Below, one piece after another: positions 1 to 64,000 of a stretch of 64,000 nt of DNA. Under the pieces are notes generated by a model. It was not told the origin of the DNA and searched no databases. It was given only the letters and a program-made list of their open reading frames with translations. Positions within the stretch are counted from its first letter, which is position 1. The number at the start of each line of letters is the position of its first letter. This stretch comes from an uncultured Candidatus Saccharibacteria bacterium (GTDB taxonomy: Bacteria > Patescibacteriota > Doudnabacteria > UBA920). Location of the stretch: NCBI GenBank assembly GCA_964474825.1, contig CAYYWQ010000001.1, forward strand, positions 964,048 through 1,028,047, written 5' to 3'. The position numbers and the translations under genes are program-made.

Positions 1-1327
1 CCGGGGGCTCGCTTTGCAGCAAGGCGTTTACCAATCCAAAAAATAAATCAGTGTCGCTTAAAGCCTGGGTAACCAAATCTTTAAATTCTAAATTACCGGA
101 ACCGGTTTCCGGATTATAAAACGAGCGGAGCAGGTAACCTAAATAACCCCAGCTGACTTTGGTGCTAATGTTGTTACTGACCGCGGTTTCAAATTCATTC
201 AAGCCGACAATTACCGCCAAGCGGTTTTGGTACAACCCCAAAGAAGAAAGCAAACCAAAAGTTGCCTGGTCTGTACAAACAACGGCAGGCTTGGAAAATT
301 CCCGGAGGTCGTCGCCGCTTATAAGTTCACGGAACTGCCCCCCGGAGAAAGATAAGTTTAAATCTAAAATTACAGCCTGCTGCCAATTAGTGTATTTCCA
401 AACTAAAATTTTTAAAAGAAACCTAACCTGCTCAGTGCTTAAATCCGATTTTTTTAAAATGGCCTCGAACTTCTTTTCGTTAAAAAGCATTTCCCCGGAA
501 AAAACCGGTTGCCAGCCAAACTCTTTCCATAGCTCCATGACCTGCTGGATCTTAGGCACAACCAATAAAACTTTCTGACTACTCCCTTGCAGCCGCTTTG
601 CCGCCGCCTCTACTGGATTATCACTAGGCGGCAAGTCGTAAACCGTTTCGTTGTTAAAAACAAACTTAGTTTTTTCATTTTTAGTTTTTTTTGTCTTATT
701 TTCCTTTTTTTCAGTCTTTGGGGCACTAGCTTCCGCCAAAAGTAAACTTTGCCAGGAAAAATTACAAGGCTCAATTAATTTTTGAATTTCCTCTTTTAAA
801 TCTTCCGGAAACCCGGCGTATTTTTGTAGCAATTTCTCCAAAACTTCCAAAGCAGCCTTACTGTCTGCTAAAGCCCTATGGGCATTGGGGTGTTTAATTC
901 CAAACGTATGCATTAAATTTTCCAAATTATAGCTGTGGTGTGTGGGCAGAAGCCATTGCACAAGTTCAAGAGTATCAACCACCGGCCCCGAGAACTTTAT
1001 GCCCTGGCTTTCCAAAAATTTAATGTCAAAAATAACATTGTGCCCAACAATGCAGCAAGCGCCAATTTTTTCCTGTAAAAATTCCTTAAACTCGCCAAAT
1101 TGTGGCGCTTTATCCAGCTCCTCCTGGCTTATGCCGGTCAAGCCAAAAATTTGCGCTGACACGGGCTTACTGGGCTTAAAAACCTGAGTCCACTCCTCTG
1201 TTATTTCTAACTTACCTCTCACAGCCTCAAACATCACAAAACCTACTTCCAGAATCTCTTCCTTCAAAGGGTCAAAGCCGGTAGTTTCTATATCCAGGCT
1301 GCAATAAATTTTCTGTTTTGAATTCAT
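1..1327 (-). CDS. DnaQ-family 3'-5' exonuclease domain protein (C-terminal part runs off window; >=442 aa)
   Basis: Hand-translated the minus strand from the ATG at 1327 to position 1 without a stop. N-terminus carries exonuclease motifs: DIETTGFD (Exo I), HNVIFDIKFL (Exo II), HRALADSKA (Exo III). The downstream ~270 aa have no Walker A motif, so this is not clearly a DinG-type helicase. Plus-strand ORFs 159..578 and 942..1187 are antisense artefacts. Confidence 0.6.
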   Translation of the reverse strand, partial: MNSKQKIYCSLDIETTGFDPLKEEILEVGFVMFEAVRGKLEITEEWTQVFKPSKPVSAQIFGLTGISQEELDKAPQFGEFKEFLQEKIGACCIVGHNVIFDIKFLESQGIKFSGPVVDTLELVQWLLPTHHSYNLENLMHTFGIKHPNAHRALADSKAALEVLEKLLQKYAGFPEDLKEEIQKLIEPCNFSWQSLLLAEASAPKTEKKENKTKKTKNEKTKFVFNNETVYDLPPSDNPVEAAAKRLQGSSQKVLLVVPKIQQVMELWKEFGWQPVFSGEMLFNEKKFEAILKKSDLSTEQVRFLLKILVWKYTNWQQAVILDLNLSFSGGQFRELISGDDLREFSKPAVVCTDQATFGLLSSLGLYQNRLAVIVGLNEFETAVSNNISTKVSWGYLGYLLRSFYNPETGSGNLEFKDLVTQALSDTDLFFGLVNALLQSEPP

Positions 1328-1353
1328 GCTGTTTATTTTAACATTTTCCACCA

Positions 1354-1390
1354 TTTACAAAAAGCCCTCCTTTTTAGGGAGGGCTTAAAA
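1354..1390 (-). terminator. Rho-independent terminator after recA
   Basis: Hairpin AAGCCCTCC-TTTTTA-GGGAGGGCTT with flanking T/A runs. Confidence 0.6.
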
Positions 1391-2461
1391 TTATTCCGAT
1401 TTTTCCCCGTCATCCTCTACTGTTTTAGCAGGCAGAGCCACTTCCCCGCTTTTTACTTTTTCCCGTACGGCTTTGTCTATATCTTTAAAAGTTTTGGCGT
1501 TTTCCCGCAAAAAAGTTTTGGCGTTTTCCCGGCCTACCCCGAGTTTAATGTCCCCAAAACTAAAAGTATTACCGTTCTTTTCTATAACCCCAAAAGCCGC
1601 GCCCGTGTCCAATAAATCTCCGGCAGCGGAGATCCCCTCGTTATACATAATGTCGAACTCAGCGGTCCTAAAAGGGGGAGCTACTTTATTTTTTACTATT
1701 TTAACTTTAACGCGGTTGCCCACAATTTTTTCGGCGTTCTTTATTTGTGCGCTGCGACGCACTTCAATGCGCACAGAAGCATAAAATTTTAAAGCGTTTC
1801 CACCGGTAGTGGTTTCCGGATTACCAAACATTACGCCGATCTTCATTCTAATTTGGTTAATAAAGACAACTGTAGTTTGGGTCTTGCTAATAATAGCAGT
1901 AAGTTTACGGAGAGCCTGGCTCATTAAACGAGCGTGTAGCCCCATATGACTGTCGCCCATTTCTCCTTCTATTTCATTGCGAGGCGTAAGAGCGGCTACG
2001 GAATCTATGACAATTAAATCCAAACCGTTGGAACGAACCAAAGTTTCCACAATGTCTAAAGCCTGCTCGCCGTTGTCAGGTTGGCTAATAAGCAAGTCTT
2101 CCAATTTTACGCCAATCCTTTTAGCGTACTCCGGGTCAAGCGCGTGCTCCGCGTCTATAAAAGCTGCCAAGCCGCCGCGCTTTTGCACCTCGGCTATCAT
2201 ATGCAAAGTCAAAGTGGTTTTACCCGAAGATTCCGGACCATAAATTTCCACCACACGGCCTTTTGGAAAACCCCCTACCCCCAGGGCTAAGTCTAAAGAA
2301 ATTGAACCTGTCGGTATGGCTTCCACGTCCATAGTCTTGGAGTCAGAGAGCTTCATAATACTTCCGTCGCCAAACTTGTCTTTAATTTGGTCTAAGGCTG
2401 ACTCGACAGCTTTCCATTTCCCAGTATCTTGAGGCAAGGCTTTTGTTGTTGGTTTAGGCAT
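1391..2461 (-). CDS. recA: Recombinase RecA
   Basis: [12 protein letters not shown] Walker A and the canonical RecA core ([39 protein letters not shown]). The likely ATG start is MPKPTT at 2461; the ORF-track start at 2482 is a TTG. The C-terminus contains a tandem duplication, RENAKTF x2. Confidence 0.95.
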
Positions 2462-2592
2462 AAAATTATTTACAGGTAACAAGTAATTAATAACTAATTA
2501 CTCTTACTTGTGATAAATTATAAATTACTTGTCTTATATAATAGTATAGTAAACAATCGTTCACCTTAAGTCAAGCCTGCGCTGTGGATAAG

Positions 2593-3546
2593 TTAGGGAG
2601 TGGTGGTACTGGCATTACTATTGGCAAAAAACGGGATATTTTCCAGCTGTTCCCCAGCCCTTCCCAAGGCCCCCAATTTTTTCCCGTCAAAAGTAGCCAC
2701 AGTCGCGCCAGCGTTGGTAGTGGAAACCGTAATCTTTTTTTGTGCAGTTAAAACCTTAATGTCGCCGTTATGAAAGACAAGGGATTCCTTTATTCCGTCA
2801 TCCAGCACAAAACCTAAAGTTCCCTCCGCGGAAAATTCCAGCTTTAAATTAACTTCTCCTGTTAAGGGAACCGCGTCAACCTGCCCAACCACAGTAATAT
2901 CTTTAACGGTTGTCTTGCCAAACTTGTTACTGGCAACAATATGCAGCAGTTTTGGCCCGGCCTCCATGCCGAGTTGGGTTTGGAACTTGCCGCTTTTGTC
3001 CACAAAGACCTCCTGGCCGTTCACAGTCACATTCATTTCTGTATCAGTACTTCCTACCACCTTAACAAAAGATTCCGCCACGGCTTGCCTGTCCACCGGC
3101 TGACTAACTTCCAAAAACGGAGTTTTGTTAATGGCCAAAACCTGCCAAACAATATAACCCAAAGTTAACAAAATAAATGCGCTACCCGCGACTACGGCTA
3201 AAATTTTTGGCGTAATAACAAGATGGTTAAAAAATTTACGTGTTAAATTATTCTCACTAACCGACCTCTTCTGGATTTGGTTGGTAATATTTTTTTCTTT
3301 CTTATACTGATCGGCCAAAATTTCCGGCGGCACACCGTAAATTTCCGCCAACTGCCTCAAAAAACCCAACACATAAACATCGGGTGGCAAAATTCTAAAA
3401 TCACCGCTTTCCAAAGCTTGAAAAAACACAGGCTTAATGTGCGTTTTACCGGTTACTTCTTGCTGGGAAAGGCCCAAACCCTCCCTGACTTGGCGTAAGT
3501 ATTCGCTTAGAGTTTCCGCCTGAATTTTTTTCTGTTCAAAAACCAT
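2593..3546 (-). CDS. rodZ: RodZ-like cytoskeletal protein (XRE-type HTH, one TM segment, DUF4115-like C-terminal domain)
   Basis: N-terminal HTH (LSEYLRQVREGLGLSQQEV...ALESGDFRILPPDVYVLGFLRQLAEIYG) resembles the RodZ N-terminus. It is followed by a TM helix (ILAVVAGSAFILLTLGYIVWQVL) and a beta-rich C-terminus. Confidence 0.55.
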   Translation of the reverse strand: MVFEQKKIQAETLSEYLRQVREGLGLSQQEVTGKTHIKPVFFQALESGDFRILPPDVYVLGFLRQLAEIYGVPPEILADQYKKEKNITNQIQKRSVSENNLTRKFFNHLVITPKILAVVAGSAFILLTLGYIVWQVLAINKTPFLEVSQPVDRQAVAESFVKVVGSTDTEMNVTVNGQEVFVDKSGKFQTQLGMEAGPKLLHIVASNKFGKTTVKDITVVGQVDAVPLTGEVNLKLEFSAEGTLGFVLDDGIKESLVFHNGDIKVLTAQKKITVSTTNAGATVATFDGKKLGALGRAGEQLENIPFFANSNASTTTP

Positions 3547-3631
3547 TGTTATAAATTACAAAATCCCAATGACCAATTTTTTATTTTTGACATTAGGATT
3601 TTTATTTGAAATTTGATATTTGGCATTACGA

Positions 3632-5866
3632 TCAAACTAAATTCTGATCGTCCTCAATCCCATACTCTGCCTTCTCCTCCGGCGGCACAACTCCGTAAAC
3701 TTCCCGAGGCTTGGCGCCTTCGCCGGGACCAATAATTCCCTGCTGTTCCATAATGTCGAGCAGGCGCGCTGCACGGGCATAACCTACCCGCAGCCTGCGC
3801 TGAAGCAAGCTTGCCGAAGCTTTGCCGGCTCGCCGCACTTCTTCCGTGGCCTCTTGCAAAAGAGGATCGTCGTCGTCACTGCCCTCGCTTTCAAAACCTG
3901 GAATGCCTAAATTGCGCTTGGGCTTTTCTACTATATCTTCATTATAAATTACCGCGCCAACCTGGACTTTAAAGAAATCCACCACTTTTTTAACTTCTTT
4001 TTCACCAATAAACGCGCCCTGGATGCGCTTGGGTTTGTTAAACTCGGCCGATGTAAAAAGCATGTCGCCATTGCCCAAAAGTTTTTCCGCGCCAGAAGAG
4101 TCTAAAATAGTTCTGCTGTCTATTTGGCTAGCTACGGCAAAGGCTATGCGCGAAGTTATGTTGGCTTTAATTAAACCCGTAATAATATCCACGGAAGGAC
4201 GCTGAGTAGCTAACACCAAATGAATACCCACAGCGCGCGCCATTTGCGCCAAGCGCACAATTGCCGCTTCTACGTCTGCCTGGGCCACGGCCATAAGGTC
4301 TGCTAACTCGTCTACCAAAATTACAATGTAAGGCAAAGTTAAAGTATTCTCTGCGTTGTATTCTAAAATATTTCGTTTGCCAACTTCGGAAAGCAATTTA
4401 TAGCGCCTGTCCATTTCAGCCACTGCCCACTTTAAGGAATTCACGGCTTTTTCCGTTTCCGTAATTACGGGCGTGAGCAAATGCGGGATGCCGTTGTACA
4501 AATTCAGCTCAACTCTTTTTGGGTCAATAACAATAAACTTAACGTCTTGCGGTGTGTTGCGGTAGAGCAAAGAAATAAACAAACTATTTATAGCCACACT
4601 TTTCCCGGTACCCGTGGCGCCCGCAATAAGAAGATGCGGCATTTTAGCCAAGTCCACGACCATAGGCAGACCCGCAACATCGCGACCTAAAGCCAAAGCA
4701 AGCTTGCTTTTGTGGTCCACAAATTCTTTGCTTTGCATAACCTCGCGCAAACGGACAATAGCAGTAGACCTGTTTGGCACCTCAAGTCCAACCAAAGCTT
4801 TTCCCGGAATTGGCAATTCCATTCTAATGGAATGCGCGGCCAAAGACAGCGCGAGATCGTTTTGCAAAGCAGCAATTTGGGAAAGCTTAATGCCAACAGA
4901 AGGGCGCAAAGTATACTGCGTTACCGTAGGGCCGACATTAACCTCACCCATTTCTACTTCTATTCCAAAATCCGACAAAGTTTTTTTAACAATAGCCACA
5001 TTGGCTTCTATGTTGCCGCTGTCGACTTCTGTCTGGTTGTCGTCAAGTAAATCAAAACTCGGCAATTTCCAGTCCTTGCGTTCAAGAGGCATGGTTTCTA
5101 TATGCGGGCCTTTAATTTTTTGGGCCGCGTTTATTACAGTGTCTTTGGGTTTAGCCGGAACTACTTCTTCTTCAGTTTCATCGTCTGTTATTTTAGGGTT
5201 TTTATTCGCCACTTTCTCACTAACAAAACCCTGGCTTGCCGGAGTATTTATTTTTAAAACCGGGGTCGGCATTTTTTCCGCTAAAGCCAAAGCTTCGGTG
5301 GATTCTTCTTTCTTTGGCAAAAAAACTTTAAGCGGCACATCAAAAGTAACCAAAATCCCCACAACAAACAAAGCGAACAAAACCAAACTTCCTGCCCAAA
5401 AACCTAAAAATGTAAAAGTCGGATAAGAAAACAAAGCCCCAAAATAGCCGCCGCCCTGGCCTTCAAGCGCCAACTCAAAAGCGCTCACTCCGTCTCCTAA
5501 ACGGAAAAGGTGAATGAGTCCGGTAATGCTCCCGGTTAAAAGCACCGCGCCCAAGTAAGTTCTAAAATAAACACCGCGATGTTCCAGTTGCTGCTCTGTC
5601 TGGCGGTATAAAGAAATGGCTACTATTAAAAATAGCACCGGGACAATATAAACCATTATGCCAAAAACCTGGGACAAAAATTTAAATAAATAATTGCCAA
5701 AACCACCGGCTAAACCCACTAGCGACAAGAGCGACAGCAAAGCTAACAGAACAAAGGCAACAACAACAATGCCGCGCTTTGTCTCATGCGACAAATCCAG
5801 CGCCGGCCCTTTAGCCTTCCGCTCTTTTTTTTCTTCTTTGTCGTAATCCTTTTTGTTTCTACCCAT
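3632..5866 (-). CDS. ftsK: DNA translocase FtsK/SpoIIIE
   Basis: N-terminal multi-TM region, a linker, then a C-terminal motor domain with LLIAGATGTGKSV Walker A and VILVDELADLM Walker B. Confidence 0.9.
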   Translation of the reverse strand: MGRNKKDYDKEEKKERKAKGPALDLSHETKRGIVVVAFVLLALLSLLSLVGLAGGFGNYLFKFLSQVFGIMVYIVPVLFLIVAISLYRQTEQQLEHRGVYFRTYLGAVLLTGSITGLIHLFRLGDGVSAFELALEGQGGGYFGALFSYPTFTFLGFWAGSLVLFALFVVGILVTFDVPLKVFLPKKEESTEALALAEKMPTPVLKINTPASQGFVSEKVANKNPKITDDETEEEVVPAKPKDTVINAAQKIKGPHIETMPLERKDWKLPSFDLLDDNQTEVDSGNIEANVAIVKKTLSDFGIEVEMGEVNVGPTVTQYTLRPSVGIKLSQIAALQNDLALSLAAHSIRMELPIPGKALVGLEVPNRSTAIVRLREVMQSKEFVDHKSKLALALGRDVAGLPMVVDLAKMPHLLIAGATGTGKSVAINSLFISLLYRNTPQDVKFIVIDPKRVELNLYNGIPHLLTPVITETEKAVNSLKWAVAEMDRRYKLLSEVGKRNILEYNAENTLTLPYIVILVDELADLMAVAQADVEAAIVRLAQMARAVGIHLVLATQRPSVDIITGLIKANITSRIAFAVASQIDSRTILDSSGAEKLLGNGDMLFTSAEFNKPKRIQGAFIGEKEVKKVVDFFKVQVGAVIYNEDIVEKPKRNLGIPGFESEGSDDDDPLLQEATEEVRRAGKASASLLQRRLRVGYARAARLLDIMEQQGIIGPGEGAKPREVYGVVPPEEKAEYGIEDDQNLV

Positions 5867-5945
5867 ATACTGTTTATGTGTTTATTATTTATGCCTTTTC
5901 TTTAGCCTGTAACAGATTTATTCTACCATTTTTTTGATTATTTTA

Positions 5946-5972
5946 AAATCCCGCCCTTTTGGGGCGGGATTG
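5946..5972. terminator. Bidirectional hairpin terminator
   Basis: AAAATCCCGCCC-TTTT-GGGGCGGGATT between hsp20 (minus) and ftsK. Confidence 0.5.
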
Positions 5973-5986
5973 GCTTATTCTATTCT

Positions 5987-6574
5987 CTATAGACCTTTTA
6001 CCTTCACCTTCTTAGTCTTTGCCTTGGCGGCCTTGGGGACTATGACTGTAAGGATTCCGTCTTTAAGGTCTGCTTCAATATTTTCGCTGTCTATGTCTAC
6101 CGGCACAATTACTGAGCGGGAAAAGTTTCCCCAGTAGCATTCCTGGTAAAAATAGTCTTCCTGGGTAATTTGTTCTTCTTTCTTGCGTGCGCCGCGAATG
6201 GTCACCATGTCGTTGGCTACGGTAATGTCTATGTCTTCAGGCTTCACTCCGGCAATGGTGGACTTTATTATAATATTGTCCTTGGTCTGGTACATGTCTA
6301 TGTTCAGCTGGCCTTCAAAGTCCGACATCCATTCTTCACCGTTACCGTTGCCATTAGCAGCCACAGCCTTAACCGGAGCCGCAACAGGCACCTCTGTTAC
6401 CTGTTCTTCTATAATAACTTCCTCCTGGTCGTCGTCTACTTCCGGGGCCAATTCTTCGGCTTCCATTGGCTGCTGCGCAATCATCCGTGAAACCTGGACG
6501 GTTTGTCCGTCCTCGTCAGTTACATTGCCTCCCATAATTTTTCCGAAAAATGATGTCCGTTCTTTCTTAGCCAT
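5987..6574 (-). CDS. Hsp20/alpha-crystallin family small heat-shock protein with long acidic N-terminal extension
   Basis: Alpha-crystallin domain ending GILTVIVPK. Preceded by a sigma70-like promoter on the minus strand (TTGACG-17-TATTAT, plus coordinates ~6630-6658). Confidence 0.85.
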   Translation of the reverse strand: MAKKERTSFFGKIMGGNVTDEDGQTVQVSRMIAQQPMEAEELAPEVDDDQEEVIIEEQVTEVPVAAPVKAVAANGNGNGEEWMSDFEGQLNIDMYQTKDNIIIKSTIAGVKPEDIDITVANDMVTIRGARKKEEQITQEDYFYQECYWGNFSRSVIVPVDIDSENIEADLKDGILTVIVPKAAKAKTKKVKVKGL

Positions 6575-6701
6575 AATATTGTAATTACTGATAATACTGC
6601 TTTGCGGTTTTGTTTTAGTGCTTTCCCCTATAATAAATCATATTAAATATTCCGTCAAACAGCGTGTAACAACCCCAAAATGGCCCATAAGCAGGTGAAA
6701 C

Positions 6702-7778
6702 CTAAGGACGAATTAAACTGGCAGCTTTTGGGGTGTTAACTACCCGAGCAAGCACAGGATTAGACTGCAATGATTCACAAAAGTCATTGTTCTCCAATTC
6801 CGATGCAATTTGCCCAATAATATTCTTTTGTCTTGGCATAACCAATTTCTCCTTAAGCAAAAAGTTTAAATTTAACTCTTCCTGTCCGGGCAGCATGGAA
6901 ACAATAATCATGGGAAGGTGTTTTTGTAATGCTTCGGCAACAGAAAGCCCACCCGGCTTGGTTAAAAAAATGTTGGCAATGGCATAGAGCTCTTCCATGG
7001 GCTTATAGAACCCGAGTATGGAAATATTAGGCTGCTTAAATCTTTCTGCTAATTTTGCTGTAACTTCTTTATTGTTACCGCAGACAACAATTGTATGCCA
7101 ACTTTGTTGTTTAACTAATTTTTCAAGCAATTTATAATTTAATCCAATACCGAGCGACCCCGCGGCAACCAAAATAACTTTACTTTCCAGCGCAATATTA
7201 AGCTTGCCGCGAACAACTTCTTTATTTATGACTGCTGCTGGTTTTAAATTAAAACCTGTAACAAAAATTTTCTGCTCCGGCACTCCCAAAGCAAGCATCT
7301 CCTGTTTTTGCTCTTGAATGTTTACCAAATAAAAATCCGCCTGGTCATAGAGCCAATATTTATGCAAATGAAAGTCGCTAAAAGCAATACCAAACTGTCC
7401 GGTAAAAATTTTCTGTTGTTTTAAAAACGCTACCACGCCCGAGGGAGCGGTTTGGGTGGTAATTATAACGTCTGGCTTAAATTCCAAAATAATTTTTAAA
7501 GTTTCTTTGTAATTTCTGGCTGCAATTTTTAACCGAAACGGCATACTAAGCTTGATAAATAAACTGTTCTTGTAAAAAAACCGCCACAGCCATGGCGCTT
7601 TGCTAATCATAAAAATATGAATCTTGGCGCTAATACTAATTAGCATTCCTTCCTGTGCCTTGTATACATCTGTTAAACGAACTTCAAGGCCGGCATCCGT
7701 AAAAGACCTGCCGATATTCTCGGCAATGGATTTGTGCCCCATTCCAACCGCAGTATATAAAATTAGAATTTTTTTCAT
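6702..7778 (-). CDS. GT28-family glycosyltransferase (MGDG synthase / UgtP / MurG-like)
   Basis: N-terminus MKKILILYTAVGMGHKSIAENIGRSF is typical of the diacylglycerol glycosyltransferase/MurG superfamily. It has a C-terminal glycosyltransferase half. Confidence 0.55.
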   Translation of the reverse strand: MKKILILYTAVGMGHKSIAENIGRSFTDAGLEVRLTDVYKAQEGMLISISAKIHIFMISKAPWLWRFFYKNSLFIKLSMPFRLKIAARNYKETLKIILEFKPDVIITTQTAPSGVVAFLKQQKIFTGQFGIAFSDFHLHKYWLYDQADFYLVNIQEQKQEMLALGVPEQKIFVTGFNLKPAAVINKEVVRGKLNIALESKVILVAAGSLGIGLNYKLLEKLVKQQSWHTIVVCGNNKEVTAKLAERFKQPNISILGFYKPMEELYAIANIFLTKPGGLSVAEALQKHLPMIIVSMLPGQEELNLNFLLKEKLVMPRQKNIIGQIASELENNDFCESLQSNPVLARVVNTPKAASLIRP

Positions 7779-7843
7779 ATGATAGATAGGAAAATCCCGT
7801 CCTTAATGCTAGGACGGGATTATTTTATCAAATATTCTAGGAA

Positions 7844-8719
7844 TTAGCGAGCGGGCAACAACTCTACATACCTGCCAATTACCCAACCTTGGCTTTTATC
7901 CGCCAGAGTAATGTAATACCAGCCGTTTTGGGTTTTGGTATACACATAGGTTTCGCCGGGGTGCACCTGGGTCAACTGCTTTCCGCTGGTAGTCGGCGCG
8001 TTCCTAACGTTCAAATAACCGGTTGGTGTATTGGTAACTTTAAGCTCTAAAGCGGCGCTCGCGGCCGGAGTCGGGGTAGTAGAAGGGGTTGTGGTGGCGT
8101 TCTGCGTGGGGGTTGGGGTCGGTGTAACTATTGGTGTCGGGGTAACTGTAAGCTCAGGCCTTGTTGGGAACAAACTAAAGCCTCCGCCTGACTGTTTTTT
8201 GCCTTTGTTGTTATACCATAGAAGCACCCCAAAAACGACACAAACCGCCAAAAGTGACATAAGCAAACTCAAACCAATTTTTTTGAAGGAAGATTTTTTC
8301 CCGGGCAAGCTAAGTTTTTGGGCTAAAGGAGCCGGGAAAATTTTTGGTTTAGAAAAAGTAGGCGCGGAGGCAACTTGGGAATCCGCAGGTAAAGTTTCTT
8401 CTATTAATTGTTTCTCAGAGTTGGTTAAAGTAATTTTTGGCGGCACCACCGTACTCTGACTTTGCATCATCCCCTGGTCGGAAATAGGGGTGGTCAACGA
8501 AGGTTCTGACGATTTACCCGCTGAAACATCTGTAACCGGAGTATTGATCCCTTCTACCAAAGGCTTGGGGGTCTTGCGCGCGCGCACCGGCTTAATGTCT
8601 CCGGTGTTAATGGCTTTTGATGGGGCCGCGTCGACTTCCGGAATTAAATCCGACTGGCTATTTTTGTCTTGGCTGTTTGTGTCGTTATCCATACGAGGGA
8701 TAAAAATAATTTTGTTCAA
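7844..8719 (-). CDS. Membrane-anchored protein with Pro/Thr-rich linker and C-terminal SH3b domain
   Basis: Central TM segment (LSLLMSLLAVCVVFGVLLWY), a TPTPTPT linker, and a C-terminal SH3_3-like segment (GYLNVRNAPTTSGKQLTQVHPGETYVYTKTQNGWYYITLADKSQGWVIGRYVELL). Confidence 0.5.
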   Translation of the reverse strand: MNKIIFIPRMDNDTNSQDKNSQSDLIPEVDAAPSKAINTGDIKPVRARKTPKPLVEGINTPVTDVSAGKSSEPSLTTPISDQGMMQSQSTVVPPKITLTNSEKQLIEETLPADSQVASAPTFSKPKIFPAPLAQKLSLPGKKSSFKKIGLSLLMSLLAVCVVFGVLLWYNNKGKKQSGGGFSLFPTRPELTVTPTPIVTPTPTPTQNATTTPSTTPTPAASAALELKVTNTPTGYLNVRNAPTTSGKQLTQVHPGETYVYTKTQNGWYYITLADKSQGWVIGRYVELLPAR

Positions 8720-8767
8720 TAAGTTATAACAATATTATACCACTGTTTCTTTAAAAAAAGAAAAGTT

Positions 8768-9385
8768 TTACAAAATTTCAGCAATAACGCGGCAGGGAGC
8801 GGCTTCGGCTTTAAGTTTGGCGGGTAAAGCCGTGATTTTAAAATTTTGCTGACCAATAAGCGTTTCAAGGTTGCTTAGGTTTTCAACAATTAAAACGTCG
8901 CTTTTAAATAAAATTTTGTGCGCGCTATAAGGCGCGCGGTCCGGGCTCGGCGTGTCCATGCCGACAATTGACACCCCAAGTTCCCCAAGTTTTTTTGCCA
9001 GGCCCTCGCTAATTTCCGGATAGTTCTGGTAATATTCTTCCTGTTCATATTCCGTGGACCAGCCAAAGCAAACCAGGACAATATCGCCTTTCTGAATTTG
9101 AACAGTTGACAGTAACTCCGGACCAGCCGCTGCTTTTCCGCGGGCGTCTATAATAACGCCGCGGCCAAAAAATTTCTCCGGTGGGTACTCGTCTAAAAAT
9201 TTTCCGCCGGCCAGCATATGCGCCGGCGCGTCCATATGAGTGCCAATATGCATCCCGGTTTTTATTTCAAAATGCACTATCCCGTCCTGTCCAATAGTGG
9301 AAACCTGTTTTAGCTCAGGCGCCGGATCCCCTGGAAACACGGGCATGTGGTTTGTAAAAGTATGGGTTAGGTCTATGTATTTCAT
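8768..9385 (-). CDS. Cyclase-family protein (kynurenine formamidase-like)
   Basis: HIGTHMDAPAHM motif (HxGTHxDxPxH), characteristic of the putative cyclase / arylformamidase family. Confidence 0.7.
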   Translation of the reverse strand: MKYIDLTHTFTNHMPVFPGDPAPELKQVSTIGQDGIVHFEIKTGMHIGTHMDAPAHMLAGGKFLDEYPPEKFFGRGVIIDARGKAAAGPELLSTVQIQKGDIVLVCFGWSTEYEQEEYYQNYPEISEGLAKKLGELGVSIVGMDTPSPDRAPYSAHKILFKSDVLIVENLSNLETLIGQQNFKITALPAKLKAEAAPCRVIAEIL

Positions 9386-9387
9386 GT

Positions 9388-10713
9388 TTATAGATGAACT
9401 GATTTTACTAATACATCAAATTCTTTATTCGTCAAAAGTTTTCTCTCAATCAAAACTTCCCTCAAAGTTTTGCCGCTGGCCACAGATTCCTTAACCACTT
9501 CAGCCATAACATCGTAACCAAATTTGGGAGTTAGTAGCGTAGCGTAAGCAGTGGATTTTTCAAGCAATTCCTTACAGCGCGCTTTATTTACTTTAACCCC
9601 GGCCACGCACCGGGTCGCAAACTGGTAAATTAATTCGTCCATTAATTTTAAAGACTCAACTAAACGGTCAGTCAAAACCGGCAACATAACACCCAATTCC
9701 AGCTGCGCGCCCTCGGCCGCGTGCTGAATGGTTAAATTATTTCCGCTAACCAAAAAATATAACTGGCTAATGGCTTCTGGCAAAACCGGATTAACTTTTC
9801 CAGGCATTATGGAAGAGCCTGCCTGAAGTTCAGGAATTGTAATTTCCCCTATGCTCCCCTTTGGTCCGGCAGAAAGCCAGCGTAAGTCATTAGAAATTTT
9901 GCTTAAATCCACGCAAAGAGAAGTTAAAGCTTGCGACAAAAATACAAAGTCTGTGTCGCTGCTGGTTTGCGACATCATATTTTTTGCCTGCCTGACTTTA
10001 AGCTTGGTAACTTTTTGTAATTGCGAATACAAAAGCTGGATGTATTTTGGAGAAGCATTTATTGCATTACCCACGGCACTGCCGCCCATATTCAAATCTA
10101 GAACATATTCCAAAGCCTGCTCAATCCGGCTTTGCCCGCGTCTGATGTATTCAGAGTAAGCCAAAAACTCCCCTCCTAAAGTTACGGGAACTGCGTCCTG
10201 TAAATGCGTGCGCCCTAATTTATAAACGTCTTTATTGTCTTTAGCTTTATTTTCTAAAGCTTCAGCTAATATATTTAAGGTTGATAATAATTTTATAGTT
10301 AGTCTGTACGCCGTAATTTTTAAAGCCGAAGGCATTACGTCGTTCGTGGAATGCGACATGTTTACATGATCGTTCGGATGCACGGTAATTTTCTTGCCTG
10401 CTTTTTCTAAAAGTTCTGTTGCCCTGCCCGCAATAACCTCATTCACATTCATGTGGTTAGAAGTCCCAGCACCACCCTGAAACGCGGGCAGCACAAACTG
10501 GTCGTCCATTTTTCCTGACAAAATTTCGTCACACGCTTTTACAATTGCAATTTTTCTGTTGTTGTCCAATTCCCCGGCCGCCGCATGAGCCATGGCGGCG
10601 GCTTTTTTTATTTCCACAATTGCGTACATAAACTCCCTGGGAGTCTTGCGAAAAGAAAACGGGAAATTTTTTATGGCTTTTTGTGTTTGCGCGCCGTAAT
10701 ATTGTTTGTTCAT
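9388..10713 (-). CDS. aspA: Aspartate ammonia-lyase (class II fumarase/aspartase family)
   Basis: GSSIMPGKVNP signature. N-terminus (KKAAAMAHAAAG, FQGGAGTSNHMNVNEVIAG) and C-terminus (SGKTLREVLIERKLLTNKEFD) align better to AspA than to FumC. Start set at MNKQYYGAQ (ATG at 10713) to avoid overlap with the upstream gene. Confidence 0.8.
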   Translation of the reverse strand: MNKQYYGAQTQKAIKNFPFSFRKTPREFMYAIVEIKKAAAMAHAAAGELDNNRKIAIVKACDEILSGKMDDQFVLPAFQGGAGTSNHMNVNEVIAGRATELLEKAGKKITVHPNDHVNMSHSTNDVMPSALKITAYRLTIKLLSTLNILAEALENKAKDNKDVYKLGRTHLQDAVPVTLGGEFLAYSEYIRRGQSRIEQALEYVLDLNMGGSAVGNAINASPKYIQLLYSQLQKVTKLKVRQAKNMMSQTSSDTDFVFLSQALTSLCVDLSKISNDLRWLSAGPKGSIGEITIPELQAGSSIMPGKVNPVLPEAISQLYFLVSGNNLTIQHAAEGAQLELGVMLPVLTDRLVESLKLMDELIYQFATRCVAGVKVNKARCKELLEKSTAYATLLTPKFGYDVMAEVVKESVASGKTLREVLIERKLLTNKEFDVLVKSVHL

Positions 10714-10777
10714 AATTTCTCTATTAATTGCGGCTCTGTAGGCCTTAGTTAAAGCTATTATATTATTATTTGCAATA

Positions 10778-11911
10778 TCAAACAATCGCGGAAGCAACCG
10801 CGGCCACAGCCGATTTATCCAGTGGGTCTGGAATAATATTTTCCGGACTTAAATCTTTTACGCATGCCGCTAAATTTTCCGCAGCTTTTATAAGCATGTC
10901 TTGCGTTATCTGCCGAACTTTATTATCAAGCGCGCCACGGAATACCCCAGGGAAGACTAAGGAATTATTTAATTGATTCGGCAAATCCGCGCGCCCTGTG
11001 GCAACTATAAAAGCTCCTGCTTCTTTAGCAACCTGCGGCTCCACTTCCGGCACAGGGTTAGACAGCGCAAAAATTACCGGGTCTTTGGCCATGGCTTTAA
11101 TCATTTCCGAAGTTAAAATATTTGGCGCGCTTACTCCAATGAAAATATCAGCAGATTTTAAAGCATCGGGAAGGCCTCCTTGCTTATCGCATTTAGTCAA
11201 ATTAGCTAAGTCTTGCTTGTTCCCCTTTAAGTCTTTCCGATGATTACCTATTATCCCTTGGCTGTCACAGACTACTATATTCTGTATTCCATATTCTATT
11301 ATCAGTTTCGTAATTGCTGTTCCGGCAGCGCCAGCGCCGCTTATTACTATTTTAATATTTTCTGATGTTTGCTTTTTAAGTTTTAAAACATTTATAAGTC
11401 CGGCTAAAACTACCACAGCTGTGCCATGCTGGTCGTCGTGCATTACCGGAATGTCTAATTCTTTTTTTAAGCGCTCCTCTATTTCAAAACACCTGGGCGC
11501 GGAAAAATCTTCCAAATTAATTCCGCCGAACACAGGTGCAATGTTTTTTATTGTGCTAATGATTTCTTCAACATCCTGCGTGTCCAAACAAATCGGAAAA
11601 GCGTCTATGTTGGCGAGTTCTTTAAACAGCGCGCACTTACCTTCCATAACCGGTAAGGCAGCCAAGCCTCCAATATTGCGCAGACCCAAAACCGCGCTGC
11701 CGTCTGTTATAACCGCAACGCAGTTCTTTTTAATAGTGTAGATTTTGGCAAGAGCAGAATCAGCGGCAATAGCCTTAGACACCGCAGCCACACCTGGCGT
11801 ATATGCCAAAGCTAAATCGTGCCTATTTTTTAGCGGCACTTTGCTTTTAACTTCCAACTTGCCGCCAAATTGTTTATGCAGGTCTAAAGACTTTTGTCCT
11901 AAATCTTCCAT
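10778..11911 (-). CDS. NAD(P)-dependent malic enzyme
   Basis: LAYTPGVA, DQHGTAVV and GAGAAG motifs of the malic enzyme family. Confidence 0.9.
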   Translation of the reverse strand: MEDLGQKSLDLHKQFGGKLEVKSKVPLKNRHDLALAYTPGVAAVSKAIAADSALAKIYTIKKNCVAVITDGSAVLGLRNIGGLAALPVMEGKCALFKELANIDAFPICLDTQDVEEIISTIKNIAPVFGGINLEDFSAPRCFEIEERLKKELDIPVMHDDQHGTAVVVLAGLINVLKLKKQTSENIKIVISGAGAAGTAITKLIIEYGIQNIVVCDSQGIIGNHRKDLKGNKQDLANLTKCDKQGGLPDALKSADIFIGVSAPNILTSEMIKAMAKDPVIFALSNPVPEVEPQVAKEAGAFIVATGRADLPNQLNNSLVFPGVFRGALDNKVRQITQDMLIKAAENLAACVKDLSPENIIPDPLDKSAVAAVASAIV

Positions 11912-11923
11912 AAAATATCCGTT

Positions 11924-12024
11924 GTCATCCCGACCGAGGCCGAATGCATCTGAGGCTGAGTGGAGGGATCCCTTTTTATGATTATTATTACCAAGGGATT
12001 CCTGGGCTGCACTCGGAATGACAA
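11924..12024. repeat. GC-rich imperfect palindromic element (copy 1 of 2; see 61566..61636)
   Basis: Arms are GTCATCCCGA...GGAGGGATCCC and GGGATTCCTGGGCTGCACTCGGAATGAC. The arm GTCATTCCGAGTGCA.CC.AGGAATCCC is shared with the second copy. Local GC ~58% against a ~38% background. Confidence 0.6.
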
Positions 12025-12037
12025 ATATTTAAAATTA

Positions 12038-12724
12038 TTATTTAAACAACTTCTCCAATTTTTCTACAGTCAACCCCGAAAAATCTTTTACCACCAAATT
12101 CGCGTGTTTTAAATCTTGCGGTTTGTTGGTGGTAGCTATGGCAACCACTTTCATTTTGGCCCGCTGCGCCGCCTTTATACCATTAAGCGCGTCCTCAAAT
12201 ACCACGCAGTTCTTTGGTTTCATATTTAAAAGACCGGCAGCCTTTAAAAAAACTTCCGGATTGGGCTTGCCTTTGGTTACGTGGGAAGCATTTACAATAT
12301 GTTTTAAAAATTTCCGTGTTTTTGTGCTGCCCAAAACAAAAATAACATTTTCGTGCGGCGCCGAAGTTGCCAAAGCCCTTTTCACGCCGTGTTTTTCTAA
12401 ATTAGCTAAAAAATTCACCAGCCCTTTTACCGGGCGAATGTGCGGACGGAAAAGTTTCCTGTATAAAGCGTCTTTTTCTTTTCCTAATTTTTTTATTTCC
12501 TGTTCCGAAAGTTTAGTTTTAGAAAAACGTTTAATAATTTCAGATCCAACCCTGCCGTTTAAGTATTGTTTGTAGTAATGCAAAGTTAAATTAAAATCCA
12601 ATTTCTTAGCTATATGCACCCAAGACTTAAAATGATAATCAGAATTGTCAACCAGCACCCCGTCCATGTCAAAAATTACCGCGAACTCGTTTTTATTAGT
12701 TGTAACTTTTTTACCCGTTCCCAT
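12038..12724 (-). CDS. HAD-superfamily hydrolase (beta-phosphoglucomutase-like subfamily IA)
   Basis: FDMDGVLVDN motif I plus downstream HAD motifs. Confidence 0.8.
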   Translation of the reverse strand: MGTGKKVTTNKNEFAVIFDMDGVLVDNSDYHFKSWVHIAKKLDFNLTLHYYKQYLNGRVGSEIIKRFSKTKLSEQEIKKLGKEKDALYRKLFRPHIRPVKGLVNFLANLEKHGVKRALATSAPHENVIFVLGSTKTRKFLKHIVNASHVTKGKPNPEVFLKAAGLLNMKPKNCVVFEDALNGIKAAQRAKMKVVAIATTNKPQDLKHANLVVKDFSGLTVEKLEKLFK

Positions 12725-12924
12725 TTTTTTACCTCAGCCTCTCTTTTTAATGCTTTACTTAAACTCCTAAATTTTTCAAAGTAGATTATTTTCCCACCTC
12801 CTCTACTCCTAACATACTTAGACCCCTTGCCACTATTGTGAATCAACTCACGATGCTTCAGATCATTGGTGCTTCCGCAATACAAGCTCTTGTCTTTACA
12901 ACGAAGAATGTAAAAATAATGCAT
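12676..12924 (-). CDS. GIY-YIG nuclease family protein
   Basis: YFYILRCKDKSLYCGSTNDLKHRELIHN...YFEKF pattern. Its 3' end overlaps the annotated HAD start by 49 nt. Confidence 0.7.
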   Translation of the reverse strand: MHYFYILRCKDKSLYCGSTNDLKHRELIHNSGKGSKYVRSRGGGKIIYFEKFRSLSKALKREAEVKKWERVKKLQLIKTSSR

Positions 12925-12932
12925 TTATTTTT

Positions 12933-13613
12933 CTATTTTGATACCCTTTCGCCCAAATGAGTTTCTCGAGGATACCTGAACATCGGCTTTAGAGAACTTA
13001 TTAACCAATCTACATCTTCCTCAGTAGGCATTTGCCTTGCATAGATTTTAGTATTATCTCTTCCCGCTAAAATCACTTGATCAGGCCCTTGAAACAAAAA
13101 TCCATACACATAAATACTATTTTCTTCTTTATTAAATTCAAGTTGGAATATGACATTGCCTTTGGAATTTTTTACCTCCATTCCTTGTTCATCATAGTTA
13201 AACTCTTTACCATCTAAATTTTTCCAATCAGTTCCATCTATATAAAAAATTTTATCTCTATTTTGGTCACGTACAACTGCTTGTAAATTTAATTTTCCAT
13301 TCTCAGACCATGCTGACCACTTATCGTCTCCTAAAATATACTCTTTTGCATTTATTAAACCCAAATGTAAAGTTGGTGGGGTCGTAGTACTAGTTCGAAA
13401 ATCAAACTTACCAAAATCTTTTGAATAATTTTCCTTTTTTATACTCTCAAGTTGTTGACTAAGGACAAGCCAGTTTACTATAAAAAGTACAAGAACAAGA
13501 ACTATTAAATTCCACGCGCTTTTTGAATTTTCCGATGTTTTTTTAAAGTTTTCCCAATACCCCCACGCACCAAGCAATGAAGACAAAAGAAAAAAGGAAA
13601 TGGCTTTAATCAT
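12933..13613 (-). CDS. Hypothetical secreted/membrane-anchored protein
   Basis: N-terminal signal/TM sequence (MIKAISFFLLSSLLGAWG) and a second TM segment. No recognisable domain. Confidence 0.4.
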   Translation of the reverse strand: MIKAISFFLLSSLLGAWGYWENFKKTSENSKSAWNLIVLVLVLFIVNWLVLSQQLESIKKENYSKDFGKFDFRTSTTTPPTLHLGLINAKEYILGDDKWSAWSENGKLNLQAVVRDQNRDKIFYIDGTDWKNLDGKEFNYDEQGMEVKNSKGNVIFQLEFNKEENSIYVYGFLFQGPDQVILAGRDNTKIYARQMPTEEDVDWLISSLKPMFRYPRETHLGERVSK

Positions 13614-13627
13614 AGGTTTGTTATTTT

Positions 13628-13717
13628 TGGCGGAGAGGGAGGGAGTCGAACCCTCGAACCCCTTGCGGGGTTACTGGTTTTCGAAACCAGCGCACTAGAC
13701 CACTATGCGACCTCTCC
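13628..13717 (-). tRNA. tRNA-Ser(CGA)
   Basis: Cloverleaf with a long variable arm, anticodon loop TTCGAAA, and encoded CCA. Confidence 0.8.
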
Positions 13718-13743
13718 GCGTAGTCCTTTGTCTATTATAAACA

Positions 13744-13776
13744 AAAAACCGCTCTTTGTCAGCGGTTTATGTTTGA
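13744..13776. terminator. Bidirectional hairpin terminator
   Basis: AAAAAACCGCTCTTTGTCAGCGGTTTAT, with CTGTAGGCATCTGTAGTTCTGTAG repeat units next to it. Confidence 0.5.
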
Positions 13777-13873
13777 TATTAAACAGGCAGATTTTCTTTT
13801 CGTTTCACCGTCGAATAAGGAAATTTTGATGAAACAACAAAATTCTTTTCTGTAGGCATCTGTAGTTCTGTAG

Positions 13874-15058
13874 CTATAGCTTAGAACCTTTGAGTTTGCT
13901 TCCGCGGAGCTGGGTTAATACGCTGGATTCAAAAGTGAAATTAATTTTTCTTTTTTCCTCGTATTTTTCTTCCGCGAATGTAATGAGCTTTTGCAGCAAA
14001 TGGTCCAGTTCAATACCGCTGGCTTTCCATAAATGATGATACAAGGTGCCAGGCAATGGGTTAACCTCGTTAGCATAAAATTTACCGGCAGTTTTATTCA
14101 CCAAAAAATCCACCCGGGCAATACCGCTACAGCCAAGCGCTTTGTAAACTTCCTTAGCGGCATTTTGAATGGCAACAGCCATTTCCGCGTCCAACCTGGC
14201 CGGAATAACTAAAGAGCCCTGCCCTTTGCCCAACTGCGCGCCGCCGCCGCTCAAATATTTTTCCTCAAACCCAAACATGTCACTGTTAAAAACAGATTCC
14301 TGTAAAACTGAGGCAATTGGCTCGCTGTTCCCTATTAAGCAACAAGTTGTGTCTGTAACATTTTCCACACCTTCTTCTATTACCACCTTGTTGTCATAAT
14401 GCAGGGCAACTTCAATCTTATTTTCCAAATCTTTTAAATCCTGGTTTTTTACTTTGCCAATGCCTATGGATGAGCCCAAATGCACTGGCTTTACAAACAA
14501 AGGCCACTGGAACTGATTTTTTGCGCGGTCTAAAATTACTTGCTTGTTTTTTTCCCAATCCTGCTTGTAAAAATAGAAAAACTTAGTGGTAGGGATATGA
14601 TGTTCTTCAAACATCATTTTTGTCAGTGCCTTGTCCATGGAAAGAGCCGAAGAAGCTACATCACAACCCACATAAGGAATGCCAAACATTTCAAACAACC
14701 CCTGAATAGTTCCGTCTTCGCCGTAAGAGCCATGGAGTGCCGGGAAAGCTAAATCGATTGTAATAGATGAGCCCATTAGTCCTTTTCGCTTAAACACCAT
14801 TTTACCAACCGATTCTTCCAAGTCTAAATAGTATTCAGAATATTTTTTGTCGTCTTCAACTTTTTTGCTGCCATCGGTAAACAATTTCATATTCCCCAAA
14901 TCTCCCCCAATCATCCACTTCCCCTGTTTGGTAATATAAATAGGCGTGACTTGGTAATTCAAGCCTTTAAGTCCTGCAATTATGAGCTGGGCAGTAATAA
15001 TAGAAATATCATGCTCCGGGCTGCCGCTGCCAAAAAATACCCCGATGTTTTTTACCAT
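13874..15058 (-). CDS. ddl: D-alanine--D-alanine ligase
   Basis: N-terminus IGVFFGSGSPEHDISIITAQ followed by an ATP-grasp domain. Confidence 0.85.
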   Translation of the reverse strand: MVKNIGVFFGSGSPEHDISIITAQLIIAGLKGLNYQVTPIYITKQGKWMIGGDLGNMKLFTDGSKKVEDDKKYSEYYLDLEESVGKMVFKRKGLMGSSITIDLAFPALHGSYGEDGTIQGLFEMFGIPYVGCDVASSALSMDKALTKMMFEEHHIPTTKFFYFYKQDWEKNKQVILDRAKNQFQWPLFVKPVHLGSSIGIGKVKNQDLKDLENKIEVALHYDNKVVIEEGVENVTDTTCCLIGNSEPIASVLQESVFNSDMFGFEEKYLSGGGAQLGKGQGSLVIPARLDAEMAVAIQNAAKEVYKALGCSGIARVDFLVNKTAGKFYANEVNPLPGTLYHHLWKASGIELDHLLQKLITFAEEKYEEKRKINFTFESSVLTQLRGSKLKGSKL

Positions 15059-15061
15059 ACT

Positions 15062-15283
15062 TTATATAATTAAATTAGCAGACTCATTGTAGGCATTTTG
15101 CCACTTTTCAAATTCTTCTCGGGTCACTCTAAAATTTGATTCTAGAGTTTTAAAAGGAACGTCCTTTAACACTACAAAAGCAGAAATCTCCCCGCCACGG
15201 CAGTCGTTTACTTTCTGCTTAATCATTACTCTCTCATATTCCTCGTCAGTGACAAATGTTTTGTCAGTTTGTTCCCGATTCAT
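15062..15283 (-). CDS. Hypothetical small protein between murF and ddl
   Basis: ORF tightly packed into the apparent murF-ddl operon. No recognisable motif. Confidence 0.35.
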   Translation of the reverse strand: MNREQTDKTFVTDEEYERVMIKQKVNDCRGGEISAFVVLKDVPFKTLESNFRVTREEFEKWQNAYNESANLII

Positions 15284-15301
15284 AATTCAAAATTCTTAAT
15301 T

Positions 15302-16714
15302 CTACAAATACTGATCTCCCCAATCATTTTGAAACAAAATTACATCCCCTGGTTTTAAAATATTTTTTAATTCCGCGTGTGCTTCCTGCGCGGTATTAAA
15401 CCAAATAACTTTTGCTTTGTTTAATATCTGCTCAGCTATCCATGGAGTAACGCTGTTCTTAATTAGTATAACAACATCCGCCACCCCGGCCAACTGCTTG
15501 CCGATTTCCTTATGGACTTCAGCGGAGTTTTTTCCCATTTCAACCAAACCCGGAGTAATATAAATTTTTCGGCGGCTAGTAAAGCGCGATAAAACTTTTA
15601 TAGCCTCAGCAACTCCTGCCGGATTACCGTTATAAGCGTCGTCAACTACCAAAACGTCGCCGGAAGATTTAATAGGTTGCAACCTATGTTCAACTGGCTT
15701 AATATTTTTTACACCGCTGATAATTTGCTGGTTAGTCATTCCTAAACTTTCTGCAATTTTAATTGCGGCATCTACGTCCCCAAGCGCATACTCCCCCAGT
15801 AAATTAATTTCGAGCTTTCCGATATTTTCAAATTCCACTACCCAAAGCAATTTTTCTTGGTCAAATACTTTATACTTTATACTTTCCACTTTATACTCTT
15901 GTAGTTTATGATCTGGCCAAATAAACTTCTGATAATTCCCCATAACCAACCTATCGTCCCCATTCACCACCACCATCCCCGCTTCCTTGGTATTTGAAAC
16001 AATTTCAAAAATAGTAGCAACAATATTGTTTAAAGTTTTCATCCGCTCCAAATGCGCTTCGTTAATTCCCGTAACTACCGCAATGTCCGGCTTGGCAATT
16101 TTACAAATCTGTTCAACATCGCCTTTATAATGCTCCCCCATTTCTACAATTGCAATTTCAACCGATTCATCAATTTTATTTAAAACCCACCGCGCAATCC
16201 CCACCGGAGTGTTCACACTCTCCGGTGTACTTTCAACTTTAAACTTTTCACTTAAAACTTGGTTTAACACTTCTTTCATTGTTGTCTTCCCGTAACTTCC
16301 AGCAATACCAATAATCTTTAAATCTTTTAATTTTTTAACCTTCAGACGAGCTCTTGTGACAACAATTTGTTTTGCAAAAAAATCTATGGGCAATAAAAGT
16401 ATTACGTATATTGTATAAAGTATAAAGTAGAAAAACACTGCGGCTATACATAATACTAAATACAGAATACTTAATACTGAAAGCCCGTTCTGGATAATAA
16501 AATAAATTGATGCTGCCAACAAAATCAGCTGGGTCAAGAAAGCCAATGTAAAAAGTAATCGGGCTTTCATGGTCCAAACCAAATCTTTTCTCTGCTCTCC
16601 CCGTTTAGAAGGCCACAACCCTTTTTTTAAAAGCAAAACAAAATACCGCCCGAGTTCGTAATTTTCAAGCTGCAAGAGATAAAGTTGGTATTTAATTATT
16701 TTAAAAATGTACAT
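15302..16714 (-). CDS. murF: UDP-MurNAc-pentapeptide synthetase MurF-like ligase with N-terminal transmembrane extension
   Basis: Mur ligase P-loop IIGIAGSYGKTTMKEV. The ~110-aa N-terminus has 3 hydrophobic helices where the usual MurF N-domain would be. Sits next to ddl. Confidence 0.75.
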   Translation of the reverse strand: MYIFKIIKYQLYLLQLENYELGRYFVLLLKKGLWPSKRGEQRKDLVWTMKARLLFTLAFLTQLILLAASIYFIIQNGLSVLSILYLVLCIAAVFFYFILYTIYVILLLPIDFFAKQIVVTRARLKVKKLKDLKIIGIAGSYGKTTMKEVLNQVLSEKFKVESTPESVNTPVGIARWVLNKIDESVEIAIVEMGEHYKGDVEQICKIAKPDIAVVTGINEAHLERMKTLNNIVATIFEIVSNTKEAGMVVVNGDDRLVMGNYQKFIWPDHKLQEYKVESIKYKVFDQEKLLWVVEFENIGKLEINLLGEYALGDVDAAIKIAESLGMTNQQIISGVKNIKPVEHRLQPIKSSGDVLVVDDAYNGNPAGVAEAIKVLSRFTSRRKIYITPGLVEMGKNSAEVHKEIGKQLAGVADVVILIKNSVTPWIAEQILNKAKVIWFNTAQEAHAELKNILKPGDVILFQNDWGDQYL

Positions 16715-17481
16715 TATTTCAAAAAACTTAATAACTCTTTTACAAATTCCTCAGGCTTGTCTAGAAAACTAAAATGCCCGGCAGCTGCAAGAATTTTGAA
16801 TGTTGAATTTTGAATTAAGGAGTGCATTTTTTCACCGAATGACGGTGGAGTCGCTGTGTCTTGGTCACCGTAGATGATGAGCGTAGGCACCGCAATCTTT
16901 TTCATGTCTTCTGTTAAATCTTCGTTTATGGAATTTAAATAAATCTGCGTCATAACCCCCGGCGTGGCCACGTAATCTTCCGCGCCGATTTGTTTATATA
17001 TTTTTTTACGCAAACCCTGCATAAATTTTGGTTTAAAAAATGGCTTAGCAATTTTTGCCGCAATATTCATTGCGTTTTTTTTATCCGCTGCCATTGCAAA
17101 CCCCGCGCTGTCTACCAACACTAACTTTTCGATAGCTGATGGATACTTAGACGCAAGCTTAATCCCCACTCTCCCACCAAACGAATGCCCGATAACGACG
17201 ATATTTTTCAAATCCAATTTGTTTATAAACTCCCCAACAACTTCCGCGTAATCACTAACAGTCATTGGCGAAGATGAAACCTGCGATCCCCCAAACCCTG
17301 GTAGATCTAAGGCGTAGAGATTTAAGTCTTTAATCTTAAATCCTAAATCTTTAATCACCGACTGCCACACCCTCGCTTCGCTCCTCCATCCATGCAAAAA
17401 CAGCAAGGTTTTATTGCCTTGCTGGCTTTCTGTTTGAAAATAACTAATTAATAAATTTTTAACAACAACCTGCTTATTCAT
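16714..17481 (-). CDS. Alpha/beta-fold hydrolase
   Basis: GHSFGG nucleophile elbow and HGW oxyanion region. Confidence 0.75.
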   Translation of the reverse strand: MNKQVVVKNLLISYFQTESQQGNKTLLFLHGWRSEARVWQSVIKDLGFKIKDLNLYALDLPGFGGSQVSSSPMTVSDYAEVVGEFINKLDLKNIVVIGHSFGGRVGIKLASKYPSAIEKLVLVDSAGFAMAADKKNAMNIAAKIAKPFFKPKFMQGLRKKIYKQIGAEDYVATPGVMTQIYLNSINEDLTEDMKKIAVPTLIIYGDQDTATPPSFGEKMHSLIQNSTFKILAAAGHFSFLDKPEEFVKELLSFLK

Positions 17482-17539
17482 ATCTATATAATACCATTGA
17501 TAAATATCCTGTGAAAGGATATAATATATGGGATTTTAA

Positions 17540-17613
17540 CGGGATGTAGTATACCGGTAGTACGCGCGCTTCGGGTGCGTGAAGACAGGGTTCAATTCCC
17601 TGCATCCCGACCA
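17540..17613 (+). tRNA. tRNA-Pro(CGG)
   Basis: Acceptor CGGGATG/CATCCCG, anticodon loop TTCGGGT, T-loop TTCAATT, and CCA. Followed by a terminator hairpin at 17620..17650. Confidence 0.8.
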
Positions 17614-17665
17614 AAGAAAAACGCCCAATCTATTTGGGTGTTTTTCTTTTTTATGATAGTAGCCA

Positions 17666-17708
17666 TGCCCCTCGACTACGTCTTGCTTCGCAAAACTCCG
17701 CTCGGGAC
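17666..17708 (-). repeat. tRNA-associated short motif S (GTCCCGAGCG-N22-GTCGAGGGGCA), copy C
   Basis: Reverse complement of 17666..17708 reads GTCCCGAGCGGAGTTTTGCGAAGCAAGACGTAGTCGAGGGGCA. It lies downstream (minus strand) of tRNA-Ala(GGC), after an A/T-flanked hairpin at 17710..17745. Confidence 0.6.
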
Positions 17709-17746
17709 AAAAATAAAATACCGACCAAAGGTCGGTATTTTATTTT

Positions 17747-17820
17747 TGGTGGACCTGGGGGGAATCGGACCCCCGACTAATCCATGCCATGGATCCGTAT
17801 TACCATTATACTACAGGCCC
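17747..17820 (-). tRNA. tRNA-Ala(GGC)
   Basis: G3:U70 wobble pair in the acceptor stem, anticodon loop ATGGCAT, T-loop TCCGATT, and CCA. Confidence 0.8.
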
Positions 17821-17936
17821 TTATTGACTACATGTGATATTTAACTTTTGACTAACTAGAAGATTAAACGTCAAAGGTCACATGTTAAATGTTCTTCGTT
17901 ATTCTACTTCTTTTTTCCTAATTCGGCAAGACTCCC

Positions 17937-18299
17937 CTATTGCGGTGGGATTACAACCCTCACTTGTCTACCGTCCGGTAGAGTAATAACGCTTTCTTGC
18001 CCGCCATTGTTTTGGTTTGGTGTTTGCTGATTATTTTCCGGTACCATTAATTTTTTGGCAGAACTTACTAGTTCCGTAAAGTTCTTTAATTGTTCCTGGA
18101 AAGGCTTTAAAAGTCCGGTTTTTTGTAAAATCCAACCCATTACTACTATAACCAACGCTAGCCCCACAATATAACCAAAAGCTCCAAATATTCCGTTAAA
18201 AAAAGCTCTCCATATCCCGGGACTCCCCGTTTTCTTTTTAATCTCGCCTAAATTCTGGTTTATTGTGTCCAACTCACCTTTTAAGTCCGGGTCAATCAT
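17937..18299 (-). CDS. Hypothetical small membrane protein
   Basis: One or two TM helices (GIWRAFFNGIFGAFGYIVGLALVIVVMGWIL). Confidence 0.4.
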   Translation of the reverse strand: MIDPDLKGELDTINQNLGEIKKKTGSPGIWRAFFNGIFGAFGYIVGLALVIVVMGWILQKTGLLKPFQEQLKNFTELVSSAKKLMVPENNQQTPNQNNGGQESVITLPDGRQVRVVIPPQ

Positions 18300-18325
18300 A
18301 ATTTTTGTTTTACATAATAATTTTG

Positions 18326-18401
18326 TGGTGCCCTCGGAGGGAATCGAACCCCCATCTCATCCTTAGGACGGATTTGCTCTGATCCATTGAGCTACGAAGG
18401 C
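18326..18401 (-). tRNA. tRNA-Arg(CCT)
   Basis: Acceptor GCCTTCG/CGAGGGC, anticodon loop GTCCTAA, T-loop TTCGATT, and CCA. Confidence 0.7.
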
Positions 18402-18545
18402 AACTGCCAAAAAATTATAACATAAACAGCTATATTATGCTAAAATTAATTTAGACATAAAAAAGCTGGCACTTCTTGGGCCAGTTTAAGCATTATATCA
18501 TAGTTTAAGTCTGTTGTCAATATATTAAACAATAAACTTAAAGCC

Positions 18546-19874
18546 TTGTCAATATTGTTGCATATGGAACACTCTCAGTCTAAAAAACTTAGCTTTCTCA
18601 ATATTTCGGTCATTTTTTTATTTTTGGCCGTTTTAAGCCTTTTTTTCCCGATTCGCCATGTATTTCTGAGCCATTTCAGTTTTATAACTGGCGTTTACTC
18701 AGACTTTACCAGCTTTTCCCTATACTTAGCTGACATATTCTTGGGCCTCTCGGGTGGCTTTTGCCTAGCTGGGGCGGGGAGAGTATTACTCCTTTCCTTG
18801 AAACCCCTAAGGTGGCTGACCCTATGGATTTTTGTTGTTTTTTTGACTAATTTTGCCTTAAACAAGGGAGAAAGTGCCTATTATTTACTTAAGTTCCTGG
18901 AAATGATTGTTGCATATGGAACAATTGTAACCCTGTTCAAATTAAAGCCTATTAAAACAGCCTTTTCAACCTTATTTATAACCCTTTCTACCCTCCAAAG
19001 CCTGCTAGCTTTGCTCCAATTCTACCTTCAAAGGCCAGTTGGGCTGTTTAGGCTAGGGGAGCAGCAAATCTACCCCAATATGCAGGGGATTGCGAAACTA
19101 GTGGTAGATGGAACCACATATATTAGAGGTTACGGCACTTTCCCGCATCCCAACCTGCTTTCTGCCTTTTTAGTGGCCGGAGTCCTTTTAACCCTCTATT
19201 TATTCCAGACAGCCCAAAAAACCAGGGCCAAAGCAGCCTTAGCAATAACTTTAGCCATAAATATACTAGGCTTAACCGTGACCTTTTCACGTGCAGCATT
19301 TTTGGCTTTGGGAATTGGTCTCGTAATATATTTTGCCTATTTGCTCATCTCCAAGGTTAACATCAAAAAGATTTACATTAGTCTTGCGATAATTTTTGCA
19401 AGTTTATTAACCTCATCTATTATCTTCAGGCCATACTTACTAACAAGAGCCACAATTTCTGGTTCCGCCAGCTCCCAAAGAATAGCTTACAACAGAATCG
19501 GAGTAGAGATGATTAAAGAACATCCGCTCTTTGGCGTGGGACTAGGGGAGAGCGTACCATTAATGAACGAATTTTCAACTGTAAGATTATTACCCTGGGA
19601 CATTCAACCAATCCATAATTATTTTTTACTCACCGCCGCAGAAACAGGAATTATTGGCGCACTAATATTGATTTGGATATTCTTGTCCCACCTACTCACT
19701 ACTTACCACAAGCTACGAACTAGTTCCAATCCTTTTCTCTATTCTCTATTCGCTATTCTCTCATGCTTCCTAGTTCTCATGCTCTTCGACCACTACTTCT
19801 ACACCCTCCAGCAAACCCAAATACTCCTTTGGATAACTTTAGGGCTTATTGCGGCAGAAACAAAAAAAGTTTGA
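18546..19874 (+). CDS. O-antigen ligase (Wzy_C) family polytopic membrane protein
   Basis: About 10-12 TM helices with an RGYGTFPHPNLLSAFLVAG loop typical of the O-antigen ligase domain. Confidence 0.65.
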   Translation: MSILLHMEHSQSKKLSFLNISVIFLFLAVLSLFFPIRHVFLSHFSFITGVYSDFTSFSLYLADIFLGLSGGFCLAGAGRVLLLSLKPLRWLTLWIFVVFLTNFALNKGESAYYLLKFLEMIVAYGTIVTLFKLKPIKTAFSTLFITLSTLQSLLALLQFYLQRPVGLFRLGEQQIYPNMQGIAKLVVDGTTYIRGYGTFPHPNLLSAFLVAGVLLTLYLFQTAQKTRAKAALAITLAINILGLTVTFSRAAFLALGIGLVIYFAYLLISKVNIKKIYISLAIIFASLLTSSIIFRPYLLTRATISGSASSQRIAYNRIGVEMIKEHPLFGVGLGESVPLMNEFSTVRLLPWDIQPIHNYFLLTAAETGIIGALILIWIFLSHLLTTYHKLRTSSNPFLYSLFAILSCFLVLMLFDHYFYTLQQTQILLWITLGLIAAETKKV

Positions 19875-19945
19875 CATAAAATTGGGAAAATCTTAGTATG
19901 ACTTACCAATCGTGACTGAAAAGGTTGGTAGAAAATGGAGGGTGA

Positions 19946-20236
19946 ATGCTAAAAGAGCAAACACCAATGGACATTAGCGCGCTCCAAACGCTTGAAGCGT
20001 GCTGTAAGGGATTTTCGGAAAACTTCTACCTCAAGCGCGAGCGAATTGCCTGGACAGGTTCGCTGGCAACCAACGTGATGCTATTCGAACGGGTTGCCTT
20101 GGGGGGAGCACAACTCATCACGCTCAAACAAACCCTGACCAGACTTCGAAAACAGTACGGTCCTGGGGTCGTGGGTTCAGCTACGATTTGCAGCGCACTC
20201 GAGCAGATCGCGCGGACTCAAGGGGTGACGGTATAA
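19946..20236 (+). CDS. Hypothetical protein in GC-rich (~55%) mini-island
   Basis: Good SD (GGAGGGTGA, 4 nt before ATG). Composition contrasts sharply with the flanking DNA. A GC-rich hairpin terminator follows. Confidence 0.45.
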   Translation: MLKEQTPMDISALQTLEACCKGFSENFYLKRERIAWTGSLATNVMLFERVALGGAQLITLKQTLTRLRKQYGPGVVGSATICSALEQIARTQGVTV

Positions 20237-20250
20237 GCTCGGAAATAAAT

Positions 20251-20281
20251 AGAGGCGCGTCGGTCGAAACCACGCGCCTCT
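20251..20281. terminator. GC-rich hairpin terminator
   Basis: AGAGGCGCGT-CGGTCGAAACCAC-GCGCCTCT. Confidence 0.55.
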
Positions 20282-20296
20282 AAGACTTTTTAAAAA

Positions 20297-20767
20297 TTAT
20301 TTGTGATATTCTTTCCCATTCAAAATTGTGCACGCCCTATAAATCTGCTCTTCTAAAACTACTCTGGCCATATTATGCGGAAAAGTAAGAGGGGACAGGG
20401 AAATAGAATAATTAGAATACTGTTTTAAAGACTCGTGAAGCCCCACACCGCTACCAATAACAAAAACTAATTCTTTACCAAGACCTCCAACTCGCTCTAA
20501 AAACAAGGAAAAGTCCTTAGAATTACGCAAAGTTCCTTTTTCTTCCAGCAAAATTACTACTCCGTCTTTCGGCAACTGGGCTACAATTTTTTCCGCTTCC
20601 TGAAGCTTAATTTTTTCAACTTCCTGGTTTTTTCCATAGCCAACTTCAGCCAATTCTACAACTTTTATTTTGGCATAAGGATGCAAACGTTTTAAAAATT
20701 CCGCTTCCAATTCCTTGTAAGCTTTTTCTTTAAATTTTCCTAATGTGATGATCCTTATTTTAAACAT
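20297..20767 (-). CDS. rlmH: 23S rRNA (pseudouridine1915-N3)-methyltransferase RlmH
   Basis: SPOUT-fold protein of ~156 aa. The C-terminus LTFPHNMARVVLEEQIYRACTILNGKEYH matches the RlmH tail. Confidence 0.85.
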   Translation of the reverse strand: MFKIRIITLGKFKEKAYKELEAEFLKRLHPYAKIKVVELAEVGYGKNQEVEKIKLQEAEKIVAQLPKDGVVILLEEKGTLRNSKDFSLFLERVGGLGKELVFVIGSGVGLHESLKQYSNYSISLSPLTFPHNMARVVLEEQIYRACTILNGKEYHK

Positions 20768-20834
20768 AAGCTCCTTTACTTAAACGCATCTTTGAGTTAA
20801 AATTATTCACAGTTCTTATATCTTAAACTTATAT

Positions 20835-20908
20835 GGGCCTATAGTAAAGTGGTATTACGCGGCATTCGCATTGCTGAGGCGGGAGTTCGATTCTCCCTAG
20901 GTCCACCA
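20835..20908 (+). tRNA. tRNA-Ala(CGC)
   Basis: G3:U70 in the acceptor stem, anticodon loop TTCGCAT, T-loop TTCGATT, and CCA. Confidence 0.8.
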
Positions 20909-21038
20909 CTCGACTCCCTTTGGCTAACGCCAAAACTCGCTCGTGGCTTCGGCTTTTGGGAAGCCTCAACCAAACCACGATTGTTAGAGCGGGTCGAGTG
21001 TCCCGAGCGAGAAGCGCCAGCAACGAGTCGAGGGGCAA
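20909..21038 (+). ncRNA. tRNA-associated structured element, long form (copy A)
   Basis: Starts at CTCGACTC right after the tRNA CCA. Contains two hairpins that covary with copy B, a conserved CTCGCTCGTGG block, a long-range stem (5' CTCGAC pairs with a 3' GUCGAG), and ends in GTCCCGAGCGA...GTCGAGGGGCAA. Confidence 0.5.
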
Positions 21039-21108
21039 AAAAATACGTTTTGCGTTTATTCAATTCAAAAAATAAAATACCCAACCTTAAGGTTGGGTAT
21101 TTTATTTT

Positions 21109-21132
21109 GTCCCGAGCGAAGTCGAGGGGCAA
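21109..21132 (+). repeat. tRNA-associated short motif S (GTCCCGAGCGAAGTCGAGGGGCAA), copy A-short
   Basis: Preceded by the hairpin AAAATAAAATACCCAACC-TTAA-GGTTGGGTATTTTATTTT (21068..21108). Confidence 0.6.
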
Positions 21133-21167
21133 TGATATTATTTTTCTTTGGGCTAAAAAGTAAAAAT

Positions 21168-21881
21168 CTATCTAAAAAAAGTTTTTCTAATATTCTGCAC
21201 CTCGTGCATAAAGGCGGATTCTTGTTCGCGGCGGGGATAGGGGAGGGTAAGGTTAAAAATTTGTTCTAGCTGGCCGGCCTTCATTAGCATTATTCTGTCA
21301 GCGAGCGTTACAGCTTCTTCTATGGAGTGAGAAATCATGACAATAGTCTTTTTGGTTGCTTTCCAAATTTTATATAGATCTTTGTGCAGCTCTTCTGTGG
21401 TTACCGCGTCCAGTGCGGAAAAAGGCTCATCTAACAACAAAACTTTTGGGTCCACTGCCAAAGCCCTGGCCAAGCCCACACGCTGGCGCTGGCCGCCGGA
21501 CAATTCGTGCGGATACTTTTCCACTAAATCCTGAAGTCCCACCATTTCTATATATTTAAAACTTTGTTCCTGAACTTTTTTTGGGTGTGTATTTATAACT
21601 TTAAGGCCCAAAGCCACGTTTTCGTAAACATTTAGCCACGGAAAAAGCGCGCCGCTTTGAAAAACCATAGCAACGTCTGCGGGTTTTTCTACTGTACCAC
21701 TAGATTGCTCTTCAAGTCCGGCGATAATTTTTAAAATTGTAGATTTACCACAACCCGAAGGCCCAACAAGACAAAAAAATTCTCCGTCTAATATATTAAA
21801 ACTAACATCAACCAAACTTGGTTTGGGGTTATTAGAATAAGTCTTACTAACCTTGTCGAATTTTATTATTGTTTGGTCCAT
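21168..21881 (-). CDS. ABC transporter ATP-binding protein (nitrate/sulfonate/taurine NitT/TauT family)
   Basis: GPSGCGKST Walker A, LSGGQRQRV signature and LLLDEPFSALD Walker B. Confidence 0.9.
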   Translation of the reverse strand: MDQTIIKFDKVSKTYSNNPKPSLVDVSFNILDGEFFCLVGPSGCGKSTILKIIAGLEEQSSGTVEKPADVAMVFQSGALFPWLNVYENVALGLKVINTHPKKVQEQSFKYIEMVGLQDLVEKYPHELSGGQRQRVGLARALAVDPKVLLLDEPFSALDAVTTEELHKDLYKIWKATKKTIVMISHSIEEAVTLADRIMLMKAGQLEQIFNLTLPYPRREQESAFMHEVQNIRKTFFR

Positions 21882-21892
21882 AATAAGGAAAT

Positions 21893-21990
21893 AAACTACA
21901 GAAAACTATATTTATCTACAGATGCCTACAGAAAACTGCTGTCCTTCCGTAGGCATCTGTAGTGTGCCTACTCTGTAGTTCTGTAGATCT
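21893..21990. repeat. CTACAGA/TCTGTAG repeat cluster with 14-bp perfect inverted repeat (CTACAGATGCCTAC ... GTAGGCATCTGTAG)
   Basis: Intergenic between the ABC permease and ATPase genes. The same units (GTAGGCATCTGTAG, CTGTAGTTCTGTAG) recur at 13848..13872. Confidence 0.6.
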
Positions 21991-22813
21991 ATTCGAATTT
22001 GTATCGTTCTGCATATTTAAGCAGCCTTTGCCAAATTAAAAAATTCATTAAGCCTACAAAAATTACCAAAACAATCAAAGCCATTAAAAACCCCTGCTGC
22101 TGGCCGTTGGCCGCGGTAGATACTAACACATTGCCAATACCAAAGAGGTCTTGCGATGAAGTACCACCGGGAACGTAGGTGTGCAAAACCTCCGCTACAA
22201 TAATAATGTTCCAGCCTCCGGCCCAGGCAAGAAGCGAGCCGGTTACCAAATAGGGAACAACCGCGGGAAGCAGCACGCGGTCTATATATTTTATGCCCGT
22301 TAAATGAAAAATTTTTGCCGCTTCTTTTATGTCACTGGGAATAACACGAAGGCCTCCGACCATGCTAAAAACTATACTCCACATCATGGTAAGCATTAAA
22401 ATAAAAATCGCAGCGAAATTGTAAAGGCCATAATGCACAAACAAAACAATTATTACCGGGAAAAATGCCAACACCGGGACTGACTGAATTACATCGAACA
22501 ACGGAAATAAAATCCGCTCAGCCTTGGGGTTATGGTTAATTAGCAGCGCTAAAGGCACAGCTAAAATTAAAGCCGCAGCATAGGCAATGAACAAGCGGAC
22601 AAAAGTAACCAGAACCGCGCCCACTAAAAGTCCCCAAGTTATATGGGGCAACTCTGCCAAATTTTTCCCGCCAAAATGGGACAAGACAAAAGAAACGGCA
22701 AGCAAAACCAGCAAAGGAAAAACCACAAAACTGTAAATCCTTTGGCGGCCGGACACAGGATAACTAATACTCATGTGCCGGTGAAAATGATGTATGTGTT
22801 TTGGCTGTGACAT
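21989..22813 (-). CDS. ABC transporter permease (TauC/SsuC-like)
   Basis: 6-TM binding-protein-dependent permease with an EAA-like loop. N-terminal His-rich extension (HIHHFHRH). Confidence 0.85.
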   Translation of the reverse strand: MSQPKHIHHFHRHMSISYPVSGRQRIYSFVVFPLLVLLAVSFVLSHFGGKNLAELPHITWGLLVGAVLVTFVRLFIAYAAALILAVPLALLINHNPKAERILFPLFDVIQSVPVLAFFPVIIVLFVHYGLYNFAAIFILMLTMMWSIVFSMVGGLRVIPSDIKEAAKIFHLTGIKYIDRVLLPAVVPYLVTGSLLAWAGGWNIIIVAEVLHTYVPGGTSSQDLFGIGNVLVSTAANGQQQGFLMALIVLVIFVGLMNFLIWQRLLKYAERYKFE

Positions 22814-22853
22814 TTTTGTTTCGGAAAATTATACTACTTCTTTATTATATCAC

Positions 22854-23429
22854 TTATGAGTCTAAGTCATTCTCAAACCGTTTGGAAACAAAATATTCTG
22901 CAATAAAAAATGCTATTACCAGGCCGAGCAACACCAGCTCCGCGTATTTTATGTAATTTTTTAAAATATTATAGGAGTAACTAAAAACCAACCCTAAAGT
23001 GGAAATTGCCGTAAGCCAAATGGCAGTAGCCGGGACCGAGGCTTTAACAAATTCACGCACGCTGACTTTAAGCATGCCCAGGCGAATTAAAACTGCGCGG
23101 TGGAAGCCGTAAACAAATTTGGAAATTACCAAATAGCGAAAAGGGTTATGCTGTAAACGAGAGTCGTAACGGCCAGTTATTTTAGCAGCCCACCTGGTTA
23201 CGCGGTCATGCTTGCTTAAGTACAGGCCCAATAAATAATGCAAAAACTGTTCACCATAACCTCCACCAGCTATTAAAATTACTGCCAGTGCCGGATTAAC
23301 CCTTCCTTGGGTAATTAAAAACATTCCGGTTAAAATAGTAACATTGGCCTCAAAAAACATACCAAAAAACAAAGCGGCATAAATTAAGCCGTGAGAAGAA
23401 CTCATTACAAAATCCAAGAAAGATTCCAT
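22854..23429 (-). CDS. DedA/VTT-domain family membrane protein
   Basis: Multi-TM protein with a DedA-like core (GGYGEQFLHYLLGLYLSK ... RYLVISKFVYGFHRAVLIRLGML). Confidence 0.65.
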   Translation of the reverse strand: MESFLDFVMSSSHGLIYAALFFGMFFEANVTILTGMFLITQGRVNPALAVILIAGGGYGEQFLHYLLGLYLSKHDRVTRWAAKITGRYDSRLQHNPFRYLVISKFVYGFHRAVLIRLGMLKVSVREFVKASVPATAIWLTAISTLGLVFSYSYNILKNYIKYAELVLLGLVIAFFIAEYFVSKRFENDLDS

Positions 23430-23432
23430 ATA

Positions 23433-24953
23433 TTAAAACCCATGAAGAGTTTCTATCTTCGCTCCAAGTTTTTTTAAACGCGTAACTAAGTCTTCATACC
23501 CGCGGGCGATAGAATAAACATTTCGCAGAATAGATGTGCCATGCGCGGCAAGCATCCCAATTAGAATTATTGCCGCGGGCCGCAATGCCGGGGGACAAAT
23601 AACTTCCGCTCCTTTTAATTTGGTTGGGCCTTCCACGTAAACACGGTGCGGGTCTGCCAAAATTATATTAGCCCGAAGTTTTGTTAGTTCCATGTAGTAA
23701 ATAGCGCGGTTTTCGTAAACCCAATCGTGAATTAGCGTAGTACCTTTGGCCTGTGTGGCAATGGGCACAAAAAACGGCAGGTTGTCTATGTTAATGCCCG
23801 GGTAAGGCATTGGATGGATTTTTTCTTCCAGTGCGATTAGTTTAGAGGGGAGCGTTTTAATATCTACCAAGTTAACATAACTATTATTTGACTGATAGCG
23901 CTTTAAAATTTCATATTTAAAACCCATTTTTTCCAATTTAAGCAATTCCAATTCCAAAAAGTCTATTGGACAGCGTTCAATAACGAAAGAGGAATTGGTC
24001 GTGGCAGCCAAAGAAAGAAACATCATGGCCTCAATTGGATCTTCGCCTAAAAAATATTCTACATTGCGGTCAATGTCCGGCTGGCCATGAATGACCAAAG
24101 TACTGCTGCCAATGCCTTCTATTTTTACGCCCAAAGTTTTTAAAAAATAACATAAATCCTGGACCATGTAATTTCCCGAGGCTAGCTTAATGGTTGTTTG
24201 CCCCGGTAGTTTTGCTGCGGCCATAATCGCGTTTTCCGTAACCGTGTCTCCGGTTTCATAAAGCACAACTTCTGAAGCGGAAAGTTTTGCGGCTGAAACC
24301 TCGTAAGCGGCGTGTGTTGTTTTAACCCTAACGCCGAATTTTTCCAGAGCATACAAATGCGGCCTCACAGTTCGCGCGCCCAAGTGGCAGCCTTCAGGAT
24401 GGGGCAAAGAAAAACTTTTAGCTAAATGAATAAGCGGGCCCAAAAACAACAAAACACTGCGAGTCCTACCGGCGGATTCTTTGTTAAAATGCTGGAGCTG
24501 GAGCTTTTTTGGCGGAACTATTTCCACATCGCTATTTTGCCACTTAACACTGACCCCAATGCTGGTTAAAGCCTCAATTAAGCGGTTAACCTCTTCTATT
24601 TTAGGAACTCCGCGCAGTGTGGTTTTGCCTTTATTCAGGAGAGAAGCGCAAAGAAGCGCCACAGCCGCGTTTTTGGAAGTATTAACGCTTATAGTTCCGG
24701 ACAATTTATGTCCGCCCTCTATTTTAAAGTTAACGGAATTATTAGCAAGCTGGATAATTTCCTGCTTTAGAACACCGCTAATTTTAGACAATGTTTCCGT
24801 AGTTAAATTCTGCTGCCCTTTTTCCATTCTGGCTACGGCAGATTGGCTGGTTTTTAAGGCCTTGGCAAAAGCAGCCTGGGTAAACCCCTTGCTTTCTCTA
24901 AGCTGGCCTATAAACTGCCCTATTTTTTGCTGTTCTAACTGGAGGTTATTCAT
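23433..24953 (-). CDS. murA: XRE-family HTH domain fused to UDP-N-acetylglucosamine 1-carboxyvinyltransferase (MurA)
   Basis: Residues 1-60 form an XRE-type HTH (IGQFIGQLRESKGFTQAAFAKALKTSQSAVARMEKGQQNLT). The rest is a full MurA/EPSP-synthase fold, including the active-site Cys loop HPEGCHLGARTVRPH. Confidence 0.85.
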   Translation of the reverse strand: MNNLQLEQQKIGQFIGQLRESKGFTQAAFAKALKTSQSAVARMEKGQQNLTTETLSKISGVLKQEIIQLANNSVNFKIEGGHKLSGTISVNTSKNAAVALLCASLLNKGKTTLRGVPKIEEVNRLIEALTSIGVSVKWQNSDVEIVPPKKLQLQHFNKESAGRTRSVLLFLGPLIHLAKSFSLPHPEGCHLGARTVRPHLYALEKFGVRVKTTHAAYEVSAAKLSASEVVLYETGDTVTENAIMAAAKLPGQTTIKLASGNYMVQDLCYFLKTLGVKIEGIGSSTLVIHGQPDIDRNVEYFLGEDPIEAMMFLSLAATTNSSFVIERCPIDFLELELLKLEKMGFKYEILKRYQSNNSYVNLVDIKTLPSKLIALEEKIHPMPYPGINIDNLPFFVPIATQAKGTTLIHDWVYENRAIYYMELTKLRANIILADPHRVYVEGPTKLKGAEVICPPALRPAAIILIGMLAAHGTSILRNVYSIARGYEDLVTRLKKLGAKIETLHGF

Positions 24954-25057
24954 AATTTTGATATCATATGTGATATAACATTTACAGTATACCAGCTTAT
25001 TTAATCCATTTCAAGTTAAAAAGTGGATAAATATATCATATGTGGCAATATAAAAAG

Positions 25058-25092
25058 ATTACCCTTATAAAGGGGTAACCTTTTTATTGTTC
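25058..25092. terminator. Bidirectional hairpin terminator
   Basis: TTACCCTT-ATAA-AGGGGTAA with T-runs on both sides. Confidence 0.5.
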
Positions 25093-25101
25093 TAAAATTT
25101 G

Positions 25102-25317
25102 CTAAAAATGGAAAATTTTGGAAAACCAGTGTTCCAAATAATGGCTTTTTTGATTGGTAAAATATAAGGCCATTACCGCACCAAGATAAATGACATTCAA
25201 ATATACTACTTTCAGCAAATCGTGCTTAATAATCTTATATTCGGCCGCATGCGCGGAAGCACCACCTGTAAGAGAGTGGGAGACTGGTGTTTCGCTACCT
25301 TTTCTATTCTTTTTGGA
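25102..25317 (-). CDS. Hypothetical small membrane protein (72 aa from MSKKNRK)
   Basis: Internal ATG start, a C-terminal TM helix, and a terminator hairpin immediately downstream. I regard the longer 112-aa ORF-track version as over-extended. Confidence 0.3.
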   Translation of the reverse strand, partial: SKKNRKGSETPVSHSLTGGASAHAAEYKIIKHDLLKVVYLNVIYLGAVMALYFTNQKSHYLEHWFSKIFHF

Positions 25318-25500
25318 CATAAATAAATAATAGATTAAATTATCTTCTCTACAATATCTCAATATCTGTTTAATATCTACCAATATCAAAATGATATAAG
25401 ATATTAATCGATACTTATCGATATTATTGAATAGTAACAATAATTATAACAATTAAAGTCATTTGAACGCAAACGTCCGCAGTGCTACAATACCAAAGTT

Positions 25501-25989
25501 ATGAATCTTTCTATTGTTAGTACAGCCGCTTTAATAATAGCTTTCTTAGCTTTAGTGGGAGCTGTGGCGGCTTGGTGGGACTTACGGGGCTTAAATAAAA
25601 TGCGTAAAACTTTTTTCGCTGGCGAAGGCGGAGGCAGTCTGGAACCGGCCATTAACCACCTTGGCGAAAGTATTCAGCAGTTGCATGACCAACAAGTCGG
25701 GCAGGCTCAGGCCTTACTACAACTGCAGACTAACTTTAATTTCGCCCTGCAAAAAGTCGGAGTAGTGCGCTTTAACCCTTTTGCCGGCAGCGGCGGCAAC
25801 TTTAGCTTCAGCATCGCCCTGCTCAACGGCCACAACAACGGCCTGGTAATAACTTCCATGCACGGACGTGAGCAAAACCGAATTTATTCCAAAAAAATTC
25901 AGGATGGAAAAAGCGACACGCAGCTGACTGCGGAAGAACAGCAAGCAGTAGCGGAAGCAATACAAACCCACGACAAACAAATAATATAG
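25501..25989 (+). CDS. DUF4446-like membrane-anchored protein
   Basis: N-terminal TM segment, a coiled segment, and an RFNPFAGSGGNFSFSIALLNGHNNGLVITSMHGR core. Confidence 0.5.
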   Translation: MNLSIVSTAALIIAFLALVGAVAAWWDLRGLNKMRKTFFAGEGGGSLEPAINHLGESIQQLHDQQVGQAQALLQLQTNFNFALQKVGVVRFNPFAGSGGNFSFSIALLNGHNNGLVITSMHGREQNRIYSKKIQDGKSDTQLTAEEQQAVAEAIQTHDKQII

Positions 25990-26037
25990 GTTCGCATAAA
26001 ACAAAACCGATTGACCAACTAACCCGAAAGGAAAAAA

Positions 26038-26445
26038 ATGGACAAAATGTTAATGGACGAAAATTTAAGCCAGCAAGCCGAAACCGTAGTAGGTCCCAGC
26101 GTTAAAATTCAGGGGGACCTGAATTCCGAAGGAAATATTAGGATAGAAGGTCAGGTCAGCGGCAAAGTTAAGACCAGCCAGAGTGTTTTTGTTAATCATG
26201 GAGCTAAAATTGTGGCAGACGTTTTAGCCGGAAATGCCGTAATTGGCGGGGAAATCCAGGGTAATATTAAAATTTCCGGACATTTAATACTGCAGACTAC
26301 TGCCAAAATTGCCGGCGACATTTCCTGCTCCATTTTGCGCGTGGAAGACGGCGCCCAATTCACGGGCAAATGCTCCATGAACGGCGGCACCGCTCCGGCA
26401 ATCAACGGTAACGGAAAAAAAGCCAATTTAGAACCGGAAGAATAA
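26038..26445 (+). CDS. Bactofilin (polymer-forming cytoskeletal protein)
   Basis: Beta-helical repeat pattern (IEGQVSGKVKTSQSVFVNHGAKIVADVLAGNAVIGGEIQGNIKISGHLIL). Confidence 0.8.
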   Translation: MDKMLMDENLSQQAETVVGPSVKIQGDLNSEGNIRIEGQVSGKVKTSQSVFVNHGAKIVADVLAGNAVIGGEIQGNIKISGHLILQTTAKIAGDISCSILRVEDGAQFTGKCSMNGGTAPAINGNGKKANLEPEE

Positions 26446-26447
26446 CA

Positions 26448-26547
26448 CTAGTGATTAGTGCTTAGTGAATAGGCAATAGGAAAAAGCAGTTTTGCATTTT
26501 CCTATTTACTAATCGCTATTCGCTAATCACTATTTTCTATAAATAGC
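26448..26547. repeat. Heptamer-tandem palindromic terminator-like element (TAGTGNN units as ~32-bp imperfect inverted repeat)
   Basis: TAGTGATTAGTGCTTAGTGAATAGGCAATAGG ... CCTATTTACTAATCGCTATTCGCTAATCACTA flanking AAAAAGCAGTTTTGCATTTT. Confidence 0.5.
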
Positions 26548-26570
26548 TCCGAAGCCATCTGGCTCCGCCA

Positions 26571-27509
26571 GTGGCTGAGGAAACTACTCCGAAAAAGATA
26601 GGCTCCGGCTTAGCCGGAGAGGTTGGAAAGAAAAAACCGGTAGGTTTTGTCTTTCCAAAAATCTCTATGTATTATTACATTTTCGACCAAGGGAATTTAC
26701 CTTTGGAAAAATACGAAAAATTACAAACCCAGATGCTCGGGCTCCTGGCGGAATTTAAAATTGCCGGCGAAACCGCAAGGGTAACGCCGCTGCGCAGTAT
26801 TGCGGACTTAGTGGACACAGCCAGTCAGCGCGGAACAAAAACTTTAGTTGCCTGCGGCAACGACGACACGTTTAATTTAATGCTTGCCGCTTTAAAAGGC
26901 CGTGATTTTACTCTAGGCTTCATTCCCTTTGAAGAAGATTCCATTTTAGCCAGAATTTTAGGGGTGCCGGATTTGTATAGCGGTGTTAAGACCCTGGCTG
27001 GCCGCCGGTTGGAAAAAATAGACCTGGCGCGCATTGCCGGCAGTTATTTTATTAGCTTTCTTGAGTTTGGCGTTATGAGCCACCGCCTAGGGAGTGCCGG
27101 ACTTTTTCAAAGCATAAAACTCCTGTCCAGCGAATCTAAATCTTTCACCATTCGAGTTGACGATTCCTATACAGTTAATTTAAGCGGACTTGGAGGATTG
27201 GTTGCCAACATCCGTTCCAATTCCGGTAAAGACCAAAAAATTGCCAGCCCAACAGACGGCAATTTAGATTTACTTATGCTGGAAAAACTAACCAAAATGC
27301 AGGTCTTGGGCTTTCGCGGCGCAATTATAGACGGTCTTTTAGAAAAAGTTCCCAACACCACTGTAATTAAATGTAAAAAAATAGAATTTTTGGAACCGCG
27401 CGGCTTCCCGCTAACAATGCTAGGACGGATAGTTGCCAAGTTTCCGGCCACAGTGGAAATAATTCCGCAGCGGCTTAAAATGATAGTAGGAAAAAACAGG
27501 ACATTTTAA
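26571..27509 (+). CDS. Diacylglycerol/lipid kinase catalytic-domain protein (DAGK_cat/YegS-like)
   Basis: LVACGNDDTFNLMLAAL (GGDGT-like) motif with flanking DAGK_cat-like regions. The true start may be the internal MYYYIF. Confidence 0.6.
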   Translation: MAEETTPKKIGSGLAGEVGKKKPVGFVFPKISMYYYIFDQGNLPLEKYEKLQTQMLGLLAEFKIAGETARVTPLRSIADLVDTASQRGTKTLVACGNDDTFNLMLAALKGRDFTLGFIPFEEDSILARILGVPDLYSGVKTLAGRRLEKIDLARIAGSYFISFLEFGVMSHRLGSAGLFQSIKLLSSESKSFTIRVDDSYTVNLSGLGGLVANIRSNSGKDQKIASPTDGNLDLLMLEKLTKMQVLGFRGAIIDGLLEKVPNTTVIKCKKIEFLEPRGFPLTMLGRIVAKFPATVEIIPQRLKMIVGKNRTF

Positions 27510-27520
27510 ATTGATGATAT

Positions 27521-27554
27521 AAAAAAACCATCGCCGAAAGGTGATGGTTTTTTT
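27521..27554. terminator. Bidirectional hairpin terminator
   Basis: AAAAAAACCATCGCC-GAAA-GGTGATGGTTTTTTT. Confidence 0.6.
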
Positions 27555-27563
27555 ATAGACTGC

Positions 27564-27800
27564 TTAATGTATTGGTGGGCCGTCCGGGGCATTTCGGCCG
27601 TCTGTTACTACAAAACTCACGCAATCGCCCTGGTTCTTAAACATATCACCATAGTTGCGCCAGCCATTTTTTTTGCACTGGTCAACACTAGTGGGCTCAG
27701 TTGGAGCAGGGGGCGGGGTAAAGGCAGCCAAGGCTGTACCGGCAGCAACAAAGAAAGCCGCGGCAGCTAAAGCAGAAGAATAAATAATTTGTTTTTTCAT
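27564..27800 (-). CDS. Small secreted protein
   Basis: Signal peptide MKKQIIYSSALAAAAFFVAAGTALA, a short mature region with 2 Cys, and a terminator downstream. Confidence 0.5.
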   Translation of the reverse strand: MKKQIIYSSALAAAAFFVAAGTALAAFTPPPAPTEPTSVDQCKKNGWRNYGDMFKNQGDCVSFVVTDGRNAPDGPPIH

Positions 27801-27858
27801 TTTGTTTCTTTCTTAATATTTTAAAGCGACCTTTAAACCATTATACCATACAAAATTA

Positions 27859-29001
27859 TTACTCAAAAAAATTCTGAATAAGTCCGTTTTTAACAATTTG
27901 CGGCGTGTAACCGCCCTCCCTGTCGCCTGCAGAGTTAACGGTAATACTGCCCGAAGCACCCGGCCAATTTTTTATTGTTCTAGACCAAGCGGCTAATTTT
28001 TCCCCGTTATAGCCAACCTGCTGTATGCCAAATTTTAATAAATAAATGGAGTCGTATTCCGTATGCCCATAACTTTGGTAAGCTAATTCCACTCCATATT
28101 TTTGTTTGTAGTCTTCGAGCAGGTGTTTAGATTTTGGATTGGTTAAATCTAAGACAAACTGCGAGCCTAAGGATCCTTCCAAAAAATCTTTATGGTCTTG
28201 CAAAAACTTTTGATCACCAGCTTCTGTTTCGGTAATAAATAATTGCGGCTTCCAGGCAAGTTCCTCAACCTGCTTAATTATTCTTTCCCCGGCCGGGGGA
28301 GCCTGCGGGTCTATAAATAGAACATCGGGGTTCTGGTTCTTAAGCTTTATTAGCTGTGACCTAAAATCAGTTGAATCAACCGGAAACTCTTCTTTTATAA
28401 CCTCCCCTCCCAAAGCTTCAAAACGTTTTTTAAACGCGCCGTAAATCCCTAAAGGGTAATCTTTTTGCTCCACTATAAAAGCCACTTTGCGGAATCCTTT
28501 CCTGTAAGCGATTTCGGCATCAACCTGTCCCTGACTGTCGTCGCTTGCTACGTTGCGGAAAAAATACGGGCTTATGCCGGTCAACTCCGGACTGGTTGCC
28601 CCGGGCGAAAAAAATAAAACTTTATTTTGCTGCGCAATAGTCACGACTGGAATAGTCACACTGCTGCACAAACTGCCAAGCAGTATTTGCACTTTGTCTA
28701 CATTAATTAATTTTTGCGCGGCACTCGCCCCGTCCTTTCCGCTGCATTTATCGTCTTCAATTATTAATTCCAGTTTTTTGCCGTTTACCCCTCCTTGGCT
28801 GTTTATTTCTTCCACCGCCAGCTGGTAAACATTTTTTGCCGGCTCGCCGTAAATTGCCGCGTCACCGCTAAGAGGCAACAGCACACCAATTTTATAAATT
28901 GTGTCTTGGCTAGTCTGGTATGGTTTAGTTTTAGCTGATATTAGCCAAACCACCAAAACCAAGACAATAAAAATTGCCGTCACCTTCACTTGTTTATTCA
29001 T
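27859..29001 (-). CDS. ABC transporter substrate-binding protein, branched-chain amino acid (LivJ/LivK, Peripla_BP_6) family
   Basis: Signal/TM segment followed by IGVLLPLSGDAAIYGEPAKNVYQLAVEEINSQGGVNGKKLELIIEDDKC. No adjacent permease or ATPase gene. Confidence 0.85.
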   Translation of the reverse strand: MNKQVKVTAIFIVLVLVVWLISAKTKPYQTSQDTIYKIGVLLPLSGDAAIYGEPAKNVYQLAVEEINSQGGVNGKKLELIIEDDKCSGKDGASAAQKLINVDKVQILLGSLCSSVTIPVVTIAQQNKVLFFSPGATSPELTGISPYFFRNVASDDSQGQVDAEIAYRKGFRKVAFIVEQKDYPLGIYGAFKKRFEALGGEVIKEEFPVDSTDFRSQLIKLKNQNPDVLFIDPQAPPAGERIIKQVEELAWKPQLFITETEAGDQKFLQDHKDFLEGSLGSQFVLDLTNPKSKHLLEDYKQKYGVELAYQSYGHTEYDSIYLLKFGIQQVGYNGEKLAAWSRTIKNWPGASGSITVNSAGDREGGYTPQIVKNGLIQNFFE

Positions 29002-29118
29002 AGCATGTTCTTAATAATTAGTGTCATTGAATTTTACATTCAATAACATAACATTATAATAGCTTGATTTATATAGTCAATAATGTATACTAAAAGTGTC
29101 AGCCATAACAACACTTTT

Positions 29119-29856
29119 ATGATACCTATAAATTCGCTAACAAATTTAGGCCTTTCTGCTGTGGAATCTAAATTATATTTAGCGGCTCTTGAGCTAGGAC
29201 AAAGCCTGCCAAAACATTTAGCCGAAAAGGCCGCCATAAAACGACCGACACTTTATGAATTTTTACCTAAGTTATTAGAACAAGGACTGTTAAGCGAAAC
29301 AGTAATTGGCAAACGCAGATATTTAGTGGCGGAAGACCCTGAGGTGTTTTTAGATAAAAAACATTCTGACCTTGCCCAAATAGAGCTACTGGTACCTCAA
29401 CTTAGACTATTGCTGGCTACAGCATCGGTTAAGCCAAAAATAATTTTTTATGAAGGCGTCGAGGGGCTAAAAAAAATTTACCAAGACAATTTGCGGGAAA
29501 ATGAGCCCACCCTGGAATTAGTAGGCATAGACAAAATCCAGCCCGAAATAGAAACCTACATTAACCGTTATTATATTCCGAGCCGCGTAAAAAAACGCAT
29601 TGCTTTAAAAATGCTAATTAGCGGTTCAGAAAAAAATGATTCGTGGAATTACAAAACTGATCCTTATATGCTCCGCGAAACTAAGACAATTTCCAATAAA
29701 TTTTTTCCCATACCAATGGATTGCAATATTTACGGCGACACAGTGGCCTTAGCCGTCTACCGCAGCGACAGCGAACCGATTGGGCTAATAATAAGATCTA
29801 AAGAGATAGCCACAACCATGCGATCACTGTTTAATTTCATTTGGGAAAAGGCCTAA
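29119..29856 (+). CDS. TrmB-family transcriptional regulator (paralog 0)
   Basis: N-terminal winged HTH (ESKLYLAALELGQSLPKHLAEKAAIKRPTLYEFLPKLLEQGLL) plus a TrmB C-terminal domain. Homologous to the ORFs at 52844, 55298 and 58661. Sigma70-like promoter (TTGATT-16-TATACT) upstream. Confidence 0.7.
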   Translation: MIPINSLTNLGLSAVESKLYLAALELGQSLPKHLAEKAAIKRPTLYEFLPKLLEQGLLSETVIGKRRYLVAEDPEVFLDKKHSDLAQIELLVPQLRLLLATASVKPKIIFYEGVEGLKKIYQDNLRENEPTLELVGIDKIQPEIETYINRYYIPSRVKKRIALKMLISGSEKNDSWNYKTDPYMLRETKTISNKFFPIPMDCNIYGDTVALAVYRSDSEPIGLIIRSKEIATTMRSLFNFIWEKA

Positions 29857-31859
29857 AACCGCTTGATTTTATTGAAATTTGCGAGTATAATCAATTAGTT
29901 ATGAATTTGTCCTCACTGTCGTCCCAATTAAATATTTCCATTCAAGATCTTCGCACAAAAGCAAAAGAGAAGGGTTTTTTTATTTCGCCCAAGGCAAATA
30001 AAATAGACAACTACATGGCCAACAAGATTATGGAATCTTTAAGGCCTAAACCCGCGGCATCTCTTTCAACTGAACCTAAAGAAAAGAAAAAAATTCTTTT
30101 ACCCGGCTTTATTAAAGTCCGTGACTTTGCGGACTTATTAAAACTTCCTATTACGGACGTAATTAAAAATTTAATTAAAAACGGTGTAATGGCCACCATT
30201 AATGAAGAGGTGGATTTTGACACCGCGAGCATTGTGGCACAGGACTTAGGCTTTGAAGTTTCCACGGAAGCGGACAAAACCCAAAAAGAATTTGGTTTGG
30301 GTTTTTTGCAGGAAATTTTAGCGGCTGAAACAGAAGTCAACTTAAAACCGCGCAACCCAATAGTTACAATTATGGGTCACGTAGACCATGGTAAAACAAC
30401 ACTGCTCGACACCATTCGCAAAACCAAAGTGGCAGAAGGGGAAAGCGGCGGCATTACCCAGCACATTGGAGCTTACCGCGTAAAGAAAAACGACAAATGG
30501 ATTACTTTTTTGGACACCCCGGGCCACGAAGCCTTTTCTGAAATGCGCGCCAGAGGCGCGAATGTTACTGATTTGATCGTACTCGTTGTAGCCGCGGACG
30601 ACGGGGTCCGCCCACAGACTTTAGAAGTCATAAACCGCGCCAAGTTTACGGAAACGCCAATGATTGTGGCCATTAACAAAGTAGACAAGCCCGAAGCCAA
30701 TGTTATAAAAGTAAAGCAGGAATTGGCCGGAGTTGGGGTTCTTACAGAAGAGTGGGGCGGCAAAACTATAGCTTGCGAAATTAGCGCCAAGCAAGGTTTG
30801 GGCATAGACAATCTTTTGGAAATGATTTTGCTCACCGCGGAATTGGAAAACTTACGGGCTAACCCAAACGGCCAAGCTGTTGGTACGGTTATTGAATCTA
30901 AAATGACTCAAGGAAAAGGCGCCACCGCTACGGTAATTGTTCAAAACGGAACTCTAAAAATTGGCGACATTGTTGCAGCCGGAATTGCCTTTGGCCGCGT
31001 CCGCAGTTTAGACGACGAAAAAGGCCGCAAGCTAAAAGACGCAGGCCCTTCCACCCCGGTACAAATTTCGGGTTTGTCAGAAACTCCAAAAGCCGGAGAC
31101 ATTTTACAGGTTACGGAAACCTTGGACGAAGCAAGGCACATTGCCATGTCGGCTAAGAAAAAAGAACACTCCCACCGCTTTGCTCGTCACGGGTTGCAAG
31201 GGGATTTAACTACCAAGAGCTTAAACTTAATTTTAAAAGCAGACGTTGCCGGGTCTTTAGAAGCTATTAAGCAAAGCATTGCCAAACTAAAGAACGACGA
31301 AGTTAAAATCAACATTCTCTCTGAGGGCGTAGGGGAAATTACTGAGTCAGACGTCTTATTGGCCAGCAGTTCCAAAGCCACGGTTATAGGCTTCCGCGTT
31401 AAGACCAATTCCAAAGTGGAAAGTCTGTCCAAACAAAGCAACGTTGTCATAGACACTTATGACGTTATTTACGAACTTTTGGAAGATGTGACTACCGCGG
31501 TTATAAAAATGTTCACTCCGGAAACAGAAAAAATTGCCTTTGGTACAGCCAAAGTCTTGGCCATTTTCCGTACTGAAAAAGGCGTAATGATAGTAGGGGG
31601 CAAAGTTATAAACGGCGAACTAAAAAAGAACAGCCACATTGCCATTTTGCGCCACACACCTGTTGAAGGACAAGAAGGCAAGGGCGACTTAAAAGAACTA
31701 GGCAGGGCTGATATTATGGAACTTCAGCAAACCAAAGTAATGGCCAAAACGGTTCAGCAAAACGAAGAATTTGGAATTAAACTAAAAACCTCTGTCAAAA
31801 TTCTAGAAGGTGATATTCTGGAAAGTTTTGAAGAAAAAATTAAGATCAAGACACTCTAA
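29841..31859 (+). CDS. infB: Translation initiation factor IF-2
   Basis: [13 protein letters not shown]1 motif, [13 protein letters not shown], and IF-2 C-terminal domains. Confidence 0.95.
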
Positions 31860-31868
31860 ATCGCACAT

Positions 31869-31897
31869 AAAAGAACGGGCTTAAGCCCGTTCTTTTA
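31869..31897 (+). terminator. Hairpin terminator after infB
   Basis: AAAAGAACGGGCTTAAGCCCGTTCTTTTAA. Confidence 0.6.
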
Positions 31898-31975
31898 ATT
31901 GTTAAACGCACTCTTGCCGAAAGCTTAAAAATCGGGTATACTATTTAGCTGTTATAATATATGAATTGAACATAT

Positions 31976-32036
31976 ATTAAGACTCCTTAGACTCACTTAC
32001 CCGCAAGCGGGATAGACTCGCCTACGTCGCTAATAA
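31976..32036. repeat. Conserved ~62-nt element (copy 1 of 2; see 62398..62460)
   Basis: ATTAAGACTCCTTAGACTCACTTACCCGCAAGCGGGATAGACTCGCCTACGTCGCTAATAA. About 93% identical to the reverse complement of 62398..62460. Both copies are also preceded by TTGAAC-N4. Confidence 0.6.
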
Positions 32037-32047
32037 AACAAGCCATT

Positions 32048-32407
32048 ATGAAACCAGTAAAAAAAGACACGAACAGAATAGCGAAGGTTAACTCCTTAAT
32101 TCAGCTGGAATTAGGGAAAATTTTGCATGAATTTTTATACGAAGAAAAAGGTATTACCACTATTTCCAAAGTAGAAACCAGCAAAGACATGAAGTGGGCT
32201 AAAATTTGGATTTCTATTTTTAACGGCGACGACAATAAAATTTTGGCTTTGTTGAGCAAAAATATTTATTACGTACAAGGGGAAATGAACAAGCACTTTG
32301 CCACAAAAATTATCCCCCGCATTTCCTTCCACTTAGACACCAGTCCCCGTTATGTGGAGCACATAGAGGAAGTACTTAGGAAGATACACGAGGAAGACGA
32401 AAAATAG
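32048..32407 (+). CDS. rbfA: Ribosome-binding factor A
   Basis: About 119 aa, RbfA-like N-terminus (RIAKVNSLIQLELGKIL), and conserved placement after infB. Confidence 0.85.
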   Translation: MKPVKKDTNRIAKVNSLIQLELGKILHEFLYEEKGITTISKVETSKDMKWAKIWISIFNGDDNKILALLSKNIYYVQGEMNKHFATKIIPRISFHLDTSPRYVEHIEEVLRKIHEEDEK

Positions 32408-32410
32408 ATT

Positions 32411-33361
32411 ATGAAAGATGCATTTACAAAAGCAAAACAACTTATTGATTCCGCCGAACGCATTCTCCTTACCATGCACGAACGCATGGATGGGGACGAT
32501 GGCGGGAGTGTTTTGGCTTTGGCACTGCACTTAGAAAAACAGGGTAAAAATATTACTCTGGCAATTAAAAAAGGCGTACCGCCGAGTTTAAAATTTTTAC
32601 CAGGCAGTGAAAAAATTGCGGATGATATTGATCATGCAGATTTTGACCTTTTGATAACATGCGGCTGCTCCACCAAAGACAGAAGCGGCAGTGAAAATAT
32701 AATCAACCTAAAAATCCCAACCATTAACTTTGACCATCATCCGGACAACACTTTGTTTGGGGATGTAAATGTTGTAGATTCTGCCAAATCTTCTGTGGCG
32801 GAATTAGTTTACGACTTTTTTGTTTTCCATAACTGGACCATTACCCACGAAGTCGCCACTTGCTTGCTGACCGGAATAATTACAGACACAGGCGGTTTTA
32901 TGCATAGCAATACCCAAAGCAGTACGCTTAAAGCCGCGGCAACATTACTTAAAAAGGGCGCGCAGACTGCAAAAATTATTCGCCATACTTTTAAAGGCAA
33001 GAACGCCAACATTCTAAAAGCTTGGGGCAAAGCCATGGAAAATTCTTTTTACGATGCCAAGCATAAAATTATTTATGGCATTATGACTCAAAAAGATTTA
33101 GCCGAACTTGGAGAACTTCCTCAAGCCGCGTTTGAAGGCTTCGCGGAAACGCTAAATACTTTCCCAGGCGCCCGCTTTGCCATGTTTTTGCGCCAAGACG
33201 GGGACATTATTAAGGGCAGCCTGCGTAGCGACCCTTACAAAAAAACCGACGTTTCCGAAATTGCCAAAATCTTTGGCGGCGGCGGACACAAAATGGCCGC
33301 AGGATTTTCTTTAGCAGGGAAGCTAATGAGGGACGAACAAGGTAAATGGCGCGTTGTCTAA
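32411..33361 (+). CDS. nrnA: DHH-family phosphoesterase NrnA (oligoribonuclease/pAp phosphatase)
   Basis: DHH motif (FDHHPDN), a DHHA1 domain with GGGGHKMAAGFS, and a position downstream of rbfA. Confidence 0.8.
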   Translation: MKDAFTKAKQLIDSAERILLTMHERMDGDDGGSVLALALHLEKQGKNITLAIKKGVPPSLKFLPGSEKIADDIDHADFDLLITCGCSTKDRSGSENIINLKIPTINFDHHPDNTLFGDVNVVDSAKSSVAELVYDFFVFHNWTITHEVATCLLTGIITDTGGFMHSNTQSSTLKAAATLLKKGAQTAKIIRHTFKGKNANILKAWGKAMENSFYDAKHKIIYGIMTQKDLAELGELPQAAFEGFAETLNTFPGARFAMFLRQDGDIIKGSLRSDPYKKTDVSEIAKIFGGGGHKMAAGFSLAGKLMRDEQGKWRVV

Positions 33362-33462
33362 CAACGCCTCTACTAAATACTAAAACCACTAAAAGTACTA
33401 AATTTAAAACCCGGCAAAACCGGGTTTTAGTATTTTTAGTTTATTTCGTATTTAGCAAAGAT
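33362..33462. repeat. Heptamer-tandem (ACTAAAT units) palindromic terminator-like element
   Basis: CTACTAAATACTAAAACCACTAAAAGTACTAAATTT - AAAACCCGGCAAAACCGGGTTTT - AGTATTTTTAGTTTATTTCGTATTTAG. Confidence 0.5.
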
Positions 33463-33473
33463 TGTCTGCAGCC

Positions 33474-34052
33474 TTATTTATTCTTTTCTCTAATAACTTT
33501 CATACCCTCGGCTGCCGCGGACAAACTTTTAATTAAACCGTCGATCTTTTTTAAATAGGAATCGTCTATTAATTTACCCTGTTCGTCAAACGCTTTGGCA
33601 ATAGGCCCAAAAATTACATTTTCGCGAATATCAAAAGCGTTAAAAGCTCCAATAACGTTGCGTAGCTGGACAATGGCGCGACTGCCCCCGACTTGACCGG
33701 TGGAAACCCCAACAAAAGCAAAAGCCTTATGTTTAAATTCTGGCCATAGCCAGTCCAGAGCATTTTTTAAAACCGCGGAGTAACCATAATTATATTCCGG
33801 GACCACCAAAACAAAAGCGTCGGCCGCGTCCGCTATATTGCTCCATTTTTGCACGTTTGGATCAGGATAAACTTTTTTATAATCGCTCGGTTCTTTAGGG
33901 CAGTTAACAAAGGGCAGCGGTAATTCTATAAAATCTACCAATTGGGACTTATGCCCAGCCTCCACTAATTTTTGCACAATTAACTTAGCAGGGGCCTCAC
34001 TCCTCCTGCCTTCGCGCACACTACCTAGAATTACAGGGATATTCAATGGCAT
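33474..34052 (-). CDS. NADPH-dependent FMN reductase family flavoprotein
   Basis: Flavodoxin-like IPVILGSVREGRRSEAPAK...FVLVVPEYNYGYSAVLKNALDWL. Start set at MPLNIPV (34052), because the longer ORF-track version would overlap tRNA-Leu. Confidence 0.75.
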   Translation of the reverse strand: MPLNIPVILGSVREGRRSEAPAKLIVQKLVEAGHKSQLVDFIELPLPFVNCPKEPSDYKKVYPDPNVQKWSNIADAADAFVLVVPEYNYGYSAVLKNALDWLWPEFKHKAFAFVGVSTGQVGGSRAIVQLRNVIGAFNAFDIRENVIFGPIAKAFDEQGKLIDDSYLKKIDGLIKSLSAAAEGMKVIREKNK

Positions 34053-34113
34053 TTTTTTCCTTTCTAAGGCTAGATTTAATCCTAGATATATATTATAATA
34101 AGCAAGCAAATTT

Positions 34114-34200
34114 GCCCAGGTGGCGGAATTGGTATACGCACTACCTTGAGGTGGTAGCGGGAGCAATCCCGTGCAGGTTCGAGTCCTGTCCTGGGCACCA
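34114..34200 (+). tRNA. tRNA-Leu(GAG)
   Basis: Acceptor GCCCAGG/CCTGGGC, anticodon loop TTGAGGT, long variable arm, and CCA. Hairpin terminator follows at 34203..34232. Confidence 0.8.
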
Positions 34201-34225
34201 ACAAAAAAAGCCGATAAGGCTTTTT

Positions 34226-35305
34226 TTATTTTGTCTCTACCCCTACCGCTTCACTAATATTTTTAAACCCGTCGCGTTTTAGAAGCTCCACTAAACCTTT
34301 GTTTATTTTCTTTACGAGCCCCGGGCCTTCGTAAATCAGGCCTGTATAAATTTGGACTAGACTAGCTCCGGCTTTTATTTTTTCATAGGCATCTTCAGCG
34401 CTAAAAATGCCTCCTACTCCTATTATTGGCATACTTGGATGCTTCTGGTGAATGTGTTTAATAATAGCCGTAGACATTTCTTTTACCGGCTTTCCGGAAA
34501 GCCCTCCGATTTCTTTAGTTTCTGTCTTAAGACCAACCCGGCCAACTGTTGTGTTAGTTGCAATAACACCATTAATTTCATACTGCTTACAAACCGGCAC
34601 AAGTTCCTCGATGGCCTCAAAAGACAAATCCGGCGCAATTTTTACTAAAATTGGCTTGGCTATTTTTTGCTCGGAGCGATATTTTGTAAGTCCTGACAAA
34701 ATATCTATTAAAAAATTTTTATCCTGTAACTCACGAAGGCCAGGGGTGTTGGGAGAGCTTACATTTACAACAAAATAATCTCCATATTCATAAAGCCTGG
34801 TAAAAGAATATAAATAATCTTCCGCGGCTTTATTTAATTCAGTAATCTTAGACTTGCCCAAATTAACCCCGATGGGCGCTTTAGTTAAGTAAAGCGATGT
34901 CTGAGACAACTGTTTACTCATAGCATCTGCGCCATGATTATTAAAACCCATTCGGTTTATTAATGCTTCATCATCAACCAAACGAAAAATACGCTGGCGC
35001 GGATTGCCAGGCTGAGCGAGTTGGGTAACAGTTCCTACTTCCAAAAACCCAAAACCCAAATTAGCAAAACCCTGCAGTGCTTCGGCTTGCTTGTCAAAAC
35101 CGCCGGCAAGCCCCACAGGATTTTTAAATTCCAAACCAAAAATATTTTGCTTCAATCTTTCATCCTGAAAATCAAAAATCAACCTCTCTATCCAGGAAAA
35201 TATAGGGAAATTACCCACCATATGCAAAAGCTTCATCATGACCCCATGCATTGTTTCCGGGTCAGACGAAGCCTTAAAAATTAACGGGCGGATTAGTTTA
35301 TACAT
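34226..35305 (-). CDS. pyrD: Dihydroorotate dehydrogenase (quinone), class 2
   Basis: N-terminal membrane-association helix plus a TIM-barrel DHODH core (GLEFKNPVGLAGGFDK, GFGFLEVGTVT). Confidence 0.9.
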   Translation of the reverse strand: MYKLIRPLIFKASSDPETMHGVMMKLLHMVGNFPIFSWIERLIFDFQDERLKQNIFGLEFKNPVGLAGGFDKQAEALQGFANLGFGFLEVGTVTQLAQPGNPRQRIFRLVDDEALINRMGFNNHGADAMSKQLSQTSLYLTKAPIGVNLGKSKITELNKAAEDYLYSFTRLYEYGDYFVVNVSSPNTPGLRELQDKNFLIDILSGLTKYRSEQKIAKPILVKIAPDLSFEAIEELVPVCKQYEINGVIATNTTVGRVGLKTETKEIGGLSGKPVKEMSTAIIKHIHQKHPSMPIIGVGGIFSAEDAYEKIKAGASLVQIYTGLIYEGPGLVKKINKGLVELLKRDGFKNISEAVGVETK

Positions 35306-35999
35306 TCAAAGCTAATTTTAATTCATGTTCTAATTTATTTAAAGCCACTGCAACATCTGCTGCCTGCGTAAGCTGCCGCCCCATAACCAAGTAACTTGCT
35401 CCGGCCTTTAAGGCATTAAAAGGCGTATCAAAACGCTTTTGGTCGTTAACATCAACTCCGGCTGAACGAATTCCCGGAATAACTAATTCTAATTCGTTAA
35501 AGTCCGGATTTGAACGCACCAATTCCAATTCTTTTGGCGAACAAACCAGACCGTTAATCCCAGATTGTTTAATAAGAGGGGTTAAGCGGCCAACCAATTC
35601 CTTGGCATCAGCGGATTGATAAATATCTTTAATTGCCTGATCCGTTAAAGAAGTCAGTGCCGTAATTCCCAAAACTTTACCCGAACCAAACCCTTCTTTG
35701 GCGGCCGAGAGCATTTCCACCCCACCTGAAGCGTGAACACTTAAAATCTCACAACCCGAATTCGCAATCGCTTTTGCCCGAAGCCTTACTGTGTTAGGAA
35801 TATCATGCAGCTTAGCATCTACCCAAACCTTGCTGGCGCCAGCTTTTTTTAATTCACTAACAATTCCGGGCCCATACAAATCATATAGGCTGTGAATTTT
35901 TACGCAGTAGACCCGGCTTCCTACTTTACCAACAAAATCCAGCAATTCTTCCCTGCCAAATTCGTCCGTAGCTAAAATAATTTTTTGTTCTGTGTACAT
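35298..35999 (-). CDS. pyrF: Orotidine 5'-phosphate decarboxylase
   Basis: DAKLHDIPNTV motif within an OMPdecase fold. Confidence 0.85.
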   Translation of the reverse strand: MYTEQKIILATDEFGREELLDFVGKVGSRVYCVKIHSLYDLYGPGIVSELKKAGASKVWVDAKLHDIPNTVRLRAKAIANSGCEILSVHASGGVEMLSAAKEGFGSGKVLGITALTSLTDQAIKDIYQSADAKELVGRLTPLIKQSGINGLVCSPKELELVRSNPDFNELELVIPGIRSAGVDVNDQKRFDTPFNALKAGASYLVMGRQLTQAADVAVALNKLEHELKLALNV

Positions 36000-36005
36000 A
36001 TTTTA

Positions 36006-36647
36006 TTAGATTTTGCCCTGTTTAGATTCCAAATATTTTTTGCCGTGGCCGACTTTAGTGTTTATGGGCAGGCCGGCTTTACACATTGGGCAGTCTTTTT
36101 CTTCAAAAGTTTCCGCCGGGATTTCACACAAAGCTGAAAAGGGGACGCCAAGAGTTTCGCTATTTATATCTTTCGGAACCCGGTTAACCAGAACTCCCAT
36201 GGCCTGGATTTGGGTTTCAAACTTCTTTGCAACATCTATCATTTTATTCACCGAAAGCCCTGTGGCAACCGTGTCTTCTATAATTAAAACTTTTTTGCCT
36301 TTAACCAGCTCGTCATAGCCGCGCTTAAATACTAACGGACCTTCGTCTGTTTTGTCGGCATAAGCTGCCAAAACTTCCTTGCCCTGGATTTCACTTAAGT
36401 GCCTGGCCACTTCATGGCCTAAAATGGCTCCAGCCACCACCGGGGAAACAACTATATCTACTTCTAGATCTTTATGCTTTTCAGCCAATAAATAACAAAT
36501 ACGCGAGGTCGCGGCCGTATGGGGCAGTAAATAGTCTTTGTTTATATATATAGACATATGCCGGCCCGAAGTGCCCACAATATGACTGTCTGTAATAACC
36601 GCGCCGGTCTTTTTTAAAATGTCCAAAACTTCCTCTTCTACGTTCAT
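36006..36647 (-). CDS. pyrE: Orotate phosphoribosyltransferase-like type I PRTase with C-terminal CxxC zinc-ribbon-like tail
   Basis: PRPP-binding motif KVLIIEDTVATGLS. Lies in a pyrD-pyrF-pyrE-prs gene string. C-terminus CPMCKAG. Confidence 0.7.
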   Translation of the reverse strand: MNVEEEVLDILKKTGAVITDSHIVGTSGRHMSIYINKDYLLPHTAATSRICYLLAEKHKDLEVDIVVSPVVAGAILGHEVARHLSEIQGKEVLAAYADKTDEGPLVFKRGYDELVKGKKVLIIEDTVATGLSVNKMIDVAKKFETQIQAMGVLVNRVPKDINSETLGVPFSALCEIPAETFEEKDCPMCKAGLPINTKVGHGKKYLESKQGKI

Positions 36648-36664
36648 AAAATAAAGTTAATTTT

Positions 36665-44425: not shown

Positions 44426-45634
44426 TTAAGCCGTGGCTTCTTCTTTTTTTTCTTCCTTGGCTTCCGGCTCAACAGAAGCTTCGGCTTCTTTTTTAGGGGC
44501 CGGCAATAATGCTTTTAGGGACAGGCCTAAACGGTGCTCGGCCGGTTCAATGGAAATAATTTTGAATGATTTCTTTTCGCCGGGCTTTAAAATTTCCTCA
44601 GCGCTTTTTACGGCTTCGTGTGAGAGTTCCATAATATGGCACAAACCCTGGATGTCTTTGTCTAATTCCACAAAAACGCCGAACGGCATAATTTTGGAAA
44701 CAACGCCTTCTACTTCCTGGCCGATTTGGTATTTCTTTACAGCCTCCAGCCATGGATCAGCCTGAAGTTGTTTAATGGACAAAGATACACGACCCTTGTC
44801 TATAGATATAACTTTAGCCTGAACTTTTTGTCCAACTTTTAAGACATCGCGCGGATTCTCTATGCGCTGCCAAGCCATTTCGCTAATATGGACCAAGCCT
44901 TCCAGCTCGCCAAATTTTACGAAAGCACCGAAGTCTACAACACCAGTAACCATGCCTTCTACAATTAATCCGATTTTGAGTTCGGAAAGCTTGGCTTCGG
45001 TCTGTTTTTCAAATACAGCTTTTTCGCTGACGATTAACTTTTCTTCCTGGGCATCGGCAGTAATAATTTGCACGTCAAACGGCTGGCCAATGTAGCTGTG
45101 CAGGACTGACAAAATTTTATTCTTGTCACCGTCTTCTACGCGGGGGTAGTGCTCAAGTGACAACTGTGAAACCGGCAAAAACCCGGTAACGTTGTTAATT
45201 TCCACCATAAGCCCACCTTTGTTGGCTTCCAAAATTTTGGTGCGCACAATTTCTTTCTTTTCCATTTTGTCGCGCAGGGTCTGCCAAACGCGTTCCTGAC
45301 CGGCCTGTCTGAGGGAAAGTTCTACAATGCCGTCTTTGTTTTCCGGCTCAACTACAGAGACAAAAATTTTGTCGCCTGGTTTTTGGTTAGCCAAAGTGGC
45401 TTCGTCGTCGTAAAGCTCGCGGCCGCGGACTACTCCAACGCCATAACCTTCCAAGTCCACATAGACTTCGTTCTTGCCTACGCTAATTAAAGTACCTTCT
45501 ACCATGTCTCCGGCTTTGAGGACTTTAATTTCAATGCCGCTATTAACCAACTCGTCCATTGTTTGGGCGGTGGCTGCACCGGCTGGGATGACTGCCTGTT
45601 TTACTTCTTCCGTCATAAAATTAATTTTCTTCAA
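44426..45634 (-). CDS. rpsA: 30S ribosomal protein S1
   Basis: Four S1 (OB-fold) repeats with a GxV(T/S)G pattern (GDMVEGTLISV, GLIVEGMVTGV, GQEVEGVVSKI). Confidence 0.9.
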   Translation of the reverse strand: MKKINFMTEEVKQAVIPAGAATAQTMDELVNSGIEIKVLKAGDMVEGTLISVGKNEVYVDLEGYGVGVVRGRELYDDEATLANQKPGDKIFVSVVEPENKDGIVELSLRQAGQERVWQTLRDKMEKKEIVRTKILEANKGGLMVEINNVTGFLPVSQLSLEHYPRVEDGDKNKILSVLHSYIGQPFDVQIITADAQEEKLIVSEKAVFEKQTEAKLSELKIGLIVEGMVTGVVDFGAFVKFGELEGLVHISEMAWQRIENPRDVLKVGQKVQAKVISIDKGRVSLSIKQLQADPWLEAVKKYQIGQEVEGVVSKIMPFGVFVELDKDIQGLCHIMELSHEAVKSAEEILKPGEKKSFKIISIEPAEHRLGLSLKALLPAPKKEAEASVEPEAKEEKKEEATA

Positions 45635-45946
45635 TCTACCTTATTCAAATAAAAAATCGACTATCGCAGTCGAATTGAATTAGCAATATGAATAAGCATG
45701 ATTAATTATTAAAAAAGCGCTGTATAAAACTTATTTGGGGGTTAATGATTTAAATATTTTGTAGCGCTTTTGGGCCAAATAAGTACTAAGATTATACCTG
45801 ATTTTTAAGAGCTTGGCAAGTGCCTTTAGCCCTTTTCTTTTTGCCTAAAATCCGCTATAATTTAATGGAAGATTTAAGATTAATGATTAAAGATTTAGGT
45901 CAAAAAAAGCACCTTAATCTTAAATCCTAAAACCGCTAACTACCCC

Positions 45947-46573
45947 ATGCAAATACAGTATTTTGGACTTTCAAGCTTTAAAATCACTACAAAAGAAGCC
46001 ACAATTATAACCGACCCGTTCCATAAAGACAGCGGCCTTACCCCGCCTAGGGGAGCCGCCGATGTTTTAATTTTGGCCGAAAAAAACAAAGCCCTTTATT
46101 CCGCAGTTTCCGGCATTAGCGGCGAGCCGTTTAATGTTTCCGACCCAGGCGAATACGACATAAAAGGTGTAACCGTAACCGGCATCCCCCTAAAACAGGA
46201 AGACAAATACGTAACCGTGTTCTTAATAGAAAGTGAAGACATTCGCATTTTAAACTTAAGCCACATAAAAGATTTTAATTTAAAAGAAGACGAGCTGGAA
46301 GAGTTAGGGGATATAGACATTCTAATTCTACCTGTTGGCGGCAACACAGTAATGTCCGCTTCCACTGCCAGCAAAGCCGTAAATTCCATAGAACCGAAAA
46401 TTGTTATTCCTTCCCACTACAAAATGTCCGACTTAATAATAGACTTAGACGGCGTGGAAAAATTCATAAAAGAAATGGGTGGTAAAAAAGAAGAAATGGA
46501 CAAGCTGACGGTTAAGAAAAAAGATTTAGTGGAAGAAGGGACGAAAGTCGTAATTTTGGAACCGTTAAGATAA
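45947..46573 (+). CDS. UPF0173-type metal-dependent hydrolase (MBL fold)
   Basis: N-terminus MQIQYFGLSSFKITTKEATIITDPF and later His/Asp metal ligands, typical of UPF0173. Confidence 0.7.
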   Translation: MQIQYFGLSSFKITTKEATIITDPFHKDSGLTPPRGAADVLILAEKNKALYSAVSGISGEPFNVSDPGEYDIKGVTVTGIPLKQEDKYVTVFLIESEDIRILNLSHIKDFNLKEDELEELGDIDILILPVGGNTVMSASTASKAVNSIEPKIVIPSHYKMSDLIIDLDGVEKFIKEMGGKKEEMDKLTVKKKDLVEEGTKVVILEPLR

Positions 46574-46577
46574 CTTT

Positions 46578-46829
46578 ATGTCTTGGATTGAAAAAATCCG
46601 CCAAAAGCCGCAAGAGCAAAAAATTCGTTTGATTTGGACTGTAATAATTATTTCTGTAATAGTCCTAATTATAATTTGGGTTATAGCGGCAAAATTCTCC
46701 AAAAACCTTTCTGTAAAAGCCGTGTTCCAAAATATTGGAAGCAATATGCACCAGGAGCAGGATTTTTATAAGCAGGATCTTAAAAAAGACAACATTGAAT
46801 TAAAAGACCGGTTCCATTGGTTTAAATAA
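46578..46829 (+). CDS. Hypothetical small single-TM protein
   Basis: Begins 4 nt after the upstream stop. TM helix LIWTVIIISVIVLIIIWVIAA. Confidence 0.35.
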   Translation: MSWIEKIRQKPQEQKIRLIWTVIIISVIVLIIIWVIAAKFSKNLSVKAVFQNIGSNMHQEQDFYKQDLKKDNIELKDRFHWFK

Positions 46830-46835
46830 TTTATC

Positions 46836-46897
46836 CAGTAGGAAGTAGCGAGTAGCTTGTAGCAATACAAGGCCTACAAGCTACTCGCTAACTAAAT
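46836..46897. repeat. Heptamer-tandem (AGTAGNN units) palindromic element
   Basis: AGTAGGAAGTAGCGAGTAGCTTGTAGCAATACAAGGCCTACAAGCTACTCGCTAACT. Confidence 0.5.
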
Positions 46898-49361
46898 GCC
46901 CAAAGATTCATCACAAGAACTTTCCACAGACATTGGCGAAATAAAGCCACGGTTTTTGGAAAAGGAAATGCAGGACTCGTATTTAGACTACGCCATGAGC
47001 GTAATTGTAAGCCGCGCCCTGCCGGACGTTAGGGACGGACTTAAGCCGGTGCATCGCCGCATTCTTTATGTAATGCACGAAATGGGCCTGCGCCACAGCG
47101 TTAAATTCCGTAAAAGCGCGGCTGTGGTTGGTGATGTGCTAGGTAAATACCACCCCCACGGCGACATTGCCGTGTATGATTCCATGGTTCACATGGCGCA
47201 GACTTTTGCTATGCGCTACCCATTGATTGACGGCCAAGGAAACTTTGGCTCTATGGACGGTGACGGCGCGGCTGCCATGCGTTACACTGAAGCCCGCATG
47301 TCTGCGTTGGCAGAGGAACTTTTGGTGGACTTGGACAAAGAAACCGTGGAGTGGCGCGACAACTACGACGCTACGAGAAAAGAACCGGTTGTTTTGCCAG
47401 GCAAATTACCAAACCTGCTGCTAAACGGCACCCTTGGTATTGCCGTTGGTATGGCCACAGACATCCCGCCCCATAACCTAAGTGAAATTTGCGACGCTAT
47501 TGTAAAGCTTATTGAAGACCCGGAAGCCACCACAGAAGACTTAATGGAATTTGTTAAAGGGCCGGATTTTCCCACTGGCGGAATTATTTACGACGTCGCG
47601 GCCATAAAAAACGCTTACGCCACAGGCAAGGGCGGAATTGTTATGCGCGCCAAAACCGAAATAGTAGAAACCAAAACCGGCGCCTTTCAAATTTTAATTC
47701 ACGAAATTCCTTACCGCGTTAACAAAGCCACTCTACTCGAAAAAGTTGCTGAATTAGTAAGGGACAAAAAAATTGAAGGCATACGCGACGTGCGTGACGA
47801 GTCTGACAAAGACGGCGTGCGTATTGTAGTGGACTTAAAAAAGGATGCCCTGGCCAACAAGATTTTGAACCAGCTATTTTCCTACACCCAGCTGCAGGAA
47901 ACTTTCCATATGAACATGCTGGCTTTGGTAGACGGTATTGAGCCTCATGTACTGAACTTAAAAACAGTTTTGGAAAAATATTTGGAACACCGCCAAATAG
48001 TTATTCGCCGCCGCACAGAATTTGAACTCAAAAAAGCCAAAGAACGCGCGCATATTTTGGAAGGTCTTAAAAAGGCCTTGGACCATATAGACGAGGTAAT
48101 CAATACTATCCGCAAAAGCCCAACCAAAGAAGAGGCAAAAGCTAACTTAATTAAAAAATTCAAACTCACCGAAATTCAGGCAGACGCAATTTTAGAAATG
48201 CGTCTGCAGACTTTGGCTGGCCTGGAACGCAAAAAAATTGACGACGAATTAAAAGAGAAAAAACTTTTAATAGAAGAACTGGAAGGGATTTTACAGTCCA
48301 AAAAGAAAATTTTAGGGATTATAAAAAAAGAAGTGGAAGACATGAAGGAGCGCTTTGGCGACGAGCGCCGCACAGCCGTTGTTAAAAACGCGGTTGGCAC
48401 TTTTTCTGCCGAAGACTTAATCCCGGAAGCCAGCGTTATTATTACTATTACTAAATCCGGCTACGTTAAACGCCTAGCGCCTGACACCTACAAATCCCAA
48501 ACCCGCGGCGGCAAAGGCGTTATTGGCCAAACCTTAAAAGAAGAAGACGTAGTGGACAAACTAATTACCGCCACGACCCACGACGACATTTTGTTCTTTA
48601 CCAACAAAGGCCGCGTATTCCTAACAAAAGTTTACGAACTGCCCGAAGGCAGCAGGGTCAGCAAAGGACAGGCCTTGGTCAATTTCTTGCAGCTGACAGC
48701 CAATGAATACGCGACTTCCGTGTTAACCTTCTCCAAAAAAGACAGTGCCAAGTTCCTGGTAATGTCTACCAAAAAAGGCTTAATTAAAAAAGTTGAGCGC
48801 GAAGAGTTCACTAAAGTTCGCAGAAGCGGCATGATTGCCATTAACCTTAAAGACGACGACGAGCTCAAGTGGGTGGAAACCAGCTCAGGCGAAGACCAAG
48901 TAATGCTTAGCACAGAAAACGGCCAAGCCATTCGCTTCCAGGAAAAAGACGTGCGCGCCATGGGCAGAAATGCCTCAGGCGTTACAGGCATGCGCCTAAA
49001 GAAAGACGACCACATAATTTCCATGGACATTATTAAAAAGTCCATTGACGCCAAACAGCTCGAAGTTTTGGTTATTACAGAAAACGGACTGGGTAAGAAG
49101 ACTGAACTTGGTTATTACAAAATCCAAAAGCGCGGCGGCTCCGGAATTAAAACCTTAAAAGTTACTCCCAAAACCGGAAAAATTGTAACCATGTATATTC
49201 TAAACAACGGCGAAGAGCACGACCTGGTTATGATGTCCAAAATGGGCCAAACCATCCGTACTCCGTTAAACGCTATTTCTACCTTAGGCCGCGCTACACA
49301 AGGCGTGAGGGTAATGAGATTAGATGAGGGAGACAAAGTAGCAAGCGCGACAATTATTTAA
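46896..49361 (+). CDS. gyrA: DNA gyrase subunit A
   Basis: [10 protein letters not shown] active-site Tyr region, [14 protein letters not shown], and C-terminal beta-pinwheel repeats. Confidence 0.95.
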
Positions 49362-49436
49362 TTAGCAGGTAGCTAGTAGGCTGTAGTTAGTAGACAAACA
49401 AAATCCGCCCCATCGAATGACCGGGGCGGGTTTTTA
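49362..49436. terminator. Heptamer-tandem repeats (GCAGGTA GCTAGTA GGCTGTA GTTAGTA) followed by hairpin terminator
   Basis: Four tandem G.NNGTA heptamers, then AAATCCGCCCCATCGAATGACCGGGGCGGGTTTTT. Confidence 0.55.
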
Positions 49437-49455
49437 AATTTTATGAATAAACCTA

Positions 49456-50586
49456 CTATTTATATGGCTGCATTTTTCCGTTTCTGACAATTTCTGCGGA
49501 ATAAGCTGTGTCTCTGTCGCCGTCGGGCTTAATAGTAATTGCACCTGAAGCTCCTTGCCAATCTTTTACTGTTCGCGACCAGGCGGCAAGTTTTTGCCCG
49601 TTGTTTCCTACTTGCATTAAACCGTCGCGTAACAAATAAACTAAATCGTATTCATTTTGCGCGTAGCTTTGGTAAGGAAGTTCTTGTCCGTACTTGTCCT
49701 TGTATGCCTTAAGCAAGTGCTGAAATTTTGGGTTGTCCAGCCGCGCTACAAATTCCGCGCCAATGGCTCCTTCTAAGATATTTTTATAATTACCAAGCAA
49801 AACAACGTCCCCGGCAATTACTTCATTAATAATAATTTTGGGGCGCCAACCTAAATCTTTCAAATTTTTTAAAATTCTTTCGCCAGTAGGAGCATCAGCC
49901 GGGTCTAAAAACAGCGCGTCGGGATTTACTGCTTTTAGCTTTGTTAAAATTGAACGAAAGTCTGTAGTGCCTGCAGGAAAAGCTTCTACAATAGTTTTAC
50001 CTCCCAGAGATTTCATATTTTTATCAAACGCCAAATACAGGCCCAGCGGATAATCTAACTGCTCCTGTACAACCGCCACCGTTTTATAACCTTTTTGCAT
50101 AGCAACCTGCGCGTCTACCTGACCTTGGCTTGCATCGCTCGGGGAAGTGCGGAAAAAATAAGGGCTAATGCCGGCAAGCTTTGGGCTTGTAGAAACAGAA
50201 GAGGCCATTGCCACTTTTGCGGCCGCGGCCACCGGTATAGCTGCTAGGGATTCAGTACTGCACAAACCGCCCAAAATAAACTGAACCTTCTCAATATTAA
50301 CTAATTTTTGAACCGCATTCACCGCGGCACTGCCATTGCACTTTGAGTCTTCATAAACAAATTCCAAATTTTTTCCGTTAATGCCGCCGCTACTATTAAT
50401 TTCGTCCTTGGCTAATTCAAAAACATTTCTTGCCGGCTCACCGTAGCTCGCCCCATCCCCGGTTAGAGGCGCCATTACCCCAATTTTTATAGTATTTAAA
50501 TTGTCAGGAGTGTTTTTCTTTACCACAAAAACCAGAGCCAAAACAACTAATAAAACACTGGCAATCCACAATTTTTGTTTGTTCAT
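49456..50586 (-). CDS. ABC transporter substrate-binding protein, LivJ/LivK (Peripla_BP_6) family, paralog 2
   Basis: IGVMAPLTGDGASYGEPARNVFELAKDEINSSGGINGKNLEFVYEDSKC. Paralog of 27859..29001. Start at MNKQKLW (50586). No transporter partner genes nearby. Confidence 0.85.
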   Translation of the reverse strand: MNKQKLWIASVLLVVLALVFVVKKNTPDNLNTIKIGVMAPLTGDGASYGEPARNVFELAKDEINSSGGINGKNLEFVYEDSKCNGSAAVNAVQKLVNIEKVQFILGGLCSTESLAAIPVAAAAKVAMASSVSTSPKLAGISPYFFRTSPSDASQGQVDAQVAMQKGYKTVAVVQEQLDYPLGLYLAFDKNMKSLGGKTIVEAFPAGTTDFRSILTKLKAVNPDALFLDPADAPTGERILKNLKDLGWRPKIIINEVIAGDVVLLGNYKNILEGAIGAEFVARLDNPKFQHLLKAYKDKYGQELPYQSYAQNEYDLVYLLRDGLMQVGNNGQKLAAWSRTVKDWQGASGAITIKPDGDRDTAYSAEIVRNGKMQPYK

Positions 50587-50668
50587 AATTTTTAGAAATA
50601 TTATGCCAAAATTATAACACACTTAAGCCCTTTTAAAAATTTGTGAAATTGATTATAATATGGCATAC

Positions 50669-50745
50669 GGGCGTGTAGCTCAGCTGGTTAGAGCATCAAG
50701 CTTATACCTTGAGGGTCCATGGTTCGAGTCCATGCACGCCCACCA
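50669..50745 (+). tRNA. tRNA-Ile(TAT) (anticodon UAU)
   Basis: Acceptor GGGCGTG/CACGCCC, D-arm GCTC-AGCTGGTTA-GAGC, perfect anticodon stem TCAAG/CTTGA, loop CTTATAC, T-arm CATGG-TTCGAGT-CCATG, and CCA. Terminator hairpin at 50746..50775. Confidence 0.75.
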
Positions 50746-50781
50746 TAAACTCCCGCAATGGGATTTTTTTATTCAGTATTT

Positions 50782-51531
50782 ATGCACTTTATTCCAGTAA
50801 AAACCCGCTCCGTCTTGCCGCCCAAGGACGATCTTTATAAGCTGATTGATAATCATGTCCCCAAACTTAAAGAGGGCGATGTTTTGTTTATTACTTCAAA
50901 AATTTTAAGCATTCACCAAGGACGCTGTCTCAAAATACAAGATACAAAATACAAGATACAATTAATTGAGCAAGAGGCCGATTACAGTTTGCCCAAAAGG
51001 AAAGTTGGCGGGTCGGACATTATTTTAACCATAAAAGATTTTACTTTAATTCCCTCGGCCGGCATAGACGAAAGCAATGGCAATGGTTACACAATTTTGT
51101 GGCCTAAAAATGTGAATTTATTGTGCAAACAAATTTGTGAATATTTAAAAAAGAAACATAAAATAAAAAATCTTGCAGTGGTGGCAACCGACAGCCACAC
51201 TACGCCGCTGCGCTGGGGCACGCAGGGCATTGCCATTGGTTTTTTTGGACTACAGCCCAATTACGATTACCGCGGCAAAAAAGATATTTTTGGCCGCAAA
51301 ATGAAATACACCAAAAGCAATATTGTAGACAGCCTCTCTGCCATGGCCGTGCTCCTTATGGGCGAAGGCAGTGAAAGTATTCCCATGTTAATAGTACGCT
51401 CCGCGAAATTTATAAAATTTACGAACAAAGAAACTTACAAAAATTTTGTTATTGAACCAAAGAAAGATTTGTATTATCCGCTCTTAAAACAATTTAAAAA
51501 TAGAAAAATAAAAAGATTTAAAGATTCATGA
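50782..51531 (+). CDS. CofE-like (F420-0:gamma-glutamyl ligase family) protein
   Basis: N-terminus FIPVKTRSVLPPKDDLYKLI and an AGIDESNGNGYTILWP motif matching the CofE/FbiB ligase domain. Start at MHFIPV (50782). Confidence 0.6.
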   Translation: MHFIPVKTRSVLPPKDDLYKLIDNHVPKLKEGDVLFITSKILSIHQGRCLKIQDTKYKIQLIEQEADYSLPKRKVGGSDIILTIKDFTLIPSAGIDESNGNGYTILWPKNVNLLCKQICEYLKKKHKIKNLAVVATDSHTTPLRWGTQGIAIGFFGLQPNYDYRGKKDIFGRKMKYTKSNIVDSLSAMAVLLMGEGSESIPMLIVRSAKFIKFTNKETYKNFVIEPKKDLYYPLLKQFKNRKIKRFKDS

Positions 51532-51565
51532 GAATCTTTCTATTTTTAAATCTTTCAATCTTTAA

Positions 51566-52090
51566 ATGAATTTAATGCCTAAATTCCTTGCTATTGCCGC
51601 CGTAACCATTGACGGCAAAATTGCAAAAAACAGCAGCCATATGTCTGACTGGACTTCAAAAGAAGACAAGGTCTTTATGCGCGCGCTGCTAGATAAGTGC
51701 GATGTAGTGGTTGTGGGAAATAATACTTACAAGACGGCGGTTGGACCTTTGAGCAAGAGAAATTGCATAGTTATCAGCCAGTCAGCTGGTAAGCTAATAA
51801 GCAAATCAGCTAGACTAACTTACTGCAAACCAAATAAAACTGAACTTATGAAGCTCCTAAAAACTAAAAGCTACAAGCTAATAGCTATTTTAGGCGGAGC
51901 GCAAACTTACGCTTACTTTTTGGAAAATAATTTACTGGACGAAATATACTTAACTATTGAACCTCTAGTTTTTGGAGAAGGAATAAATTTATTCGCTTCC
52001 GGAAAATCTTTTTTAAAAAAATTCAAACTCGTTAGTGTAAAAAAACTGAACAAGCAAGGAAGCTTGCTGCTAAGATACAAAAAAGATTGA
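51566..52090 (+). CDS. RibD C-terminal/dihydrofolate-reductase-like domain protein
   Basis: AIAAVTIDGKIAKNS...DWTSKEDKVFMRALLDKCDVVVVGNNTY is the RibD_C/DHFR-like fold. Confidence 0.65.
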   Translation: MNLMPKFLAIAAVTIDGKIAKNSSHMSDWTSKEDKVFMRALLDKCDVVVVGNNTYKTAVGPLSKRNCIVISQSAGKLISKSARLTYCKPNKTELMKLLKTKSYKLIAILGGAQTYAYFLENNLLDEIYLTIEPLVFGEGINLFASGKSFLKKFKLVSVKKLNKQGSLLLRYKKD

Positions 52091-52103
52091 GAGAGGCCGC
52101 GTG

Positions 52104-52733
52104 CTACTTGCGGCCCCTCCTTAGATCAATACGCGCGCTGACGTTAAAGTATACCCGGCTTTCGCTTAGCCCGGTCAGGCTAAACCTATAAGCATACGCC
52201 CCGCCGTAGTCCACGCCCCGCCAACTGCCAAGACCAAGACTGAGCCTAGGCCCAAAGTTGTACTGCTTAGGGAGTGTTGAACTGGCTGGCCGCCAGACAG
52301 ACTCCTCTTCGCCGCCCAGCGAAAGCTTTTTCCACACGCGATACTCCACAATCGCGAAGTGGTAAACGCCCGGCTGGGTTACGAAGGCTGTCGGCTCCAC
52401 ATAGACCGAGAGCCGTTTGGTTAACTGCACGCGGCTGCGGACATCAAGAGCCCAAAACCCGCCCTTTTGGCTCCACTGCTTCTGGGCCATAACTTCAACC
52501 CAATTGTTTTTGTCGCCGCGGCCAACACCAAAAAAAATGTTGGCGTTATTTGGTGTTGCGGTGCGGAAGTTAGGAATTCCCCAAACTACTAAATCATAAC
52601 CCTTCCCAACCTCACCGCGAAAATGGAACGCGTCTCGGTTCTGCCAATCCTGGGCGTGTAGACGTGAACACAAAAACCAGGCCATTGCGATTAAAGCAAT
52701 AACTATCCAAACCAAACTTTTATTGCGTCTCAC
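52104..52733 (-). CDS. Signal-peptide protein with outer-membrane beta-barrel-like alternating pattern, in GC-rich (~57%) island
   Basis: Signal peptide MRRNKSLVWIVIALIAMAWFLCSRLHA. Amphipathic alternating-residue strands and a C-terminal aromatic-rich segment (GGAYAYRFSLTGLSESRVYFNVSARIDL). Composition is atypical for this genome. Confidence 0.45.
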   Translation of the reverse strand: MRRNKSLVWIVIALIAMAWFLCSRLHAQDWQNRDAFHFRGEVGKGYDLVVWGIPNFRTATPNNANIFFGVGRGDKNNWVEVMAQKQWSQKGGFWALDVRSRVQLTKRLSVYVEPTAFVTQPGVYHFAIVEYRVWKKLSLGGEEESVWRPASSTLPKQYNFGPRLSLGLGSWRGVDYGGAYAYRFSLTGLSESRVYFNVSARIDLRRGRK

Positions 52734-52843
52734 TGTTCCTCCTTGCCAGAGCCGCCTCTACTTGCCAGCGGATGGGAGTACAGCTTATAATATTTCTATT
52801 GAGTGGCCAACACCACCACAAGATAATATTAACCACCACAATT

Positions 52844-53590
52844 ATGCACCAAGAAATATTGGAAGAATTAGGACTTTCGCCTAACGAAGCAAAAATTTAC
52901 GAATCGCTTGTTGAAAAGGGAGAGTCTTCTGTTAGCGATGTTGCTACCAGTTCGCAAACCCACCGCAGGAATACTTACGACGCTATGAAGCGCCTTGTAG
53001 ACAAAGGCTTAGTTTTTGAAATTCTATCCAGCACCGGCAACCACTATAACGCGGTGGAGCCGGACAAACTTATGGAACTGGTGGCGGAAAAGGAAACTCG
53101 GCTGCGCCACATTTTACCAGACCTAAAAAAGAAATTTCATAGGCGCCTGGCACCGGAAGAAGCTTACATTTACCGCGGATTGGAAGGACAAAAAAATGTT
53201 TTGCGGGACGTGCTAAGAGTTGGTAAAGACAGCTATTTTATTGGCGCCAAAGGCGGCTGGTATGACCCGCGTTTGGAAACTACCCGCAAAGCTTTTTTTG
53301 CGGAAACCAAAAGAAAAAAAATAAAATTCATTCAGTTGTTTGACCACGAAATAAAACTGGAAAAAGATTTCCCTAAATATTTTGAAGGAAATTTAGAATA
53401 CCGGTTCCTGCCCAAACAATACTCCTCAACTTCTGCCATTCATATTTTTGGCGATTACGTGGTGACCTACACCGGAATGACAATTAAAAAATTGGCGGAC
53501 GACATTGTCTTTTTTGTAATTCGCAGTAGCAACTTAGCCGAAGGCTACCGCAAATGGTTTCGGTACATGTGGGACAAAGCGGAAAAATAA
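52844..53590 (+). CDS. TrmB-family transcriptional regulator (paralog 1)
   Basis: wHTH (ILEELGLSPNEAKIYESLVEKGESSVSDVATSSQTHRRNTYDAMKRLVDKGLV) plus a TrmB C-terminal domain. Start at MHQEIL (ATG at 52844). Confidence 0.7.
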   Translation: MHQEILEELGLSPNEAKIYESLVEKGESSVSDVATSSQTHRRNTYDAMKRLVDKGLVFEILSSTGNHYNAVEPDKLMELVAEKETRLRHILPDLKKKFHRRLAPEEAYIYRGLEGQKNVLRDVLRVGKDSYFIGAKGGWYDPRLETTRKAFFAETKRKKIKFIQLFDHEIKLEKDFPKYFEGNLEYRFLPKQYSSTSAIHIFGDYVVTYTGMTIKKLADDIVFFVIRSSNLAEGYRKWFRYMWDKAEK

Positions 53591-53620
53591 AAATTTTCAT
53601 TTTTACATCTCAAAGAAAAA

Positions 53621-53644
53621 GAGCAGGGCCGCGGGGTCCTGCTC
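53621..53644. terminator. GC-rich hairpin terminator (copy 1 of duplicated pair)
   Basis: GAGCAGGGCC-GCGG-GGTCCTGCTC. Near-identical to 56074..56098. Confidence 0.6.
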
Positions 53645-53682
53645 TTTAGAGTTGTGGGGTAAGGTCCCACGGGCCTGCCTTG

Positions 53683-55071
53683 TTATCGGTCGAAAGGCAC
53701 ACACCGGTTTATGAGTTTTGCAACCCAGGAAATGAGGCCGTGGCCGCCCTGGGGAACCAGAGGAGAAGTGGCGCAGCGGCCGGAAGGCGCGTATCTGACA
53801 ATGACAAACAGGTATGCCAGATTCACCAACCAACGCTGCCAGCGTCGCGGGTGAGTAGTTGAGTTCGCGAGCCCGCAAATGTCCAGGTCGTAGAACAGCG
53901 CGGGGTTTTGGATTAGCCCTTCCGCGACTTCAGGGTTTTCATACCAGCCATCATTTCCCGGAAGAATTCCCCGGTAAACATAGGGACGTAAAACCGTGTT
54001 TGGCCAACGGTCAACAAACCAGAAGAACTGAGCAATGGTCTGCAGCAGTCTGAGAAAAACCTTGTCGGAATGCTGACCCATAACAGTGAGAACCTCGGAA
54101 CGCAATCCGAGTTGGTGGGCGAGGTTGTAGGCAGCCTCTATGTCTTCCATCTTGTTTTGCGTTTTTCCTTCCTCATCCCATTCCTCCCTGCTTGTCCCGT
54201 CGACTCCGAACCCAGCGCACCACAAGCCGCTCCGCTGGACAAGTTCGGCAAAGTTTTCGTGCTGCTCGCTGGCAGCCAGAAATGTGCCCATGCAGGTCAG
54301 ACAGCGTGTCCGTAACTGCACACCGGTCTCTTCCTGTTCCTCGGCCATAGCTTTCATATACTGAAATATAGCCTTGGGTGTCTGAAAGAAGTCCAGGTTG
54401 GAAGCGTAGCACTCCAATTTGCAGATCCCAAAGCTCTGGGCCTTTTTCAAAAGGAACCGCAAGTCATTTCGAAAGGCAGTTAGGTCGCGGAAAGTTTCTT
54501 TTTGCCCCTTGGATGCGGAACACCATTTACATTTGTATATGCAACCCTGCGAGAGCACGAGAGAGAATTCGTGTTCCAAATATTTCCGCAGGCGTTCGTT
54601 ACCCATATGCTCCCAAACCGGTTGGTAAGGGATTTCGTAGGCAGAAGGCAACGCGCCGAATAGTTGCGCGTGGTCATTCTCGCTGGCGACCTGAAGAGCG
54701 GTAGTGCCGAACACAGTACGGAACTGCTCTTTGGAGAAATGAGATGTTACTTGGCCACCCAAGACAACTTTTGCGTGCGGATATCGACGTGAGGTTTGCT
54801 TGGCAAATTTGATCGCCCGCGGGATTCCAGGAGAACCCATGACCGAAGCGCCAATTACATCGGCACCGGAGAACAAGCTAGAGACACGCTCGTCGCCGGG
54901 CTTGTCGATGTTGAAATCGACAATATCCACCTTATGGCCAACGGCCATCAATTGCGCAGCTATAGCCACAACAGAACCGGACATGTAAACCTTTTTCCCA
55001 TAAGGGTACCCCAGATCCACCAGGACAACCTTTTGGGGTTTTACCGAAGACTGCAAAATCGTAAAGCTCAT
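53683..55071 (-). CDS. B12-binding domain / radical SAM domain protein (class B radical SAM), paralog 1
   Basis: N-terminal cobalamin-binding-like domain (VVLVDLGY...KVVLGGQVTSH) and a radical-SAM Cys triad GCIYKCKWC (CxxxCxxC). GC ~55%. SD AAGGAGG lies 7 nt upstream of the ATG. Confidence 0.8.
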   Translation of the reverse strand: MSFTILQSSVKPQKVVLVDLGYPYGKKVYMSGSVVAIAAQLMAVGHKVDIVDFNIDKPGDERVSSLFSGADVIGASVMGSPGIPRAIKFAKQTSRRYPHAKVVLGGQVTSHFSKEQFRTVFGTTALQVASENDHAQLFGALPSAYEIPYQPVWEHMGNERLRKYLEHEFSLVLSQGCIYKCKWCSASKGQKETFRDLTAFRNDLRFLLKKAQSFGICKLECYASNLDFFQTPKAIFQYMKAMAEEQEETGVQLRTRCLTCMGTFLAASEQHENFAELVQRSGLWCAGFGVDGTSREEWDEEGKTQNKMEDIEAAYNLAHQLGLRSEVLTVMGQHSDKVFLRLLQTIAQFFWFVDRWPNTVLRPYVYRGILPGNDGWYENPEVAEGLIQNPALFYDLDICGLANSTTHPRRWQRWLVNLAYLFVIVRYAPSGRCATSPLVPQGGHGLISWVAKLINRCVPFDR

Positions 55072-55148
55072 CTGAAGACCTCCTTAAGGTTTTCATAAGG
55101 CTTCTAGAATTGCCTTATCAAAACCCTTAGATTTTGCAGTCTTGGACT

Positions 55149-55182
55149 AGCTAATTTAGCATATTTTTGCTAGATTGTCAAT
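55149..55182. promoter_or_regulatory. Palindromic operator-like motifs AGCTAATTTAGC and ATTGTCAAT in divergent promoter region
   Basis: Both palindromes recur in the homologous intergenic region at 58521..58559. Confidence 0.45.
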
Positions 55183-55259
55183 CTATATGGTCAATTCGTA
55201 TTCTAAATTTCCTTTAAATAAAGCCTTAATTTGTATATACTAGATTTTGTTCAAAGGTG

Positions 55260-55288
55260 TTGACACAAATGAAAAAATAGGCTATACT
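55260..55288 (+). promoter_or_regulatory. Sigma70 consensus promoter TTGACA-17-TATACT (near-leaderless TrmB paralog 2)
   Basis: The -10 ends only 9 nt before the ATG at 55298. Confidence 0.5.
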
Positions 55289-55297
55289 TATATTGCC

Positions 55298-56068
55298 ATG
55301 ATAAATATTCCAAAAAACCTAAGAGATTCGCTTCTTTCTATGAATTTTTCTGAGAAAGAAGCAGACGTGTATCTTGCACTTTTGGAATTGGGCAAAGGAA
55401 CGGTTTCAGTTATTGCGCGTAAGGCAAATTTAAATAGAACCACTGGTTACCATATTTTGGACTCCCTAAGTGCCAAGGGTTTGGTTAGTGTGTCGGGGAA
55501 AGAACCTCTGCAAGAGTTTGTCGCTGAATCACCAGAAAAAATTACTGAACTGCTGCAAAAAAAATTTATTGAGTACGAAAATTATTTAAAGCAGGCCAAA
55601 GAAACTGTACCCCAATTAAAATCTTTTCATAATATTTCGGACAGGCCCAAGGTTAGATTTTACGAAGGCAAGCAAGGCCTAATAGATGTTTACGAAGACA
55701 CCTTAACCTCTCATGAACCACTGCGCGCTTTTGCTAATTTTGACGACATGCACAAAGCGCTGCCCGATTATTTCCCTTCCTATTATTTGCGTCGCTCAAA
55801 AAAAGGTTTAAATATTCGCGGAGTAGTACCAGTAACACCTCAGGCACTGGAACGACAAAAATTTAACAAGGAAGAAGCCAGGGAAATGACATTTGTGCCG
55901 TATGATAAATATTATTTTTCTCCCGAAATAGACATGTATGACAACAAGCTCATGATTGCTTCGTGGAAAGAAAAACTGGGAATAATAATAGAGAGCAAGG
56001 AAATAGCAGATGCCATGAAAAAAATATTTGAACTGGCATGGCTAGGAGCAAAAGCTTTAAATAAATAA
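55298..56068 (+). CDS. TrmB-family transcriptional regulator (paralog 2)
   Basis: MINIPKNLRDSLLSMNFSEKEADVYLALLELGKGTVSVIARKANLNRTTGYHILDSLSAKGLV. Highly similar to paralog 3 at 58661..59479 (for example VRFYEGKQGL..VYEDTLTSHE, MIASWKEKLGIIIESKEIADAMKKIFELAW). Confidence 0.75.
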   Translation: MINIPKNLRDSLLSMNFSEKEADVYLALLELGKGTVSVIARKANLNRTTGYHILDSLSAKGLVSVSGKEPLQEFVAESPEKITELLQKKFIEYENYLKQAKETVPQLKSFHNISDRPKVRFYEGKQGLIDVYEDTLTSHEPLRAFANFDDMHKALPDYFPSYYLRRSKKGLNIRGVVPVTPQALERQKFNKEEAREMTFVPYDKYYFSPEIDMYDNKLMIASWKEKLGIIIESKEIADAMKKIFELAWLGAKALNK

Positions 56069-56073
56069 AAACA

Positions 56074-56098
56074 GAGCAGGGCCGCGGGGGTCCTGCTC
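56074..56098. terminator. GC-rich hairpin terminator (copy 2 of duplicated pair)
   Basis: GAGCAGGGCC-GCGGG-GGTCCTGCTC. Confidence 0.6.
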
Positions 56099-56122
56099 TT
56101 AAAGTTTGGGGACAAGCCCCAA

Positions 56123-58267
56123 TTACAACAAAGTTTGTGCGAACTTGACCGCTTCGGGCCAAGTTTTAAAGTCAGCGTTAATGCCAAGCTCCGTCCGAAT
56201 AACCGTCCTAATTTGTCCGAGGCGGTCATTTAACAAATGCGGAACGTCGGGCTCGGGAGGGTATTGATCGGCCGCAATTGCGGCCATCTCCCGAAGCTCG
56301 GCCCAGGTAAAGCGTGAGCGGTTGACCCACCACGGAATAGTGGAGGTCACTTTATACGCCCAGTGGGTGCGACACGCCTGCTCGAGAATGTCACGGAGGG
56401 CGTCGACCTTGGTGATGGAAGTAACCCTAGTATTGGAAGTACGCAAGTAATCGAAATCACGATTGACCCGCATAGGCTTCTTGTCTTCCAAGACCCGGAT
56501 GTAGTCTGAGTGAGATCCGTTTATCTCCTCCGGTGACAACCGCATGAGGCGGTAGCGACCAGATTTGATAGTTAGGATAGAGTCGCCGTGTTCCGCAAGG
56601 AAACCAATCCACTTAAAACCAACGTGGAGAGGTTCGCCGGGAATACCCACCATGAGAAAGACATGGGTGTGGATTCCGGCATTCTTGAAATTGGCCAGAA
56701 TGGCCCCGTAGTTCTTGGGCTTGTTCCAACCCTTAAACTCCCGGAGCAGCGTATTTGGGTCGAGCGATTCAAGGCCGAGCTGCACTGAGCGGCAGCCGGC
56801 TGTGTAGAGGTCACGGGCAACGGCCGGATCGGTCAACTTACGATTGGCCGGATTCTCCATTGTCACATAGCACTGCCATGTTGCCTCGTAACCAATACGG
56901 CGAAGTTCGGCGCCGAGTTCCAGTTGGAAATCGTAACGGAAGAGCTCATCGACAATGTCGAACTTGCTCTCACCGGTCGCGGCCATGTCCTCCGCAATTT
57001 TCCGCGGCGACATAAAGCGAGGCGCTCCCAAATGCGTGTCGCTCTGCCCCGAAATGGCGCAGAAACCACAGCGCTTGCGACAATTGGAAGCGGTGTAGAG
57101 CGTAAGAACCGGATCGGGCGACCAAGGCTTTGCCTCGCCGTCGAAATGCGGCGTGGGCAAATCCTTAAACTCGGTTGGCGTAGCAGTTGGGGGATTAACT
57201 GTAACCACACCGCTATTCAGCCAAGCAGTTCCCGATGCCGCGCTAGGGTCAAGTGTTGAAACCAATTCCGTGAGTGGCTGATAGCCCTCCCGATAAACAA
57301 TGGCGTCTACGAAGCCGAAAAATTCGACAAACTCTTGCTCGCTAAACGCCTTAGTCAGTCTGGGCCAAATATTTCCGCCGAGAACCACCAGAGTATTAGG
57401 CAACGCTTCCTTTATTAGCGAAGCGAGGACCAGGCCCGGAATGAGTTGCCGTTCGTCGCTGGTAGAAATCCCATATACGTCCGGCTGAAAGTCGCGTGCG
57501 ACCGGCAGCTCAACGTTCATGAAATATTCGTACCAGAGATTCTTTTCGCGAGACATAAGGGCCTTAAGCGTACCCTCAATGCTGCCGTCTTGCGTCGCGC
57601 CTTGGTAGACGACATTATTGCGTTCATAAAAGAACCTGTCCTCTGTTTTTATGTCGCGCGAGATTTGTTCGAACCTGATGCGAGCGGCATAGTAACCCGC
57701 AAGAGTTGGCTTTGCGTTAGGGCCGCGGATGTTGTTGAGCAACTTCTCAACATCCTCCCCGCCGTGCGCCTTGAGCAAATACTCAAGGCCAATAATATGT
57801 CCGTAGCGCTGGCGTACATTGTGCCCCCGCTGGCGAAGCACTGCCGTAAGCTGCGTGGTCCCGCCCGGATGATGCCAAACGGAATACGCGGGAGCGTTAT
57901 ACAGAATGACTTTCCGCGGCTTCATGAGCGCCACCACGGAGAGCAGAGGTTCGGGCTTGATGGCCGTAATCTTGCGGAACGACATAGTAAGCTGTCTCCT
58001 TGGTGTAAGTGGTGTGCGTACATGAGTGGTGTCCAGGATCTGTCTAAAAACCGACACGGGTTCATAGTAAGTCCTGGATTCCCCGACCGGAACCTCGGCC
58101 GTAGCACGGCAGACGCCGTCCTTGTTGGGTGAGAGGCATACCCACGCGGGCACGTTGCCATTTGAGTTCCATCGGCTGTAATACTTCCAGTCAACGGTTA
58201 CCGCGCTCTTTACCTCAATGTTGAAGAGGTTTAGAACACAAAAGATCGCGAGAATTCTGATTTTCAT
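56123..58267 (-). CDS. B12-binding domain / radical SAM domain protein, paralog 2, with ~94-aa N-terminal signal-peptide-like extension and long C-terminal extension
   Basis: Radical-SAM triad NCRKRCGFC and a B12-binding-like region (TLVVLGGNIW). The N-terminus MSFRKITAIKPEP (ATG at 57985, SD AAGGAG 9-10 nt upstream) is homologous to the paralog 1 start MSFTILQSSVKPQ. The in-frame upstream segment starts MKIRILAIFCVLNLFNIEV (ATG at 58267), which overlaps the stop of the upstream small ORF as ATGA. GC ~53%. Confidence 0.75.
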   Translation of the reverse strand: MKIRILAIFCVLNLFNIEVKSAVTVDWKYYSRWNSNGNVPAWVCLSPNKDGVCRATAEVPVGESRTYYEPVSVFRQILDTTHVRTPLTPRRQLTMSFRKITAIKPEPLLSVVALMKPRKVILYNAPAYSVWHHPGGTTQLTAVLRQRGHNVRQRYGHIIGLEYLLKAHGGEDVEKLLNNIRGPNAKPTLAGYYAARIRFEQISRDIKTEDRFFYERNNVVYQGATQDGSIEGTLKALMSREKNLWYEYFMNVELPVARDFQPDVYGISTSDERQLIPGLVLASLIKEALPNTLVVLGGNIWPRLTKAFSEQEFVEFFGFVDAIVYREGYQPLTELVSTLDPSAASGTAWLNSGVVTVNPPTATPTEFKDLPTPHFDGEAKPWSPDPVLTLYTASNCRKRCGFCAISGQSDTHLGAPRFMSPRKIAEDMAATGESKFDIVDELFRYDFQLELGAELRRIGYEATWQCYVTMENPANRKLTDPAVARDLYTAGCRSVQLGLESLDPNTLLREFKGWNKPKNYGAILANFKNAGIHTHVFLMVGIPGEPLHVGFKWIGFLAEHGDSILTIKSGRYRLMRLSPEEINGSHSDYIRVLEDKKPMRVNRDFDYLRTSNTRVTSITKVDALRDILEQACRTHWAYKVTSTIPWWVNRSRFTWAELREMAAIAADQYPPEPDVPHLLNDRLGQIRTVIRTELGINADFKTWPEAVKFAQTLL

Positions 58268-58476
58268 TTTTTTACCTTTCCTAATCCTGACATGCTCACA
58301 GCAACAACACTTGCCAAGCCAAACGTAATACAAACTACTGCCACAGCAGCTCCCACTTGCTGCACAACGACCTCCGCTGTATGGCCGGTGAGCCACAACA
58401 CTGTTACACCTATTGAGAACAATACCCAACTAACCGACCGCAGATATGAGGCTAGCTTTTGTTCTAACTCCTTCAT
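58264..58476 (-). CDS. Small two-TM membrane protein, translationally coupled to radical SAM paralog 2
   Basis: MKELEQKLASYLRSVSWVLFSIGVTVLWLTGH...VVCITFGLASVVAVSMSGLGKVKK. Strong SD AGGAGG 5 nt upstream of the ATG at 58476. Its stop codon TGA overlaps the downstream ATG. Confidence 0.5.
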   Translation of the reverse strand: MKELEQKLASYLRSVSWVLFSIGVTVLWLTGHTAEVVVQQVGAAVAVVCITFGLASVVAVSMSGLGKVKK

Positions 58477-58520
58477 GTGGTCCTCCTTTAGGACTAAGCA
58501 ATCTAACATAAATTGTTAAT

Positions 58521-58559
58521 ATTGTCAATAGTTATTTACTATACTTAAGCTAATTTAGC
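58521..58559. promoter_or_regulatory. Palindromic operator-like motifs ATTGTCAAT and AGCTAATTTAGC (second copy)
   Basis: Same two palindromes as 55149..55182, in the opposite order relative to the flanking genes. Confidence 0.45.
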
Positions 58560-58607
58560 TTATAATTAAAGCTTAAATAGACATTAAAATATTATTGTGA
58601 ATAAATA

Positions 58608-58636
58608 TTGACACAATCTGTTATACAAGCTATAAT
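58608..58636 (+). promoter_or_regulatory. Sigma70 consensus promoter TTGACA-17-TATAAT for TrmB paralog 3
   Basis: Perfect consensus hexamers with a 17-nt spacer. ATG at 58661. Confidence 0.5.
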
Positions 58637-58660
58637 AAATAGGCCATTAATTACAAACAA

Positions 58661-59479
58661 ATGCCTCAGAATAATTTTGAATTACAAAAAGCCTTGCTTT
58701 CGTTAAATTTTACGGAAAAAGAAGCCAGTGTTTATTTGGCTTTGCTGGAACTGGGTCAGGGTAGCGTGTCGGAAATTGCCCGGAAGGCGAACATTAACAG
58801 AACTTACGGCTACAATATTCTTTCCACGCTGGCGGGGAAAGGCTTGGTAAATATTTCCGGAAAAGAACCTAAACAGGAATACGCGGCTGAGTCTCCGGAT
58901 AAAATTAAAGATTTGCTAAAAGCGGAAATTATTAAAAATCAGGAATTTTTAAAACAGGCCGACGGAGTCATTCCGCAGTTAAAATCTATTCATAGTATTC
59001 GGGGACGCCCACAGGTCCGCTTTTACGAAGGCAAGGAAGGTCTGCAACAAGTTTATGAAGATACATTAACTTCACATGGAACTATATTGGCTTACGCCAG
59101 CGTGGAAGACGTACACCAAACCCTGCCCGGCTATTTTCCAGATTATTATTTTCGCCGCGCGGACAAAGGCATCCCAATACGCGCAATTTTTCCCGATTCC
59201 CCCGAAGCCGAAGAACTTATTAAATCAAACAAAGCTCAAAAAAGAGAAACAGCATTAGTACCGCCGGACAAGTTTTCTTTTTCTCCGGAAATAAATATTT
59301 ACGACAATAAAGTCATGATTGCCTCTTGGCGGGAGAAGTTAGGGGTCGTTATAGAAAGCGGCGAGATTGCGGACGCAATGAAAAAAATATTTGAACTGGC
59401 GTGGGCTCAAGCGAAGAGTTTAGAAAAAAATATTAAAGCAAAAAATACCCCTAGACAACTAGGAAAAAATCTGCTATAA
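58661..59479 (+). CDS. TrmB-family transcriptional regulator (paralog 3)
   Basis: LSLNFTEKEASVYLALLELGQGSVSEIARKANINRTYGYNILSTLAGKGLV plus a TrmB C-terminal domain. Closest to paralog 2. Confidence 0.75.
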   Translation: MPQNNFELQKALLSLNFTEKEASVYLALLELGQGSVSEIARKANINRTYGYNILSTLAGKGLVNISGKEPKQEYAAESPDKIKDLLKAEIIKNQEFLKQADGVIPQLKSIHSIRGRPQVRFYEGKEGLQQVYEDTLTSHGTILAYASVEDVHQTLPGYFPDYYFRRADKGIPIRAIFPDSPEAEELIKSNKAQKRETALVPPDKFSFSPEINIYDNKVMIASWREKLGVVIESGEIADAMKKIFELAWAQAKSLEKNIKAKNTPRQLGKNLL

Positions 59480-59782
59480 TACATATAGAAAAGTGAGTTC
59501 TTCTTACGAAGAAACAAAAATAAAAAACAAATCAATAAAACTACTCAAGCAGTCACCTGCTCAATTTATCGCCCATATTTTTATGGCGATTGGCTATAAG
59601 GTCTGCTTATAGCTATATTCTTCTTCTAGCTTTTCTTGAAAGCTCCTACTCAAGCCTTTATTCCCCTGACGGGGTTGGCTATACGACTAGGGGCTTTTAG
59701 TTTGGCCAAATGGTGCAAATATCTTAGTTTTGTGCTAATCTACAAATTGCATTATCTAAAAAACCTAATCAAATACAAAAAT

Positions 59783-60061
59783 ATGGACCAAGACGACATA
59801 AAAGATTTATATAATGAAAAGTACCGCAAGCTTTTGGGCATTAAATACGAAGAATGGCAGGACACTGGTCCCCAAAACGAGGGGGAAGCTTACGCAAGAC
59901 TTCAAGAAATAGACGAAGAGTTAAAAAATTCCTACGACGAGTGGTATGAATCCGAAGGCGACACTAAAGAAGAGCTGGGCGAACACCGCGACAAATTAAA
60001 AGCAGAATACGACTTTTTGGAAGAAGCTTTTGGACTCGAGGCTCCGGACAAAAACTGGTGA
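59783..60061 (+). CDS. Hypothetical acidic protein (92 aa from MDQDD)
   Basis: Internal ATG start with acidic coiled-coil-like composition. The ORF-track 5' extension (TTG start) looks non-coding. Confidence 0.35.
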   Translation: MDQDDIKDLYNEKYRKLLGIKYEEWQDTGPQNEGEAYARLQEIDEELKNSYDEWYESEGDTKEELGEHRDKLKAEYDFLEEAFGLEAPDKNW

Positions 60062-60142
60062 TCTCTACTAAATACGAAAAGCACTAAAAATACTAAATCT
60101 GCTTTTTCGTACCTTTAGTATATTTTAGTATTTAGTAGAAAA
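60062..60142. repeat. Heptamer-tandem (ACTAAAT units) palindromic terminator-like element
   Basis: CTACTAAATACGAAAAGCACTAAAAATACTAAATCTGCTTTTTCGTACCTTTAGTATATTTTAGTATTTAGTAG. Related to 33362..33462. Confidence 0.5.
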
Positions 60143-60148
60143 CTTTTT

Positions 60149-60817
60149 ATGTTATATGTTGTTTCAACGCCGATTGGCAATCTTGGTGATATTTCAATAA
60201 GAGCAATAGATACTCTAAAAAGTTGTGCTTTTGTAATTGCAGAAAATCCCCATTATTCAAAAAGGCTACTAGAACATGTTGGCGCTTGGCCAAAAGAAAT
60301 GGTACAGTTTGCGGAATTTAACGAACAACAGGTTGTAAAAGAGCTAACACGCCGCCTTTCTAAATTAGATGGCGCACTAATTAGCGACGCAGGCACGCCG
60401 GGAATTAGTGACCCGGGGTTTAGGCTGGTAAGGGAGTGTGTTAAAGAACAAGTACAAATTGTGCCAATTCCCGGAGCCAATGCCGCCCTAGCCGCGCTTT
60501 CTGCTTCCGGCCTACCAACTGATAGATTTATGTTCTTGGGTTTTTTACAAAAAACCGCAGCAAAAACTTTGTCTGCCCTACAGGCCGCTGTGGACGCGGA
60601 AGCAACGGCAATTTTTTACGAATCCCCCGAACGGATAACAAAAACTCTAAGTTATGTGAGTAATGCATTTCCAACCTCCCAAGTTGTAATAGCAAGGGAA
60701 CTTACAAAGATGCACGAGGAATTCCTGCGCGGCACACCAATGCAAGTAATGGATTTGTTAAAAGAAAAAGCTTCAATCAAAGGAGAACTCACAGTTTTAA
60801 TTTCTTTCAAATCATAA
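60149..60817 (+). CDS. rsmI: 16S rRNA (cytidine1402-2'-O)-methyltransferase RsmI
   Basis: LYVVSTPIGNLGDISIRAIDTLKSCAFVIAE N-terminus, tetrapyrrole-methylase fold, and DAGTPGISDPG. Confidence 0.85.
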   Translation: MLYVVSTPIGNLGDISIRAIDTLKSCAFVIAENPHYSKRLLEHVGAWPKEMVQFAEFNEQQVVKELTRRLSKLDGALISDAGTPGISDPGFRLVRECVKEQVQIVPIPGANAALAALSASGLPTDRFMFLGFLQKTAAKTLSALQAAVDAEATAIFYESPERITKTLSYVSNAFPTSQVVIARELTKMHEEFLRGTPMQVMDLLKEKASIKGELTVLISFKS

Positions 60818-60845
60818 ATCCTAAATCTTACATCATAAATCTGTT

Positions 60846-61553
60846 ATGTCCGGTCACAGCAAATGGTCACAAATTAAAAGGACTAAAGGCGTTTTGGACC
60901 AAAAACGCGGACTTTTATTTTCCAAATTAGGAAAGAAAATAAGCATAGCTGCTAAAGACGGCGGGGACCCGAACAGCAATTTTAAACTAAAAAGCGCAGT
61001 GGAATATGCCAAGGCGCAGGGAATGCCCAACGACAATATAGACAGGGCAATAAAAAATGCGGCACAATCGGCTACCTCTACTAAAGAAGTGGTCTACGAA
61101 GGCTACGGGCCTTTTGGGACGGCGTTTTTAATAGAAGCGGCAACAGACAACACTAACCGCACCAGCAATGAAATAAAACATATTTTTTCCAAACACAGCG
61201 GCAACATGGGCGCGCAGGGAAGCGTGGCCTGGCAGTTTTCTACCAAGGGACAAATTTTAGTTGAGCGTGATGATAAAATTTCTGATATTGAAATGGCGGC
61301 GATTGATGCCGGAGCAGAAGACGTTCGTGAATCCGCGGAAGGCTTGGAGGTTTACACCAAACCGCTGGAACTACAAAAAATTAAAGAAGCTTTACTTTCT
61401 GCCGGAGCAAAAATTGCGCAGGCGGACATTATAAAAGAATCCTCTCAAGGCACAGACCTTACGGAAGAACAGAAACCAAAGGTAGACGCATTATTTGCGG
61501 AGCTGGAGAATGATGAAGACGTAATTGCGGTACATACTAGTGCAAATTTATAA
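60846..61553 (+). CDS. YebC/PmpR-family transcriptional regulator
   Basis: MSGHSKWSQIKRTKGVLDQKRGLLFSKLGKKI N-terminus. Linked to ruvC as usual. Confidence 0.9.
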   Translation: MSGHSKWSQIKRTKGVLDQKRGLLFSKLGKKISIAAKDGGDPNSNFKLKSAVEYAKAQGMPNDNIDRAIKNAAQSATSTKEVVYEGYGPFGTAFLIEAATDNTNRTSNEIKHIFSKHSGNMGAQGSVAWQFSTKGQILVERDDKISDIEMAAIDAGAEDVRESAEGLEVYTKPLELQKIKEALLSAGAKIAQADIIKESSQGTDLTEEQKPKVDALFAELENDEDVIAVHTSANL

Positions 61554-61565
61554 ACCATCACCAGT

Positions 61566-61636
61566 GTCATTCCGAGTGCATCCGAGGAATCCCTTTCTTT
61601 AAGGGATCCTTCGTCGGCTGCACTCCTCAGGATGAC
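61566..61636. repeat. GC-rich imperfect palindromic element (copy 2 of 2; see 11924..12024)
   Basis: GTCATTCCGAGTGCATCCGAGGAATCCC-TTTCTTTAA-GGGATCCTTCGTCGGCTGCACTCCTCAGGATGAC, between yebC and ruvC. Confidence 0.6.
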
Positions 61637-62159
61637 ACAGAAGGAAAGAATGGTCATACTCGGAATTGACCCCGGAACCGCCACAACTGGCTACGGAGTT
61701 ATTGCATCTACCAAGAAAAAGGACGAGTTCCAGCTCGTGGATTTTGGCGTAATTGCGACCAAAAAAGGGCTGCCTGACGCGGAACGGCTGGCAATTTTGG
61801 CTGAAGATTTAAACGAAATAATAAAAAAATATAAACCGGAATGCATTGGGGTAGAAAAACTTTTTTTAACTACTAACCAAAAAACTGTAATGACCGTTTC
61901 CCAAGCCCGGGGAGTAGTCCTGCTAACTGCCCAGCAGCACAATGCCTATATTTTAGAATTCACTCCGCTGCAAGTTAAAAATTTTATTTGCGGTTACGGC
62001 AAGGCCGAAAAAAAACAGGTACAGTATATTGTGCAAAAAACTTTTAAATTAAAAACCATTCCAAAACCTGACGATGCGGCAGACGCTTTGGCCATAGCTT
62101 TGTGTGCTGCATTCCATTTTCAAAAGCAAAAAAATTTATCCACACCTAGACACTTATAA
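61632..62159 (+). CDS. ruvC: Crossover junction endodeoxyribonuclease RuvC
   Basis: VILGIDPGTATTGYGVI N-terminus in an RNase H-like fold, with a conserved catalytic Asp/Glu pattern. Confidence 0.9.
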   Translation: MTQKERMVILGIDPGTATTGYGVIASTKKKDEFQLVDFGVIATKKGLPDAERLAILAEDLNEIIKKYKPECIGVEKLFLTTNQKTVMTVSQARGVVLLTAQQHNAYILEFTPLQVKNFICGYGKAEKKQVQYIVQKTFKLKTIPKPDDAADALAIALCAAFHFQKQKNLSTPRHL

Positions 62160-62244
62160 GGGCCGTGGTATACTATCTTTACTTCTGAAACTCAGAAGAC
62201 TAAGCAACCAATAAAGTTCCCGAGAGGAACTAAGGAGAAAAAAT

Positions 62245-62367
62245 ATGTTTTTTGACGACACAGCCATGGGCGGCGCGCCAGTCGACCCAACAATGCCAGA
62301 CGAAGAAGTAAAAGAAGGTGAAGGCGAAACAGAAAAAACAGGCGAAGACGCCGGCACCGAAGCCTAG
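62245..62367 (+). CDS. Small acidic peptide (40 aa) not in ORF track
   Basis: ATG at 62245 with SD AAGGAG 7 nt upstream. Encodes MFFDDTAMGGAPVDPTMPDEEVKEGEGETEKTGEDAGTEA. A strong hairpin terminator (AAAAAACCCTCCCAA-TTTT-TGGGAGGGTTTTTTT) follows at 62377..62413. Confidence 0.45.
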   Translation: MFFDDTAMGGAPVDPTMPDEEVKEGEGETEKTGEDAGTEA

Positions 62368-62397
62368 AGCCATTTAAAAAAACCCTCCCAATTTTTG

Positions 62398-62460
62398 GGA
62401 GGGTTTTTTTATTAGCGACGTAGGTGAGTCTATCCCGCTTGCGGGATAAGCGAGCCTAAG
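62398..62460. repeat. Conserved ~62-nt element (copy 2 of 2; inverted relative to 31976..32036)
   Basis: TTATTAGCGACGTAGGTGAGTCTATCCCGCTTGCGGGATAAGCGAGCCTAAGGAGTCTTAAT. Confidence 0.6.
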
Positions 62461-62514
62461 GAGTCTTAATACAGGTTCAATACCTCGTGGCTTGCGGTGG
62501 GGAACCTTTATTTA

Positions 62515-63678
62515 CTAAACTGCTTTTATTTTTTTATATTTTCTTCCTATGCGGATTAACACCGGTTCACTGCTAACTTCAATTTTTATATCGTCACTTA
62601 ACCTAACGCCGTCAACATCTACCCCGCCCTGAGCAATTAATCTTCGAACTTCTGATTTACTAACACCAAAAACCAAGGCGGCAATTCCTGAAATCGATTG
62701 CAGTCCGGCACCAACCTCTTGTACTTCTACGTCTGCCGGGACTTCGCCTTTACGGAATTGGTTAACAAAATTGTCTTTAGCCTCCGCGGCTTTAACGCCT
62801 CCGTGGTACAACTTAGTAATTTCTTCGGCCAAAATTACTTTTTGGTCGCGGGGGTTGGGAAGCTGCAAAATTTCGTCTATTTTTTCAAGCGGCACTCTGG
62901 TTGCCAGAACAAAATATTTTTTTATAAGCCCGTCGCCAATGGACATGACTTTACCAAACATGTCATTAGGTTCATCTAAAAGGTTAATAACATTCCCCCA
63001 AGAAGAAGACATTTTCCGTCCGTCTGTGCCTTCCATAAGCGGCGTCATTAAAATGTCCTGTGCTGGTTGTTTATACTGAGGCTGAATAACACGCCCGGCC
63101 AATAAATTAAACCTTTGGTCTGTGCCGCCAAGTTCTATATCGGCCTTAATGGCAACGGAATCATAACCCTGCATTATTGGGTATAACAACTCCCTTAAAG
63201 AAACCCTTTTGCCGGCCTTAAGCCTTTTGCTAATGTTTTCCCGAGCCTCAAACTCATGGAGGCCAAATAAATCCGTCATTTCCGCTATTTCTTTAAAGCC
63301 AAGTTTCTTAAGCCATTTTGAATTATAATGGATCTCTGTTTTCTTTTTGTCTAAAATTTTAAAGGCCTGGTCAGCGTAAGTTTTCATGTTGGCCTTAAGT
63401 ACTTTTTCGGCCATCATTGGCCTTTCCGCGTCCTTGTCCGAAGTGTCGCCAACAAGCCCGGTAAAGTCGCCAACAATCAAAACCGCCTTATGACCCAGCT
63501 CCTGAAACTGCCTAAGTTTCCACAACACCACAGCCCGGCCAATATGTAAATTTGGGGAAGTAGGGTCAATGCCTAACTTAACGCGCAGCTTTTTTTTGCC
63601 GCGCAGCTTTTGTTCTAAGCTGACTTTATTTATAACCTCGTCTACACCGCGGGTTAAAAGTTCTTCAATTGGATTCAT
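62515..63678 (-). CDS. tyrS: Tyrosine--tRNA ligase
   Basis: Class I synthetase with an LHIG HIGH-like motif, KMSSS (KMSKS-type) motif and a C-terminal S4 domain. N-terminus RGVDEVI...LKLGIDPTSPNLHIGRAVVL. Confidence 0.9.
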   Translation of the reverse strand: MNPIEELLTRGVDEVINKVSLEQKLRGKKKLRVKLGIDPTSPNLHIGRAVVLWKLRQFQELGHKAVLIVGDFTGLVGDTSDKDAERPMMAEKVLKANMKTYADQAFKILDKKKTEIHYNSKWLKKLGFKEIAEMTDLFGLHEFEARENISKRLKAGKRVSLRELLYPIMQGYDSVAIKADIELGGTDQRFNLLAGRVIQPQYKQPAQDILMTPLMEGTDGRKMSSSWGNVINLLDEPNDMFGKVMSIGDGLIKKYFVLATRVPLEKIDEILQLPNPRDQKVILAEEITKLYHGGVKAAEAKDNFVNQFRKGEVPADVEVQEVGAGLQSISGIAALVFGVSKSEVRRLIAQGGVDVDGVRLSDDIKIEVSSEPVLIRIGRKYKKIKAV

Positions 63679-64000
63679 GATATATTGTTTTAATTAACTA
63701 TATAATAGCACTTTTTTACCTATTAAAGAATTTGAAGGTACTACTCTCAAAACCTGTGTTTACATGCATAGAAATATTCTTTTTTTCTTGTGATTTTAAT
63801 TGTTTATTAATTTGTCTTTTCTGTACTGAAATTAAATTCTCGACTTGCTTTGGTGACTTCTTTACAAATTCCTTTAAGCTTTTATTAACAGACAGCAACA
63901 AGCCGCCATTGTCCTCAAAAACAAATTCCTTACGCAACCAGTCTGGAGAACTAATGACAGAATGAACACAAAACTCAAACAAAAAATTAGAAGCCGGGGC

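Follow-up and report, generated by a model that had tools for sequence, protein, structure and literature searches.

In viperin (RSAD2), a radical SAM enzyme, an N-terminal helix keeps the protein on the cytosolic side of a membrane, and OxsB has an additional N-terminal domain, of unknown function. RRE domains occur as N-terminal fusions with RiPP radical SAM enzymes (PMC7470986, PMC12710340). The gene described here, rSAM2, belongs to a locus within a window of 64,000 nt, which is the whole stretch of DNA analysed and to which all coordinates refer. The locus is likely to be a two-gene operon in which rSAM2 encodes one 714-aa polypeptide with an integral, modular N-terminal extension.

Organisation of the locus

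The operon genes, a small ORF and rSAM2, lie on the minus strand, and TrmB3, encoding a TrmB-like wHTH regulator (58661-59479), is divergent on the plus strand, with its own 12/12 promoter at 58608-58636. Directly upstream of the small ORF there is a sigma-70-like promoter (58500-58528, minus strand) that matches 10 of 12 positions, with TTGACA at 58528-58523, a spacing of 17 nt and a TG-extended TAGATT at 58505-58500. The small ORF and rSAM2 would form an operon served by this promoter, which faces the divergent regulator gene. Over 3030 bp that take in the junction of the two genes and the whole of rSAM2, the window and the independent Logan assembly L001 are 100% identical, so that a local stop or frameshift error, a concern raised in the initial annotation, is unlikely.

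The small ORF (58264-58476, minus strand) runs from the ATG at 58476 to the TGA at 58266-58264 and encodes an orphan protein of 70 aa (MKELEQKL...GKVKK). Two transmembrane helices are predicted from its hydropathy, with hydrophobic stretches at approximately residues 14-32 and 36-63 and K/R at both ends, and its codon-position GC of 0.55/0.39/0.44 is like that of host genes. The Shine-Dalgarno AGGAGG (58482-58487, minus strand), read directly, stands 5 nt before the ATG, as expected from the strong ribosome-binding site first described for this ORF. Since the promoter overlaps the alternative ATG at 58509, the 70-aa start is the sensible choice. The TGA overlaps the ATG of rSAM2 in an exact ATGA at 58267-58264 (minus strand), also read directly and in agreement with the earlier reading, and ribosomes terminating at this TGA could therefore re-initiate at the rSAM2 ATG, which suggests translational coupling of the small ORF to rSAM2.

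The small ORF is not conserved, either across proteins or across related loci. Among 5.8 billion proteins its only match is itself, and no equivalent is present upstream of 18 other long-form loci, where the gaps between the TrmB and radical SAM genes measure 90-270 bp; the ORFs found in the same place in L057 and L059 are related neither to the small ORF nor to each other. Kinship with the TrmB-rSAM intergenic ORFs of L057 (122 aa), L059 (121 aa) and L003 (126 aa) was considered and rejected. These observations are in line with the view that the ORF is not a gene, in which case its Shine-Dalgarno and the overlap would be fortuitous, like the ORF itself, and the 226-nt stretch would simply act as 5' leader of rSAM2 mRNA. 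This is a serious possibility, if one somewhat short of an even chance, but it has to account for a complete AGGAGG that is ideally spaced and directly follows a promoter-like site, for two distinct hydrophobic helices with basic residues at their ends, for the host-like codon-position GC and for the exact ATGA junction. Moreover, the ORF is also predicted by the NCBI and Logan gene callers, and a search of the 226-nt leader for a riboswitch or other RNA element gave no Rfam match at E up to 1. Because the small ORF has no homologue, its reality has to be judged from these signals by themselves, and it is plausibly a real, lineage-specific gene.

The rSAM2 core

rSAM2 (56123-58267, minus strand) belongs to the radical SAM superfamily, scoring 44 bits with PF04055, whose cut-off is 29.5, and its core appears to be of the cobalamin type and class-B-like. 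Residues 119-357 (57197-57913, minus strand) are modelled as a Rossmann-like (B12-binding-type) domain with a helical insert, for which PF02310 scores 19.9 bits, below its cut-off of 32.1. The radical SAM barrel comprises residues 385-571 (56555-57115, minus strand) and contains the CxxxCxxC motif (C396/C400/C403, at 57059-57082), which is invariant in 118 sequences. The AF2 model matches CysS, TokK, OxsB and TsrM in Foldseek with E-values of 2e-16 to 4e-14, at TM-scores of only 0.41-0.47, and a PDB profile search retrieves TokK at 3.6e-7. These four enzymes have the same fold order as the modelled rSAM2 core, namely a Rossmann-like domain, the CxxxCxxC barrel and a helical C-terminal domain. 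With 51.2 bits against a cut-off of 281.85 for the RiPP C-methyltransferase family TIGR03975 (E 7e-14) and 55.2 bits against a cut-off of 600 for the PhpK family TIGR04479, rSAM2 falls outside both families.

A probable integral N-terminal module

The extension begins MKIRILAIF... and continues into the core without a stop through all 714 aa, as had been noted for its first 94 residues. Its first part, residues 1-14 (58226-58267, minus strand), consists of a K/R n-region and an uncharged hydrophobic helix (ILAIFCVLNLFNI) and is Sec-signal-like. The second, residues 15-97 (57977-58225, minus strand), is predicted to be an all-beta sandwich, and the third, residues 98-117 (57917-57976, minus strand), combines the low-confidence linker KITAIKPEP with the hydrophobic helix PLLSVVALM, followed by K/R. 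The AF2 model of full-length rSAM2 has a pLDDT of 94, with a helix at residues 2-12, values above 90 throughout the sandwich and below 50 in the linker at 102-108; when modelled alone, the module reaches 86.8. No structural neighbour of the sandwich was found in the PDB, where Z did not exceed 4.2. The general order would be a basic n-region, an uncharged helix of 13-16 residues, a beta-sandwich of ~80 residues, a flexible linker and a hydrophobic helix of ~9 residues with R/K, and the medians over the module sequences are a charge of +2 for the n-region, 15.5 residues for the first hydrophobic stretch and 9 for the second, which is followed by R/K.

Of the readings initially offered for this segment, the comparisons favour that of a genuine N-terminal domain. 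The extension is found at 99% query coverage in 49 of about 118 homologues, and in 18 genomic loci it runs into the core uninterrupted by a stop and without an independent start. The dN/dS values of 0.10 (window against L002), 0.19 (L002 against L006) and 0.31 (window against L003) indicate that it is under purifying selection. The idea of a precursor or substrate peptide fused to the enzyme by a lost stop codon finds no support in this combination of fusion, selection and confident folding, and the extension is, as part of the same overall explanation, probably an integral, selected and independently folding domain.

A third reading held that two nested products are translated, with a 620-aa enzyme made from Met95, devoid of the helix and the sandwich, beside the 714-aa protein. 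The internal Shine-Dalgarno-like motif on which it was based does exist, as AAGGAG at 58001-57996, 10 nt before the in-frame ATG of Met95 at 57985-57983 (57983-58001, minus strand), and short forms without the module occur naturally in other lineages. However, the Met95 column of 45 aligned homologues contains Met only in the query, with Ile in 21 and Val in 18 (39 of the 45 between them), so that this start is lineage-specific and not conserved. The SD-like bases are Arg-Arg codons that stand in for the Lys-Pro of the family, Met95 falls in the final strand predicted for the sandwich, and the natural short forms begin ~20 residues further downstream, at 'RRKVxLNYPP'. In 27 genes of the window, which have 224 internal in-frame ATGs, a 5-mer SD-like motif precedes 3 of these, and such pairs do arise by chance. 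Nor is the MSFRK start homologous to the start of paralog 1 (the window's rSAM1), as had been proposed: in the alignment, the N-terminus of paralog 1 falls on residues 115-151 of paralog 2 (rSAM2) and not on Met95, and the two proteins share 30% identity over 56 aa only (E 0.004). Nested translation is very unlikely, and Met95 with its motif would be a chance by-product of the Arg-Arg-...-Met codons of this lineage.

Distribution of the module

A profile of the module was searched against 1.84 billion (1.84e9) representative proteins and returned 25 matches, of which about 20 are real; without exception they start from residue 1. The weak matches P0140-P0143 were rejected as low-complexity or repeat noise, being multi-stretch alignments in large repeat proteins. 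Every full-length match is a radical SAM enzyme, and at least four architectures are represented: the rSAM2 type, the rSAM1 type (P0127, 47% identical to the rSAM1 of the window, E 8e-157), the SPASM type (P0128, P0133 and P0139) and another B12-binding radical SAM enzyme (P0131). The module is almost entirely restricted to Patescibacteria, where it would have been shuffled onto these unrelated architectures, and it may therefore supply something generic to the enzymes. Short forms that lack it are found in other Patescibacteria, in all actinomycetes and in a Woesearchaeote, and these homologues would work without it.

The initial annotation had considered that the 94-aa segment might be a separate ORF elsewhere. 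In the 18 related loci it is fused, and the single exception is a marine lineage (L055/L056, two assemblies) in which an ORF of its own, of 99 aa, encodes the module and is ATGA-coupled to an enzyme of the rSAM1 type; covalent attachment of the module to the enzyme is therefore not obligatory. None of 38 module sequences has a Pfam match. Neither Pfam nor NCBIfam has a model for the domain, which is apparently undescribed, and a full-text literature search found no description of it or of Patescibacterial radical SAM enzymes with signal peptides.

Gene neighbourhood

All three TrmB copies of the window contain the PF01978 wHTH (51.5-55.5 bits, cut-off 25.6), and they score far below the cut-offs of the sugar-sensing TrmB equivalogs. 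A TrmB-like regulator gene is divergent upstream of the enzyme gene in the window and in L003, L021, L011, L018, L022, L023, L039, L057, L059 and L060/61. The other neighbours (EamA, GT4, a recombinase, SPase I, IMPase) vary by locus and are mutually unrelated. No conserved protease, transporter, precursor or RRE-containing partner was found beside the enzyme, the regulator alone being recurrent, and module enzyme and regulator often form a mobile-looking cassette. Upstream of the actinomycete homologues, the only recurrent genes are one for a GCS2 ligase and an unusual tRNA-like one, which are uninformative with regard to the substrate. An anti-phage defence cassette was also considered and rejected: PADLOC gave no match for either radical SAM enzyme, for the small ORF or for a 209-aa protein, and only generic wHTH similarity for the regulators.

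Possible roles of the module

The locus had been likened to the classic RiPP arrangement, with a secreted, Cys-containing peptide encoded just ahead of the enzyme. This comparison finds no support: the Cys pair is confined to one subclade (10 of 45 members), the segment is predicted to be a beta-sandwich, and precursor, protease and transporter genes are lacking; a separate short precursor ORF by the maturase is absent from the window and the 18 loci, with L055/L056 as the exception. A broader form of this proposal takes the extension as the enzyme's own substrate or product, a RiPP-like precursor fused to its maturase or, in some lineages, encoded just before it, modified in cis, cleaved at the linker and exported by way of its signal-like N-terminus. 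The signal-like N-terminus with small -3/-1 residues would agree with it, as would a conserved N-terminal part followed by a hypervariable middle with insertions and, in that subclade, the Cys pair, the split version in two assemblies, the 'solo' enzyme genes without conserved partners and the distant TIGR03975 match. Nevertheless, precursor peptides are normally disordered, whereas the module is a globular sandwich predicted with high confidence, one and the same module accompanies four mechanistically different enzyme types, and no conserved protease or exporter is close by. Furthermore, neither the short forms nor the actinomycete homologues, all without the module, have an obvious upstream peptide, and the TIGR03975 score of 51 is far under the cut-off of 282. 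This proposal is thus highly improbable, although the split L055/L056 version leaves a small door open for it.

By inspection and simple statistics, the start of the module has the n/h/c pattern, with small -3/-1 residues (VKS|A here; VRA|E and SYS|L in relatives), and looks like a cleavable Sec signal. Such a signal is ill-suited to a cytoplasmic Fe-S/cobalamin enzyme, as the second hydrophobic stretch (median 9) is too short to recross the membrane. Two other signals were rejected on inspection: a lipoprotein signal, as the Cys of the helix is preceded by L/F/V/I and not by G/A/S and is missing in distant members, and a type IV prepilin signal, as position -1 is not Gly and position +5 is not Glu. 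The Cys pair, which brackets a variable loop, resembles an extracytoplasmic disulfide.

An integral domain of this kind most likely serves to target the enzyme to the cytoplasmic membrane or to anchor it there, by means of its two short hydrophobic helices with basic residues beside them, with the sandwich possibly acting as a partner- or substrate-recognition surface in a position like that of the RRE in RiPP radical SAM enzymes. It is improbable, if somewhat less so than the RiPP-like precursor, that the module is instead the business end of a self-contained system, in one of two versions that share this low probability. Either the helix would export the sandwich, giving type-I-like membrane enzymes with an extracytoplasmic domain coupled to cytoplasmic radical chemistry, or the sandwich or linker would be modified in cis by the fused radical SAM core and then released, as a protein-scale analogue of a RiPP whose precursor and maturase form a single gene that moves horizontally with its own TrmB-like regulator. 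Both versions are compatible with the Sec-like n/h/c organisation, the paired Cys, the split ATGA-coupled form and the lack of a conserved partner.

Since the RiPP lead fails, no further effort need go into a spurious precursor peptide. It leaves a compact domain that is found N-terminally on radical SAM enzymes only, in at least four unrelated architectures, and a module common to different chemistries should mark a trait shared in these reduced episymbionts, be it location, activation or substrate class. That Fe-S/cobalamin enzymes should start with a Sec-like signal is a tangible paradox, and radical SAM chemistry would be organised in a new way if the module turned out to act as substrate or as external sensor.

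Comparison with known systems

The RRE (PqqD-like) domain is likewise an N-terminal accessory domain of ~100 residues that is found on several unrelated radical SAM types, SPASM and B12, and the distribution of the module over SPASM and B12 types is that expected of a shared recognition module. However, the RRE is a winged helix-turn-helix, made of three helices and a three-stranded sheet, whereas an all-beta fold behind a hydrophobic N-terminal helix is predicted for the module, which, having no Pfam match in the 38 sequences either, does not qualify as an RRE; nor is a precursor peptide gene conserved near the module enzymes, in contrast to RRE systems. Proteusin-type RiPP systems, which have precursors with long NHLP/Nif11 leaders and B12 radical SAM C-methyltransferases such as PoyC, also combine a domain-like N-terminal region of ~90 aa with B12-type radical SAM chemistry, but theirs is encoded by a separate precursor gene, with a C-terminal hypervariable core and protease and transport genes, while the module is fused in frame in 18 loci, lacks neighbours of this sort and is predicted to adopt a sandwich fold. 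The helix of viperin is amphipathic, longer and not followed by a beta-sandwich, unlike the uniformly hydrophobic, Sec-signal-like helix of the module, and the two are not related in sequence. Viperin nonetheless offers a precedent for the anchoring role that we infer for the module.

Architecture of rSAM2 and its homologues

The radical SAM gene rSAM2 encodes 714 aa on the minus strand (58267 to 56123). Its product is a radical SAM enzyme (PF04055, 44 bits) with a CxxxCxxC motif formed by C396, C400 and C403, and its B12-binding match is sub-threshold. The 5.8 billion proteins searched include 135 relatives, about 49 of them long forms (660-750 aa, 99% query coverage) and about 68 short ones (575-630 aa), the latter starting at 'RRKVxLNYPP', some 20 residues past Met95. 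All long forms share an N-terminal extension with a basic start, a FLAILCVLSLFNIEV-like hydrophobic stretch, a middle part that is variable and rich in beta structure (with a G-E-S turn and, in many cases, a G-W), and an end of the form P-x-x-P-K-P-x-V-x-V-S-L-R-K-I-x-A-x-K-P-E-P-M-L...R-R-R, followed by the core. Of 18 genomic loci in Patescibacterial MAGs, none has a stop codon between extension and core; the gene specifies one 714-aa product, an architecture kept across relatives.

The loci L002 and L006 have downstream flanks that are 96% identical and share 97-100% amino acid identity over residues 1-150, but just 47-63% over rSAM residues ~300-600. Between close relatives the core is therefore mosaic or recombined, with the N-terminal module kept. 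In the nearest relative contig, from a Doudnabacteria MAG (L007, 1-2022), which carries orthologues of the window's TrmB-like regulators TrmB2 and TrmB1 (500 and 359 bits), the rSAM2 orthologue is split over several frames, either as a pseudogene or through long-read indel errors, and the cargo between the two regulators differs, consisting of an ORF of 189 aa and small genes that resemble toxin-antitoxin genes. Directly upstream of actinomycete short-form homologues lies a tRNA-like gene of unusual length, 87-95 nt (L024 543-637, L025 5869-5956, L032 5912-5998, L029 5593-5684, L041 5670-5759), for which ARAGORN anticodon and strand calls are inconsistent and the Rfam tRNA model scores over its gathering score in L025 and L029. 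In Kitasatospora and Actinomadura, a GCS2-family ligase is found farther upstream.

The extension is an integral domain

The AlphaFold2 model of rSAM2, built on a 118-sequence alignment (pLDDT 94, pTM 0.83), predicts a folded N-terminal module: a helix at residues 2-12 (pLDDT ~75-83) and an all-beta domain of eight to nine strands at residues 15-97 (pLDDT above 90), followed by a linker at 102-108 (pLDDT below 50), a short helix at 107-114 and the core from residue 119. Codon comparison of the extension yields dN/dS values of 0.10 (window and L002), 0.19 (L002 and L006) and 0.31 (window and L003), indicating that it is read in this frame and under purifying selection.

The initial annotation had also considered nested products, with the core translated from Met95 (57985-57983, minus strand), 10 nt upstream of which lies an AAGGAG. 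These nucleotides are Arg-Arg codons, at which relatives carry Lys-Pro. A 5-mer SD-like motif precedes 3 of the 224 internal in-frame ATGs in 27 window genes, a base rate that makes one such pair unremarkable. Moreover, among 45 aligned sequences Met occurs at this column in the query only (Ile in 21, Val in 18), and the residue is predicted to fall within the last strand of the sandwich, so that internal initiation here is very improbable. The claimed homology to the start of rSAM1, the window's other radical SAM enzyme (53683-55071, minus strand), did not hold either: the two proteins show hardly any relationship (E 0.004 over 56 aa), and it is residues 115-151 of rSAM2 that align with the rSAM1 start. 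The 94-aa segment is not a separate entity.

A module shared by several radical SAM families

A HMMER search with the module profile against 1.84 billion cluster representatives matched 25 proteins, about 20 of them convincingly, and all matches begin at residue 1. Full-length matches include rSAM2-type proteins, two proteins (P0127, P0134) with cores that share 47% identity with rSAM1 (E 8e-157), three radical SAM-SPASM proteins (P0128, P0133, P0139), a third B12-binding radical SAM (P0131, with the fragment P0132) and another radical SAM (P0138). This distribution marks the module as a shuffled domain, exclusive to radical SAM enzymes; within the window it is present in rSAM2 and absent in rSAM1.

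The single case found of the module as a separate ORF comes from one marine lineage in two assemblies (L055 769-1344, a TARA contig from 3 samples, and L056), where a 99-aa ORF with a signal-like helix and sandwich is joined by an ATGA stop/start overlap to a downstream rSAM1-type core opening with the hydrophobic linker MILAGILPLA. This split locus, the variable middle of the extension and the occurrence of the enzymes as solo genes would suit a RiPP-like substrate modified in cis (a precursor fused to its enzyme by a lost stop had been among the readings proposed previously). Nevertheless, the predicted fold is confidently globular, the module sits on four enzyme types and processing genes are absent, with no recurrent protease, transporter or precursor gene near module-bearing enzymes among the loci compared; we consider a cis-substrate highly unlikely.

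The small ORF and the operon

Upstream of rSAM2, on the same strand, a sigma-70-like promoter (TTGACA 58528-58523, 17 nt, TG-extended TAGATT 58505-58500) and an AGGAGG (58487-58482), 5 nt before the ATG, precede a 70-aa ORF (ATG 58476, TGA 58266-58264) with hydrophobic stretches at ~14-32 and ~36-63 and basic ends. Its TGA overlaps the rSAM2 ATG (58267-58265). An 81-aa version starting at 58509 was discarded: that start falls within the extended -10 element, which makes the 70-aa start the sensible one. An independent Logan assembly matches the window at 100% over 3030 bp, junction included; these features, as initially described, are therefore real and no assembly error.

The small ORF is an orphan heading one operon with rSAM2. 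Its only match among 5.8 billion proteins is the ORF itself, none of the 18 other long-form genes has it upstream, and in L057, L059 and L003 the TrmB gene and the enzyme are separated by ORFs of 121-126 aa that are related neither to it nor to one another. Its GC3 (0.44) is like that of host genes and unlike that of rSAM2 (0.62). That it is not a gene at all is a substantial possibility, somewhat short of an even chance. No Rfam element was found in the leader, and PADLOC matched nothing in the cassette. Ribosomes ending the small ORF could re-initiate at the overlapping rSAM2 ATG.

Regulators, neighbours and mobility

A TrmB-like regulator gene (58661-59479, plus strand; PF01978, 55.5 bits) with a perfect 12/12 promoter (58608-58636, plus strand) diverges from the operon, and its product probably governs both promoters. 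Divergent upstream TrmB-like regulators also occur in L003, L021, L011, L018, L022, L023, L039, L057 (beside a SPASM enzyme), L059 (B12) and L060/61 (rSAM1). Other upstream neighbours are mutually unrelated: EamA transporters, a GT4 glycosyltransferase, a serine recombinase, signal peptidase I and inositol monophosphatase. A signal peptidase I gene (L017 4843-5496; Peptidase_S26, E 7e-46) divergently adjoins a module-bearing rSAM; this was seen once and may be coincidental.

Window positions 52104-59479 hold three cassettes in a row, in each of which a plus-strand TrmB-like regulator (52772-53590, 55247-56068 and the gene at 58661) diverges from a GC-rich cargo on the minus strand, namely a 209-aa protein in the first cassette, rSAM1 in the second and the small ORF with rSAM2 in the third. 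The cargo has a GC content of 0.52-0.54, the regulators 0.38-0.42 and the window as a whole 0.42. Flanking the block are rsmI/YebC/RuvC/TyrRS and a RibD_C-like gene; in the syntenic relative L003 these flanks enclose other cargo (one rSAM and ORFs of 126 and 205 aa), which marks the block as a variable island. The 209-aa protein (52104-52733, minus strand) has a signal-like N-terminus (MRRNKSLVWIVIALIAMAWFLCSRLHA, then QDW) that resembles the rSAM module n-region and a body rich in beta structure and aromatics; it has no Pfam, NCBIfam or PADLOC match and no homologue among the loci compared. TrmB1 and rSAM1 converge, and the gap separating them holds a weak, sub-threshold Rfam match to the 3' part of the Atu_C9 sRNA (53567-53647, plus strand; 22.7 bits, E 0.0095), which is probably a mere terminator-like hairpin.

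In most Patescibacterial loci (L013, L016, L038, L003, L008 and others), the GC content of the rSAM gene exceeds that of its flanks by 0.07-0.13 (0.504 against 0.371 in L003), and in L015 a serine recombinase lies immediately upstream of it. These features suggest that the enzyme gene is horizontally mobile.

Nature of the module

The N-terminus of the module resembles a cleavable Sec signal, with a median n-region charge of +2, a first hydrophobic stretch of median length 15.5 and small -3/-1 residues. A second stretch (median 9) is followed by R/K; both segments are short, with basic residues on either side, and a Cys pair surrounds the variable insertion loop in 10 of 45 members. The second stretch is too short for a membrane span, thus a secreted sandwich on a cytoplasmic Fe-S enzyme would be topologically awkward, and a membrane reading is not secure. 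The module probably sets the enzyme at the membrane and/or recognises a partner.

The initial observation is confirmed, while its interpretation is partly supported, solely as a genuine N-terminal domain: the extension is integral, fused to the core in 18 loci and separate only in L055/L056, and the small ORF is not conserved, which goes against the RiPP and nested readings. What stays of interest is an apparently undescribed N-terminal module, restricted to radical SAM enzymes, whose signal-like start is paradoxical.
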